From: a virus
Taxonomy: Duplodnaviria; Caudoviricetes
Length of the DNA stretch: 39,011 bases
Direction: 5' to 3' (one strand)
IMG/VR virus record: IMGVR_UViG_3300036859_000283
Location: 1-39,011 of that record
The notes beneath the pieces are model-generated. The model was given only the letters and a program-made list of their open reading frames with translations, did no database searches and was not told the DNA's origin. Below are positions 1 to 39,011 of this stretch, one piece after another. Within the stretch, counting starts at the first letter, position 1, and every line of letters begins with the position of its first letter. The translations under genes were made by a program, and so were the position numbers.

Positions 1-87
1 ATCGCGCAGTTAGAGGCGGCTGGGGCGCGTCGGAAGGCGGCGCGGCTGGCCATGGACTTGGGCGTAACGGTGAAGAGGAGCGCCTAA
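1..87 (+). CDS. 3' end of an upstream gene (partial)
   Basis: Frame 1 is open from the window start (IAQLEAAGARRKAARL...) to TAA at 85-87, followed by a GC-rich hairpin at ~94-128. Confidence 0.5.
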   Translation: MAQLEAAGARRKAARLAMDLGVTVKRSA

Positions 88-146
88 GAGGTACCGGCCT
101 CGCTCTGGTGAGACAGGGCGGGGCCGGGTGGACAACGAGGTATGGC

Positions 147-383
147 ATGGGCATTTTAGCAGAAGCGGCGAAGTTAGCGCACGAGAAACAGGCGGCTGAG
201 CGGCACGCCTCACGGCGCAGGGTATCCACCTGGGGCGAGTTCGTGGCGGCCATCGAGGCGCACGGCGTCACGGATGGCACCGAGCTGCGGAGCATCGCCG
301 ACATGGCCTTTCCCTGCGTGGTGCGAGTGACACACGAGGACATCAACGCGCCCTTCGGGATTGACATCGGAGAGAGGCACTAG
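147..383 (+). CDS. Hypothetical phage protein
   Basis: ATG at 147 with GAGG upstream; stop abuts the ATG at 384. Confidence 0.7.
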   Translation: MGILAEAAKLAHEKQAAERHASRRRVSTWGEFVAAIEAHGVTDGTELRSIADMAFPCVVRVTHEDINAPFGIDIGERH

Positions 384-1451
384 ATGGCTGGATTCCAGAA
401 AGCGAAGGCGGAGCAGGCCGCGATCAAGATGGGCATCTACGGCCCGCCCGGGGCTGGCAAGACGTTCACGTCGCTGCTCTTGGCTGAGGGCCTAGCGGCG
501 CTGTCCTGGAAGCGGATTGCCTACGTCGATACCGAGCACGGCACCGACTTCTACTGCAAGGCGGTCAAGAGCCGAGCCGTGCATCCAGAGGCGTTCGACT
601 TCGATGCCATCTATACCCGGAGCATCACGGACGTGATCGCGGCCGTGAACGGCCTGAAGCCTGCCGACCACGGCGTGATCGTGCTCGACTCGATCACGCA
701 TCTGTGGGAAGCCGCGATGGCCGCCTACCGTGGCCCGCGCACCAAGACGGGCGGGATTCCGATCACGGCGTGGGGACGGATCAAGAAGCCCTACAAGGAT
801 CTGATGTCCTACCTGCTGTCGTCGCCGATGCACGTCATTATCTGCGGCCGGCAAGGGCTCATCTACGAAGAGAACGCGGAGACGGGCGAGTCGGCGGTGG
901 TCGGCGTGAAGATGAAGGCGGAGGGCGAGACGCCCTACGAGCCGCACATTCTGATCCGGATGGAGTCCGAGCGCGGCAAGCCCAACGAGATCGCCAGCAT
1001 CATCGCCTACGCCGAAAAGGACCGCACGGGCGTCCTCTCTGGGCGTTCGTTCGTCAACCCGACCTACGCCTCCATCTGTGCGCCGATCGTGGGCCTACTG
1101 GGCGGCACGCAAGCCCAGATCGCCACGGAGGACGAGGCGTCAACCGTAGATGCTGAAGTGTTGGAGCGCCAGGAGCGGGAGCGCGCATCGGAATCGGCGG
1201 ATGTGCTCCGGCGCATGTCGGCCCGGATCGACCTCGCGCCCACCGTTGAAGACCTGAAGGCGATCGGCAAGGAGATCACGCCCAAGCTCAAGGCGTCGAT
1301 GCTGCCGGCTGACGTCGTGCGGCTGCGAGCGAAATACGCCGAGCGTGACGCCTCGCTGAAGTCGGGTGTTCCTGCGAAGCCGGCGCCGACCGATGCCGAA
1401 CTGGATGCCGAGATCGCGGCCAAGGATGGCGAGACGCTCGGAGCCTTCTGA
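384..1451 (+). CDS. Sak4-like AAA/RecA-family ATPase (phage single-strand annealing recombinase)
   Basis: Walker A GPPGAGKT, IAYVDTE, Walker B VIVLDS, N-terminal F.KA.....K motif and KDRTG typical of phage Sak4/AAA_24 proteins. Confidence 0.85.
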   Translation: MAGFQKAKAEQAAIKMGIYGPPGAGKTFTSLLLAEGLAALSWKRIAYVDTEHGTDFYCKAVKSRAVHPEAFDFDAIYTRSITDVIAAVNGLKPADHGVIVLDSITHLWEAAMAAYRGPRTKTGGIPITAWGRIKKPYKDLMSYLLSSPMHVIICGRQGLIYEENAETGESAVVGVKMKAEGETPYEPHILIRMESERGKPNEIASIIAYAEKDRTGVLSGRSFVNPTYASICAPIVGLLGGTQAQIATEDEASTVDAEVLERQERERASESADVLRRMSARIDLAPTVEDLKAIGKEITPKLKASMLPADVVRLRAKYAERDASLKSGVPAKPAPTDAELDAEIAAKDGETLGAF

Positions 1452-1579
1452 TGAACCGCCCCTACCAGCTTCCTGTGTGGCCGACCGATCCGCTCCCGTT
1501 GGGCGCCAGTGCTTATGCGCTGCACTCGGCGAGTTGGTGGCGCGCGGTGACCAAGGCCACATTGGAGGCGCGGCGGTGA
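1451..1579 (+). CDS. Small hypothetical protein (42 aa, MNRPYQLPVWPTDP...)
   Basis: Not in the ORF track. Its ATG overlaps the upstream TGA (TGATG) and its TGA overlaps the next GTG, so it exactly fills the gap. Confidence 0.55.
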   Translation: MNRPYQLPVWPTDPLPLGASAYALHSASWWRAVTKATLEARR

Positions 1580-1965
1580 GAGACGACGTCAAGCTTGGAG
1601 ATGTCTGGTTCCGCTATGAGGACGGCCCGGCGCACTACTTCGGATGGCCGTTTGAGCCAGACCAATACGAGGTGGTGAAGGTGACGCCGTGTGGATGCCG
1701 TGTGCGGTTCAGTAAGGGCAGCTTCAGTATAGGCCGCGATCGGTTCGTGCTCATCGGTGCGCGGAAGCAGTACGCATGGCCAACGGCCGCTGAAGCTCTG
1801 GAGTCCTACCGGGCGAGGAAGCGTAAGCAGATCCGGATCTATTCCGCCAAGTTGGCAGAGGCGCGAAGGTGTCTCGCGGTGGCGGGCGAGACGTACGAGT
1901 TCAAAGGGTTCTCGTGGGTATCCGCGCCTGTCACGGCGGAGAAGGCAAGCGAGGTTGGCGCATGA
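1576..1965 (+). CDS. Hypothetical phage protein
   Basis: GTG at 1576 with GGAGG at 1564-1568; ATGA overlap with the next gene. Confidence 0.7.
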   Translation: MRDDVKLGDVWFRYEDGPAHYFGWPFEPDQYEVVKVTPCGCRVRFSKGSFSIGRDRFVLIGARKQYAWPTAAEALESYRARKRKQIRIYSAKLAEARRCLAVAGETYEFKGFSWVSAPVTAEKASEVGA

Positions 1966-2384
1966 AGAAGAAGCCCAAGGGCGAGCATGTCGCCAACGTC
2001 GATGGCACATGGGACGGCCGCAAGGTCGTCCTGGATAGCGATGATCACTACCGCCGCGAAGTGGCTAGGCTCGAGCTCGGCGTCGGCGAGCGCGTCACGG
2101 TCACGGTTGGTCGCCCTGAGGACATGCGGAAGCTCTGGCAGCTCCGCCACCTGATGGGTCACATCTACGAGCCAGTCGCGTCGTTCGACAACTGCGGGCA
2201 CACGAAGCTGGAACTGCACGCGATGGCGAAGGCGATGTTCATGCCGGACGGCAAGACATCGACGCGCGAGCTGACCTACGAAGAGATGGACGAGTTCTGC
2301 AAGCACGCGGAGCGATGGCTGCGGACGGACATGCCGGAGGCGTTTGTGGACTTCGATGCGCGACAGATGGGGCTGGCGTCATGA
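1962..2384 (+). CDS. NinB/Orf-like recombination accessory protein
   Basis: LHAMAKAMF...STRELTYEEMDEF...W pattern resembles the lambda NinB family; located near the recombinase. Confidence 0.55.
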   Translation: MKKKPKGEHVANVDGTWDGRKVVLDSDDHYRREVARLELGVGERVTVTVGRPEDMRKLWQLRHLMGHIYEPVASFDNCGHTKLELHAMAKAMFMPDGKTSTRELTYEEMDEFCKHAERWLRTDMPEAFVDFDARQMGLAS

Positions 2385-2575
2385 CCTGGCGTGTCCGACT
2401 CGCGCGGTTCATTCTCCGGTCTGATCCGGACTGGATGGTCTGCCTCACCTCAGACTACTGCGCGTTCATTCGCCTGTTGGTGGAAGAGGACAAGGTGCGG
2501 TCGATCATCGCGCAGCATGCCCAGTTGGGGCCGGTGCTGGACCTGCTGCCGCGGAAGCCGGAGACGAGGCACTAG
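2381..2575 (+). CDS. Hypothetical protein
   Basis: ATGA overlap at the start; stop abuts the next ATG. Confidence 0.6.
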   Translation: MTWRVRLARFILRSDPDWMVCLTSDYCAFIRLLVEEDKVRSIIAQHAQLGPVLDLLPRKPETRH

Positions 2576-2977
2576 ATGCCAAACGGCTCGATGTTTAAAG
2601 CGGATATGCCGTCTCGCGTTGAGACGAAGCGCATGCGGAAAGCGGAAGAGATGGCGCAATGGCGTGCCGTCTGTAAGCAAGTCGATACGCGCGATCGCGG
2701 GCGGTGTCGTGCATGCGGACGGCGGTGCGATCCCAACGCGCTTGGCCTTCTTGAGCGAGCGGAGCGCCATCACATCGTGTATCTGAGTGCGGGTGGCGAG
2801 GACATCGACCACAACGTCGTGACTCTCTGTGCAGGCTGCCACGCCGACCAACACGCCGGTCGGATGGACGTACGCGGGAATGCCAGGGCCGGGATCGAAG
2901 TCTGGCTGCGTGACGACGACGGCGCCTGGTTTCTCTCACGGCGGGAAGTGATGCCGCATGTAGTGGAGAAGGACTGA
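2576..2977 (+). CDS. HNH endonuclease
   Basis: RDRGRCRACG...HHIVYLSAGG...NVVTLCAGCH. Confidence 0.9.
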   Translation: MPNGSMFKADMPSRVETKRMRKAEEMAQWRAVCKQVDTRDRGRCRACGRRCDPNALGLLERAERHHIVYLSAGGEDIDHNVVTLCAGCHADQHAGRMDVRGNARAGIEVWLRDDDGAWFLSRREVMPHVVEKD

Positions 2978-3219
2978 TGACGCAAGCCTCGATCAATTTC
3001 GATCAGCCCGCCGAGACCATGACGGCCGCGGTGGCGCAGTTCTTCCGGCTGAATGCCGGCGTCTGGATCTCAGCGCTGGATGTGATGCGGGTAGGCGGCG
3101 CGCTGGCGTGGCGGACCGAAATCAGCCGCTGTCGCAAGGCGCCGTACCTCATGACGATCGAGAACCGCACGCGGCGTGTCGGTCGGAAGCTGTATAGCGA
3201 ATACAGGTTGGTGCCATGA
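2977..3219 (+). CDS. Small winged-HTH-like phage protein
   Basis: Coupled ORF with an ISALD...AWRTEISRCRK...IE...EYRL pattern. Confidence 0.55.
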   Translation: MTQASINFDQPAETMTAAVAQFFRLNAGVWISALDVMRVGGALAWRTEISRCRKAPYLMTIENRTRRVGRKLYSEYRLVP

Positions 3220-3422
3220 GCGGGCGCAACGGCTGGAAAAAGATCCCCATGCCCGGCCCGCCTGCCGCGCTGCCCAATGTGCTGCGCGCGCCTGCGGGCT
3301 CCTGGTGGATTGACGCGCAACTGAAACCGCGTGAGCAGTTCTACGCGGAGGCGGCCCGCTACGAGCACCACATGCAGGTGCGGGGCGTGAGCGCTGACCA
3401 GCTCGTCTGGCGGGACAAGTGA
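3216..3422 (+). CDS. Hypothetical protein
   Basis: ATGA/GTGA overlaps at both ends. Confidence 0.6.
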   Translation: MSGRNGWKKIPMPGPPAALPNVLRAPAGSWWIDAQLKPREQFYAEAARYEHHMQVRGVSADQLVWRDK

Positions 3423-4291
3423 CGAGGCGGAATAGCGACGGCATCGTGTTGCCAGAGGCGGTGCCAGATGAGCGCAGCTACGACGAGCGGCAGATCGCCC
3501 ATGCGCCAAAGCCATTCAGCATCTACTACCAGGACGATGCGGTGACGCTATACCACGGCGATTGCCTCGACGTGCTGCCAACGCTGCCGAAGGAATCCGC
3601 CGACATCGTGTGGACAGACCCGCCATATGGCCACAACAACAATGATGGGGATCTGATCCACCGGTGGGAAGCTGCCCTCGGCCAGCTACCCTCCGGTGAG
3701 ACTCCACCGGTGGGTCGTCCGATTGCCAACGACGGCGCCGACGACATGCGCCGAGTGGTGGACGGCGCCCTCACGGAGTGCGCCCGCATTCTCAAGCGCG
3801 ACTGCTGCTGCTGCTGCTGCGGCGGCGGCGGCCCGAAGCCGACCTTCGCGTGGTTGGCCGAGCGCATGGATCGCGGCGGGCTGTCGTTCTTCCATTCCGT
3901 CATCTGGGACAAGGGCGGACTTGGGATGGGCTGGCGGTATCGCCGGAATCACGAAATGGTCATGGTGGCCCACCGCAAGGGCGGGAAGTTGAAGTGGGAA
4001 TGGCAAGGGAAAGGCCCTGAGACGGCGAACGTCGTCCGGATAGGGAAGGTCATCCCCACGGCCGATGACCACCCTACGCCCAAGCCTGAGGCCCTGGTGC
4101 GGCATTTCCTCATGCTTCACGGCAAGCCTGGCGATCTGGTGGTCGATCCGTTTGCCGGCCATGGCGTCACTCTCCGAGTGGCCAAGGATCTCGGTCTGCG
4201 AGCTATCGGGATCGAGATTGACGAAGAGCACTGCAAGGCGACGGTCGAGCGGATGCGTCAGGGCTCGCTCTTTGGGGCTGGTGCGGCATGA
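3419..4291 (+). CDS. DNA amino-methyltransferase (N6-A/N4-C, beta class), orphan
   Basis: LYHGDC, catalytic TDPPY, HPTPKP and SAM-binding DPFAGHG in beta order; no partner restriction enzyme recognised. Confidence 0.92.
   Translation: MTRRNSDGIVLPEAVPDERSYDERQIAHAPKPFSIYYQDDAVTLYHGDCLDVLPTLPKESADIVWTDPPYGHNNNDGDLIHRWEAALGQLPSGETPPVGRPIANDGADDMRRVVDGALTECARILKRDCCCCCCGGGGPKPTFAWLAERMDRGGLSFFHSVIWDKGGLGMGWRYRRNHEMVMVAHRKGGKLKWEWQGKGPETANVVRIGKVIPTADDHPTPKPEALVRHFLMLHGKPGDLVVDPFAGHGVTLRVAKDLGLRAIGIEIDEEHCKATVERMRQGSLFGAGAA
3803..3832 (+). repeat. In-frame microsatellite (TGC)6(GGC)4 encoding C6G4
   Basis: Read directly from the sequence inside the methyltransferase. Confidence 0.95.
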
Positions 4292-4632
4292 GACTCCGCA
4301 GCTCGAAGTACAGCGCGAAGCGCACCGAAGTAGACGGCGTTGTGTTCCATAGCCAGAAGGAAGCGCGGCGGTACCAGGAACTGAAGCTGCTGCTGGCTGC
4401 TGGGGCGATTGAATGCCTTGCGCTGCAACCTGAGTTCGATCTCGACGTGATAGGTGGGCAAGTGAAAGACGTGAGGTACCGCATTGGCGGGTACAAGGCG
4501 GACTTTCAGTACATCGATAGGCGCACTGGCAAGCGAATCGTCGAGGACGTGAAGGGCTTCAAGACGCCGCTCTACAAGTGGAAGAAGAAACACGTCGAGG
4601 CCCAGTATGGAATCACGATCCTCGAAACCTAA
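4288..4632 (+). CDS. DUF1064-family phage endonuclease-like protein
   Basis: KYSAKRTEVDGVVFHSQKEARRY...LQPEF...YKADF.Y...VEDVKG. Confidence 0.85.
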   Translation: MRLRSSKYSAKRTEVDGVVFHSQKEARRYQELKLLLAAGAIECLALQPEFDLDVIGGQVKDVRYRIGGYKADFQYIDRRTGKRIVEDVKGFKTPLYKWKKKHVEAQYGITILET

Positions 4633-5088
4633 GTGGGCGGAGGTGCAGACGTGGGCGGCGTAAGCCGGGAACCGCAGACGACTGCCGTTGAGCGACTTAA
4701 GTACAACTGCGATCGTTTCGCGTTAAGCCATGGCGCGCAGATTCGTTGGCGGCGCGTCCTACTTGCCGATCCGTGTGCGTATTGTGGCGAGCGCGCCGAT
4801 GCCGTTGATCATATCGCTCCGCGGATTCGCGGAGGTCGGAACGACTGGAGAAACTATGCGCCCAGTTGCGGGCCTTGCAATTCGATGAAGGGGAAAGGGT
4901 CGCTCGCGTGGATGATCTGGCGGAGTCACGAACTCAGGAACGGACGCGCTCTCCTGAGGCCTGTCAGCCACCGTGTCGTAAACGGTGAGCGCATCGTGAC
5001 CGGCTGGATGTGGGTGTATCAGGGTCACCACAGAATGACTCGCGAAGGTGGCACGAAAGACACGGATTTATTGAGAGAAAGAGCTTGA
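4633..5088 (+). CDS. HNH endonuclease (start uncertain, possibly 4651)
   Basis: CAYCG...DHIAPRIRGG...NYAPSCGPCNSMK. Confidence 0.85.
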   Translation: MGGGADVGGVSREPQTTAVERLKYNCDRFALSHGAQIRWRRVLLADPCAYCGERADAVDHIAPRIRGGRNDWRNYAPSCGPCNSMKGKGSLAWMIWRSHELRNGRALLRPVSHRVVNGERIVTGWMWVYQGHHRMTREGGTKDTDLLRERA

Positions 5089-5631
5089 AATGAGGGTTGA
5101 GGTTGGTGGAGAATTGGGCATCGGGAACCGCGCGTCAACGCGGCCCCGACACCACTTCGCCACACTGGACGGAACCCAGGTGCAGCGCGATCCGAGATCG
5201 TCGCACATTCCTTTCAGGTTGACCAAGTGAACGCTTTTGGTGTTGGGCGTCGACCAATACCACACGCGAGCTACGTGCGGTTCCGCAGGGTATCGCGGCC
5301 ACGATGAGCCGAGCCTGATGTCCAGGCAGAAGCGGCGGCGCGGTTGACGGCAACGCGCGGGTCCGGCGACAGATCAGTGCGGGCGGGATTGTGTGTGTCA
5401 GAGCAAAAGGCCGGGCGCTGCTGAGGAGCAACCCGGGACCGCAGAGGACGCTGACGCATCCGGTTCTCACGGCAAGACTGCGGGAGTGCGCGCACCACGG
5501 CGCATGACGAGAACCGCCGCACTTCGGGCTACGACGGAGACGCTGACGTTGTAGGAGCGATAGGCACAGAGGCTGCGCAGCATTCTACGGAACTGCGGGA
5601 GTAAACCGTGGTCCGCAAGAAAGAAGGAACG
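5089..5631. ncRNA. Candidate structured non-coding region (large ncRNA or origin)
   Basis: No + strand ORF of 60 aa or more. Run of stems at 5121-5148, 5239-5261, 5313-5327, 5338-5358, 5411-5436, 5461-5468/5509-5516 and 5529-5554. Confidence 0.5.
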
Positions 5632-5886
5632 ATGGCGACGGACGAACAGAGGCGGAATCTCTTGCACGACATGGTGATGGGCGTCCTTGAGCGTGCGGAG
5701 ACGTTGGAGATCGGTACCGTCGCGCAGCATCTGGAGGACATCTTCGAGCGCATGTATGACGGGTGCGCGCAGTGCGATGGATTGTTCTCCGAGACAGGCG
5801 GCCGTCCCGTGTGCCAGCGGTGCTATGTGAATAACGGTGGTGGGCAGCAACAAAAACGGACGGGGAGCGGCAATGGGGCCAGCTAA
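5632..5886 (+). CDS. Hypothetical protein with CxxC...CxxC zinc-finger-like motif
   Basis: AAGGA RBS; CAQCD...CQRC. Confidence 0.7.
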   Translation: MATDEQRRNLLHDMVMGVLERAETLEIGTVAQHLEDIFERMYDGCAQCDGLFSETGGRPVCQRCYVNNGGGQQQKRTGSGNGAS

Positions 5887-6017
5887 CTAGCCGAGAAGGA
5901 ACGGCAGGCTGGGGAGGCGCAGCACGGCGTAGACAAGTCGAGCAAGCTGAGCGCCACGCCGGACACAGAGGGGCCGCCGGGCGGACGAGAGGCAAGGCCG
6001 CCAGTTGATTGGATCTG

Positions 6018-6242
6018 ATGATGAGCCATGTGCGTAAGTTTAAAGACGGTGCGTGTGTGACCTGTGGCGCCACCAAGGTGGTCGTCAATGGCGCGTGGCT
6101 ACGTCAGCGCCGTTTAGGCGCTGGGTTGAAGCTCAAGGATATGGCGAGCCGTCTCGGTCATGGCGTTGCCTACCTCAGCGACATAGAGCTCGATAGGCGC
6201 AATTGCTCACCACGAGTTCGCGCCGCCTATGAGGCGCTGTAA
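6018..6242 (+). CDS. Zn-ribbon plus XRE-family HTH regulator
   Basis: CVTCG, then LRQRRLGAGLKLKDMASRLG...YLSDIE. Confidence 0.8.
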   Translation: MMSHVRKFKDGACVTCGATKVVVNGAWLRQRRLGAGLKLKDMASRLGHGVAYLSDIELDRRNCSPRVRAAYEAL

Positions 6243-6523
6243 TGGATGATGCGAAGCACGAGCTACTAACCTTAATCGACTGGCTACACACGCACGCGGT
6301 GCGCCATATCGCCGGCAGTACGCCGAAGTCAGCCGTGCGGCGTCTGGCTTGCGACGTTCACGAAGCAGCGGGTCGTCTTCATCAGCTCGCACTGGACGCG
6401 ATGGGAACAGGAGCGACGTCGAATGGACTGCTGGACATTCAGCGCAAACTCGGCGTCGGGACTGCCACGGCGATGGAAATCCAAGAAGTTCTGAATCGAA
6501 GGAGTGTGCGTGATGGGCGCTGA
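6242..6523 (+). CDS. Hypothetical protein with FtsK-gamma-like C-terminal helix motif
   Basis: TAATG coupling; IQRKLGVGTATAMEI. Confidence 0.55.
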   Translation: MDDAKHELLTLIDWLHTHAVRHIAGSTPKSAVRRLACDVHEAAGRLHQLALDAMGTGATSNGLLDIQRKLGVGTATAMEIQEVLNRRSVRDGR

Positions 6524-6875
6524 TGGATCGCAGAGTCGAGGCGGAGGTCGAATCTATTCGAACGAGCTGGTGTCAGAGCCAGCGGCGAAGCAGGTGGAAA
6601 GGTTTCCGCGTGGGCGAGACGTGCGCGACCACCACTGCGGCAACCCGGAGTGTGAAGCGTGCGATGCGCAGCAGCCAGAGACAGAGGCGGAACTGTTGCG
6701 GCGCGATCTGGATTTTGCGCGAGCCGTCATTCATCGTCTCGAAAAAGATTGCTACGCACTGCAGGAGGCATTGCGCGGCATCCTTGAGATCGGCAAGCGC
6801 GACATGTCGAACCCGAAATACGACGGCTATTTCGAGGTGGCGAAGAAGGTGATCGGTGAGATCAGAGGCTTGTAG
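6513..6875 (+). CDS. Hypothetical protein (start uncertain)
   Basis: HHCGNPECEAC plus a coiled coil; stop abuts the ATG at 6876. Confidence 0.6.
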   Translation: MGADGSQSRGGGRIYSNELVSEPAAKQVERFPRGRDVRDHHCGNPECEACDAQQPETEAELLRRDLDFARAVIHRLEKDCYALQEALRGILEIGKRDMSNPKYDGYFEVAKKVIGEIRGL

Positions 6876-7262
6876 ATGTCCAAGCGCGCTGGCTACATCA
6901 TGGTCGATGAAGACGACGCTGACTTCAAAGCGTTCTGGAACGCGGTGCCATTACGCACCGCGAAGAAGGACGCGAGGCGTGCGTGGGCCGCGCTGAACCC
7001 ATCACCGGAGCTCGTGCAAGCTATTCTTGATGCGCTGGCCTGGCAAACGCCGATGTGGGCACGGCAAGGCTACGGAGCGCCGTACCCAGCCACCTACTTG
7101 AACGGTGAGCGCTGGACCGACGAATGCCCATCACACCTGAAGCCACGAGAGGAATGGCACTGTCCCCACGTCCAGCACTGCAACGGTCAGCACCAGTGCC
7201 GTCTCCTCCTCTCGGTGGATCCGGAGGGGACGAGATACACCCAATGCAGAAAGGCTGGCTAG
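6876..7262 (+). CDS. Phage replisome-organiser/initiator C-terminal-like domain protein
   Basis: FKAFWNAVP...KKDARRAW...YPATYLNGERWTDE motif typical of the C-terminus of phage replication initiators. Confidence 0.7.
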   Translation: MSKRAGYIMVDEDDADFKAFWNAVPLRTAKKDARRAWAALNPSPELVQAILDALAWQTPMWARQGYGAPYPATYLNGERWTDECPSHLKPREEWHCPHVQHCNGQHQCRLLLSVDPEGTRYTQCRKAG

Positions 7263-7269
7263 TTCGAAC

Positions 7270-7458
7270 ATGACGCGGAAGCCGACGCAGCTTGCCAAAA
7301 TGTTGGTCCTCTGGCGTGCCGTCAATAATGTGACGTTACGGAGCTTAGGGAAGCAGACGGGTATCTCGCACGCCACGCTCATGCGAATCGAGCACGGCTA
7401 CGCGATGGACCTTGAGACGTGGAGGCGGTTGGAGAATTGGTTACTGGCGAGCTCTTGA
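7270..7458 (+). CDS. XRE-family HTH regulator
   Basis: TLRSLGKQTGISHATLMRIEHG. Confidence 0.8.
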   Translation: MTRKPTQLAKMLVLWRAVNNVTLRSLGKQTGISHATLMRIEHGYAMDLETWRRLENWLLASS

Positions 7459-7482
7459 CAGAATACATGTATTGTGTAGAAT
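7455..7482 (+). promoter_or_regulatory. Sigma70-type promoter with palindromic operator in the spacer
   Basis: TTGACA (7455-7460), N16, TAGAAT (7477-7482); perfect palindrome AATACATGTATT at 7462-7473; AT-rich island. Confidence 0.8.
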
Positions 7483-7489
7483 AGGCGCC

Positions 7490-7675
7490 ATGGAGGGGAT
7501 GGCAATGACGTTTGCGCAGCACATGGCGATGGCTCGTGAGTGGTGCCGGTACAACGGCCAGAAGGGAACCGAGAAGCAGGCGCTACGGGTGATGCGGCAG
7601 CTCACGGCTGCCGATCTGATTCGCATGCTGGGAGAGCGGAACGTACCGCTTCCGGCAGGCTGTGAGGTGCGGTGA
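7490..7675 (+). CDS. Hypothetical protein (start 7490, 7499 or 7505)
   Basis: Directly downstream of the promoter; GGAGG at 7492-7496. Confidence 0.65.
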   Translation: MEGMAMTFAQHMAMAREWCRYNGQKGTEKQALRVMRQLTAADLIRMLGERNVPLPAGCEVR

Positions 7676-7959
7676 TGGTGCGGTTCGACTGCGGCGCATG
7701 GGAACACGAAACGATGCGTGAGATAGCAGAGCGGGCGGCCGTGCTGGCTCGGCGCGCTGGCGTCCGGAAGGTGTCTGTGCAGGCAATCTGGATGGATCTC
7801 ATCGCCACGCACGTCAACGGGTGCCCGCTGAGGCTCGAAGAAATGCGGCACGCCGACGATTTCAATCTGGCGCATGACGTGTTTGGTATCGGTCGGCACT
7901 TGAACCGCGACACGGGCGCGCTGGAAGGGTGCTTCGTGCCGAGATTCGCGGCGCAGTAG
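7672..7959 (+). CDS. Conserved phage protein (DUF6874-like)
   Basis: MDLIATHVNGCPLRL...ADDFNLAHDVFGI.RHLNRDTG.L..CFVPRFA motif. Confidence 0.7.
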   Translation: MMVRFDCGAWEHETMREIAERAAVLARRAGVRKVSVQAIWMDLIATHVNGCPLRLEEMRHADDFNLAHDVFGIGRHLNRDTGALEGCFVPRFAAQ

Positions 7960-8285
7960 TGAGCGATTCGAGCAAAGAGGCCGTCGCTCTTCGGGCGGCG
8001 GCTGTTGCGTGGACAGATGGCGCTCGTGGGCCGGTGCTGGACGCGCACGACACCGCCGGCCTTCGTCGTGACAGCAAGTTGAAGCGAGCCGCTGTACGCT
8101 TCGCTATGGCAAAAAAGCGAGGCTATTCCGACGAGTTCCCAACCACGCGAGAGAAGCGCGTCTACTTCATGCTCGACAAGATTCCACCAGCTCTCTGGAT
8201 CCGCGTGAAGGCGAAGGCGAAGCGCGAAGGTGTGTCGCTGCGCTCGCTGATTCTGAAGTGGTGCCAAGAATGGGTCGAGCGCTGA
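7959..8285 (+). CDS. Protein with C-terminal ribbon-helix-helix (Arc-like) DNA-binding domain
   Basis: VYFMLDKIPPALWIRVKAKAKREGVSLRSLILKW; an alternative start at 8106 is possible. Confidence 0.7.
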   Translation: MSDSSKEAVALRAAAVAWTDGARGPVLDAHDTAGLRRDSKLKRAAVRFAMAKKRGYSDEFPTTREKRVYFMLDKIPPALWIRVKAKAKREGVSLRSLILKWCQEWVER

Positions 8286-8335
8286 GTTCTGTTCTGTGGC
8301 CGTGTCCGTGAAGGAGTCAAGGCGATGGAAGATTT

Positions 8336-8380
8336 CACGCGCGTGGACATCCGGACGTGATTCCCGCGTTGCCCTACCGC
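8336..8380 (+). repeat. Bipartite dispersed element, copy A
   Basis: CACGCGCGTGGAC-N25-CTACCGC followed by AACGAGGTG. Confidence 0.85.
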
Positions 8381-8402
8381 AATGGAAAAACGAGGTGATT
8401 TA

Positions 8403-8600
8403 ATGGACACACGAGACGGAACGATCTACGACAGCCGCGAACTGGCAAAGGCAGCCGGAGTGCCTGACGAGGATTTGGTGACTGGCAGCCGTGAGGCGTT
8501 GGAGAAGCTTCGGAAGCGGCTCGTGTTCTCTGGCGGCTCTTTCAAGACCGTCGAGGAAGACGAGGCCAGAAAGCTACTGAAGTCAGAGGTAGGCAGGTGA
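8403..8600 (+). CDS. Hypothetical cargo protein
   Basis: GAGGTG RBS supplied by the tail of element A. Confidence 0.7.
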   Translation: MDTRDGTIYDSRELAKAAGVPDEDLVTGSREALEKLRKRLVFSGGSFKTVEEDEARKLLKSEVGR

Positions 8601-8872
8601 CTCACCTGGAAATCGGAACCATTCTCAGCCATCGCACCAAAGAGGGGATGATCGAATTGGTGCTCAACGGCGAGAAGACGCAGATGGACATCCCGAAGGC
8701 GAAGGAAGTGCTCGGGATGCTCAGCGGCGCGATCGAGGCGGCCGTGTCTGACACGCTGATCTATCGCTTCCTGACGTCCAAGGTGGGCCTGAGCGAAGAC
8801 AAGGCCGCGGCTGCGCTTATGGACTTTCGAGAACTGCGCCAGGGCTCTCGCGAGACGGTGTATCCGAACTGA
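8597..8872 (+). CDS. Hypothetical cargo protein
   Basis: GTGA overlap and GAGG RBS. Confidence 0.7.
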   Translation: MTHLEIGTILSHRTKEGMIELVLNGEKTQMDIPKAKEVLGMLSGAIEAAVSDTLIYRFLTSKVGLSEDKAAAALMDFRELRQGSRETVYPN

Positions 8873-8880
8873 GGTGAGGC

Positions 8881-9135
8881 ATGGAAACAGACTGTTACAT
8901 GGAGTCCAGGCCAACGTTCTGGCAGCGCACGAAGTGGGGGATCTGGAAGGCGCCGCATCGCCCGCTGATCACGAACGACCCGCGCACGTACGTTACGGTG
9001 GAAATGCACACAGCGATCGGGTGGCGAGATCGCATCGGCGTGCTGCTGTTAGGGCGCATACGAAGCACGGTGCTGGTCTACACCGACGTGGAAGTAAAGC
9101 AGGCCGAGAGTCGTGCCGTCACGTGGGTTGAATAG
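8881..9135 (+). CDS. Hypothetical cargo protein
   Basis: GAGGTGAGG RBS. Confidence 0.65.
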   Translation: METDCYMESRPTFWQRTKWGIWKAPHRPLITNDPRTYVTVEMHTAIGWRDRIGVLLLGRIRSTVLVYTDVEVKQAESRAVTWVE

Positions 9136-9156
9136 CGAATCAACTCATTGCTCTAC

Positions 9157-9200
9157 GCGGTAGCTTGTTCTAAACGCTTCACGGCTGTCGGTGGTCGCGA
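9157..9200 (-). repeat. Bipartite dispersed element, copy B (degenerate)
   Basis: Minus strand reads TCGCGACC...GCTACCGC-N7-AATGAGTTG; followed by a pyrimidine tract on the + strand. Confidence 0.55.
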
Positions 9201-9231
9201 CTGATTCTGATCTTTTTCTGAGGCTGTTCTG

Positions 9232-9531
9232 ATGTCTGATGCTGTGCCCTCTCCGGCGGGCGAGGCCCGGAGGACGCTGAGAGACTACTGCGAGCATTTG
9301 GCCGAGTGCGGGATCTGGAAGTGTGCCGTCACGTTCGGCGCCGAGCGTTGCAACGGGCGACAGTTCGATGAGTTCCACTACGCGGGCGCGGCTGACAGCC
9401 ACTCGTTCGTCGCCGGTGTTTGCACCTGTGGCCTGGATGCTCTCTTAGCCGCCGATCCCCTCCCAGCCGAGGACGGGACAGAGAAAGAACGTCATGCGCG
9501 CGTGGACGGCAAAGCTGATGCCCGCCCATAG
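9232..9531 (+). CDS. Cys/His-rich hypothetical protein; C-terminus derived from element C
   Basis: YCEHLAEC...CTCGLDALLA, a pattern common in phage accessory proteins. Confidence 0.7.
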   Translation: MSDAVPSPAGEARRTLRDYCEHLAECGIWKCAVTFGAERCNGRQFDEFHYAGAADSHSFVAGVCTCGLDALLAADPLPAEDGTEKERHARVDGKADARP

Positions 9532-9540
9532 CCCTACCGC
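9495..9540 (+). repeat. Bipartite dispersed element, copy C
   Basis: GCGCGCGTGGAC-N26-CTACCGC. Confidence 0.85.
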
Positions 9541-9580
9541 GGCCAGCGTCTGGGCGCTATCAGCAGATGAAGAGCGCGAC

Positions 9581-9925
9581 GTGATGGCGTTCGATCCGTG
9601 GGGTGAGCGAGATGCGACCTACCGCACCCTACGAAGTTCGTTCGTAGTAGTCCGGTCGGCGCATCAGTGCGCCATTTGTTTTGGTCCCATCGCGACAGGC
9701 GAGCGGGTGTGGTCGAAGTCTGAAGTTGACGATGGCAAGGCCAAGACATTCCGGTTCTGCGCTGAGTGCTGCTGGTGCATTGCGCATCGTTATGACGAAA
9801 ACGAGGACGACCCGCACTTCGGGTTTATGCGCATGGAAGAACGCTGGGAAATAGGCTCCGGGCGGGCGCGCGAAGAACAACAGTCGTCCGCCGCGGTAGG
9901 GCAACGTGGGAGTCACACTGATTGA
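9581..9925 (+). CDS. Zinc-finger-like cargo protein (start uncertain)
   Basis: HQCAIC...I..GE...FCAECC; its stop TGA lies within element D. Confidence 0.7.
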   Translation: MMAFDPWGERDATYRTLRSSFVVVRSAHQCAICFGPIATGERVWSKSEVDDGKAKTFRFCAECCWCIAHRYDENEDDPHFGFMRMEERWEIGSGRAREEQQSSAAVGQRGSHTD

Positions 9926-9941
9926 CCACGCGCGCCAAGTC
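9893..9941 (-). repeat. Bipartite dispersed element, copy D
   Basis: Minus strand GCGCGTGGTC-N24-CTACCGC; 22/24 match to copy A over the distal 24 nt. Confidence 0.88.
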
Positions 9942-9983
9942 TTTATATTTCTTGTATTTACCGAGGACGGGAAGGACCAGTAG

Positions 9984-10490
9984 ATGAGCGAGCGATTGCT
10001 GTCGAAGCTGTTCCGCCACGAAGAAATCAACGGCGCGAACCGGTGCCCGACCTACCTGCATCGTTGGGCGCTGTTCCAGCCGCGGCGGCCCAAGTGGCTC
10101 TGGCGAGGGTTTGGGATCTACCTGCACAAGTTCGTCGGCGACGACTGGAGCCGCGATCTGCACGATCATCCGAAGCGATTCATCAGCATCGGGCTCAAGG
10201 GTTCCTATCGGGAATGGACGTTCAACGAGCGGGCGGCGACGTGTCCGTGTCCGGAAGAGCACGAACACATCATGGCGACGGACTATCACGCGCCGTGGGT
10301 GCGGACATTCCCCGCAAGTCACATTCACCGGATCGTGTTGGTGGACGACAGGCAGCCGTGCTGGACGCTCGTCATCGTGCTCTGGCACGTCCGCGAGTGG
10401 GGCTTTTGGCATCGCGGCAGCTTCATGCCCTGGCGTGGCTACGTGGCCCAAGGTAATGCTATCGCCGACGAACGAAAGGCGTGCCCATGA
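9984..10490 (+). CDS. Cupin-like conserved phage protein
   Basis: YLHKF...D..RDLHDHP..FIS..L.G.Y.E...H.HRI.L...WTLV...R.WGFW. Confidence 0.7.
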   Translation: MSERLLSKLFRHEEINGANRCPTYLHRWALFQPRRPKWLWRGFGIYLHKFVGDDWSRDLHDHPKRFISIGLKGSYREWTFNERAATCPCPEEHEHIMATDYHAPWVRTFPASHIHRIVLVDDRQPCWTLVIVLWHVREWGFWHRGSFMPWRGYVAQGNAIADERKACP

Positions 10491-12319
10491 CGATGTTTAA
10501 CCCCTCCCCCGGTGCCGCGCCGTCCCCAGCCAGGAAGAAGCTGATCGAGGACATTCTGTGGCTGGAAAGCTTCTACACCTACGCGAACACAGAGCAGCCG
10601 AGCCTGGCCAACAGCGAGGAATGGCAAACGGTCAAGGAGGCGGCGCTCGCGGCACCTTCGAAGATTGATACGCCAGCCGGTGAAGCGACCAATCATGAGT
10701 TGGCGGCGTTGCTACGTAAGTGGTGCAAGCCGTATCCGTCCGGCGAGTGCTGTATGTGCCAGTCGCCACCTGAAGAATATTGCGACGAAGAATGCAAGGT
10801 GCCGGCGCTGATGTTGATGGCGAACAGGCTCGAACAGGCAGCGCTCGCGGCGTCCCCTGTCTCCCATGTTCAAGCCGAGACACGCGAAGAGTTACTCGAT
10901 CAACTCGGTCCAGTCGCGCCAGTCGCGGAAGAGTTGATGCGCCGCATGGCGGTCTCCCCGGCTGATCCCGCGCCCGTGGCGTGGTGTGCTTTTGCGCATG
11001 CGAATGCTGGCCAGACCTGCCGCGAGCTCAGGCCGGGCGATTCGGCGAGTTGGTGTCACGGCTGCGATCCCGCCATCCAGAGAGAGCAGTATTTGGCAAT
11101 CAATAAGTGCCCGAACCACGGCTTCTACTCGATCACTGTTGAAGACGACGACACAGGGACGCGCGTCACGCCCTCTAAGTGCTGCGGACGCTGGGACACC
11201 GTTAAGCGTTGGAAAGTGTCACAGTGCGATCTCGCATCCCTCCTCGCCGCTCAGTCACAGCCCGCGCCCGTGGCGTCCCCATCGGTGAGAGAGCAGCTAA
11301 CCTTCGAGGCATTCAGCGCGGCCAATCTGGAGCGGTGTGAGAGTCCTGAAGGGTTCGCCCACGACCTTCACGCGTGGTCAGCGTCCGACTGGATGACGGC
11401 CCTGGTCGGTGAGGTTGGGGAGGCAGCGAACATCATCAAGAAGCTGAATCGCTATCGTGACGGCGCACGCGGGAACAATGAGTCCGAGGATGCGCTGCGC
11501 GTGAAGCTCCGCAAGGAATTGGGCGACGTGTTCGTCTATCTCGACCTGATTTGCATATCACAAGGCTTCACAGTGCGCGATGCTGCGGTCGAAGTATTCA
11601 ACGACAAGTCGCGGCAAATTGGCTACCCAGTTCTGCTCGCCGCTCAGCCACTCCCCGGAGGCGTCAAGCCCCCAGTCCAGGACGAACAGGAAAAGCACGA
11701 TACGCGCGTGGACAGTTTGAGCTTCGCCAACTCACCGCTCGCAACGACCGCAGGGTCGAACGAGGTGCCTCCGTCGCCTGCTCATACACGTCTCATGGTG
11801 CCGCCCATCAATGGCGAGTTCGTCAACGCGAAGGCCGCGCACTGGACTATGGTGAGCGTCTACAGCCGCGAGATGGACCTGATCGGGCGACGCGATTTCG
11901 CTGTGCATGTCGAAACAGAGGAACCGCGTAACGAAGCCCAAGAGCGCGTCGTTCGCCGCGGCAATCGCTACTACCCGACAACGGTGACGATAGATGTTGG
12001 TGATGCCGACGTGTGGATGCATCCGGCCGAAGCACGCGAACTAGCCGCGTATCTTATTGAGGCGGCAGATGTGGCCGACGCCTGCGATTTACCAGACGGC
12101 GACAAATGCGGGCACTGGGCACCCTGCGACTGCGAGCAGGCTGTCGCGAAGGACAGCGCGGGCTCGTTACTGGACTCGCATCCCAACGATGGCCGCGTGG
12201 AAAACAAGAACGACTCTCTTGATCAGGCCCGAGCCGACGCCTACTCCCAGGGCGGCACCGACCTCGCGCGAGGCGTGAAACCAGCGGCGGCCACGGAGCG
12301 GAAGGAGCCGACGCCATGA
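10487..12319 (+). CDS. Mosaic multi-module accessory protein containing a MazG-like nucleotide pyrophosphohydrolase domain
   Basis: MazG-type LVGEVGEAANIIKK...LRKELGDVFVYL at ~11290-11635; other Cys-rich modules joined by AALAA/PAPVA linkers. Confidence 0.75.
   Translation: MTMFNPSPGAAPSPARKKLIEDILWLESFYTYANTEQPSLANSEEWQTVKEAALAAPSKIDTPAGEATNHELAALLRKWCKPYPSGECCMCQSPPEEYCDEECKVPALMLMANRLEQAALAASPVSHVQAETREELLDQLGPVAPVAEELMRRMAVSPADPAPVAWCAFAHANAGQTCRELRPGDSASWCHGCDPAIQREQYLAINKCPNHGFYSITVEDDDTGTRVTPSKCCGRWDTVKRWKVSQCDLASLLAAQSQPAPVASPSVREQLTFEAFSAANLERCESPEGFAHDLHAWSASDWMTALVGEVGEAANIIKKLNRYRDGARGNNESEDALRVKLRKELGDVFVYLDLICISQGFTVRDAAVEVFNDKSRQIGYPVLLAAQPLPGGVKPPVQDEQEKHDTRVDSLSFANSPLATTAGSNEVPPSPAHTRLMVPPINGEFVNAKAAHWTMVSVYSREMDLIGRRDFAVHVETEEPRNEAQERVVRRGNRYYPTTVTIDVGDADVWMHPAEARELAAYLIEAADVADACDLPDGDKCGHWAPCDCEQAVAKDSAGSLLDSHPNDGRVENKNDSLDQARADAYSQGGTDLARGVKPAAATERKEPTP
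11701..11751 (+). repeat. Bipartite dispersed element, copy E (read through in frame)
   Basis: TACGCGCGTGGAC-N31-CGACCGC followed by AACGAGGTG, as in copy A. Confidence 0.75.
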
Positions 12320-12543
12320 GCACAGAGCAAGACGGAGAGTGCCCGCGTTGCTGGCTGCCCAACGGGCACGCTGGGTCGTGTGACCACCCAATCCAGAGGG
12401 ATTGGGCTCCACATGTCGTGAGGGTGATCGGTGGCTTACTGCTCCTCTATGTCGTGAGCAGGCCCGAGGCGGAATGGCGCGCGTTCGCCATGGGGGCGGC
12501 CGGCGTGTGGATACTACGGATACTGATGCCGAGGTGGTTCTGA
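12316..12543 (+). CDS. Small membrane protein
   Basis: AAGGAG RBS; CxxC...H...C, then two hydrophobic segments. Confidence 0.65.
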   Translation: MSTEQDGECPRCWLPNGHAGSCDHPIQRDWAPHVVRVIGGLLLLYVVSRPEAEWRAFAMGAAGVWILRILMPRWF

Positions 12544-12935
12544 TGGTGCCTGATGTGTCCCCCGCCTCCGTAGAGCGGCTGATCGAAGAACTGAAGCGGT
12601 ATCACCACGTCTCAGATGACTGCTGGTATTCCTGTCCGCTCAGCGACGAAGGCTGCTGTAACCACGATGAGACTGGCTGCACCTGTGGAGCCACTACCCA
12701 TAACGAGCAAGTTGATGCGGCTCTAGAAGCCGTGCGCGCCCTCCTCGCCGAGCGAGACGCATGGAAAGACCAAGCCGAGGACGATCAAGCGGACGCACGA
12801 CGTGACCGCGAGTTGCGGCAGCACGCCCAAGCCGAGCGAGACGCCGCCGTAGCGCTCTTGCGCAATGTGAACCCGAACAGCTACCCGGTAATCGCGGCGT
12901 GGCTGGCTGCCCGCGACGCGAAGGAGCAGGGATGA
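12543..12935 (+). CDS. Cys-rich hypothetical protein with coiled coil
   Basis: TGATG coupling, GAGG RBS; DCWYSCP...CC...CTCG. Confidence 0.7.
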   Translation: MVPDVSPASVERLIEELKRYHHVSDDCWYSCPLSDEGCCNHDETGCTCGATTHNEQVDAALEAVRALLAERDAWKDQAEDDQADARRDRELRQHAQAERDAAVALLRNVNPNSYPVIAAWLAARDAKEQG

Positions 12936-13207
12936 GCATGTTCGTCGCTGGCTTGTCCGGGTTTCTCGGCGGTGTGACGCTCATGACCTACGCCGCTGCG
13001 CGTGTTTACGAAGGCGCGGACCGTCCGTTCGTGGCGGTGGGCTTCACCTTCGCGTTCCTCATTGTTGGCGGCTTCCAGGCTTATTATATCCGCCAGGGCG
13101 AGCGCCGAGACGAACGCCGCGAGATCGAACGCGAGTATGAACGGTTGTTGGAGGCACGACGAGCCGACGACGCGGTAGCTCGCTCCGTTGGAGGCAGCAC
13201 GACATGA
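12932..13207 (+). CDS. Two-TM membrane protein
   Basis: AAGGAG RBS; two hydrophobic helices; stop TGA within element F. Confidence 0.7.
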   Translation: MSMFVAGLSGFLGGVTLMTYAAARVYEGADRPFVAVGFTFAFLIVGGFQAYYIRQGERRDERREIEREYERLLEARRADDAVARSVGGSTT

Positions 13208-13223
13208 CCACGCGCGCGAAGTC
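13172..13223 (-). repeat. Bipartite dispersed element, copy F
   Basis: Minus strand GCGCGTGGTC-N27-CTACCGC; TGACCACGCGCGC(G/C)AAGTC is 18/19 identical to copy D. Confidence 0.88.
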
Positions 13224-13271
13224 GTGCTCTGTCTGTTCTTTGACGTTCTCCACCCCAGGGAGGTCCACCCC

Positions 13272-13466
13272 ATGAGCCGTACGCCGCACGGCTCCGAGAA
13301 GGTGCAATGCCCCTCCTGTGGGGCCTGGCACACGTTGGTCATGGACTCTCGAGGGCCACTTCGCCTCCGCATGTGCGACTGTGGCAAACGCCTCCTAACC
13401 CGCGAAGTGCTCGAGGACGCGGATTATCCGAAGCACACGATCACCGCCGCCACGATCACGAAATAA
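13272..13466 (+). CDS. Zinc-ribbon protein (NrdR-N/Ogr-like), possible late regulator
   Basis: CPSCG...VMDSR...R.R.C.CGKR..TRE; GGAGG RBS; last gene before the packaging module. Confidence 0.65.
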   Translation: MSRTPHGSEKVQCPSCGAWHTLVMDSRGPLRLRMCDCGKRLLTREVLEDADYPKHTITAATITK

Positions 13467-13567
13467 TTACGAACCGCCCAAGCTCTTGGGCGCGACTCAG
13501 CTACTGCCACTTCAGAATGTGTACCTAGGCGTGTTCTCACAGGACGCGCCGGAGGTGTCGCGCCCAT

Positions 13568-13792
13568 TTGAAGCTTACGGTGCCTGCGCTGTCGTCCGTG
13601 CTTCCGATTGAGCTCCCACGCGATCAGCACTGTGACGTCATTCTCGACAGCGAGGGCCGATTCCTCAGGCTCGTCGAGACGATGCCGCCGCAAATCAACT
13701 TCGAACGCTTCCCAGCGCCTACCCGAGCGATCGAGGCGCAATGGCGCGCTGAGGAATGGGCTGAAGCGCAGGCTAAGTGGTGGAAATCGTGA
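13568..13792 (+). CDS. Hypothetical protein
   Basis: TTG start after GGAGG; GTGA overlap with the next gene. Confidence 0.5.
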   Translation: MKLTVPALSSVLPIELPRDQHCDVILDSEGRFLRLVETMPPQINFERFPAPTRAIEAQWRAEEWAEAQAKWWKS

Positions 13793-14277
13793 GCGACACC
13801 GCCCTCGCCGAGCGCCCCACAGACACACCCGAAGTCGAAACACGCAGTTCACGTGCGGACGGCAAAGGCCGCAGGCTCACCCACCGCGAAGTCAGCACCA
13901 TCCTCCAACTCGCCGAGATCGGCAAGAACATCCCAGAGATCGCCCAAGTCGTAGATTGCTCAGTCTCTACCGTCCACAGCACGCTTGAGAAATACGCCGA
14001 CAACCGCTCTCTCGCACGCCGGAAACTTGAAGGCGGAGCGACCAAACTCGTCGATACCGTGCTGCAGACGAAAGACGCCGCGACGGCTCTGCGAGCCCTT
14101 GGAAAGCTGGATGTCGTTCGTGATGAACAAGATAGAGGCGGCACGAACATCGCGATTGTGATTGGGCAACCCGGGCAGGCGCTACAGCCACCGAGTATTC
14201 AGATAGCCTCTGGAACAGAAATCAGACCACTTTCGCCTACGAACATCAGTGACTTAGCCTGTGGAAAACATGGCTAA
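13789..14277 (+). CDS. HTH protein, probable terminase small subunit
   Basis: GKNIPEIAQVVDCSVSTV helix-turn-helix; helical body and beta-like tail (TNIAIVIG); upstream of the large terminase. Confidence 0.6.
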   Translation: MSDTALAERPTDTPEVETRSSRADGKGRRLTHREVSTILQLAEIGKNIPEIAQVVDCSVSTVHSTLEKYADNRSLARRKLEGGATKLVDTVLQTKDAATALRALGKLDVVRDEQDRGGTNIAIVIGQPGQALQPPSIQIASGTEIRPLSPTNISDLACGKHG

Positions 14278-14546
14278 CGTCGAGATGTGGGTCGCATAGT
14301 AATGGATTACGTTAACCGCGAAAAGGCCAATGAAAATGGGGGAGCTGCACCGTGTGGAGACACGCCAGGCCCCCGTCAAGCCGGCGCGGCAACGGTGCGG
14401 GAGGCTCCAGCCCTACCCCTGCCTGTGCGCCCTAGTCGTGAAGACCAGTTTGCGGTGATGGTTGTTATGGAGCATGGCTTCGCGGATGGCACATTGGAGA
14501 AATCCTTAGGACAAATGACACCTATCCAGCGCACGGCTGAGCTGTG

Positions 14547-14813
14547 ATGTCTCGATTCTGGCCATTTGGTCGTGCGAAGGCGGTAGAGGCGCCCGTTGAG
14601 TCGGCGCGGGACACGGCGGAGGTTCCAGCCCTGGCGGTGTGGGACGGCGCGGTGACGTGGACCTCGGTCCCGCCGGCTGAGCCCGAGCCGCGTCGGTACT
14701 GCGAGGTGACGCGGGTGAAGGGCGTGGGTGAGTTTCATGCGGTGTGCGACGTGGGGTTGAAGAAAGCGCCGGAGGGTGGCGTGGTGATCCGGACGGGGCA
14801 CTGGGTTGTTTAG
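14547..14813 (+). CDS. Hypothetical protein
   Basis: ORF in the G-rich block, overlapping the next start. Confidence 0.5.
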   Translation: MSRFWPFGRAKAVEAPVESARDTAEVPALAVWDGAVTWTSVPPAEPEPRRYCEVTRVKGVGEFHAVCDVGLKKAPEGGVVIRTGHWVV

Positions 14814-15132
14814 TACGCCGTATGGGTTGCGGGTCGCGCAGGGGACGAGTGGGGCGGGTGCGGCGGTGACGGTGACGGTGAGTGGGGTCACGGGGCAGAC
14901 GCACTACCTGCATGGGGTGCAGTGGTCGTATTCGGCGGCGCCGACGGGCGGGCGCTTGACGTCGGTGGGGCTGGTGGGGGACGACCTGGACGTGGACGTG
15001 ACGGCGGCGGGACCGGACGCGGTGGAGTGCTTTGGGGTGCCTGGGGCGTCGGGGGGATCGGTGGCGGTGACCTTGGCGGCGCCTGGGGGCGCGGTGGTGG
15101 GGAAGGTGACCGTGGTGTATCGGACGATCTGA
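14806..15132 (+). CDS. Small Gly/Val/Thr-rich beta-sandwich protein, possibly virion-associated
   Basis: Alternating beta pattern; TGATG coupling to the terminase. Confidence 0.6.
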   Translation: MFSTPYGLRVAQGTSGAGAAVTVTVSGVTGQTHYLHGVQWSYSAAPTGGRLTSVGLVGDDLDVDVTAAGPDAVECFGVPGASGGSVAVTLAAPGGAVVGKVTVVYRTI

Positions 15133-16727
15133 TGGCGAGGAACCGCGGCGCGACGATTGCGACGGCGCCGGACGAACCGATTGGCCCTGGTGGGAAGTGC
15201 TCGTGTGGGGCCGCCTACGTCTGGGCGGAGGGCGCGTGGTGGTGTGGGGGCCAGGATCCGGCATGCCGGACGAAGCAAGCGGAGTTCGCGGTCACGGCCG
15301 AGGACAAGAAGACGAAGGCTCGGACCTGGTTGTATGTGCCGACCCATATCGGCGTGGCGTATGAAACGAGTCGCGCGAAGAACCGGATGCCAGGCGGGGC
15401 CGCGGGTGGCGCGAAGAGTCACATGCTCCGGTGGGGGATGTTGCGGAAGGCGATGACGATACCCGGGTATGAGGGACTCATGCTGCGCCGGACGTATGGC
15501 GAGCTCGAGCGGTCGCAGTTGCGCCGCTTGGCGGTGGATGTCCCTCGGCTCGGTGGGGTATATCACGAATCGAAGTACCTCGCGGAGTTTCCCCAGACGG
15601 GGGCTCTGATCGAAGCCGGACACTTGGACGACAAGACGGCGCTCTCGCGCTGGCTCTCGACTGAGTACGACGAGATTTCGGCGGATGAGGGCTCGACGTT
15701 CGATCCGAGCCACCTGATGGAGCTCTCGACCCGGGCGCGCTCGAGTAAGCCCGCGGTCCGGAAGGCGGGCGGGGCGCGGTTCAATGTGGGGACCAATCCT
15801 GGTGGGCCGGCGTGGGCGGTGCTGTGTGACTTGTTTGTGACGCACACGCCGGACTACGAGATGTTCCCGAAGTTGAAGGACAAATACGACCCGGCGCAGT
15901 GGCACTACTTGAAGGCCTTACTGGACGACAACCCGTACCGGGATCCGGATTACGAGGATTCGCTGGCGGTGTTAGGTGAGGCGCGGTACGAGCAGTTGCG
16001 GTGGGGGGCGGAGTTCATCACGGACGGGCAGTTTTTCCGGCAGTGGCGCGCGGAGAAGGACGGGAAGCCCTGGCATGTGCAGGTCCGGGATGTGGCAGAA
16101 CTCCGGTCGCTCGAATGGTTCTGTTCGCTCGACTGGGGCTACAACGCGCCCGGGGTCTTTCTCTGGTGGTGTTGTCTCCCGGACGGGCATTACCACATTG
16201 CGCGGGAGTGGAAGTTCCGCGAGACGCCAGCCAACGAGATCCATGAGCGGTTCTGGCAGATCACGGAACAGGAGCTCGGGATTGCGCGCCTGCGGTATGT
16301 GGTGGCGGACCCGGCAACAAAGCAGAAGACGGGTGCGGGACGTGGCGAGTCAGTGTTCGAAACGTTGACGAAGCGGATCGGGCGTCACAAGGGCTTGCCG
16401 ATGCGGGCCGGGGACAACGACCGTGCGAATGGATGGCAGCGCTGTCATCTGCTCTTGCGAGAGGCGACGGATGGTCAGCCCTGGGTGTCGGTGTCGCCGG
16501 AGTGCCGATACGGGATCCGATCGATGCCCAGGCTCGTGCAGGATCCGAACGACCCAGAAGACCTCGACACGACGAAAGACGACCACTGGGCGGACACGTT
16601 CCGCTATGGGGCGATGAGCCGTCCGAGCCCCACCCGAATCGTGAAGGACGACGCGCCGAAGCCGGGCCAGTGGGGCTTTGACACGGCGTGGGCGGACGCG
16701 CAGTCCAGTCAGGTGGTGATCGCGTGA
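15132..16727 (+). CDS. terL: Terminase large subunit
   Basis: Walker A GGAAGGAKS, Walker B EISADE, coupling motif GTNPGG, RNase H-like nuclease DWGYNAP...ADP...DHWADTFRY. Confidence 0.93.
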   Translation: MARNRGATIATAPDEPIGPGGKCSCGAAYVWAEGAWWCGGQDPACRTKQAEFAVTAEDKKTKARTWLYVPTHIGVAYETSRAKNRMPGGAAGGAKSHMLRWGMLRKAMTIPGYEGLMLRRTYGELERSQLRRLAVDVPRLGGVYHESKYLAEFPQTGALIEAGHLDDKTALSRWLSTEYDEISADEGSTFDPSHLMELSTRARSSKPAVRKAGGARFNVGTNPGGPAWAVLCDLFVTHTPDYEMFPKLKDKYDPAQWHYLKALLDDNPYRDPDYEDSLAVLGEARYEQLRWGAEFITDGQFFRQWRAEKDGKPWHVQVRDVAELRSLEWFCSLDWGYNAPGVFLWWCCLPDGHYHIAREWKFRETPANEIHERFWQITEQELGIARLRYVVADPATKQKTGAGRGESVFETLTKRIGRHKGLPMRAGDNDRANGWQRCHLLLREATDGQPWVSVSPECRYGIRSMPRLVQDPNDPEDLDTTKDDHWADTFRYGAMSRPSPTRIVKDDAPKPGQWGFDTAWADAQSSQVVIA

Positions 16728-18724
16728 TTGTGCCTCCGGTCCTCCCTGAGCCCGGCGCGGCAGTGACGCCAGAGGCTCCACCCACGGCGCCGTGGAGTCC
16801 GGGGCAGTCCCGTCCCTTGTCTGACGAGCAGCGGACGACCTGGGAGGCGTTGACCGAGCGCGGGTACAAGAAGGCGAAGACCTATCACCCGCAGTGGGAA
16901 CGATCGCTCGAGCGGTACGCGAAACCTCTGACGCCCAAACCCGGACAGGGGGACGAGATCAACGCCCTGCTGGACTACCGGCATGTGGAGAACCGGAAAG
17001 CGCAGCTCCACTTTGAAACCCCCGACGTCAACCTGACGCCGATTGATCCGACGGACCCGCAGCAGCCGATCGTCCAGATCCTTCCGCTCCGGGAGAAGGT
17101 CTTGAATCACACCCTAGGACCGGACGGAGCGGATCTGCAAGAGGCGGTCGATCAGACGATCGTCGATGCCACAGGGGCGTCGGGGTGGCTGGTGATCAAG
17201 GTCGGCCACGAAGAGGTGTCCTTACCGGATCCCGTGACGGGCACACCGGTCCCGATCTGGACCCGGCGGTTTCTCACGCCCATCTCGAGCAAGTCGGTCA
17301 TTGTCCCGGACGGGTTCAAGTCCACACGGTTTGACGAGGCGCCATTCCTCGCCATCAAGGGACGGGTACCGGTGTCCGTCGGCCGGCGGATGCAGTGGCT
17401 GATTCCGGCGGGGTTTGAAGGGACACTCAGTAAGGACGAGTCCCACTTCTCTGATGGGAGTGATGACCAGCAGGCCACCGAAGGACAATTGGAGTACATC
17501 GAGATTTGGTACAAAGCCCATCTCTACGATCCGGCGGTGTTCAACCCCGAACTGTATCGCTGCCTGATTCTCGTGAAGGGGCTGGACCAACCCGCCTGGC
17601 ACGTCGATTCGCCGTATCAGAGTTTGGATGAACGAGGGCAACTGACGGACGACTCCATGATCGGGAACCCGATTCATATGGGCGTCCTCCGGCAGATGCT
17701 GGACTCCGCCTATGTGCCATCCGATCTCGTCGTGGGGGAACAACTCTCGACCGAGCTCAATCGTTTCCGCACGGGGTTGATGCGGAACCGTCGGGGCCGA
17801 CGGCCGGTGACGTTGATCAACGACAAGGCCGGCGTCGGCCTCATCGAGAAGGTGGCGGCGAACGCCGGCCCGATTCCCACGCCCGAGGAGTACTTCGACG
17901 GGGCGGGCGGACAACGGTTGCTGTCGATTGTGCAAGCGGGGACGGAGCCTCGGGACAACTACACCGCGCAGACGATCATCGAGCACGACTGGCAGACCGG
18001 CATGGGGTCGGGCGATAACCAGGGCGGGCAGTTCTCGAAGCAGAAGACCACAGCGACGGAAGTACGGACGGTCCAGGCCAATTCCTCCGCGCGGGCCAAG
18101 AAGGACGAGAACCGGATGCGGGCGTGGGTGGTGAAGTTGATCCGCAAGTTCGATGCGGTCCTCACCCGGACGGCCACCCCCTCGGAGATTCAGAAGATTC
18201 TCGGCGTCCAAGGGGCGCAGCTCTGGGAGCAGTGGCGACAACTCCCCGGGCAGTACGCCTACCACATCCAACCGGATGCCGGGCGGTACCAGGATGCGAC
18301 GGAATACCGCGCCCAGAAGGTGAACGAGTACAACCTGTTTCGGAAGGATCCGCTCGTCGATCCGCAGGAGCTCTTGACGCAGGTGTTTACAGCCTTGGGG
18401 TACGACGCCGGGAAGATTGTCCGGCCCCCACAACCGGAGAAGCCGGAGCCCGTCAAGATCTCCGTGACGTTCAATGTCGAACAGGCGATGGCCGTCCCGG
18501 CAGAGATGAAACTATTGCTCGCGATTCTGACGCAGCAGGGGTATCAGATCCCGCCGGAGATTCAGGCCATGCTGGATGCCCAGGCCCAACTTAGGGCCGC
18601 GGTGGCGCAGCTGGTCCCAGAGCCGGGCGCGGAGCACGGCGGGTCGGCGGATCGCACGGAGCCGATCAACCAACATCAAACCGAACGCACGGGCGGGGTG
18701 ACGGGCGTGGGGAGGACGATGTGA
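16724..18724 (+). CDS. Portal protein (P22-like)
   Basis: ~666 aa directly after terL; KTTATEV motif; Q/P-rich C-terminus. Confidence 0.85.
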   Translation: MIVPPVLPEPGAAVTPEAPPTAPWSPGQSRPLSDEQRTTWEALTERGYKKAKTYHPQWERSLERYAKPLTPKPGQGDEINALLDYRHVENRKAQLHFETPDVNLTPIDPTDPQQPIVQILPLREKVLNHTLGPDGADLQEAVDQTIVDATGASGWLVIKVGHEEVSLPDPVTGTPVPIWTRRFLTPISSKSVIVPDGFKSTRFDEAPFLAIKGRVPVSVGRRMQWLIPAGFEGTLSKDESHFSDGSDDQQATEGQLEYIEIWYKAHLYDPAVFNPELYRCLILVKGLDQPAWHVDSPYQSLDERGQLTDDSMIGNPIHMGVLRQMLDSAYVPSDLVVGEQLSTELNRFRTGLMRNRRGRRPVTLINDKAGVGLIEKVAANAGPIPTPEEYFDGAGGQRLLSIVQAGTEPRDNYTAQTIIEHDWQTGMGSGDNQGGQFSKQKTTATEVRTVQANSSARAKKDENRMRAWVVKLIRKFDAVLTRTATPSEIQKILGVQGAQLWEQWRQLPGQYAYHIQPDAGRYQDATEYRAQKVNEYNLFRKDPLVDPQELLTQVFTALGYDAGKIVRPPQPEKPEPVKISVTFNVEQAMAVPAEMKLLLAILTQQGYQIPPEIQAMLDAQAQLRAAVAQLVPEPGAEHGGSADRTEPINQHQTERTGGVTGVGRTM

Positions 18725-19125
18725 CCTGTGATCGCTGTGGCGTCGAGCTCGCCATCGGAGACTTTCCGTTCTGTCCTCATGGCGCCGTGCGTGTGGGGCG
18801 TGGGGCGGATGTGACATGGCCAGGGGGGAAGACCTTCGAGAACCTCGGGGATCGTCCGGTCACGTTCTATTCGCCCGCCGAGCAGTCGCGGTACCTGAAG
18901 GCCCACGGGATCGAGTCCATCGTCCGTCATCAGCCGGTTCGAGGATCAGACAAGAGTCCCTATACGACCTCGTGGGCCTCGGGACTCCCGCAGGAGTACC
19001 TGGACGGCGTGGCGGCGATGTTGGCGCGCGCGGGGAAGACGCATCACGAATCGCCCTCGTACGTCAAGCACATGTCCGTTACAATATCCGACGTGGTCGA
19101 GACAGTGCGCGGGAGTCTCGCGTGA
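18721..19125 (+). CDS. Zn-ribbon hypothetical protein
   Basis: CDRCG...FCPHG; follows the portal; GGAGG RBS. Confidence 0.7.
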   Translation: MTCDRCGVELAIGDFPFCPHGAVRVGRGADVTWPGGKTFENLGDRPVTFYSPAEQSRYLKAHGIESIVRHQPVRGSDKSPYTTSWASGLPQEYLDGVAAMLARAGKTHHESPSYVKHMSVTISDVVETVRGSLA

Positions 19126-19391
19126 TTCTGCAGCCGAACGGACAGCCGGCCCGGAAGAAGATCGTGGACCTCACCGCGAATCCCACGCTCTTCTCGTTTC
19201 TCATGACCGGCGATCCGATGCAGCTCTTTTCGTCGCATGGGCTCGTCTTGGACTGCCGCACCTGCAAGCTGCCGGTCCAGGCGAGTAACGGACTAGCAGA
19301 CGGGACATGGCGCGTGGAATGCGGCTGCACGGAGTGGCGGTGCGCGAGTGCCGCCGCCAGAGGCACACGGTTGACCACGAGGACACACTGA
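19122..19391 (+). CDS. Zn-binding hypothetical protein
   Basis: CRTC...CGC; GTGA overlap. Confidence 0.6.
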   Translation: MILQPNGQPARKKIVDLTANPTLFSFLMTGDPMQLFSSHGLVLDCRTCKLPVQASNGLADGTWRVECGCTEWRCASAAARGTRLTTRTH

Positions 19392-19423
19392 TGAAGAAAC
19401 GCGGCGGCAAGAAAAAGTGTTGA
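19391..19423 (+). CDS. Basic micro-peptide MKKRGGKKKC
   Basis: TGATG coupling and GAGGA RBS. Confidence 0.45.
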   Translation: MKKRGGKKKC

Positions 19424-19509
19424 GCCGGTAAGGCTCACAGGTTCGCGCTAGGCCGGCCAGCCGAAGACCCGTTGCCCACGGGCGCGCGAGCACAAGGGCA
19501 AGCAGACAC

Positions 19510-19566
19510 AGGGCGGTCTGTTCGTCTCGAGACGATCTCGAGCGGATAGGCCGCCCTTTTTGTTTG
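19510..19566 (+). terminator. Long hairpin plus U-tract (terminator or RNase III-type site) upstream of the head genes
   Basis: AGGGCGGTCTGTTCG-T-CTCGAGA cga TCTCGAG-CGGATAGGCCGCCCT, then TTTTGTTT. Confidence 0.7.
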
Positions 19567-19615
19567 TGCGCCCACGTTTTCGCGGCACCGCCAGCGAGAG
19601 AGCGGTGAAGGACGT

Positions 19616-20611
19616 ATGGAGCAGAGCGCACCGACGACAACGATAGGCAACGCCGAAGCGGCGCTGGCCTTGGCCGACTCGTCCTCGGCCGACACGCAGA
19701 CGACTCAGACCCCTTCTGTCGAATCGACCGCTGCCGCGACAGTGCAGCCAGACGGGCAGGAGACGCCTGCGGCCACGGAGACCCCCACGCCCGGCGAACC
19801 GCCCAAGTGGCGGTGGCAGGACATCCTGGCGAACGCGCGCGAGACCTCGGCGAAGGAAGCCGAGACGCGCGCCCGTCAGGAACTGGAGCAGCAGTACGGA
19901 TGGGCCAAGGACGTCGCCGAGCACGAGCGTCAGGGGCTCCTGACGTGGCGCGCGGCGATGAACGGAGACCCGCAGGCGCTGGCACACCTCAAGGCCAATC
20001 CCCAGGTCGTGACCTGGTTGAAAGGCTTGATGGAGCCGGCGCAGACGGCACCGGATCCTGAGCCCGAACCGGACTTGCAGACGGCGGATGGCACGCCGGT
20101 CTACTCCGCGATGCGTCAACGCGAATGGCGCGAGTGGAACAACCGGCAACTCACCGGCACCTTCGAGCAGAAGTTGCAGAAGGCCCTTCAGCCGTTACAG
20201 ACCGTCGCGCACACCTTCCAATCGCGTGAATCCGAAGCCGCCTATAACACGACGGTCTCGGGTGTCATCGCGAAAATGGAGGCGGCGGATCCGACCTTCA
20301 AGACGCACCGCAAGGATGTGGCGGACCTGATCATGAACGATCCCAAGCTCCGCACGATGGCGCTGGGGGATGGTCAGCAGTCCGCCGATCCCGAAACAGC
20401 TCTCGAAATTGCGTGGAGCCGGGTGTATCGCGCGAAGGTGCTTCCAGGCCAGCAGCAACAGTCCGAAGCGCAGGTGATCTCCACGCTGCAACAGCGTGCC
20501 GTCGCGGCGACCACGAATCCCGCGTCGGCCACCAGTGCCACGCCCAAGTCGATGCTCGGAGACGCGCGCGCCGCGCTCGAGCATGCGTACGCGGTGGTAG
20601 GCAAGGAGTAA
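19616..20611 (+). CDS. Capsid scaffolding protein
   Basis: Disordered T/E/P-rich N-terminus and helical body; immediately upstream of the capsid gene. Confidence 0.75.
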   Translation: MEQSAPTTTIGNAEAALALADSSSADTQTTQTPSVESTAAATVQPDGQETPAATETPTPGEPPKWRWQDILANARETSAKEAETRARQELEQQYGWAKDVAEHERQGLLTWRAAMNGDPQALAHLKANPQVVTWLKGLMEPAQTAPDPEPEPDLQTADGTPVYSAMRQREWREWNNRQLTGTFEQKLQKALQPLQTVAHTFQSRESEAAYNTTVSGVIAKMEAADPTFKTHRKDVADLIMNDPKLRTMALGDGQQSADPETALEIAWSRVYRAKVLPGQQQQSEAQVISTLQQRAVAATTNPASATSATPKSMLGDARAALEHAYAVVGKE

Positions 20612-20614
20612 ACG

Positions 20615-21583
20615 ATGGCGAATCCCAACGTGGGACAGCGTCTGGCGGTGGCGTGGCCGAACTTCATCGGCAAAACGCCGTTCGACCAGATCTTCCCCCA
20701 GTACTGGATGCTGGACCGGCTGAAGTCCGGCAAGGCATTCAAAGGGTTCGACGGGGGCACCTCGATTCAGGGGGGCACCGAGTACGCGATGAACACGACG
20801 GTGACGCCGATGTCGCCGTATGGCACCGTCGATACCACCCATATCGACGTGTTCGATCAGTTCGACTTTGCCTGGAAGATGTACGGCGGCACCGCCGTCC
20901 TGTCCACCCAGGACACAGCCGAAAACAGCGGCTCGAGCAAGAAGATCGATCTTGAGGCGGCCACCATGGAGAACCTCAAGAAGTCGATGATGGACAAGCT
21001 GTCCGTCGGCATCTACAGCGACGGCACCGGCACCGGCTCCCTGCAGATTGGCGGCCTCCAGCTGCTCGTCCCGACGGACCCGACCACCGGCACCCGCGGG
21101 TCCATCAACGGCGCGACGTTTTCGTTCTGGCGGTCGCAGACGGCTTCCGGCACGCAGACCTCGAGCGCCTACGACAACCTCCGTGGGGCGATGCGGACGA
21201 TCTACACCGCCTGCTCGAATGGGTACTCCACCGAGCATCCGGAGTGGTTCACCTTCACGTCCACCGACTTCAACGGCTACGAGTCGCTGCTCGTGCCCAA
21301 CGAACGCTTCACCGACAAGAGCGTGGGGGACGGCGGGTTCAAGAACGAGTCGCTGAAGTTCAAGGGGGCGGTGGTCAGCTATGACGGGGATAACCCGTCG
21401 GCGACGGGCTACGCGCTCAACAGCCAGCACATCAAGCTGGGCTATCTCAATGGCTTCTGGATGAAGGGCTATCCGGCAGTCGATCCCGCCAACCAGTTCG
21501 TGGAGGTCTTCAAGATCGAGACCAAGGCGAACCTCTTCACGACGACGCCACGCCATCTCGGCGTGATCACGTCGATCAGCTAA
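20615..21583 (+). CDS. Major capsid protein (HK97 fold)
   Basis: 322 aa after the scaffold; AAGGAG RBS; DGG..I...EY, DGTG...I.GL, G.IN.AT.SFW, F.G..V.YD, PR..GV motifs; strong codon bias. Confidence 0.88.
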   Translation: MANPNVGQRLAVAWPNFIGKTPFDQIFPQYWMLDRLKSGKAFKGFDGGTSIQGGTEYAMNTTVTPMSPYGTVDTTHIDVFDQFDFAWKMYGGTAVLSTQDTAENSGSSKKIDLEAATMENLKKSMMDKLSVGIYSDGTGTGSLQIGGLQLLVPTDPTTGTRGSINGATFSFWRSQTASGTQTSSAYDNLRGAMRTIYTACSNGYSTEHPEWFTFTSTDFNGYESLLVPNERFTDKSVGDGGFKNESLKFKGAVVSYDGDNPSATGYALNSQHIKLGYLNGFWMKGYPAVDPANQFVEVFKIETKANLFTTTPRHLGVITSIS

Positions 21584-21597
21584 GGAGGGAGACGACC

Positions 21598-22329
21598 ATG
21601 CCGAATCTTCGATCGACTCCCGTCGCGCTCGGGGCGAGCGCGTTCACCTCCAGTAGCGTCCAGCAGCATGCCCTCGGCTCGTACGGCGAAGCTTACGGCG
21701 GGCGGAAGTTCCGGTATGTCAAGGCCGGGGCCTCTGCGCTCGTGGTGGGCAACGCCATCCAAGCCACGATCGAGGACGTGGATCACGATGACATCGCCGT
21801 GCGAGCCACAGCGGCCGGCTCGACGGAACTGCTCATCACGACCGGGGCGTCAGGCGGCGCCTTGGATGTCAATGAGTACGCCGGCGGCTGGGCGGTCATC
21901 GACACGACCCCTGGGCTCGGCTACGTCTACCGGATCAAGAACCACGCGGCGATTGCGGCGTCCACCAACGGCACGCTCGTGCTCGAGGATGACGATCCGA
22001 TTCAGGTGGCCCTGACGACCTCGTCCAAGGTCACCCTGATGAAGAACCCGTATCAGGACGTGATCCAGCATCCGGTCACCACGGCCTCCAACGTGTGCGT
22101 CGGCGGGTGTGTGTACCCGATCGCCGCGACGGAGTACGGCTGGATCCAGACCGGCGGACCGGGCGCGGCGCTCATTGCGGGCACGCCTGGGGTGGGCCAG
22201 CCGGTGACGTCCGTGGGCGCGACCGCGGGTGCGCTCTCGGTGCATTCGGCCGAGCTCTCGAACGTGGCGTACATGATGGTCACCGGACGCTCGGGCAAGG
22301 TCTGCCCGGTGTTCTGGCTGCTCGATTAA
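21598..22329 (+). CDS. Capsid-associated (decoration/cement-like) protein
   Basis: GRKFRYVKAG...YGWIQTGG pattern; directly after the capsid gene; TAAGGAGG RBS. Confidence 0.65.
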   Translation: MPNLRSTPVALGASAFTSSSVQQHALGSYGEAYGGRKFRYVKAGASALVVGNAIQATIEDVDHDDIAVRATAAGSTELLITTGASGGALDVNEYAGGWAVIDTTPGLGYVYRIKNHAAIAASTNGTLVLEDDDPIQVALTTSSKVTLMKNPYQDVIQHPVTTASNVCVGGCVYPIAATEYGWIQTGGPGAALIAGTPGVGQPVTSVGATAGALSVHSAELSNVAYMMVTGRSGKVCPVFWLLD

Positions 22330-22330
22330 C

Positions 22331-22377
22331 AGGCGCAAGCCTCCGGGGCGGTCCACCGTGGCCGCTCCGGTCTTTCT
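22331..22377 (+). terminator. Tandem hairpins, probable intrinsic terminator after the head genes
   Basis: AGGC-GCAA-GCCT, then CCGGGGCGGTCCA/TGGCCGCTCCGG, followed by TCTTTCT. Confidence 0.6.
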
Positions 22378-22391
22378 GAGATGAGGGACAG

Positions 22392-22982
22392 ATGGCAGAA
22401 AAGCGCCGATTCCTGCAGCCGGTCGAAGTCAGCGGACCTCTCACGGAAGCGGGTGTCCGTGTGGTCACGACGACCGGCACACAGACGCTGACAAACAAGA
22501 CCCTGACCAACCCCACGATTACCGGCGCGACGTCCTCGGGGGTGACGCCGGTGAACGTGACGGGATCCACGGTGACCCTGGGCGCCACGCACGTGGGGCG
22601 CGTCACCACGTTGAACCGTGCGGCCGGGATTGCCGTGACGCTGCCGGCGGCGACGGGGAGTGGAGACCGCTACACCCTGATCGTGGGGACCACGTTCACG
22701 GGCGCCGCGACGGTGAAGGTGGCGAGCAACACGGACTACATGATCGGCATGGCGCTGCTCAATGCGGATAGCGGCGCGACCACGGTCGGATTCGCCACGG
22801 CGAACACCGGGACCGTGGCGACGGAAGACGACACCATCGATCTACTCGGCACCTCCAATTCCACGGGCGGATTCAAGGGTGAAGTGATCGAACTGATCGA
22901 CATCGCGACGGCGGTGTGGTCGGTGCGCGTGTGGTCGGAAGCCGGCGGCACGGAAGCGACCCCGTTTAGCGCCACGGTCTAA
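22392..22982 (+). CDS. Virion structural protein (Thr-rich)
   Basis: TQTLTNKTLTNPTI fibre-type motif; LNRAAGIAVTLPAATGSG; ATPFSATV C-terminus. Confidence 0.65.
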   Translation: MAEKRRFLQPVEVSGPLTEAGVRVVTTTGTQTLTNKTLTNPTITGATSSGVTPVNVTGSTVTLGATHVGRVTTLNRAAGIAVTLPAATGSGDRYTLIVGTTFTGAATVKVASNTDYMIGMALLNADSGATTVGFATANTGTVATEDDTIDLLGTSNSTGGFKGEVIELIDIATAVWSVRVWSEAGGTEATPFSATV

Positions 22983-22985
22983 CCG

Positions 22986-23606
22986 ATGGCCTACGGCTCG
23001 AAGGCGTACAAGCGAGCGAAACGAGAGGCGGACGCGCGGGAGGCTGCGCGTCTCGCGTCACAGGAGAGAGCGATGCCGGAAGAGAACGTCCCCACCGTGG
23101 CGGAGTTGCAGGCGCAGATCGCGCAGCTGACGGCGGCGCTCGGCCGCGCACAGGGCGCGGATGATGTCACGCCCTCCGCGATCGAGCGGATGTTGGCGGT
23201 GCTCGAGCAGCAGGCCAAGACGCAAGCCACACACGTGGAACGCACCGCCCCACGCGAGAACCCCAACTACAAGGCGGTGAGCATCTTCCTGCAGGAGAAC
23301 GGCGAGCCGTGGGCCAAGCTCCTGAAGTGCGACATGTACTTGGGATTGATGCACCTCAATCGCACGCCGATGACCAAGGCGGAAGTGGACGCATGGAACC
23401 ACGTGGAACCAATCGTGGACGCCAGGCTTCGCAAGATGGACGGATCGTCGGTCCTCGCGACGGTCACGGCCAAACGGGACGCCGTGGGCCGGATTGACCA
23501 GATGACGGTCCTCCTCCCGCTGAAGAAGGAAGACAACCCGCAACTCTACTCTCCGTTGGCGGACATTGCGGCGCAATTGGCCGCACAGGTGACGGTGGCG
23601 GCGTGA
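22986..23606 (+). CDS. Hypothetical protein with coiled coil
   Basis: Coupled ORF in the structural module. Confidence 0.7.
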   Translation: MAYGSKAYKRAKREADAREAARLASQERAMPEENVPTVAELQAQIAQLTAALGRAQGADDVTPSAIERMLAVLEQQAKTQATHVERTAPRENPNYKAVSIFLQENGEPWAKLLKCDMYLGLMHLNRTPMTKAEVDAWNHVEPIVDARLRKMDGSSVLATVTAKRDAVGRIDQMTVLLPLKKEDNPQLYSPLADIAAQLAAQVTVAA

Positions 23607-24289
23607 CCTTCCTGCAGATGAAACAGCGGTTGGCTCGTCGCACGGGCGCGAAGAGTGCAACGCTGGTGACCGCAACGGACACGCTCTTTGGCGAGTACCT
23701 CAACGAGACGTACCACGCCATTCTGCGGAAGCCGTGGGCCACCCATCTGCGGGACACGACGACCACGAAAGCCTCCGTCGCTGGGACGCAGTCATACAGC
23801 GTCACGAGTTGCGCGCGCATCAATCGCATCTGGGATCCGACCGGCCAGATCAAACTGACAATGCGGACCCTGCAATGGTTGCGGGTGACCGATCCCAATC
23901 CGGTGCAGGGCACGCCGGTGTTTTGGATCCCGACAGACGTTACGAAGACCACGCAGGTGTTTTTACTCGAGCCGATTCCGTCGGCGGTCGTGACCTACAC
24001 GCTCGACATCACCTCCCCCATCACGGAGCTGAGCGCGGAGGGGGATGTGCCTCTGCTCCCAGACGATTTCCATGATCTCTTGATCGACGGGGCGGAACAG
24101 CGGGTGTTGGTGAAGAAGGACGATCCCGACCGCTGGCAGTTGGTGAAGACCCGCTTCGAGGACGGGCGGAAAGATCTGCAGTCGTGGATTGCGGGTCATC
24201 CGGACTGGCGTCCGAACTTCGGCGGAGCCATGGCGGAATTCTCGTCACTCGGCGCGCAGTTCCCAGCGGATACCGAGGTGTGGTCGTGA
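23603..24289 (+). CDS. Head-tail adaptor / tail tubular protein A-like
   Basis: MTFLQM...YLNE...W...GTQSYS...P.P...D.PLLPDDFHDLLIDGA. Confidence 0.75.
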   Translation: MTFLQMKQRLARRTGAKSATLVTATDTLFGEYLNETYHAILRKPWATHLRDTTTTKASVAGTQSYSVTSCARINRIWDPTGQIKLTMRTLQWLRVTDPNPVQGTPVFWIPTDVTKTTQVFLLEPIPSAVVTYTLDITSPITELSAEGDVPLLPDDFHDLLIDGAEQRVLVKKDDPDRWQLVKTRFEDGRKDLQSWIAGHPDWRPNFGGAMAEFSSLGAQFPADTEVWS

Positions 24290-24549
24290 AATACGCCTTC
24301 GACACGACGGACGAGCAAGAGGATGCCATCACGTACAAGCGCCTCAAGCTCAACGTCGAGTTGGAGAAGGCTGGACAACCAACCTACGACGACAATGCCT
24401 CGTACGTGGCGTTTTTCGTCGCTACCGCCATCATCGGCCCGCTGATCGTGGAGTTCGTCGAATCCAAACTCCAGAAGGTGGCGGACGCCTACCGTGCGGC
24501 CACGGATACCGACCGGAAGACCGTGGAAGGGACGCTGAAGGTTGGCTAG
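24286..24549 (+). CDS. Hypothetical protein
   Basis: GTGA overlap and GAGG RBS. Confidence 0.65.
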   Translation: MKYAFDTTDEQEDAITYKRLKLNVELEKAGQPTYDDNASYVAFFVATAIIGPLIVEFVESKLQKVADAYRAATDTDRKTVEGTLKVG

Positions 24550-26536
24550 TCGGCAGGCGGACCCTGTCATCTACACCGGCCTCCGCGGGCGGGACGGGAG
24601 CACGACCGCCCAGATCGAGATTCCGGAGCACAAGGCGAAAGAGTGCCTGAATGTGGATTTCTTTCAGGCGGCTTTGGCTCGAAAGCGAGGCGGGGCGACG
24701 GATGCCTTTGCGCTGACCACGAGCGAGAACACGTCCTCTGTGACTTCGGCCCTGATCCGTCATGTGCCGAGCGCAGACGAGACGCTGGCGGAACTGTGGA
24801 TGGTGACCGGTGCGGCCACACCGATCGTGCAGCGACTCGCGGCTGGGACGGCGTGGGCCTCGATCACGGTGGGAGACGCGATCGCGACCCGTCCTCAGGA
24901 CGTGTGGGGCGTGTCCTTCAATGGCAAGCTGTTCCTGTTCTACGACAGCACGCAAGACCGCGGACACGTCTACGATCCGGCCATCAGCACCACCGCCCTG
25001 AGGCGCACAGGACTTACCACGCCCTCCGCCGCCCCGACCGTAGCGAATACCGGATCGGGGTCGTACGCGGCGACACAGCGGTGGTATCGCGTCCGTGAAG
25101 TCATTCTGGTGAGTAGTGTCACCGTGCTCATTTCTGAAGCCTCCGCGGCCGTGGCCTTCACACCGTCTGGGTCTGGAACGGCGGCGCGAGTCACGAAGCC
25201 ATCGGACATGGGTGAGGGGGCCACTCATTGGCGCCTGGAAGCTTCGGCCACGTCCTCAGATGGGCCGTTCTACATCCTCGCAACGACCGTGGTCGGAACC
25301 ACGACGTACGACGATTCCGCCGCGACGACGGCGTACAGCAACGGCACCCCGACGGAAGTCGCGGGCGACTATACACGCCCGTCCAGCTTCAAGTACGGAA
25401 TCGCGGACGGCGCGCGGCTCCTGATGGCGGGGCCGAATGAAGCGGGGATTGATCCGTCGTCGGTGTTCTTCACGACGGTCTTAGGCTCGAGCCGGGCGGA
25501 AACCGGCGGGGCGTCGTACTACGACGACGAACGGGTGCCCACGAGCAACAAGATCCCGCTCGACCCGAAGGACGGCGGAGAAATCACCGGATTTGGTGGG
25601 CCGTTCGAGAACCAGGTGATTGCCTTCAAGTACCGGCAGGTCTGGCGGCTGATTCCGACCGGGATTGAGGACGACCCCTATCGACGCAAGGCCGTGTCCA
25701 AGGTCGTGGGGAGTATCCGCCAACAGGCCGTCGTCATGGCGGAGGATGAATCCGGGAACCCTACCCTGTACTGGCTGTCGCACCTCGGGCCGTATCGCTT
25801 CAATCTTCAACAAGGGCTGTCGAAGCTCGTGTGGGATGTGCAGGACATCTGGAGCACGGTGAACCTTGCGGCGACGACCGCGACGTGCCACGGGGTGTAC
25901 CACTCCGATCGCCATCAGATTTGGTGGTGGGTCTCGGTCAGCGCGGAGAACGAACCCACCACCACGAAACTCGTCTTCGATACGCGCCTGGGCCGGATGA
26001 CGCAGGCCGGCGACGTGCGGGACGGGTGGAGTAAGCACACGGGCGAAACGGCCAAAGCTCGCTGCTCGGTGATGTTCGCGAACACACTCGGCGCCACGGT
26101 GTCACGGGACCTCAAGCCCTACATCGGCCAGAACGGCGGCAACGGGCGGCTGTGGAAACTGGACACGACGGATCAGGATGACGCCGGAACGGCCTTTCAA
26201 GGTCTCGTGACCTTCCCCGATCGGCATTACGGTGGGCTCGACCATGCCTGTGCGGTGCGAACGCCGATCGTCCTCGGGACTGCGGGGAGCGTCACGATCA
26301 CGGTGGGGATGACGCCGAACTATGACAGCGCGGCCCAGCAGACCGGCTCCGTCTCGATGGTGGCGACCGGGAGTGAAACGCGCGTCTTGCGAGCCGTGGA
26401 AGGCGTGGAGCTCGGCGACGAGATCTATGCCGCGGCGGTCTCGGTGGGGGATGGGGCGGCGGCGGCCACGGCCCAGTGGACGCTGGATGCGTTGATCGTG
26501 CCGGTCGAGCGCCGGCAAGAACTGGTGCCGGTCTAA
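24542..26536 (+). CDS. Tail nozzle / DNA-stabilisation protein (P22 gp10 / T7 gp12-like)
   Basis: 664 aa, beta-propeller-like; ECLNVDF...RKRGG N-terminus; DG.EITG; position after the adaptor. Confidence 0.75.
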   Translation: MASRQADPVIYTGLRGRDGSTTAQIEIPEHKAKECLNVDFFQAALARKRGGATDAFALTTSENTSSVTSALIRHVPSADETLAELWMVTGAATPIVQRLAAGTAWASITVGDAIATRPQDVWGVSFNGKLFLFYDSTQDRGHVYDPAISTTALRRTGLTTPSAAPTVANTGSGSYAATQRWYRVREVILVSSVTVLISEASAAVAFTPSGSGTAARVTKPSDMGEGATHWRLEASATSSDGPFYILATTVVGTTTYDDSAATTAYSNGTPTEVAGDYTRPSSFKYGIADGARLLMAGPNEAGIDPSSVFFTTVLGSSRAETGGASYYDDERVPTSNKIPLDPKDGGEITGFGGPFENQVIAFKYRQVWRLIPTGIEDDPYRRKAVSKVVGSIRQQAVVMAEDESGNPTLYWLSHLGPYRFNLQQGLSKLVWDVQDIWSTVNLAATTATCHGVYHSDRHQIWWWVSVSAENEPTTTKLVFDTRLGRMTQAGDVRDGWSKHTGETAKARCSVMFANTLGATVSRDLKPYIGQNGGNGRLWKLDTTDQDDAGTAFQGLVTFPDRHYGGLDHACAVRTPIVLGTAGSVTITVGMTPNYDSAAQQTGSVSMVATGSETRVLRAVEGVELGDEIYAAAVSVGDGAAAATAQWTLDALIVPVERRQELVPV

Positions 26537-27360
26537 TGCCGATTGACTTTGAACCCGGCGGCGCACCGGTTCCAGCCTACGCCCTGCAGCGGCTGACTGA
26601 GGATGCGTTTGTTGGCACGGCGGCCATGCTCGATCAGCAGCATGACGGGCAGGGCGGGCACACCAACGTCACGCTGGAATCGCTGGCGCCGCGGGTGGAC
26701 GGCGATCTCGTGGAGATAGCTGCGGGACTTCGGTTCACGCTGGGGCCGTGGGTGCTTGACGCGGACGGGAACCCCAATACTCCCGTGGCCGCGATTCGTG
26801 TGCCGCAGATCACGGCGAACCAGAACGACTACAACCCGCCAGGACTGGCCACGGCGCTCGTGGTCGAACTGGACAGTGACGCGGCGCGCACCATCACCGG
26901 ACTCGTGACGTCGAAGCGACGCCGGATTCTGAAGTTGGTGAATCGGAGCAACTACACGATCACGTTGTCGCACAACAGCGGTAGCAGCACGGCGGCGTAC
27001 CGGTTTGCGTTCAGTGGGAGTGTGGACTACCCCCTCCGGTCAGGGGGCTATCTCGAGCTGTATTACGAACCTGGGGCGCCGATCTGGCGAGGGGAGAGCA
27101 TGGGCGCGACCTTACGATCGGTCCAACGGGCCACGGCGATTATTGCCGCGGGCGATTCCTCCAAGGCGGCCACACTGGGGACCACGCTGACGGATCTGGC
27201 GAAGGCCGAAGTTAGGCTCCTGGGATTTACGACCGCGTCTGTCGATCTCCCCAGCCGCACGGTGCGCCTGGAGTTGACGAACACCACCACGCTGACCGCG
27301 TTTCGTGGCGGCACGGACGAAGAAATGCGCGTGAGCTACGAAGTCTCGGAGTGGGGGTAG
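26536..27360 (+). CDS. Tail-associated structural protein
   Basis: ITANQNDYNP...DAARTITGL...ITLSH motif; beta-rich. Confidence 0.6.
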   Translation: MPIDFEPGGAPVPAYALQRLTEDAFVGTAAMLDQQHDGQGGHTNVTLESLAPRVDGDLVEIAAGLRFTLGPWVLDADGNPNTPVAAIRVPQITANQNDYNPPGLATALVVELDSDAARTITGLVTSKRRRILKLVNRSNYTITLSHNSGSSTAAYRFAFSGSVDYPLRSGGYLELYYEPGAPIWRGESMGATLRSVQRATAIIAAGDSSKAATLGTTLTDLAKAEVRLLGFTTASVDLPSRTVRLELTNTTTLTAFRGGTDEEMRVSYEVSEWG

Positions 27361-27363
27361 ACG

Positions 27364-28194
27364 ATGGCACTTGAGGATCCATACGACCCGCAAGACCCGC
27401 AAGACCCGTTGACCGCGCCCGCTCGGGACCGGAACGCGCTGAGAAGCCGCGCCAAGTCGCTCTATGGGAATTCGTGGGACGCCGACGCCGAGCAGCAGTT
27501 TAACTCTCGGTTCGATCAGAACCAGTCCGACGAAGACCTGCTCGCGCACACGGGTGAGGACTACCGTGCGAGGTTTCCGAGTGGTGGGGGCGCGGCGCCG
27601 CAGGGGACGAGTCAGTACAGCTCTGGACAGGCGGGGTCCGGAGATGCGGCCCTCTCGTCCTTCATGGACTACATCAAGACCCGTGACTCCGCATCACAAC
27701 AGCAGCAAGCGGCACTCCGCGAGATCCTAATGGGGCAATTGGGCCAAGCCACGTCCCCGCTCGACGCGAATGCGCCCGGGATCCGCGAGGTCTTGGCCGG
27801 CCAGCGTCTTGGCCTCCAGCGGGGGGCGGAACGGAAGTTGGCGGACTCGGCGGAGCTGAGGGCGTATGACGGCTCTGGTGGTGTCGGCGGGAAGGCCTAC
27901 ACCCAGGACCGCGATCGAATCCTCCAGGGGCAGGCGGAGTCCGACGCCCAGATGACCGGCGACGTCTTGAACAGAGAGCTCCAGCAGAAGCGCGATCAAG
28001 TCACGCGCATGCTGGCGCTGGCGACGCAGCTTGGGGATGCGGAAAGCGCGCGGCTGCTGCAAGCCCAGTTGAATTCGATTCAGACGCAACTGAGTCAGTC
28101 GAACTTCTACGACCAAAGCGCGTTCAATTACGCGCAGTTGAACCAGCAAGGGAATCAGAACACCTTGCTCTCGCTCTTGGGGGCACTCTCATGA
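27364..28194 (+). CDS. Internal virion / DNA ejection protein
   Basis: Q/A/G-rich helical protein in the ejection-gene position. Confidence 0.6.
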   Translation: MALEDPYDPQDPQDPLTAPARDRNALRSRAKSLYGNSWDADAEQQFNSRFDQNQSDEDLLAHTGEDYRARFPSGGGAAPQGTSQYSSGQAGSGDAALSSFMDYIKTRDSASQQQQAALREILMGQLGQATSPLDANAPGIREVLAGQRLGLQRGAERKLADSAELRAYDGSGGVGGKAYTQDRDRILQGQAESDAQMTGDVLNRELQQKRDQVTRMLALATQLGDAESARLLQAQLNSIQTQLSQSNFYDQSAFNYAQLNQQGNQNTLLSLLGALS

Positions 28195-28820
28195 GCTTCC
28201 TTTCTGGCCTCGGAAAGATTCTGTCGATCGCTGGGCCGATCGCCGCGGCGCCCTTCACGGGTGGAAGCAGCTTGCTCGGCCTGATGGGCGCTGGCGCGGG
28301 GACAGCGGCGGCCATCGGGGGCGGGGTTGGCGCGCTGGGTGGCGTGCTGAGCGGCGCATCCAAAGGCTCCGCCGATCAGCGACTCCAAGAGAATCAGGGC
28401 ATTCTGTCGCAGCAGGGCCTGAATCTCCAAGGGGCACGTGATCAGTACAACGCGGGGCTCAGTGGGGCGCAGTTTCAGCAGCAGGAGCAGGATCGTCAGC
28501 GGAAAGCCGCGATCCTCTCGGCACTCCTGAAGGGGACGCAGGACCAAACCATCACGCCTGGCAATCCAATGATCGCCTCACGGATGCCCCAGGTCAGTGG
28601 TGGGGCGCGGCCGTCGAATCTGACCGGGAATGCGGCGGCCTTACTGCAACTGCTTGCGGGTGGGCCGATTCAGGCGCCCCAGTACCAGGCCCCTGGCGCC
28701 ATGCCGATCAAGAACGCGGGTCTCGGTGAAAAGATCCTCGGTGGAGCCGGGCTCGGCACGTCGATTCTCGGCGCCTTGGGGCCACTGGTGAAGAAGCCTC
28801 AGCCGCAGGTGAATCTCTAA
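28191..28820 (+). CDS. DNA ejection (pilot) protein with glycine-zipper N-terminus
   Basis: IAAAPFTGGSS...GAAAIGGGVGALGG. Confidence 0.65.
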   Translation: MSFLSGLGKILSIAGPIAAAPFTGGSSLLGLMGAGAGTAAAIGGGVGALGGVLSGASKGSADQRLQENQGILSQQGLNLQGARDQYNAGLSGAQFQQQEQDRQRKAAILSALLKGTQDQTITPGNPMIASRMPQVSGGARPSNLTGNAAALLQLLAGGPIQAPQYQAPGAMPIKNAGLGEKILGGAGLGTSILGALGPLVKKPQPQVNL

Positions 28821-29863
28821 TGGGTCTCTCCGGCGCGGCCTCCGGAGCGAGCAACGCGCTGCAGGAGATTCTGGCGCGGGCGTTTGCGGAGAAGCAGGCC
28901 CAAGCGCAGCTGGCCCTCCAACAGCAGGCGCTGCAGCAGCGCACAGACGCGGACCAACAGGATCGCAATCTGCGGATCAGGAACTTTGACGCCGACGAGC
29001 AGTATCGTCAAGGTCAAGTCGCACGCCAAGGCCGGCAGGATGACGTGGCGGCGACGGAACGCCGGCAGGCCGAGAATCAGCGCGGCGTGCGTCGGATGAT
29101 TGGGGACTTCCTGGTGCAGCGCGGCGCCACCCCGTTGGATACTGGCGCACGACAGACACTGCAGGGGATGGCTATCCAAGAGGATGTGGATCTGCCGAAG
29201 CAGATCGCGGACGACCCGACGGCTGCCAATGCCGAATGGGAACGCCGACAGGGCATCGAGCACAAGAACCGCCTCGGAGAAATCGGCGCGACGACCGCTG
29301 GGCAGGAGCGCGTGGCGCGCGTGCGCGCGGACGAGACGCGTCAGACGCAGGCCGCGAAGGCGTCGTTGGGGGCTACGACTGGGGCCGGGAATGAGTACAG
29401 CACGGAGCGGGCGCAGCGCACAATTCAGGACGTGGACGAAGTGATCCCGATGATCAACAGCCGCACGTCAGGATTTGGGAGCGTGCTCTCTAGTGTCCCC
29501 GGCACGGATGCGCGGCGCGTGGCTGGGAAACTCAAGACGTTGTCGGCCAATATCGCCTTCAACGAACTCACGGCCATGAGGAACGCCAGCAAGACCGGTG
29601 GGGCTTTGGGTGCGGTGTCAGATCGAGAGGCCCAGCTGCTCACCAATTCGCTCGGCGCGATCGATCAGGGGCTGGACGGAGCGGATCTCGTGGCTGAGCT
29701 GAACAAGATCAAGGAGAGCGTCAACCGGTGGGAGCAGGCCCGTAAAACGGCCGGTGTGACTGGAGCGCCTGCGATGGCGACGAGTCATGCCCCATCGCAG
29801 GCGGCGCCAACGGTTCAGAAGTGGGGTCGCGATGCACAGGGACGACCTGTGCCGATCAAGTAG
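28820..29863 (+). CDS. DNA ejection protein
   Basis: PGTDA...LKTL.ANIAF..L..MR.ASKTGGALG.VSDRE...L motif seen in podovirus injection proteins. Confidence 0.7.
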   Translation: MGLSGAASGASNALQEILARAFAEKQAQAQLALQQQALQQRTDADQQDRNLRIRNFDADEQYRQGQVARQGRQDDVAATERRQAENQRGVRRMIGDFLVQRGATPLDTGARQTLQGMAIQEDVDLPKQIADDPTAANAEWERRQGIEHKNRLGEIGATTAGQERVARVRADETRQTQAAKASLGATTGAGNEYSTERAQRTIQDVDEVIPMINSRTSGFGSVLSSVPGTDARRVAGKLKTLSANIAFNELTAMRNASKTGGALGAVSDREAQLLTNSLGAIDQGLDGADLVAELNKIKESVNRWEQARKTAGVTGAPAMATSHAPSQAAPTVQKWGRDAQGRPVPIK

Positions 29864-31081
29864 ATGCCGAAGTCGATCGAATTTGACGGCGTCGTCCACG
29901 AGTTTCCGGACGATTTCACCGACGCGGACATTGCCGCGGCGTTGACGCAGGTGTCTCCGCAGGCCAGCCACGGCCAGTCTGGCGAAACGCCCGCCCAGAT
30001 GGTCAACGTCGGCGGACGTGGGACCGGCCTTGATCTTCGCCTGTCTCGGCGACGATCGGCGGATGCGCTGCCCACTATTGGTGGCGGTGTCGGCGCGGCG
30101 CTCGGTGGGCTGACGTCGCCTGTCACTGGCCCGGTTGGGCCGGCTGTCGGTGCGGCGCTCGGCGGCGGGGCTGGGACGGCGCTGCGGTCGATGGTGCGTG
30201 GCGAGTCACCGAATGCCAACGAGGTGATTGATAGCGGACTCGGCCAAGGCGCGCTCCAAGCGGTGACACCACTGGGGACTGCGGCGGCGAAGGGGCTCTA
30301 TAAGGGCGGTGTGGCGCTCTTGCCGAAGGGGATCAAGCAAGCCTTCCCCAATCTTGCTGAGACTGGATTCCGTGAAGGCGTGGCGCTGACACGACGCGGA
30401 GCGGAGAAGGCGGAACGCGCCATTGGCGAATCGGCCGGAACGGCGGACGCGATGATCGCATCCGCCCAGGCTGGCGGGGCGAAGCCGATTGCGCCGATTG
30501 AAGTGTTGCGCGAACTTCGGCCGGTGGGTCAGAAGATCCGCACGCAAGAAGGACTCGGGTTGCCCAGTGAGATGCCGGCTCTGATGACGCGGGCGAAATC
30601 CTTTATGGGGCGTGGCCCGCTGGATCTCCAGCAAGCGCAGGCGCTCAAGAAGGAAGCCCAGGATCTCGCGACGACCGCGTACAAGGCCCGTGACAAGGGC
30701 GCCGTGATCAACAGCATCGAGGCCCTGACGAATGAAGGGCAGGCGAGAGGGTTACGGAAGGGGCTGGAGTCGCGCGTGCCTGGGCTCGGTGACGTGAACG
30801 CGCGCACACAGTCACTGATCGGCGTCCGTGACGCAGCCGAGCACGCCAGCCAGACCGGGCATGTGCTGCCGCGCGTGCTCGGCGCGATCGGCCTTGGTGG
30901 CGCGGCGGGTCCTGCGGGTATGGCCCCGGCGGCGTTAGCGGCTGGTGTCGGCGGAACGATGACGACACCCGGGGGATTGACGGCAACGGGATTGGCGTTG
31001 AAGCCGATCGCGGCCCATCTGCCGAGTGCGACACGGATCGCGTTGCTCTTGAGCCTACTGGGTCAGGAGCAGGAGCAGTAA
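29864..31081 (+). CDS. DNA ejection/transfer protein with glycine-zipper segments
   Basis: EFDG..HEFPDD.TD..I N-terminus; GxxxG hydrophobic segments. Confidence 0.65.
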   Translation: MPKSIEFDGVVHEFPDDFTDADIAAALTQVSPQASHGQSGETPAQMVNVGGRGTGLDLRLSRRRSADALPTIGGGVGAALGGLTSPVTGPVGPAVGAALGGGAGTALRSMVRGESPNANEVIDSGLGQGALQAVTPLGTAAAKGLYKGGVALLPKGIKQAFPNLAETGFREGVALTRRGAEKAERAIGESAGTADAMIASAQAGGAKPIAPIEVLRELRPVGQKIRTQEGLGLPSEMPALMTRAKSFMGRGPLDLQQAQALKKEAQDLATTAYKARDKGAVINSIEALTNEGQARGLRKGLESRVPGLGDVNARTQSLIGVRDAAEHASQTGHVLPRVLGAIGLGGAAGPAGMAPAALAAGVGGTMTTPGGLTATGLALKPIAAHLPSATRIALLLSLLGQEQEQ

Positions 31082-31168
31082 GACGATGAGCAGGACGCCG
31101 ATCACGACCACGCCGTGCCCGATGTCGCGCACGTTGTGCTCGAGGCGTTCCCAGCGCTTCTCGTCCAC
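31055..31168 (-). CDS. Small single-TM protein (37 aa), superinfection-exclusion candidate
   Basis: MDEKRWERLEHNVRDIGHGVVVIGVLLIVLLLLLLTQ; extended -10 TGcTAGGCT 6 nt upstream of the GTG. Confidence 0.55.
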   Translation of the reverse strand: MDEKRWERLEHNVRDIGHGVVVIGVLLIVLLLLLLTQ

Positions 31169-31182
31169 GCTGAAAGCCTAGC

Positions 31183-31275
31183 ATGAGCGAGGCGGATCGG
31201 AAGGAATTGGAAATTGCCATTCGGGTGCTCGCGAAAGAAGTCGAGCGCCTGAAGAGGTTGCTCGAAAAGTCGTAA
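31183..31275 (+). CDS. Small coiled-coil peptide (30 aa)
   Basis: MSEADRKELEIAIRVLAKEVERLKRLLEKS; no clear RBS. Confidence 0.4.
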   Translation: MSEADRKELEIAIRVLAKEVERLKRLLEKS

Positions 31276-31378
31276 ACTACAGTCGAGTTCTGGCCCGCGC
31301 TGACTCTGGCCCGCTTTGGCCGCCCAGGGTCCCTTCCCAACGGGGGACGCCGCCCAGTAGTGACGAAGGAGTCCTGCT

Positions 31379-32662
31379 ATGCGGCGTGTCCGATACCTCA
31401 CCCTGCTCCTGATCGGCCTGCTGGCGATGCCAGCCGCGGCGCAGCAATTCGTTCGTCTGCAATCCACCGCCACGCAGGGCACGATTTCCGCGAATGGCGG
31501 CTATGTCGAACTCACCACGGCCAACGTGGGCGGGTTCGGCTCGGTCAAGGTGCAGACCTTGGACAGCTACTCGGGCACCTGGGAAGTGCAGTGCTCGCTG
31601 AAGGCCAACCCGATCACGTACGACACCGCCGCTGAACTGACGCTCAAGCCCACGGACAGCACGACCACGGCCACGAGTGTCACCGACGCGGTTGGCATCT
31701 GGGAAGTCACCAACGCCTCTGGGTGTAACGCGATCCGCGTGATTGCCACGGCTGGCTTTGCCGCCTCAGACACCGTGGTCATCATCACGGCCACGCAATC
31801 CGGCGGCGGCTCTGGCGGTGGCGGTGGAGCTGGCACGGCCGATTCCACCGCGGCCAATCAGGTCTCAGAGATCGCGCTCTTGACCACGATCGACAGTTCC
31901 GAATCGACGGCGGTCACGAAACTCACCTCGATCGACAGTTCGATTGCCACGCTCGTCAGTCGGGTGAATCCAGACCAAACCGAGGACACCGCGCCGACAT
32001 TCCTCTCTGGGCCGTTCGGGATGCTGAAGGCGAAGGACTTTGACGGCGCGGCGCTCACGGCGGTGGACGCAGAAAATGACCCCGTCATCGCGGCTGGCTC
32101 GCTCAATGGCGTCGCGTACGTCATGCTGACCACTGAGGATGGGAGTAAGTCGCCAATTCAGTTGGAGGACGACGCGGCAGCGGGGGCTGGTGCTGGTTTG
32201 CGGAGCTTCGTCAAGCGATGCGACACCCCTGCGACGTCTGGAGGCACAGACGGCGATCTAGTTGATCCCTGCTCTGACGCCTTGGGACGGATGTGGGTGA
32301 AGGACGGGAATCCTTGTTCTGACCCTGCACGTATCACCTCGGCCGCAATCAGTGAGAGCACGGCCGCGACGAACGAGATCGTGGCACTCAGCGGCTCAAA
32401 CCTGATTTTCGTGTGCAGTTACAAGTTCGTGACGACCGCTGCGAATAGCCTGAACTGGAAGTACGGCACCGGCACCGATTGCGGAACTGGCACGACGTCC
32501 ATTGAAGGTGCGCAGCCCTACGCCGCGAATGGCGGTGCGGCGGAGAGCGGTGGCGGAGCCCCGTTGTTTAGTGTCCCGGCTGGCAATGCGCTCTGCCTGA
32601 CGTCCACCGTCGCGACCGCACACGGGGGGCGCGTGTCCTACGTCAGCACGGCGGCGCCGTAG
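31379..32662 (+). CDS. Signal-peptide-bearing fibre/adhesin-like protein
   Basis: MRRVRYLTLLLIGLLAMPAAA|Q; Gly linker; STAANQ...L..ID segment; 8 Cys; AAGGAG RBS. Confidence 0.7.
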   Translation: MRRVRYLTLLLIGLLAMPAAAQQFVRLQSTATQGTISANGGYVELTTANVGGFGSVKVQTLDSYSGTWEVQCSLKANPITYDTAAELTLKPTDSTTTATSVTDAVGIWEVTNASGCNAIRVIATAGFAASDTVVIITATQSGGGSGGGGGAGTADSTAANQVSEIALLTTIDSSESTAVTKLTSIDSSIATLVSRVNPDQTEDTAPTFLSGPFGMLKAKDFDGAALTAVDAENDPVIAAGSLNGVAYVMLTTEDGSKSPIQLEDDAAAGAGAGLRSFVKRCDTPATSGGTDGDLVDPCSDALGRMWVKDGNPCSDPARITSAAISESTAATNEIVALSGSNLIFVCSYKFVTTAANSLNWKYGTGTDCGTGTTSIEGAQPYAANGGAAESGGGAPLFSVPAGNALCLTSTVATAHGGRVSYVSTAAP

Positions 32663-32664
32663 CT

Positions 32665-33444
32665 ATGCGCCGACTTCTAGCCTGCATGTCTGCGCTGTTC
32701 CTGACGGCGCTCGTGGTCCATCTTCAGGCGGCCACCACGAAGTTTTCTGACCTCTGCACCAACACGAGTGCATCGGCTGAAGATCTGCCCACTCAAACGA
32801 ATCACGTCACCGATACCGGCGCATCTCCGTTTTGGGCCGAGTTGCTCGACTCTGCGGGGACCATCGTCTACCAAGCGAAATCTAACGACACGTGCGCCAC
32901 GAATACGGCTGCCACATCGAATCGGGTGATTTGGGTCGTGACGCCGAGTTCAGCCCTTGGCAGTGCGGATTACGACTTCAGTTTCGTGATCGTGACGCCA
33001 TCTGCCGGGCAGACGGATGATGACCACCTCTGCGCGTTTGGAAGGATGACGGATGCCACGCATGGGTATGGCGCCTGCGTGGATTCCGACACCGCGCCGC
33101 AGACGGTGAGCATCATCGTGCTCAATGGCGCGAATTCAGGTTTAACCGCACAGGTGCCGGTGACCACCACGTTGAATAACGGCGACGTGCTCATGCTGTC
33201 GATGCGGGGCGACACGATCAAGGCCAAGATTAACGGCGTCACGATGACGTGCCTTGTCGATGCCACCAATACGATGGCCGGACAAGGCGGCATTGGCCAA
33301 GGCAACTTCATTACGTCCACGGCGGATGTGGCATCTGGCGAGCGCGACAATATCCTGCTCGAAGACGCCACGGGTGATGGTGGCGACGACAATTGCAGCG
33401 CCGCAGGGGCACCGAAAGGGCTGCTCATGGGGATTCTGCCGTGA
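32665..33444 (+). CDS. Signal-peptide-bearing ConA/lectin-like beta-sandwich protein
   Basis: MRRLLACMSALFLTALVVHLQA|A; GD.L.L..RGDTIKAKING; 6 Cys in the mature part. Confidence 0.7.
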   Translation: MRRLLACMSALFLTALVVHLQAATTKFSDLCTNTSASAEDLPTQTNHVTDTGASPFWAELLDSAGTIVYQAKSNDTCATNTAATSNRVIWVVTPSSALGSADYDFSFVIVTPSAGQTDDDHLCAFGRMTDATHGYGACVDSDTAPQTVSIIVLNGANSGLTAQVPVTTTLNNGDVLMLSMRGDTIKAKINGVTMTCLVDATNTMAGQGGIGQGNFITSTADVASGERDNILLEDATGDGGDDNCSAAGAPKGLLMGILP

Positions 33445-36400
33445 GGCGCGCCATTCTTGCGCTTTTCCTGATGGTGCTCACAGCACCGTCGATCACACTG
33501 GTTGGCGCACCCGCTGGACCACGCTCGCTGTTCGTCTTCCGGCCGCCGCCACTTTATACAGGTAGTCCAGGACACCTGCCGATCGGGCGGCGGATCCATC
33601 TGCTCCCGCAGTACTCGGCCCGCATTGTAGCCGCGCGCCAGCAGCTGGCGGCGTGGCGTCCACACATCACTGTTGGGCAAGTCGCTCGAGCATTCGGGCA
33701 GACAGGACCGCTGCGTATCCGTAGCTTGAGCGACCCGGCCACGGCGACGGCTGCGAACAAGCCGAACCTCGCTATTACGACCCCGTCAGGGACAGGCTCC
33801 GTCTCCACCAATGCCTCGTCGATTGAGCTGGCCGGAACGTCTTCGGCCGGTCCGAGCGGTGCGCCAGTCTCATCGGTCACGTGGTCGATCTCGCCGGGTG
33901 GGCAGAGCGGGACGGCTGTCGGCACCACGAGTTGGACCGTGCAGGCCGCGGCTGGAAACGTCGTCAAATTCCTTGATACCTACGACCCGCCGGGGGCCAA
34001 TCAGGACATCGTCGCGACACCGCACACGCCCAATACCGGAGGCGCGTATTCGACCTTCATCGCCCTCGCCGGCAACTACTGCCGCCTGCTGAACTCTGAC
34101 GGCTCGGTGGGCGCGTTCGCCTCAGACTCTGCAGGGAGCAAGACGCTCGCCTGTGAGGCAACCCCCTCAAGCGCACTGAGCGGGACCGACTACGAGATTG
34201 AATTCCAGCTGGCGCTGCTCAGTGGGACCGCGTCTTTCTCGGGACTCTTCTTCGGCGGCACCGACAGCAGCAATTACTGCGTCGTCGGCATTAAGGGTGC
34301 CGGCTTGAATCCTGATACCTTTATCGGCGATGTGGTGGCTGGAACGCCGACGATTCGCAACTCCGCCAATGTGAATCCAAGCACGACACCGATCTACACC
34401 CTGGTCAAGAGCGGCACGGCGCTCTCGCTGAAGCAGGACAGCACCACGGTCCTCTCCACGACGTCGTCCAACTGCGGCGGGTCGAAGTTCGGGGTGATCT
34501 TCGGCTCGGCGCTGGCATCGGCGGACACGATTGCGGCCGGGCATCGGTATACGTCGTTCAAGTTGACGGACACGGGTGGGTCGGCGGCAGCGATCCCATT
34601 GAGTGTTGGGGCGAACACCATCACGGTGACCGCCACGGACGCAAACGGGCAGACGCGCACCGCCACGCTTGTTGCGACACGAACGGGCGGTGGCGATGTG
34701 ACTGCGCCAACCGTGAGTATCCTGCAACCAGCCTCATCCGGCACGTGGTCGGATTCTTCCGCATCCCAGACGATCAGCGGTTCAGCCGCCGACAACGTCG
34801 CCGTAACATCGGTCACGTATAGCTGCTCCGGGGCCACAACGCTCAGCGGCACGGCGACCGGGACCACCTCGTGGAGTCAGGTCCTCACGCTGAGCAATGG
34901 CACAACGACGTGCCTCGTGGTGTCGCACGATGGGACCAACGACTCGACGGCGGCACAGATCATCTTCACGATCACGCTCTCGGACAGCACGCCTCCGGTC
35001 GTCACCATCAGCACGAACGGCGGGGCGAACTTCGGCGCGACCACGACGCCGCAGAACCTGACCGGCACGGCGACAGACGCCGTAGGTGTGACGGCGTGCA
35101 ACTACACGAACAGTCTTGGGGGCGGTGGAGTAGCGTCCGGCTCCTACCCGTTCACGAGTGGGTCATGGTCGATGGCCGTTGCGCTGAGCACGGCCGCTGA
35201 CTCGACGCCTGGGACCAACATCGTCACGGTGGATTGCCAGGACGCCGCTGGGAACCATGGCACGGACTCGATCACGATTACCTACACGGCCACGCTCACG
35301 ATCACGTCGCCAGCGACGATCAACGGGTTTGACGGCGTGTCGAGTTCGTTTCAGATGTCCTACTCTGGCGGCCCGTCTGGCTCGCCGACATGGACGAACA
35401 ACGGGGCCGGGACCACCCTGAACGATGCGGACGCCGATTGCTCAGGGACGTCGATTTCGGCGGGCGGCCTAGTGTCGTTCAACCATTCTGGGACCGGCAC
35501 CTGTAGTTGGACCGCGAAGGTCACCGTTGGAGCCTCGAACACGACGCAGGCGATGTCGTTGGTGTTCTCGTCGTCGAGCAACTCTGGACTGGCCTACTTC
35601 CTCGGGCTGACCGCCCGCGGTGACTTCGAGAAGGGCTACAGCCTCACGCCCATCACTGGGCATCCCTGCCTTACGACCACGGCGGCATGGTGCGGCGATG
35701 TCTACTATTCGAATCAGCTGATCCAGGGCGCCGGGTTCTCGTCCGCCTCGCCCTACGTCACGTATGACTTCGCTGGCGATACAGACCCGCACAAGCAGAA
35801 CGCAACGAAGGTGGTGGTCCCTGGATGGGCGCCGACCTCTGTCGCGACCGTTGCCTCCGCAGTAGGCGCAGGCGATCTAACGATACAGCTGTCGGCGAAT
35901 GATTCGAAGCTGAACATCACCGGTGGGCAGTTGATGCGGATTGGCAATGAAGCCATCCAGCTGGTGAGCCAAGCGTGCAATCCAGCGACTGGCGTGGTCT
36001 CGAACTGTGCTTTGAATCCCACGACGTTCGTAGCCACGGTGGCCGCTCGCGGGGCTGCGGGCTCCACCGCTGCCACGCACAATATTGGCGATCCGGTCTA
36101 TCACCCGACGAATAGCCTGACGACGCAACCCTACTTCCCGCTCTCTGGTATCAACGGCAATACGGTGTTGTTTGTGTGGGACTTCTTCTTCACGGACTCG
36201 CTCGTGGGGACCGGACTCACCAACTGGAAGTGGTTCAACTTCCGCACCACCGGGACGGCAACCTTTTTAGAGCCGAATGTGAATTTCAGCGCGGCGACGA
36301 ATCTGGCAACGGACGTCGGGGCGTGGAAAGCGCGCAGCTACAACCACGTCACCGGCACCAACAACTCGGGCGCACTCGCAGACTTCACGCTGACGGACGG

Positions 36401-36827
36401 GAACAGGCTCGGACCTGGAACCACGGACGATCAGCCGATCGCGCCGATGGCCAACGAGTTCAACTTCAAGCCGAACACGTGGCACCGTGCGTGGATTCGT
36501 ATTCAAGCGACGGCCAACGATTACGACATTCTCGATATGTGGATCGCCAGCGAAACCGCTGGCCCGACGCAGACGCACAGCGGGATCAAAATATCGATCG
36601 AGCGGAGCGCCACATCGCCATCGACACTGGATCACTGGAACGTTGAAGTCAACACATCGACGGATCTGTTCAAGCGGAAGAGCGCGTGTCAGCCAGGGCC
36701 GAATCTCAATTGCGATCTTGTGCAATACCTGCGCGGGTTCTCGGTGCATAAGCAGCCCGGGCTGGCGCCGGCGGGCACGCTGAGCGATGCAGGCATGACG
36801 GCGCTGATGGCGCGACCGGTCCCATGA
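33441..36827 (+). CDS. Large Ig-like-repeat/lectin adhesin-like protein with N-terminal signal sequence
   Basis: Repeats of D.T.P.V.I...SG.A.D.V.VT...GT.SW...L..G.N...V...D; Ser/Thr/Gly-rich; 16 Cys. Confidence 0.75.
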   Translation: MRRAILALFLMVLTAPSITLVGAPAGPRSLFVFRPPPLYTGSPGHLPIGRRIHLLPQYSARIVAARQQLAAWRPHITVGQVARAFGQTGPLRIRSLSDPATATAANKPNLAITTPSGTGSVSTNASSIELAGTSSAGPSGAPVSSVTWSISPGGQSGTAVGTTSWTVQAAAGNVVKFLDTYDPPGANQDIVATPHTPNTGGAYSTFIALAGNYCRLLNSDGSVGAFASDSAGSKTLACEATPSSALSGTDYEIEFQLALLSGTASFSGLFFGGTDSSNYCVVGIKGAGLNPDTFIGDVVAGTPTIRNSANVNPSTTPIYTLVKSGTALSLKQDSTTVLSTTSSNCGGSKFGVIFGSALASADTIAAGHRYTSFKLTDTGGSAAAIPLSVGANTITVTATDANGQTRTATLVATRTGGGDVTAPTVSILQPASSGTWSDSSASQTISGSAADNVAVTSVTYSCSGATTLSGTATGTTSWSQVLTLSNGTTTCLVVSHDGTNDSTAAQIIFTITLSDSTPPVVTISTNGGANFGATTTPQNLTGTATDAVGVTACNYTNSLGGGGVASGSYPFTSGSWSMAVALSTAADSTPGTNIVTVDCQDAAGNHGTDSITITYTATLTITSPATINGFDGVSSSFQMSYSGGPSGSPTWTNNGAGTTLNDADADCSGTSISAGGLVSFNHSGTGTCSWTAKVTVGASNTTQAMSLVFSSSSNSGLAYFLGLTARGDFEKGYSLTPITGHPCLTTTAAWCGDVYYSNQLIQGAGFSSASPYVTYDFAGDTDPHKQNATKVVVPGWAPTSVATVASAVGAGDLTIQLSANDSKLNITGGQLMRIGNEAIQLVSQACNPATGVVSNCALNPTTFVATVAARGAAGSTAATHNIGDPVYHPTNSLTTQPYFPLSGINGNTVLFVWDFFFTDSLVGTGLTNWKWFNFRTTGTATFLEPNVNFSAATNLATDVGAWKARSYNHVTGTNNSGALADFTLTDGNRLGPGTTDDQPIAPMANEFNFKPNTWHRAWIRIQATANDYDILDMWIASETAGPTQTHSGIKISIERSATSPSTLDHWNVEVNTSTDLFKRKSACQPGPNLNCDLVQYLRGFSVHKQPGLAPAGTLSDAGMTALMARPVP

Positions 36828-36828
36828 T

Positions 36829-36963
36829 CTACCGAAGCCACTGGGGCACGGATTCACAGCCGACCTGTTCATCCGAGCACACGGTAGCACGGACGAGAAA
36901 CGAGGCGCCCCAGATGGCCAAGCCGAGGATGATGGCCGACAGGATGCGAGCAGAGGTAGACAT
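36829..36963 (-). CDS. Small single-TM protein (44 aa) with a Cys pair
   Basis: MSTSARILSAIILGLAIWGASFLVRATVCSDEQVGCESVPQWLR exactly fills the intergenic gap and has its own promoter. Confidence 0.6.
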   Translation of the reverse strand: MSTSARILSAIILGLAIWGASFLVRATVCSDEQVGCESVPQWLR

Positions 36964-37236
36964 ATGCACGGCAGTGTAACGAGGCATCGGAGGAACGGCA
37001 AGCGAAGGGCGGGCGTAACGGCATGCCTGCTGTTGATCCTTGGCGTTCAGGCTCTGGCGCAGGCCCCGCCCTCACTCCAGGTGGCCTTGCAAGAGGCGCA
37101 GTGGCTGCTGGCGAAGCGCAAGGCGGCGCTGCAGGCCAGCGATGTGTTCAAGGAGTACGACGCCGCCAGAACGCACGTGGCCACGTTGACGGCCTTGGTG
37201 GCGGCGGAGAAGCCGAAAGAGACCGGCTCGAAGTAG
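36964..37236 (+). CDS. Hypothetical protein with signal-peptide-like segment and coiled coil (start uncertain)
   Basis: ACLLLILGVQALA|Q. Confidence 0.5.
   Translation: MHGSVTRHRRNGKRRAGVTACLLLILGVQALAQAPPSLQVALQEAQWLLAKRKAALQASDVFKEYDAARTHVATLTALVAAEKPKETGSK
36973..37001 (-). promoter_or_regulatory. Leftward sigma70-type promoter
   Basis: TTGCCG (37001-36996), N17, TACACT (36978-36973). Confidence 0.6.
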
Positions 37237-37248
37237 CCCGGAGCCCCT

Positions 37249-37548
37249 ATGTCACAGCAGCCGAAAGGCGGGATCAACTGGACGATCGTGGCGGTCGCGC
37301 TGTCGCTCGCCGTGCAGTTGTTGGTCGGCGGGCGCTGGTCCGGCAGCATCGAAAAGCAGGTGGAAAACGCCGTCACTCGTCTCGATGCGCGGGACGCCAA
37401 GGACACCATGCAGGATTTCCGCCTCAACGCGGTCGAGAACCGCACGTCGGTGATCGAAAACGACGTGGAGGCGATCAAGGAAGGCCGATACGAGCCGCCG
37501 TCGAAGCGCGTGCCGGTCTTCTCGCGCAAGGGGACGACGGTCCAATGA
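37249..37548 (+). CDS. Single-TM coiled-coil protein (lysis-module, holin-like)
   Basis: N-terminal TM helix plus heptad repeats; GGAG RBS. Confidence 0.6.
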   Translation: MSQQPKGGINWTIVAVALSLAVQLLVGGRWSGSIEKQVENAVTRLDARDAKDTMQDFRLNAVENRTSVIENDVEAIKEGRYEPPSKRVPVFSRKGTTVQ

Positions 37549-37679
37549 CCGGCCTCGCGCTCGACCACGTGTTGGCTGTTGTGGTGCTCGCGCGCCTCGT
37601 GGTGCTCGGCGGCCTGCTGCTCGCGGCGTTGGCGCTGGCGTGGAACGCTATCGACTGGTTCACAAGGCGGACGACATGA
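37545..37679 (+). CDS. Small membrane protein
   Basis: ATGA overlaps at both ends; hydrophobic. Confidence 0.55.
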   Translation: MTGLALDHVLAVVVLARLVVLGGLLLAALALAWNAIDWFTRRTT

Positions 37680-38137
37680 CGAACCCCTACGAGCTCGCGT
37701 TTCACCTGTCGCAAATGGGCGTCGCCGAGATGCCCGGCGAAGATGCGCACCCGTTCGTGCGCTGGTGTCTATCGCGCGTTGGCTTCGGGTTGAAGGCCAG
37801 CGACGAGACTGCCTGGTGCTCGGCCTTCGTCAATACCGTTCACGAGATGTGCGGGCTGCCGCGCTCGAAGAGCGCTGCGGCGCGCTCCTGGCTCGCGGTC
37901 GGCACGCCGATCGAGCTGGCCGACTGGAAGATCGGCGACGTTGTCATCATCACGCGCGGCGATGGGCCACAGCCCGGGCCGGAGGTTATCAGCGCGCAGG
38001 GGCATGTCGGGTTCTTAGCCGACGTGGATGAGACGGTGAAGAAGGAGATCGCGATCCTTGGTGGCAACCAAGGAAATCGCATCAGCGTGGCCCGCTTCCC
38101 CGTGAACCGCCTGCTAGGAGTGCGCCGCTGTGCCTGA
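37676..38137 (+). CDS. Endolysin, TIGR02594 / NlpC-P60 (CHAP-like) peptidoglycan hydrolase
   Basis: DETAWCSAFV...ARSW...GDVVI..R...GHVGF...LGGNQ. Confidence 0.88.
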   Translation: MTNPYELAFHLSQMGVAEMPGEDAHPFVRWCLSRVGFGLKASDETAWCSAFVNTVHEMCGLPRSKSAAARSWLAVGTPIELADWKIGDVVIITRGDGPQPGPEVISAQGHVGFLADVDETVKKEIAILGGNQGNRISVARFPVNRLLGVRRCA

Positions 38138-38138
38138 G

Positions 38139-38336
38139 ATGTCGAAGTCCATTTTCGCGTCACGGATCTTCTGGGTCAACCTGGTGTCGGCGCTATTGGA
38201 GATCGCGCAGCTCTTCACCGGCACGACCCTCATCCCGCCAGGCTACCTGACGCTCGGCGTGAACGCGTTGAACATCATCCTGCGGCGGATGACGGTCGGC
38301 GATGTACATGTCGTGACGCCGCGCGAGGTGAAGTGA
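38139..38336 (+). CDS. Holin-like two-TM protein
   Basis: KSIFASRIFWVN...NIILRRMT; adjacent to the endolysin. Confidence 0.7.
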   Translation: MSKSIFASRIFWVNLVSALLEIAQLFTGTTLIPPGYLTLGVNALNIILRRMTVGDVHVVTPREVK

Positions 38337-38659
38337 TGACGTTCCCGTGGAAGACTATCGGCACGTACGCGTGGCAGTTCGCGGAGTATGCGCTTGCCCA
38401 AAAGCTGGCGCCGGCCGTGCCGCTGCAGCCACAGGTGCCCACATCGCCGATCGCGCCGCCGGCTGTGGAACCGCCGCCAGCGCCTGTACTCACGCTCGAG
38501 CAGAAATGGGAAGACCGCCTCGGCGACATCTACGAGGAAGAAGGGATCCAGATTCCCGGCAAGGACGGCCCTGGCATGACCGAGCGGCGACAAGGCTACA
38601 AACTGCTCGAGGCCGGGCGAGAGGACGAGCTACGGAAGAACCTCCGCGAGCGGAAGTAG
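38333..38659 (+). CDS. Hypothetical proline-rich protein
   Basis: GAGG RBS; coupled to the holin-like gene. Confidence 0.6.
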   Translation: MMTFPWKTIGTYAWQFAEYALAQKLAPAVPLQPQVPTSPIAPPAVEPPPAPVLTLEQKWEDRLGDIYEEEGIQIPGKDGPGMTERRQGYKLLEAGREDELRKNLRERK

Positions 38660-39011
38660 CCTGTCCGCACTGCGGGGAGAGCCGTTTGATTGAGATCGCG
38701 CTGCGGTGCTGCTCGTGCTGCGGCCGGACATGGCCGGTTGTCGCGGACGCTGGGAGCGATTCGCCACCCTCATGCCCCGCAGGTGTCGGGAATCGACGCG
38801 TGCAGCGGCAGCCGGCCTGCGACGTACAGAATGTGCTGATGGACAAGGACGACGGCTAGGCCACCCCACGCACCTTCAAAGTGTCGTGGTGTTCCTGTCC
38901 ACACTGACAGGCGTAGCGGACCACCAGGTGCGGATCGCCCACACAATCTAAGGCGGTGGAGAGATGGTCTGTCACCTGCCAGACGTGCTGATGAGCGAAG
39001 AACTGGACAAG

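Follow-up and report, generated by a model that had tools for sequence, protein, structure and literature searches.

Paired bipartite DNA ends around small optional genes in soil phages: candidate non-autonomous cargo cassettes

Inverted ends that enclose passenger genes but no transposase, with a flanking target duplication, are known from MICs (MIC231 of Bacillus cereus, the Tn3-type MICs of Xanthomonas) and TIME mosaics (PMC4337579, PMC4133298). The ends of these elements derive from an IS or from Tn3, their tip is fixed and the cognate transposase is known; the duplication measures 5-6 bp in the Tn3-type MICs. Longer target repeats are reported for the IS1202 family (5-6, 16-17 and 27-28 bp; bioRxiv 2022.12.17.520857) and for IS1549 and IS1634 (8-514 bp, variable in length, with no mechanism proposed in that account; PMC2266710), described as having a DDE transposase and short terminal repeats that abut the duplication (TGT tips in IS1202 groups). 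In the dif modules of Acinetobacter plasmids, alternating inverse bipartite sites (pdif, XerC/XerD) surround accessory genes and the modules interchange; each is described as two 11-bp sites with a fixed 6-bp spacer, and inversions occur (PMC13141974). Integron cassettes and phage CALINs carry compact ORFs captured near the start codon, DNA methylases included, and the enzyme may be missing from the phage (PMC9892861). MPME1/2 are small inverted-repeat elements of unrelated phages that form recombination hybrids, described as ~440 bp long with one fixed 123-aa ORF and typically a 6-bp extra segment (PMC4351075), and the PeSL cassettes of T4-type phages, described as promoter-terminator units, are repeats in hyperplastic regions where genes shuffle (PMC2839356).

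The cassettes considered here, which we studied from a window of 39,011 nucleotides of a tailed-phage record (IMG/VR IMGVR_UViG_3300036859_000283), resemble each of these systems in part. Like MICs and TIMEs, they hold passenger genes between inverted ends, lack a transposase and can be flanked by a target duplication (one clean empty/filled case, repeats in 20 of 69 pairs); unlike them, they are restricted to phages, their termini lie at variable distance, their ends appear to be of no known type, the repeats measure 12-25 bp, the ends are fused to the cargo reading frame and the cargo is replaced in place. They have long target duplications in common with the IS1202 family and IS1549/IS1634, whereas neither a DDE transposase nor abutting terminal repeats were seen, and the termini, unlike those of DDE transposons, are not fixed. 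The alternating, inversely oriented sites around accessory genes recall pdif modules, from which the cassettes differ in their 42-52 nt cores, the lack of a Xer motif, the absence of inverted cargo and the presence of a target duplication. As in integron cassettes, the cargo consists of compact ORFs taken up close to the start codon, methylases included. In contrast to attC cassettes, which have one hairpin site in direct array, there are two inverted ends, only 15 of 124 neighbouring pairs are direct and no hairpin covaries. Unlike MPME, neither cargo nor size is constant, with 47-1829 bp between cores, and, unlike PeSLs, there is no consistent promoter and inverted pairs arrive together. An earlier note, made from the letters of the window alone, held that the ends are neither attC sites nor classical IS termini; this agrees with the absence of the attC boxes RYYYAAC and GTTRRRY from all 257 cores and the six window regions, and of shared terminal bases next to the exact repeats. 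That note did not anticipate that target duplications would be long and sit at varying distances from the core, that cargo would be replaced in place, or that expression signals would be built in.

The pattern proposed in the earlier note has exactly five matches in the window, with spacers of 24-31 nt, at 8339-8380 (+), 9498-9540 (+), 9893-9933 (-), 11704-11751 (+) and 13172-13215 (-). This exceeds background, with a chance mean of 0.01 and five copies reached in 0/100 shuffles of the window. A two-block profile recovers the identical five copies and no others, even with the threshold set very low, and at threshold 10 gives zero matches across 20 shuffled windows. The five full copies of the proposed pattern were thus found again, whereas the sixth, placed at 9157-9200 (-), keeps block B and the outer purine tract but lacks block A and failed the full profile; its block B (9157-9163) scores 11.7 bits, the third-best block-B score on the minus strand. 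Since this copy is half an end, the claimed orientation series +,-,+,-,+,- depends on counting it and does not stand with the full copies alone. Purine tracts on the outer side, confinement of the full motif to the accessory region and one to four ORFs inside each pair were all borne out. The core begins one base earlier than had been placed (CGCGCGTGGWC), and both a 12-bp direct repeat flanking pair 2 (9467-9478, 9961-9972) and window ORFs that read through the ends had been overlooked. A nested pairing of the copies at 8338 and 9893 (24 nt in common, 92%) has no supporting flanking repeat and was set aside.

Cassette 1 opens with a left end at 8319..8402 (+), composed of a purine tract (~8319-8337), core (8338-8380) and inner arm, in which a GAGG at 8392-8395 (+) precedes the ATG at 8403; its outer limit was placed by similarity to G040 downstream of the Arc-like gene. 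The cargo (8403..9135, +) comprises small ORFs at 8403-8600, 8597-8872 and 8881-9135, the first of which has homologues as cargo in two further cassettes (L423, L510), and the degenerate right end (9157..9220, -) retains block B (9157-9163) and the outer tract, block A being lost. The ORF that separates cassettes 1 and 2 (9232..9531, +) crosses left end 2 with its 3' end and stops in the spacer. Cassette 2 lies between the two copies of the 12-bp direct repeat, at 9467..9478 (+) and 9961..9972 (+), which is a probable target duplication and covers the ribosome-binding site of the gene at 9984. Its left end (9479..9560, +) has an 18-nt tract, a core at 9497-9540 and an inner arm; its cargo (9581..9925, +) is a cysteine-rich 114-aa ORF (phrog_19515) that crosses the right end (9875..9960, -; inner arm, core 9893-9934, 26-nt tract) and takes its stop from the TGA of block A. 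A cysteine-dioxygenase-like gene (9984..10490, +; phrog_4786), 10 distant relatives of which have no elements nearby, separates cassette 2 from cassette 3. A modular 612-aa ORF with a MazG-like domain (10481..12319, +) then passes in frame through left end 3 (11680..11770, +; tract, core 11703-11751 with a long spacer and a block B variant, inner arm) and on into the first segment of the cargo. The cargo of cassette 3 (11771..13207, +) consists of the 3' part of this ORF followed by ORFs at 12316-12543, 12543-12935 and ~12938-13207, the last again ending at the TGA of block A; the right end is at 13155..13250 (-; inner arm, core 13172-13216, tract), and no clear repeat flanks the cassette. A search for empty alleles of the window's own cassettes returned the same genome or distant element-free relatives only, giving no clean three-way empty/filled comparison for them. 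Outside the elements, a Sak4-like single-strand annealing protein (384..1451, +) is a candidate helper, for cargo swapping only.

Beyond the window, the motif represents a widespread and apparently undescribed family of paired DNA ends bracketing small optional genes in many unrelated soil phages. Viral and metagenome contigs yielded 257 distinct copies, among which 75 neighbouring pairs face inward, 34 outward and 15 are direct (124 in all), and the alternating orientation and variable cargo predicted from the window recur in other genomes. The same end sequence occurs across phages of differing capsid and terminase types. Among 596 Gb of prokaryote genomes (GTDB) there were only 3 exact matches, with 1-2 copies per genome. 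Searches of Rfam, INPHARED phages and PLSDB plasmids returned nothing relevant beyond one weak 41-nt match. A loose pattern scan of viral contigs gave mostly chance matches, and strict scans, whose pattern itself builds in part of the core conservation, were used instead; 102 of 176 distinct strict viral matches sit in 5 of the 27 allowed lengths. The reversed pattern had 0 matches in 50 records, and reversed sequence 1 profile match in 963 kb.

An end spans ~90 bp and consists of a GAA/GAC-rich tract, block A (CGCGCGTGGWC), a variable spacer, block B (GGATCTACCGC) and an inner arm, with cores of 42-52 nt. Blocks A and B are pseudo-palindromic and resemble one another, the best direct self-match of the profile falling at 40 bp. 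Compensatory changes in an A/B stem were absent over 213 elements and a covariation scan detected no helix; an attC-like or REP-like hairpin was accordingly rejected, as blocks A and B can be drawn as a stem with a C bulged out, present in 54 of the 123 minimum-energy folds, but nothing covaries. The ends therefore appear to be conserved as sequence and not as fold. In the 5 nt outside block B, left and right ends match at 0.72 within one cassette versus 0.58 when permuted (0/3000), and across cassettes of one locus at 0.64 versus 0.49 in a small sample. This match is confined to the bases adjoining block B, and a panhandle with cassette-specific pairing was rejected. Left ends often provide a ribosome-binding site and right ends a stop codon: GAGG or GGAG stands at +10/+11 in 34 of 69 left arms versus 1 of 69 right arms, and of the 64 cargo ORFs extending to the right end 55 use one favoured frame, codon-phase microhomology by itself predicting 50-61% of fusions in that frame.

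Presence and absence of a cassette can be compared at the junction of terS and terL. L320 is an empty allele with a single copy of the 20-bp terS/terL overlap, whereas L165 and L194 carry cassettes with different cargo there and have the 20-bp sequence twice; in L194 the right-hand copy is identical to that of the empty allele. This is the one clean three-way comparison, and just 2 of 80 terL loci (L165, L194) hold an element at this junction. A second left breakpoint is given by G040 versus L242, so that presence/absence breakpoints, on which the earlier note had staked its interpretation, do occur in related genomes. Flanking repeats scoring at least 10 accompany 20 of 69 cognate pairs, compared with 2.0% of cross-locus and 1 of 24 same-locus non-cognate pairings; the other 49 of 69 have no good flanking repeat. 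The distance between exact repeats and the core is not fixed and ranges over 14-59 nt on the left and 8-41 nt on the right. In L137, L149, L152 and L187 some of the repeats are members of a second boundary repeat that recurs genome-wide, and may have arisen without duplication. Cargo is swapped between alleles: divergence sets in within ~10-20 nt inside block B in L466/L521, L137/L152 and L149/L187, and at block A in L165/L194. The cargo, which includes DNA methylases and Acb2/Tad1, is co-oriented with the flanks in 104 of 108 gene calls and opposite in 4, counts on which an invertible segment or shufflon was rejected. Three contig sets contained no joint at the elements, strand-changing or otherwise, although contigs drop rare forms and are silent on excision.

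No linked enzyme was found for the ends. As had been noted, Pfam and PHROGs detect no transposase, integrase or resolvase in the 61 window ORFs beyond weak HTH-only matches; by CheckV the record is 71% complete, and a gene may therefore lie in the missing part. The 76 cargo and 55 flanking proteins include no transposase or recombinase, hence no autonomous copy. Among 410 of 478 cluster representatives two transposases were found, an IS1595 transposase near an element in L288 and an IS1-like transposase in L242, and both were dismissed because the ends do not bound the gene. Tyrosine integrases occur in only 9 of 49 records, at least 3 kb from the elements where checked except in L506 (~200 bp), so that a Xer-type or other tyrosine recombinase partner was rejected, and Y1 transposases occur in 0 of 49. 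The most widely common protein family reaches at most 13 of 22 records. Sak4, ERF, RecT and YqaJ genes do occur in these phages.

In the explanation we favor, which we consider about evenly balanced between right and wrong, these are non-autonomous cargo cassettes moved in trans by a sequence-specific enzyme, with a long target duplication, and reloaded at the blocks. Because a unit can be present or absent at one site and different genes occur within the same ends, the ends are likely handles for a moving enzyme. Mobility is read solely from the comparison of genomes, and the enzyme is one that we infer; of the earlier cargo-element proposal, non-autonomous units, variable cargo and breakpoints were upheld, while no co-occurring enzyme supports the action in trans. 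A protein would read blocks A and B, which resemble each other and stand 40 bp apart, as double-stranded DNA and bring together both ends of one cassette. Cutting or priming would then take place at a loose distance outside block A, with joining to the target across a stagger of ~12-25 bp; insertions duplicating a stop/start junction would survive because both neighbours remain intact. When phages co-infect, the inserted cassette could subsequently be reloaded via crossovers between them at block A or B, probably through their own annealing proteins (Sak4, ERF, RecT types). Translation of the cargo would then start from the ribosome-binding site of the left end and finish with a C-terminal tail and stop codon contributed by the right end.

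The strongest competitor, to which we give a minority share of our confidence, needs no enzyme: inverted ends would pair as a single-stranded panhandle in which the two flanks meet, and phage annealing proteins or template switching would copy the unit to new sites via short homologies, the universal blocks persisting since shuffling obliges each left end to pair with whichever right end it meets. The annealing-type genes of these phages, the imprecision of both the inner and the outer junctions, the apparent donor gene start in some right tracts (L139), the part of the in-frame bias that microhomology predicts, and a minor allele in run X2 that swaps a 607-bp module at linker repeats within the window's 612-aa ORF all fit this route. 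It sits poorly with the complementarity of cognate ends, which does not exceed that of permuted pairs in the inner arm and first spacer half and does so only marginally in the tract (p 0.045); it also leaves the resemblance of A and B at near-fixed distance unexplained, and the 20-bp terL repeat is a true target copy. Exchange at the blocks by a host site-specific recombinase, with inward-pair interiors and outward-pair intervals both serving as modules, would account for alternating orientation, pseudo-palindromic blocks and the way cargoes replace each other at the blocks, which is also reported for dif modules (PMC13141974). We judge it unlikely, as core length varies from 42 to 52 nt, an XerD-type motif is at chance level and absent from the ends, both ends arrive jointly at the empty site with the duplication outside them, the co-oriented cargo shows no inversions, and four allele pairs suggest crossovers spread over blocks and arms with no single fixed position.

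Still less probable is that the ends are regulatory or RNA-processing signals (terminator, promoter, RNase III stem, single-strand promoter) for which recombination homology is secondary, as with PeSLs. Right ends do resemble a hairpin plus pyrimidines, ribosome-binding sites and stop codons are built in, and, read from its own strand, the complete element has a slightly more favourable fold than shuffled versions (mean z -0.62 as RNA); against this, covariation and an Rfam match are absent, promoter-like and terminator-like counts are at chance level, upstream ends are antisense to such a role, and the ends arrive in pairs with a duplication. A REPIN-like origin, by which a host HUH (RAYT) transposase would cut at variable distance by means of the GTAG that never varies on the strand complementary to block B, could draw on the inverted pairs and variable end positions, and we regard it as highly improbable. 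TnpA-REP is described as requiring a palindrome preceded by the motif (PMC8266576), whereas a hairpin directly follows GTAG in just 8 of 257 elements; GTAG is directed outward, the elements are not abundant in prokaryote genomes and no Y1 gene was found in the 49 records.

Our findings bear on how phages gain and exchange many small accessory genes and how single ORFs come to be packaged with precision from their start codon onward. Among the cargo of phages with different capsid and terminase types are methylases and the anti-defence genes Acb2/Tad1. More tentatively, and with doubt outweighing confidence, the cassettes could form a new class of phage gene capture, in which the ends would act as a universal expression adapter that provides a ribosome-binding site on entry and a stop codon on exit. 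Podophages and siphophages that are unrelated but infect one soil host group would load, insert and exchange single genes, anti-defence included, by an enzyme outside the known types with loose cutting and long duplications, amounting to an integron-like pool that lacks attC and IntI. The mechanism can be tested, since empty and filled alleles are at hand and the swap points have been mapped, and the profile offers a marker for accessory and anti-defence genes of phages that infect uncultured soil bacteria, and possibly for a new insertion enzyme in them.

The paired ends in the window belong to a real, widespread family of phage cargo cassettes that is apparently undescribed so far: a literature search, conducted mostly outside subscription journals, turned up no description of the family, and Rfam, INPHARED and PLSDB yielded nothing relevant. 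Read from the outside inwards, each end opens with a 15-25-nt tract that has A at every third position, and then a T-rich step. Block A (CGCGCGTGGWC) and block B (usually GGATCTACCGC) follow, separated by a spacer that varies, and an inner arm of ~20 nt with weak conservation completes the end; compared with itself, the profile scores best when directly offset by 40 nt, which sets block A against block B. The motif proposed in the earlier note is matched five times in the window against 0.01 expected by chance, and of its sixth copy, the right end of cassette 1 (8319-9220), block B and the tract are present and block A is absent. Strict pattern scans of IMG/VR gave 116 and 73 stretches (189 loci), with 102 of 176 distinct matches measuring 42-46 nt where 27 lengths were permitted, though the constancy of the core is in part a product of the pattern searched for. 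A two-block profile seeded with 60 copies scored at least 30 at 102 of the 189 IMG/VR loci and 110 of 124 metagenome loci, giving 257 distinct elements from IMG/VR and a metagenome scan covering 29 of 64 parts. The reversed pattern had no match in 50 records, and reversed sequence gave one profile match in 963 kb. Neighbouring elements no more than 2.5 kb apart, including the window's half copy, entered by hand, form 75 inward, 34 outward and 15 direct arrangements.

The family is carried by P22-like and SU10-like podoviruses and by HK97-like siphoviruses, among others. The window is an entire 39-kb record of a tailed phage, estimated by CheckV as 71% complete. Its 53 called genes, all on the + strand, encode among others a terminase, a head and an adaptor of SU10 type, Sak4, a methylase and two HNH proteins. 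The 7.5-14.5-kb stretch occurs in full in two soil metagenome runs, and the record may come from either one. A minor allele in run X2 replaces 607 bp (10654-11260) with 256 other bases inside a 612-aa modular MazG ORF, with breakpoints at Ala/Pro-rich linker repeats away from the elements. Lone half-sites also occur in the window, a good block-B match within cargo 2 (9614-9635, +) and, inside a structural gene, a match resembling block A (~24712-24743, -). GTDB genomes yielded three matches, one on a phage-like contig, one scoring as an element and one under the profile threshold. On a metagenome contig, L514, two almost identical right ends (124-168 and 801-845) point the same way beside an ADOP-family permease gene and enclose an ORF of opposite orientation; the pair is possibly a chromosomal or prophage-edge copy. 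We take the ADOP family to be a marker of Acidobacteriota, and the gene gives only a hint of such a host.

Gene direction allowed left and right to be assigned in 69 of the 75 inward pairs. In these, 57 left ends have A as the W of block A, whereas in 33 right ends it is T, which creates TGA; GAGG/GGAG stands at +10/+11 in 34 left arms versus one right arm, and in 37 of 69 the distance inwards from block B to a start codon is 18-26 nt. Within the window, ORFs read through the left ends of cassettes 2 (9479-9960) and 3 (11680-13250), and two cargo ORFs terminate at a TGA within the right end. An outward-pointing sigma-70-like promoter match (9922-9949), the region's only one, is formed by the right end of cassette 2 and its tract; promoter-like matches in the region are at chance level. 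Among 64 cargo ORFs reaching a right end, 55 do so in one frame, seven in the frame closed by the block-B TAG and two in the third. Codon-phase microhomology predicts 50-61% for the favoured frame, and selection may have added the remaining excess.

Cassettes occupy the terS/terL overlap in two loci, L165 and L194, whose flanks are 81-89% alike and whose cargo is unrelated, and in both the 20-bp overlap stands on either side of the cassette. A third locus, L320, with a 93% identical terL, has no cassette and a single copy of the overlap; the right copy in L194 equals this empty allele exactly, and the left copies of both filled alleles have drifted. Because elements lie at this junction in only these 2 of 80 terL loci, and it aligns gap-free in at least six relatives without a cassette, the empty state was probably ancestral. 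These alleles supply the presence/absence breakpoints that the earlier note had proposed to seek and, as read from their alignment, demonstrate cassette gain. Flanking repeats scoring at least 10 accompany 20 of 69 pairs and are absent from the other 49; among controls they occur in 2.0% of cross-locus pairings and in 1 of 24 from the same locus. Exact repeats of 11-22 nt flank 17 pairs, and pair 2 of the window stands between the copies of a direct repeat of 12 bp. In one phage group the flanking repeat is a separate boundary repeat. This second, unrelated family (~25-40 bp, several copies each in L137, L149, L152, L166, L174, L179 and L187) lies at gene boundaries, with the group's cassettes nested within it; L149 and L187 have the ends and the repeat in common and differ in their distal flanks.

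The subtype adjoining block B is common to both ends of one cassette more often than by chance, and the elements fold weakly, with no compensatory change at any position pair, whether among 213 elements or in sets matched for length (111, 65 and 19). We therefore read the ends as sites of sequence-specific protein recognition, in which one protein would recognise both ends by sequence. The termini are loose: the exact repeats lie at variable distance from the core and share no common tip, which disfavours a standard DDE transposase and keeps alive an enzyme-free route through a panhandle and annealing proteins, a route we consider unlikely. For the preferred reading, recognition by a protein, no candidate was found among carrier-phage proteins, and no protein family occurs in more than 13 of 22 element records. 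Integrases occur in 9 of 49 records and Y1 enzymes in none; the co-occurrence with a recombinase for which the earlier note had proposed a test was not found. A Pfam scan of 410 of 478 cluster representatives (the other 68 being mostly from structural regions) returned ordinary integrases, HNH, GIY-YIG and annealing proteins. It also returned two transposases, which were rejected as the cassette enzyme because neither is bounded by element ends. One of them, an IS1595-family transposase gene (L288:4292-5194), is inserted into the accessory region of a phage that carries elements. In L506 (3579-5046), a tyrosine integrase gene is followed after ~200 bp by a lone element.

The cassettes work like MIC (PMC4337579, PMC4133298) and swap cargo as dif modules do (PMC13141974), but they lack the fixed tips of the former and the Xer sites of the latter. 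A hairpin placed directly after GTAG, as in REP (PMC8266576), occurs in only 8 of 257 elements. The attC boxes of integron cassettes are absent, in agreement with the earlier note, and the cassettes fall outside the size of MPME (PMC4351075). Comparison extended to PeSL (PMC2839356), IS1202 (bioRxiv 2022.12.17.520857), IS1549/IS1634 (PMC2266710) and phage attC cassettes (PMC9892861).

Cargo genes share the orientation of their flanks in 104 of 108 calls, and cargo GC is lower by 2 points on average. Most of 76 cargo proteins had no Pfam match, the remainder including five methylases, two Acb2/Tad1, SLOG, T5orf172, RyR and a few DUFs. Anti-defence genes stand at L423:18568-18786, L510:1974-2207 and L154:4969-5703, those for Acb2/Tad1 within cassettes and that for Tad4 at ~300 bp from one. 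The same gene is cargo of three cassettes, with a different C-terminal junction in each. Between G040 and L242, a second left breakpoint falls 20 nt outside block A, directly after a start codon, but the genes downstream differ. The variable cargo anticipated in the earlier note was found within corresponding ends in four allele pairs, the swap point lying at block A in L165/L194 and just inward of block B in the other three, L466/L521, L137/L152 and L149/L187. Judged by these allele comparisons, cassettes of this family have exchanged cargo.

Follow-up and report, generated by a model that had tools for sequence, protein, structure and literature searches.

Inverted bipartite motifs, accessory genes and flanking direct repeats in soil phages: a possible family of non-autonomous cassettes

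How phages gain whole accessory genes with clean boundaries is a long-standing question, and such gains are usually ascribed to random illegitimate recombination plus selection. Among the closest described systems, the mobile insertion cassette MIC231 (IS4/IS231 family) is non-autonomous, its passenger genes lying between inverted ends. Gene-sized cargo is also carried by integron cassettes and pdif modules, and pdif arrays alternate the orientation of their sites. In the parts of the reports cited here, duplications are given as about 10 bp for the IS4 family and as a variable 8–514 bp for IS1549/IS1634 (PMC2266710), as 2–10 bp for MITEs (PMC11602168), and as 15–17 bp for the ISTde1 subgroup of the IS1202 family, which has conserved 5'-TGT ends (10.1101/2022.12.17.520857). 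The cited part of PMC2839356 describes the PeSLs of T4-like phages as semi-conserved repeats of about 100 bp, with an AT-rich upstream part and a ribosome-binding site (RBS), that lie beside accessory genes and mediate their shuffling; a PeSL is a sigma70 promoter plus a stem-loop, and recombination leaves one chimeric copy. Finally, the cited part of PMC3116915 describes REPs as short palindromes with hundreds of chromosomal copies, and REPINs as inverted doublets that are mobilized by a transposase in trans (RAYT) and leave asymmetric excision footprints.

The 482-bp unit and its phage

The stretch analyzed here (the window: all 39,011 nucleotides of IMG/VR record IMGVR_UViG_3300036859_000283) is a phage contig with matches to terminase, capsid, Sak4-like, HNH and resolvase proteins. 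A sequence-only reading had proposed that a unit flanked by a 12-bp direct repeat is a recent insertion with a target-site duplication. The relevant features, in window coordinates, are:

384..1451, plus strand: Sak4-like annealase, which bears on the recombination alternative discussed below
2576..2977, plus strand: small HNH nuclease, a weak candidate helper whose action on the motif is putative
8338..8380, plus strand: motif copy B, unpaired, followed by an RBS and gene 8403
9232..9531, plus strand: upstream Cys-rich gene; the arm and core of C encode its present C-terminal tail
9467..9478, plus strand: left 12-bp direct repeat, inside the last codons of the 9232 gene
9479..9496, plus strand: A-rich outer arm of element C, 18 nt
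9494..9925, plus strand: cargo gene (phrog_19515, weak DUF7576 match), which starts at the edge of C and stops at a TGA within D
9497..9540, plus strand: element C (core 1, variable middle, core 2), 34.5 bits
9893..9934, minus strand: element D, inverted relative to C, 47.2 bits
9935..9960, minus strand: A-rich outer arm of element D, 26 nt
9961..9972, plus strand: right 12-bp direct repeat
9984..10490, plus strand: downstream gene, phrog_4786, cysteine-dioxygenase-like
11703..11751, plus strand: motif copy E, in frame within a 612-aa mosaic ORF
13172..13216, minus strand: motif copy F, convergent with E across 1.5 kb

The two copies of the 12-mer are identical, cannot be extended in either direction, and enclose 482 bp (9479–9960). 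As the earlier reading had noted, the gaps between repeat and core are unequal, 18 nt at C and 26 nt at D, and in silico deletion of 9479–9972 closes the 9232 frame with the predicted tail, directly followed by the ATG at 9984. The resulting TAGATG junction does occur at 381, 2573 and 6873 as claimed, but it is also found at 1147, 9981, 11991 and 29861, and because this makes seven occurrences in the window the junction type is weak evidence. Is one 12-bp repeat meaningful? The window has 18 exact repeats of at least 12 bp within 1 kb, and a single 12-mer is by itself unremarkable. When two 70-nt windows were placed at the same spacing, 2 of 1095 placements matched, both being the 9467/9961 repeat itself. 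With seven TAGATG junctions and 18 repeats in the window, the single case therefore required a test on a family of such sites.

The window site has so far been seen only in its filled form. No empty allele was present in the Logan contigs of runs X1 and X2 (2/2, contigs only), which are perhaps the source samples; Logan contigs drop rare variants. An exact scan of IMG/VR for 20 nt of the right junction matched only the window's own phage. The 10 other loci homologous to gene 9984 showed neither an empty allele nor the motif upstream of the gene (0/10). Homologues of the 9232 gene end in unrelated tails, and they are too distant to decide on an empty allele. The 482-bp unit had no match among 50,697 GenBank phages. 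Taken with the family data below, the proposed insertion of the C–D unit is partly supported: flanking duplications are found family-wide and empty alleles at two other sites, though not at this one, and the adjective 'recent' derives solely from the 12/12 identity of the repeats.

The cargo gene has 56 other homologues. Four of these bear motif-derived peptides, which come from different motif copies (in P0006, at both ends); the others start with their own Met and have no motif peptides, so that the motif here replaces the start of the cargo gene and supplies its stop.

The motif family, its cargo and its flanking repeats

Elements C and D belong to a bipartite motif made up of CGCGCGTGGWC, about 24 variable nt and [GGAT]CTACCGC, with an A-rich outer arm. 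The window has five copies (8338+, 9497+ [C], 9934– [D], 11703+ and 13216–), and pattern scans found the motif in IMG/VR and in JGI metagenomes; distinct copies in these viral and metagenome contigs number about 300. In the viral set an HMM gave 146 matches, 139 of them distinct, spread over 68 of the 145 merged contigs (a few singletons with low scores are probably chance matches); in the metagenome set it gave 173 distinct matches, 157 of them new, in 126 loci. GTDB yielded 40 pattern matches, of which one looks genuine (L169, 42 bits) and lies in a phage-like contig. That contig (match at 3976–4063) is from a Gemmatimonadaceae bin and is possibly misbinned, and for this reason it is a weak lead to a host. 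The spread of the motif is patchy, with none in 10 relatives chosen by capsid protein and representatives in three morphogenesis lineages. A literature search covering few subscription journals and no supplements (the viral MITE lists of PMC11602168 being among these) did not find the motif described. The family of cassette ends is real, widespread in soil phages, and apparently undescribed.

Profiles of 109 copies show that the outer arm is A-rich in both orientations, that the inner arm is semi-conserved and often provides an RBS, and that a CGCGTSGWC unit repeats about 40 bp apart within ends. The same profiles gave no covariation between the cores, and hairpin pairing between them was accordingly rejected; folding is weak (mean z –0.55 and –0.23; 150/254 elements). 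Adenine-specific (DGR-like) mutation of the elements was also rejected, as substitutions are distributed over all types. It is of note that core 1 more often has its T variant in copies that lie against transcription (A 54%) than in those that lie along it (A 86%), and that this variant makes a TGA able to terminate the cargo gene.

The weak folding bears on the possibility that a host HUH transposase (RAYT/IS200-like) moves the pair as a REPIN-like doublet via single-stranded hairpins, with asymmetric ends. This would fit the GTAG on the reverse strand of core 2 and the asymmetry of REPIN excision reported in the cited part of PMC3116915. Set against it are the folding values, the lack of covariation between cores, the absence of the motif as a chromosomal repeat and the lack of a Y1 transposase among the proteins scanned, and we regard it as very unlikely.

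Among neighbouring copies at most 1.6 kb apart, convergent pairs number 38 of 55 in the viral set and 36 of 45 among those new in the metagenomes (74/100 overall), the scan patterns having selected for the motif and not for orientation, and neighbours within one array being non-independent. Convergent pairs usually enclose one or two complete accessory genes (for methylases, Acb2/Tad1 anti-defence proteins or unknown products), and 45 of the 49 ORFs within or overlapping viral pairs are co-directional with the operon by crude gene calls. Scanning of 68 of the 84 candidate cargo frames (overlapping and opposite ones were left out) identified four DNA methylases, two Acb2/Tad1 proteins above the cut-off and one below it, and one each of SLOG, T5orf172, RyR, PAPS reductase and DUF5662. 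The rest of the 68 frames fell in no family; most cargo genes have no Pfam match, and none is a transposase. Homologues of gene 8403, which follows the unpaired copy B, are cassette cargo in L288 and L342.

Flanking repeats were scored in 70-nt windows outside the cores, with cross-paired and outward-shifted windows as controls. Scores of at least 12 were obtained for 8 of 37 viral pairs (at least 10 for 11 pairs), versus 4 of 1324 cross-paired and 1 of 322 shifted controls. The metagenome replicate gave 9 of 31 versus 2 of 928, the other 22 pairs scoring 8 or less. Pooled, 17 of 68 pairs score at least 12 (16 of 67 without the window) versus 7 of 2574 controls; the positive pairs amount to about 15 distinct sites once shared sites are merged. 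The association of direct repeats with convergent pairs is not due to chance. It is also far from universal, since 48 of the 68 pairs have no flanking repeat scoring 10; in the window itself, the best flanking repeat of the E–F pair is only 6 bp. The general density of repeats near elements is not raised (0.71 versus 0.66 per kb). Most flanking repeats are confined to their own site within 1.77 Mb, and some recur as linkers inside one genome.

Anatomy was measured in 19 of the 20 positive pairs, one flank being too short. The repeats are 10–22 bp long with 76% GC, and lie 6–52 nt (median 23.5) from the cores, so the unequal distances, unlike those of precise IS ends, that had been pointed out for the window hold across the family. 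There is no fixed terminal base at the tips (first base C in 15, A in 11, G in 6 and T in 6 of 38 ends), but the change from GC-rich repeat (0.76 GC) to A-rich tip (A 0.40 over the first 8 nt) is abrupt. The idea that the arms are decayed copies of the target was rejected (score –4.5 versus –4.2 for the control).

These data largely refute the view that the motif copies are dispersed regulatory sites (promoter, terminator or operator) and that the 12-mer at the window site arose by chance. Such a view could appeal to the 18 exact repeats of at least 12 bp within 1 kb in the window, and to element D plus its arm (9922–9949), which match a sigma70-like promoter directed towards gene 9984. That single match compares with 0.4 ± 0.7 expected, and Rfam gave no real match in window positions 1–15000 (one at E 0.54). 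Enrichment of flanking repeats in both the viral and the metagenome set, the presence of both motif orientations around one gene and the existence of empty alleles leave this view highly improbable.

Alleles, exchange and the search for an enzyme

The L212 site has an empty form in L237 and L254, with one copy of the repeat and 11–12 of 12 bases matching on each side; an empty form of the L221 site is matched less fully by L212 and L235 (8/12 on one side). Such empty alleles can also arise by deletion between the repeats. Four slots contain different cargo between related ends, identity being 0.83–0.94 in three and 0.65–0.69 in the fourth. Conversely, L288 and L342 have the same two-gene cassette (left middle 0.91 identical) at unrelated flanks. 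Alleles of the same slot break variously at the arm, core 1, the middle or core 2, with no single point, and mosaic elements occur (L418 versus L326). In L221 and L230, a repeat-bounded slot is filled by motif-free DNA; this and the recurrence of some repeats as linkers argue against a plain target-duplication reading.

In L212 (9650–11100), L223, L237, L221, L226, L231, L235 and L254, near-identical blocks of 17–45 bp, each repeated several times, form a scaffold with wholly variable in-frame inserts between them, that is, a hypervariable linker array. The window's mosaic ORF (10481–12319) has short repeated linkers and a MazG-like domain with a 12-bp repeat on either side (11243, 11636), and reads E in frame. 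A low-depth contig of run X2 has 256 other letters in place of window positions 10654–11260. This replacement is bounded exactly by repeated linkers (10643 and 11261) and amounts to module swapping inside the 612-aa mosaic ORF.

Might there then be no dedicated mobilizer at all? The cores would in that case be short-homology anchors, like PeSLs or linkers, for annealases such as Sak4, ERF and RecT, and the flanking repeats would be linkers doubled by out-of-register crossovers between related phages. The linker arrays with motif-free inserts, the X2 replacement between repeated linkers, the mosaic elements and the annealase genes of some carriers all fit this, and Sak4 anneals oligonucleotides that are 20% diverged, according to the cited part of PMC5928155, a tolerance that also suits it. 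Left unexplained are the inverted pairing, the site-unique perfect repeats of up to 22 bp that abut A-rich tips, and the presence of one cassette at unrelated flanks. Moreover, PeSL excision yields a chimeric element from directly repeated copies (PMC2839356, cited part), whereas the empty alleles found here are element-free. We regard recombination alone as less likely than insertion, but as the main alternative to it.

No enzyme that tracks the motif was found. The carriers that are whole or nearly so, 23 from three morphogenesis lineages, share no recombination gene except a small HNH, and no integrase, resolvase, transposase or reverse transcriptase is common to motif carriers. Of 50 records, 10 encode a tyrosine integrase (6 of the 23 that are complete) and 3 an IS1595 transposase, which has its own ends and also occurs in motif-free relatives; a resolvase is present in 1 of 24. 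Reverse transcriptase, Cas1 and Y1 transposase were absent from the proteins scanned. The Pfam screen covered 33 of 94 shared clusters, 7 window ORFs and 244 proteins, mainly unclustered ones of 170–800 aa; unclustered proteins below 170 aa were left out. A PHROG 'transposase' match at window position 13777–14277 was discarded because it covers only an HTH domain; the protein, encoded just before the terminase large subunit, is probably the small terminase subunit. L447 (15520–17260) and L483 (829–1788) contain elements of the IS1595 family, with passenger genes and inverted ends of their own.

The small HNH (2576–2977 in the window) has a basic N-terminal helix and is the sole early gene common to most of these otherwise unrelated phages. 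It is present in 21 of 24 carriers and in 5–6 of 10 motif-free relatives (Fisher p 0.03–0.16, with a model built from carriers), and is therefore neither necessary nor specific; on this distribution it was rejected as the enzyme. Fold comparison gave generic HNH domains only (best E 5e-3), and the Atlas pointed to viral HNH clusters. When the HNH model was used to search 401 + 301 genomes for a host, the matches were mostly long multicopy HNH proteins, and no host can accordingly be assigned.

On balance, and on comparative evidence, we think it probable that the 482-bp unit is a non-autonomous one-gene cassette whose ends are imprecise and which an enzyme acting in trans inserted as a unit, duplicating a 12-bp target. 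From the observed anatomy and alleles we infer a series of steps. A protein would first bind each end, which reads as about two tandem CGCGTSGWC-containing units 40 bp apart. A linear fragment would then be released or protected, with tips some 15–35 nt outside the cores, either through cleavage at a distance or through exonuclease trimming that is stopped by the bound protein. The fragment would be joined into a staggered break of 10–22 nt, gap filling giving the repeat. After insertion, recombination at the conserved cores would let the ends swap patches and cargo with further motif copies, and selection would retain cassettes with a whole, co-oriented cargo gene. Against this cassette reading stand the failure to find an empty allele at the window site, the 48 of 68 pairs without a repeat scoring 10, the lack of a motif-tracking enzyme, the motif-free slots and the scattered breakpoints. 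Insertion and recombination may both be operating, insertion making linkers that recombination then uses.

More tentatively, genes could be captured with no transposase, a protein on paired inverted sites defining a ragged linear fragment that is ligated into nicks 10–22 nt apart. If that were so, accessory and anti-defence genes would pass between unrelated lineages through repeat-bounded slots and linker arrays that transposase-free capture had first created.

Comparison with described systems

Three or more unrelated phage lineages have this sequence-defined cassette end in common, and the genes it brackets include methylases and the anti-defence proteins Acb2/Tad1. It leaves countable footprints, so that clean-boundary gene gain becomes testable with the 482-bp unit as substrate; the motif could also serve as a probe for mining anti-defence candidates.

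Like MITEs and mobile insertion cassettes, the phage cassettes have inverted ends around non-transposase DNA. Unlike them, they have no conserved terminal bases abutting the duplication, from which the cores are separated by gaps of 6–52 nt, and the duplications (10–22 bp in 19 pairs) exceed the 2–10 bp of MITEs. Their two ends, unlike those of MIC231 and MITEs, differ in their middles, and no cognate transposase or chromosomal copies were found; neither the 68 cargo frames nor the 40 GTDB pattern matches included an autonomous partner with the same ends. Long duplications are shared with ISTde1, IS1549 and IS1634, but the terminal bases are mixed where ISTde1 has 5'-TGT, and such a transposase was not seen. 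IS1595 differs too, the transposases of L447 and L483 having inverted repeats of their own instead of motif ends.

As in PeSLs, recombination between motif copies shuffles genes, as mosaic elements and cargo swaps indicate. PeSLs, however, have a promoter and a terminator stem-loop; among B, C and D only D has a promoter-like match, folding is weak, and the phage motif, which has no general promoter or hairpin, occurs in inverted pairs with duplications outside. The motif also differs from REPINs in being non-palindromic and phage-borne and in enclosing genes; it forms no REP-like hairpin, and neither numerous chromosomal copies nor a RAYT was found in GTDB, where the host may be missing. Gene-sized cargo and alternating site orientation recall integrons and pdif modules, from which the phage cassettes differ in having no tyrosine recombinase shared among the phages, no single crossover point, and duplications that lie outside the sites. 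Overall, the system works like a MITE that carries cargo, or like a mobile insertion cassette, and it shuffles like a PeSL, but it lacks features by which MITEs, ISTde1, REPINs, PeSLs and integrons are defined.
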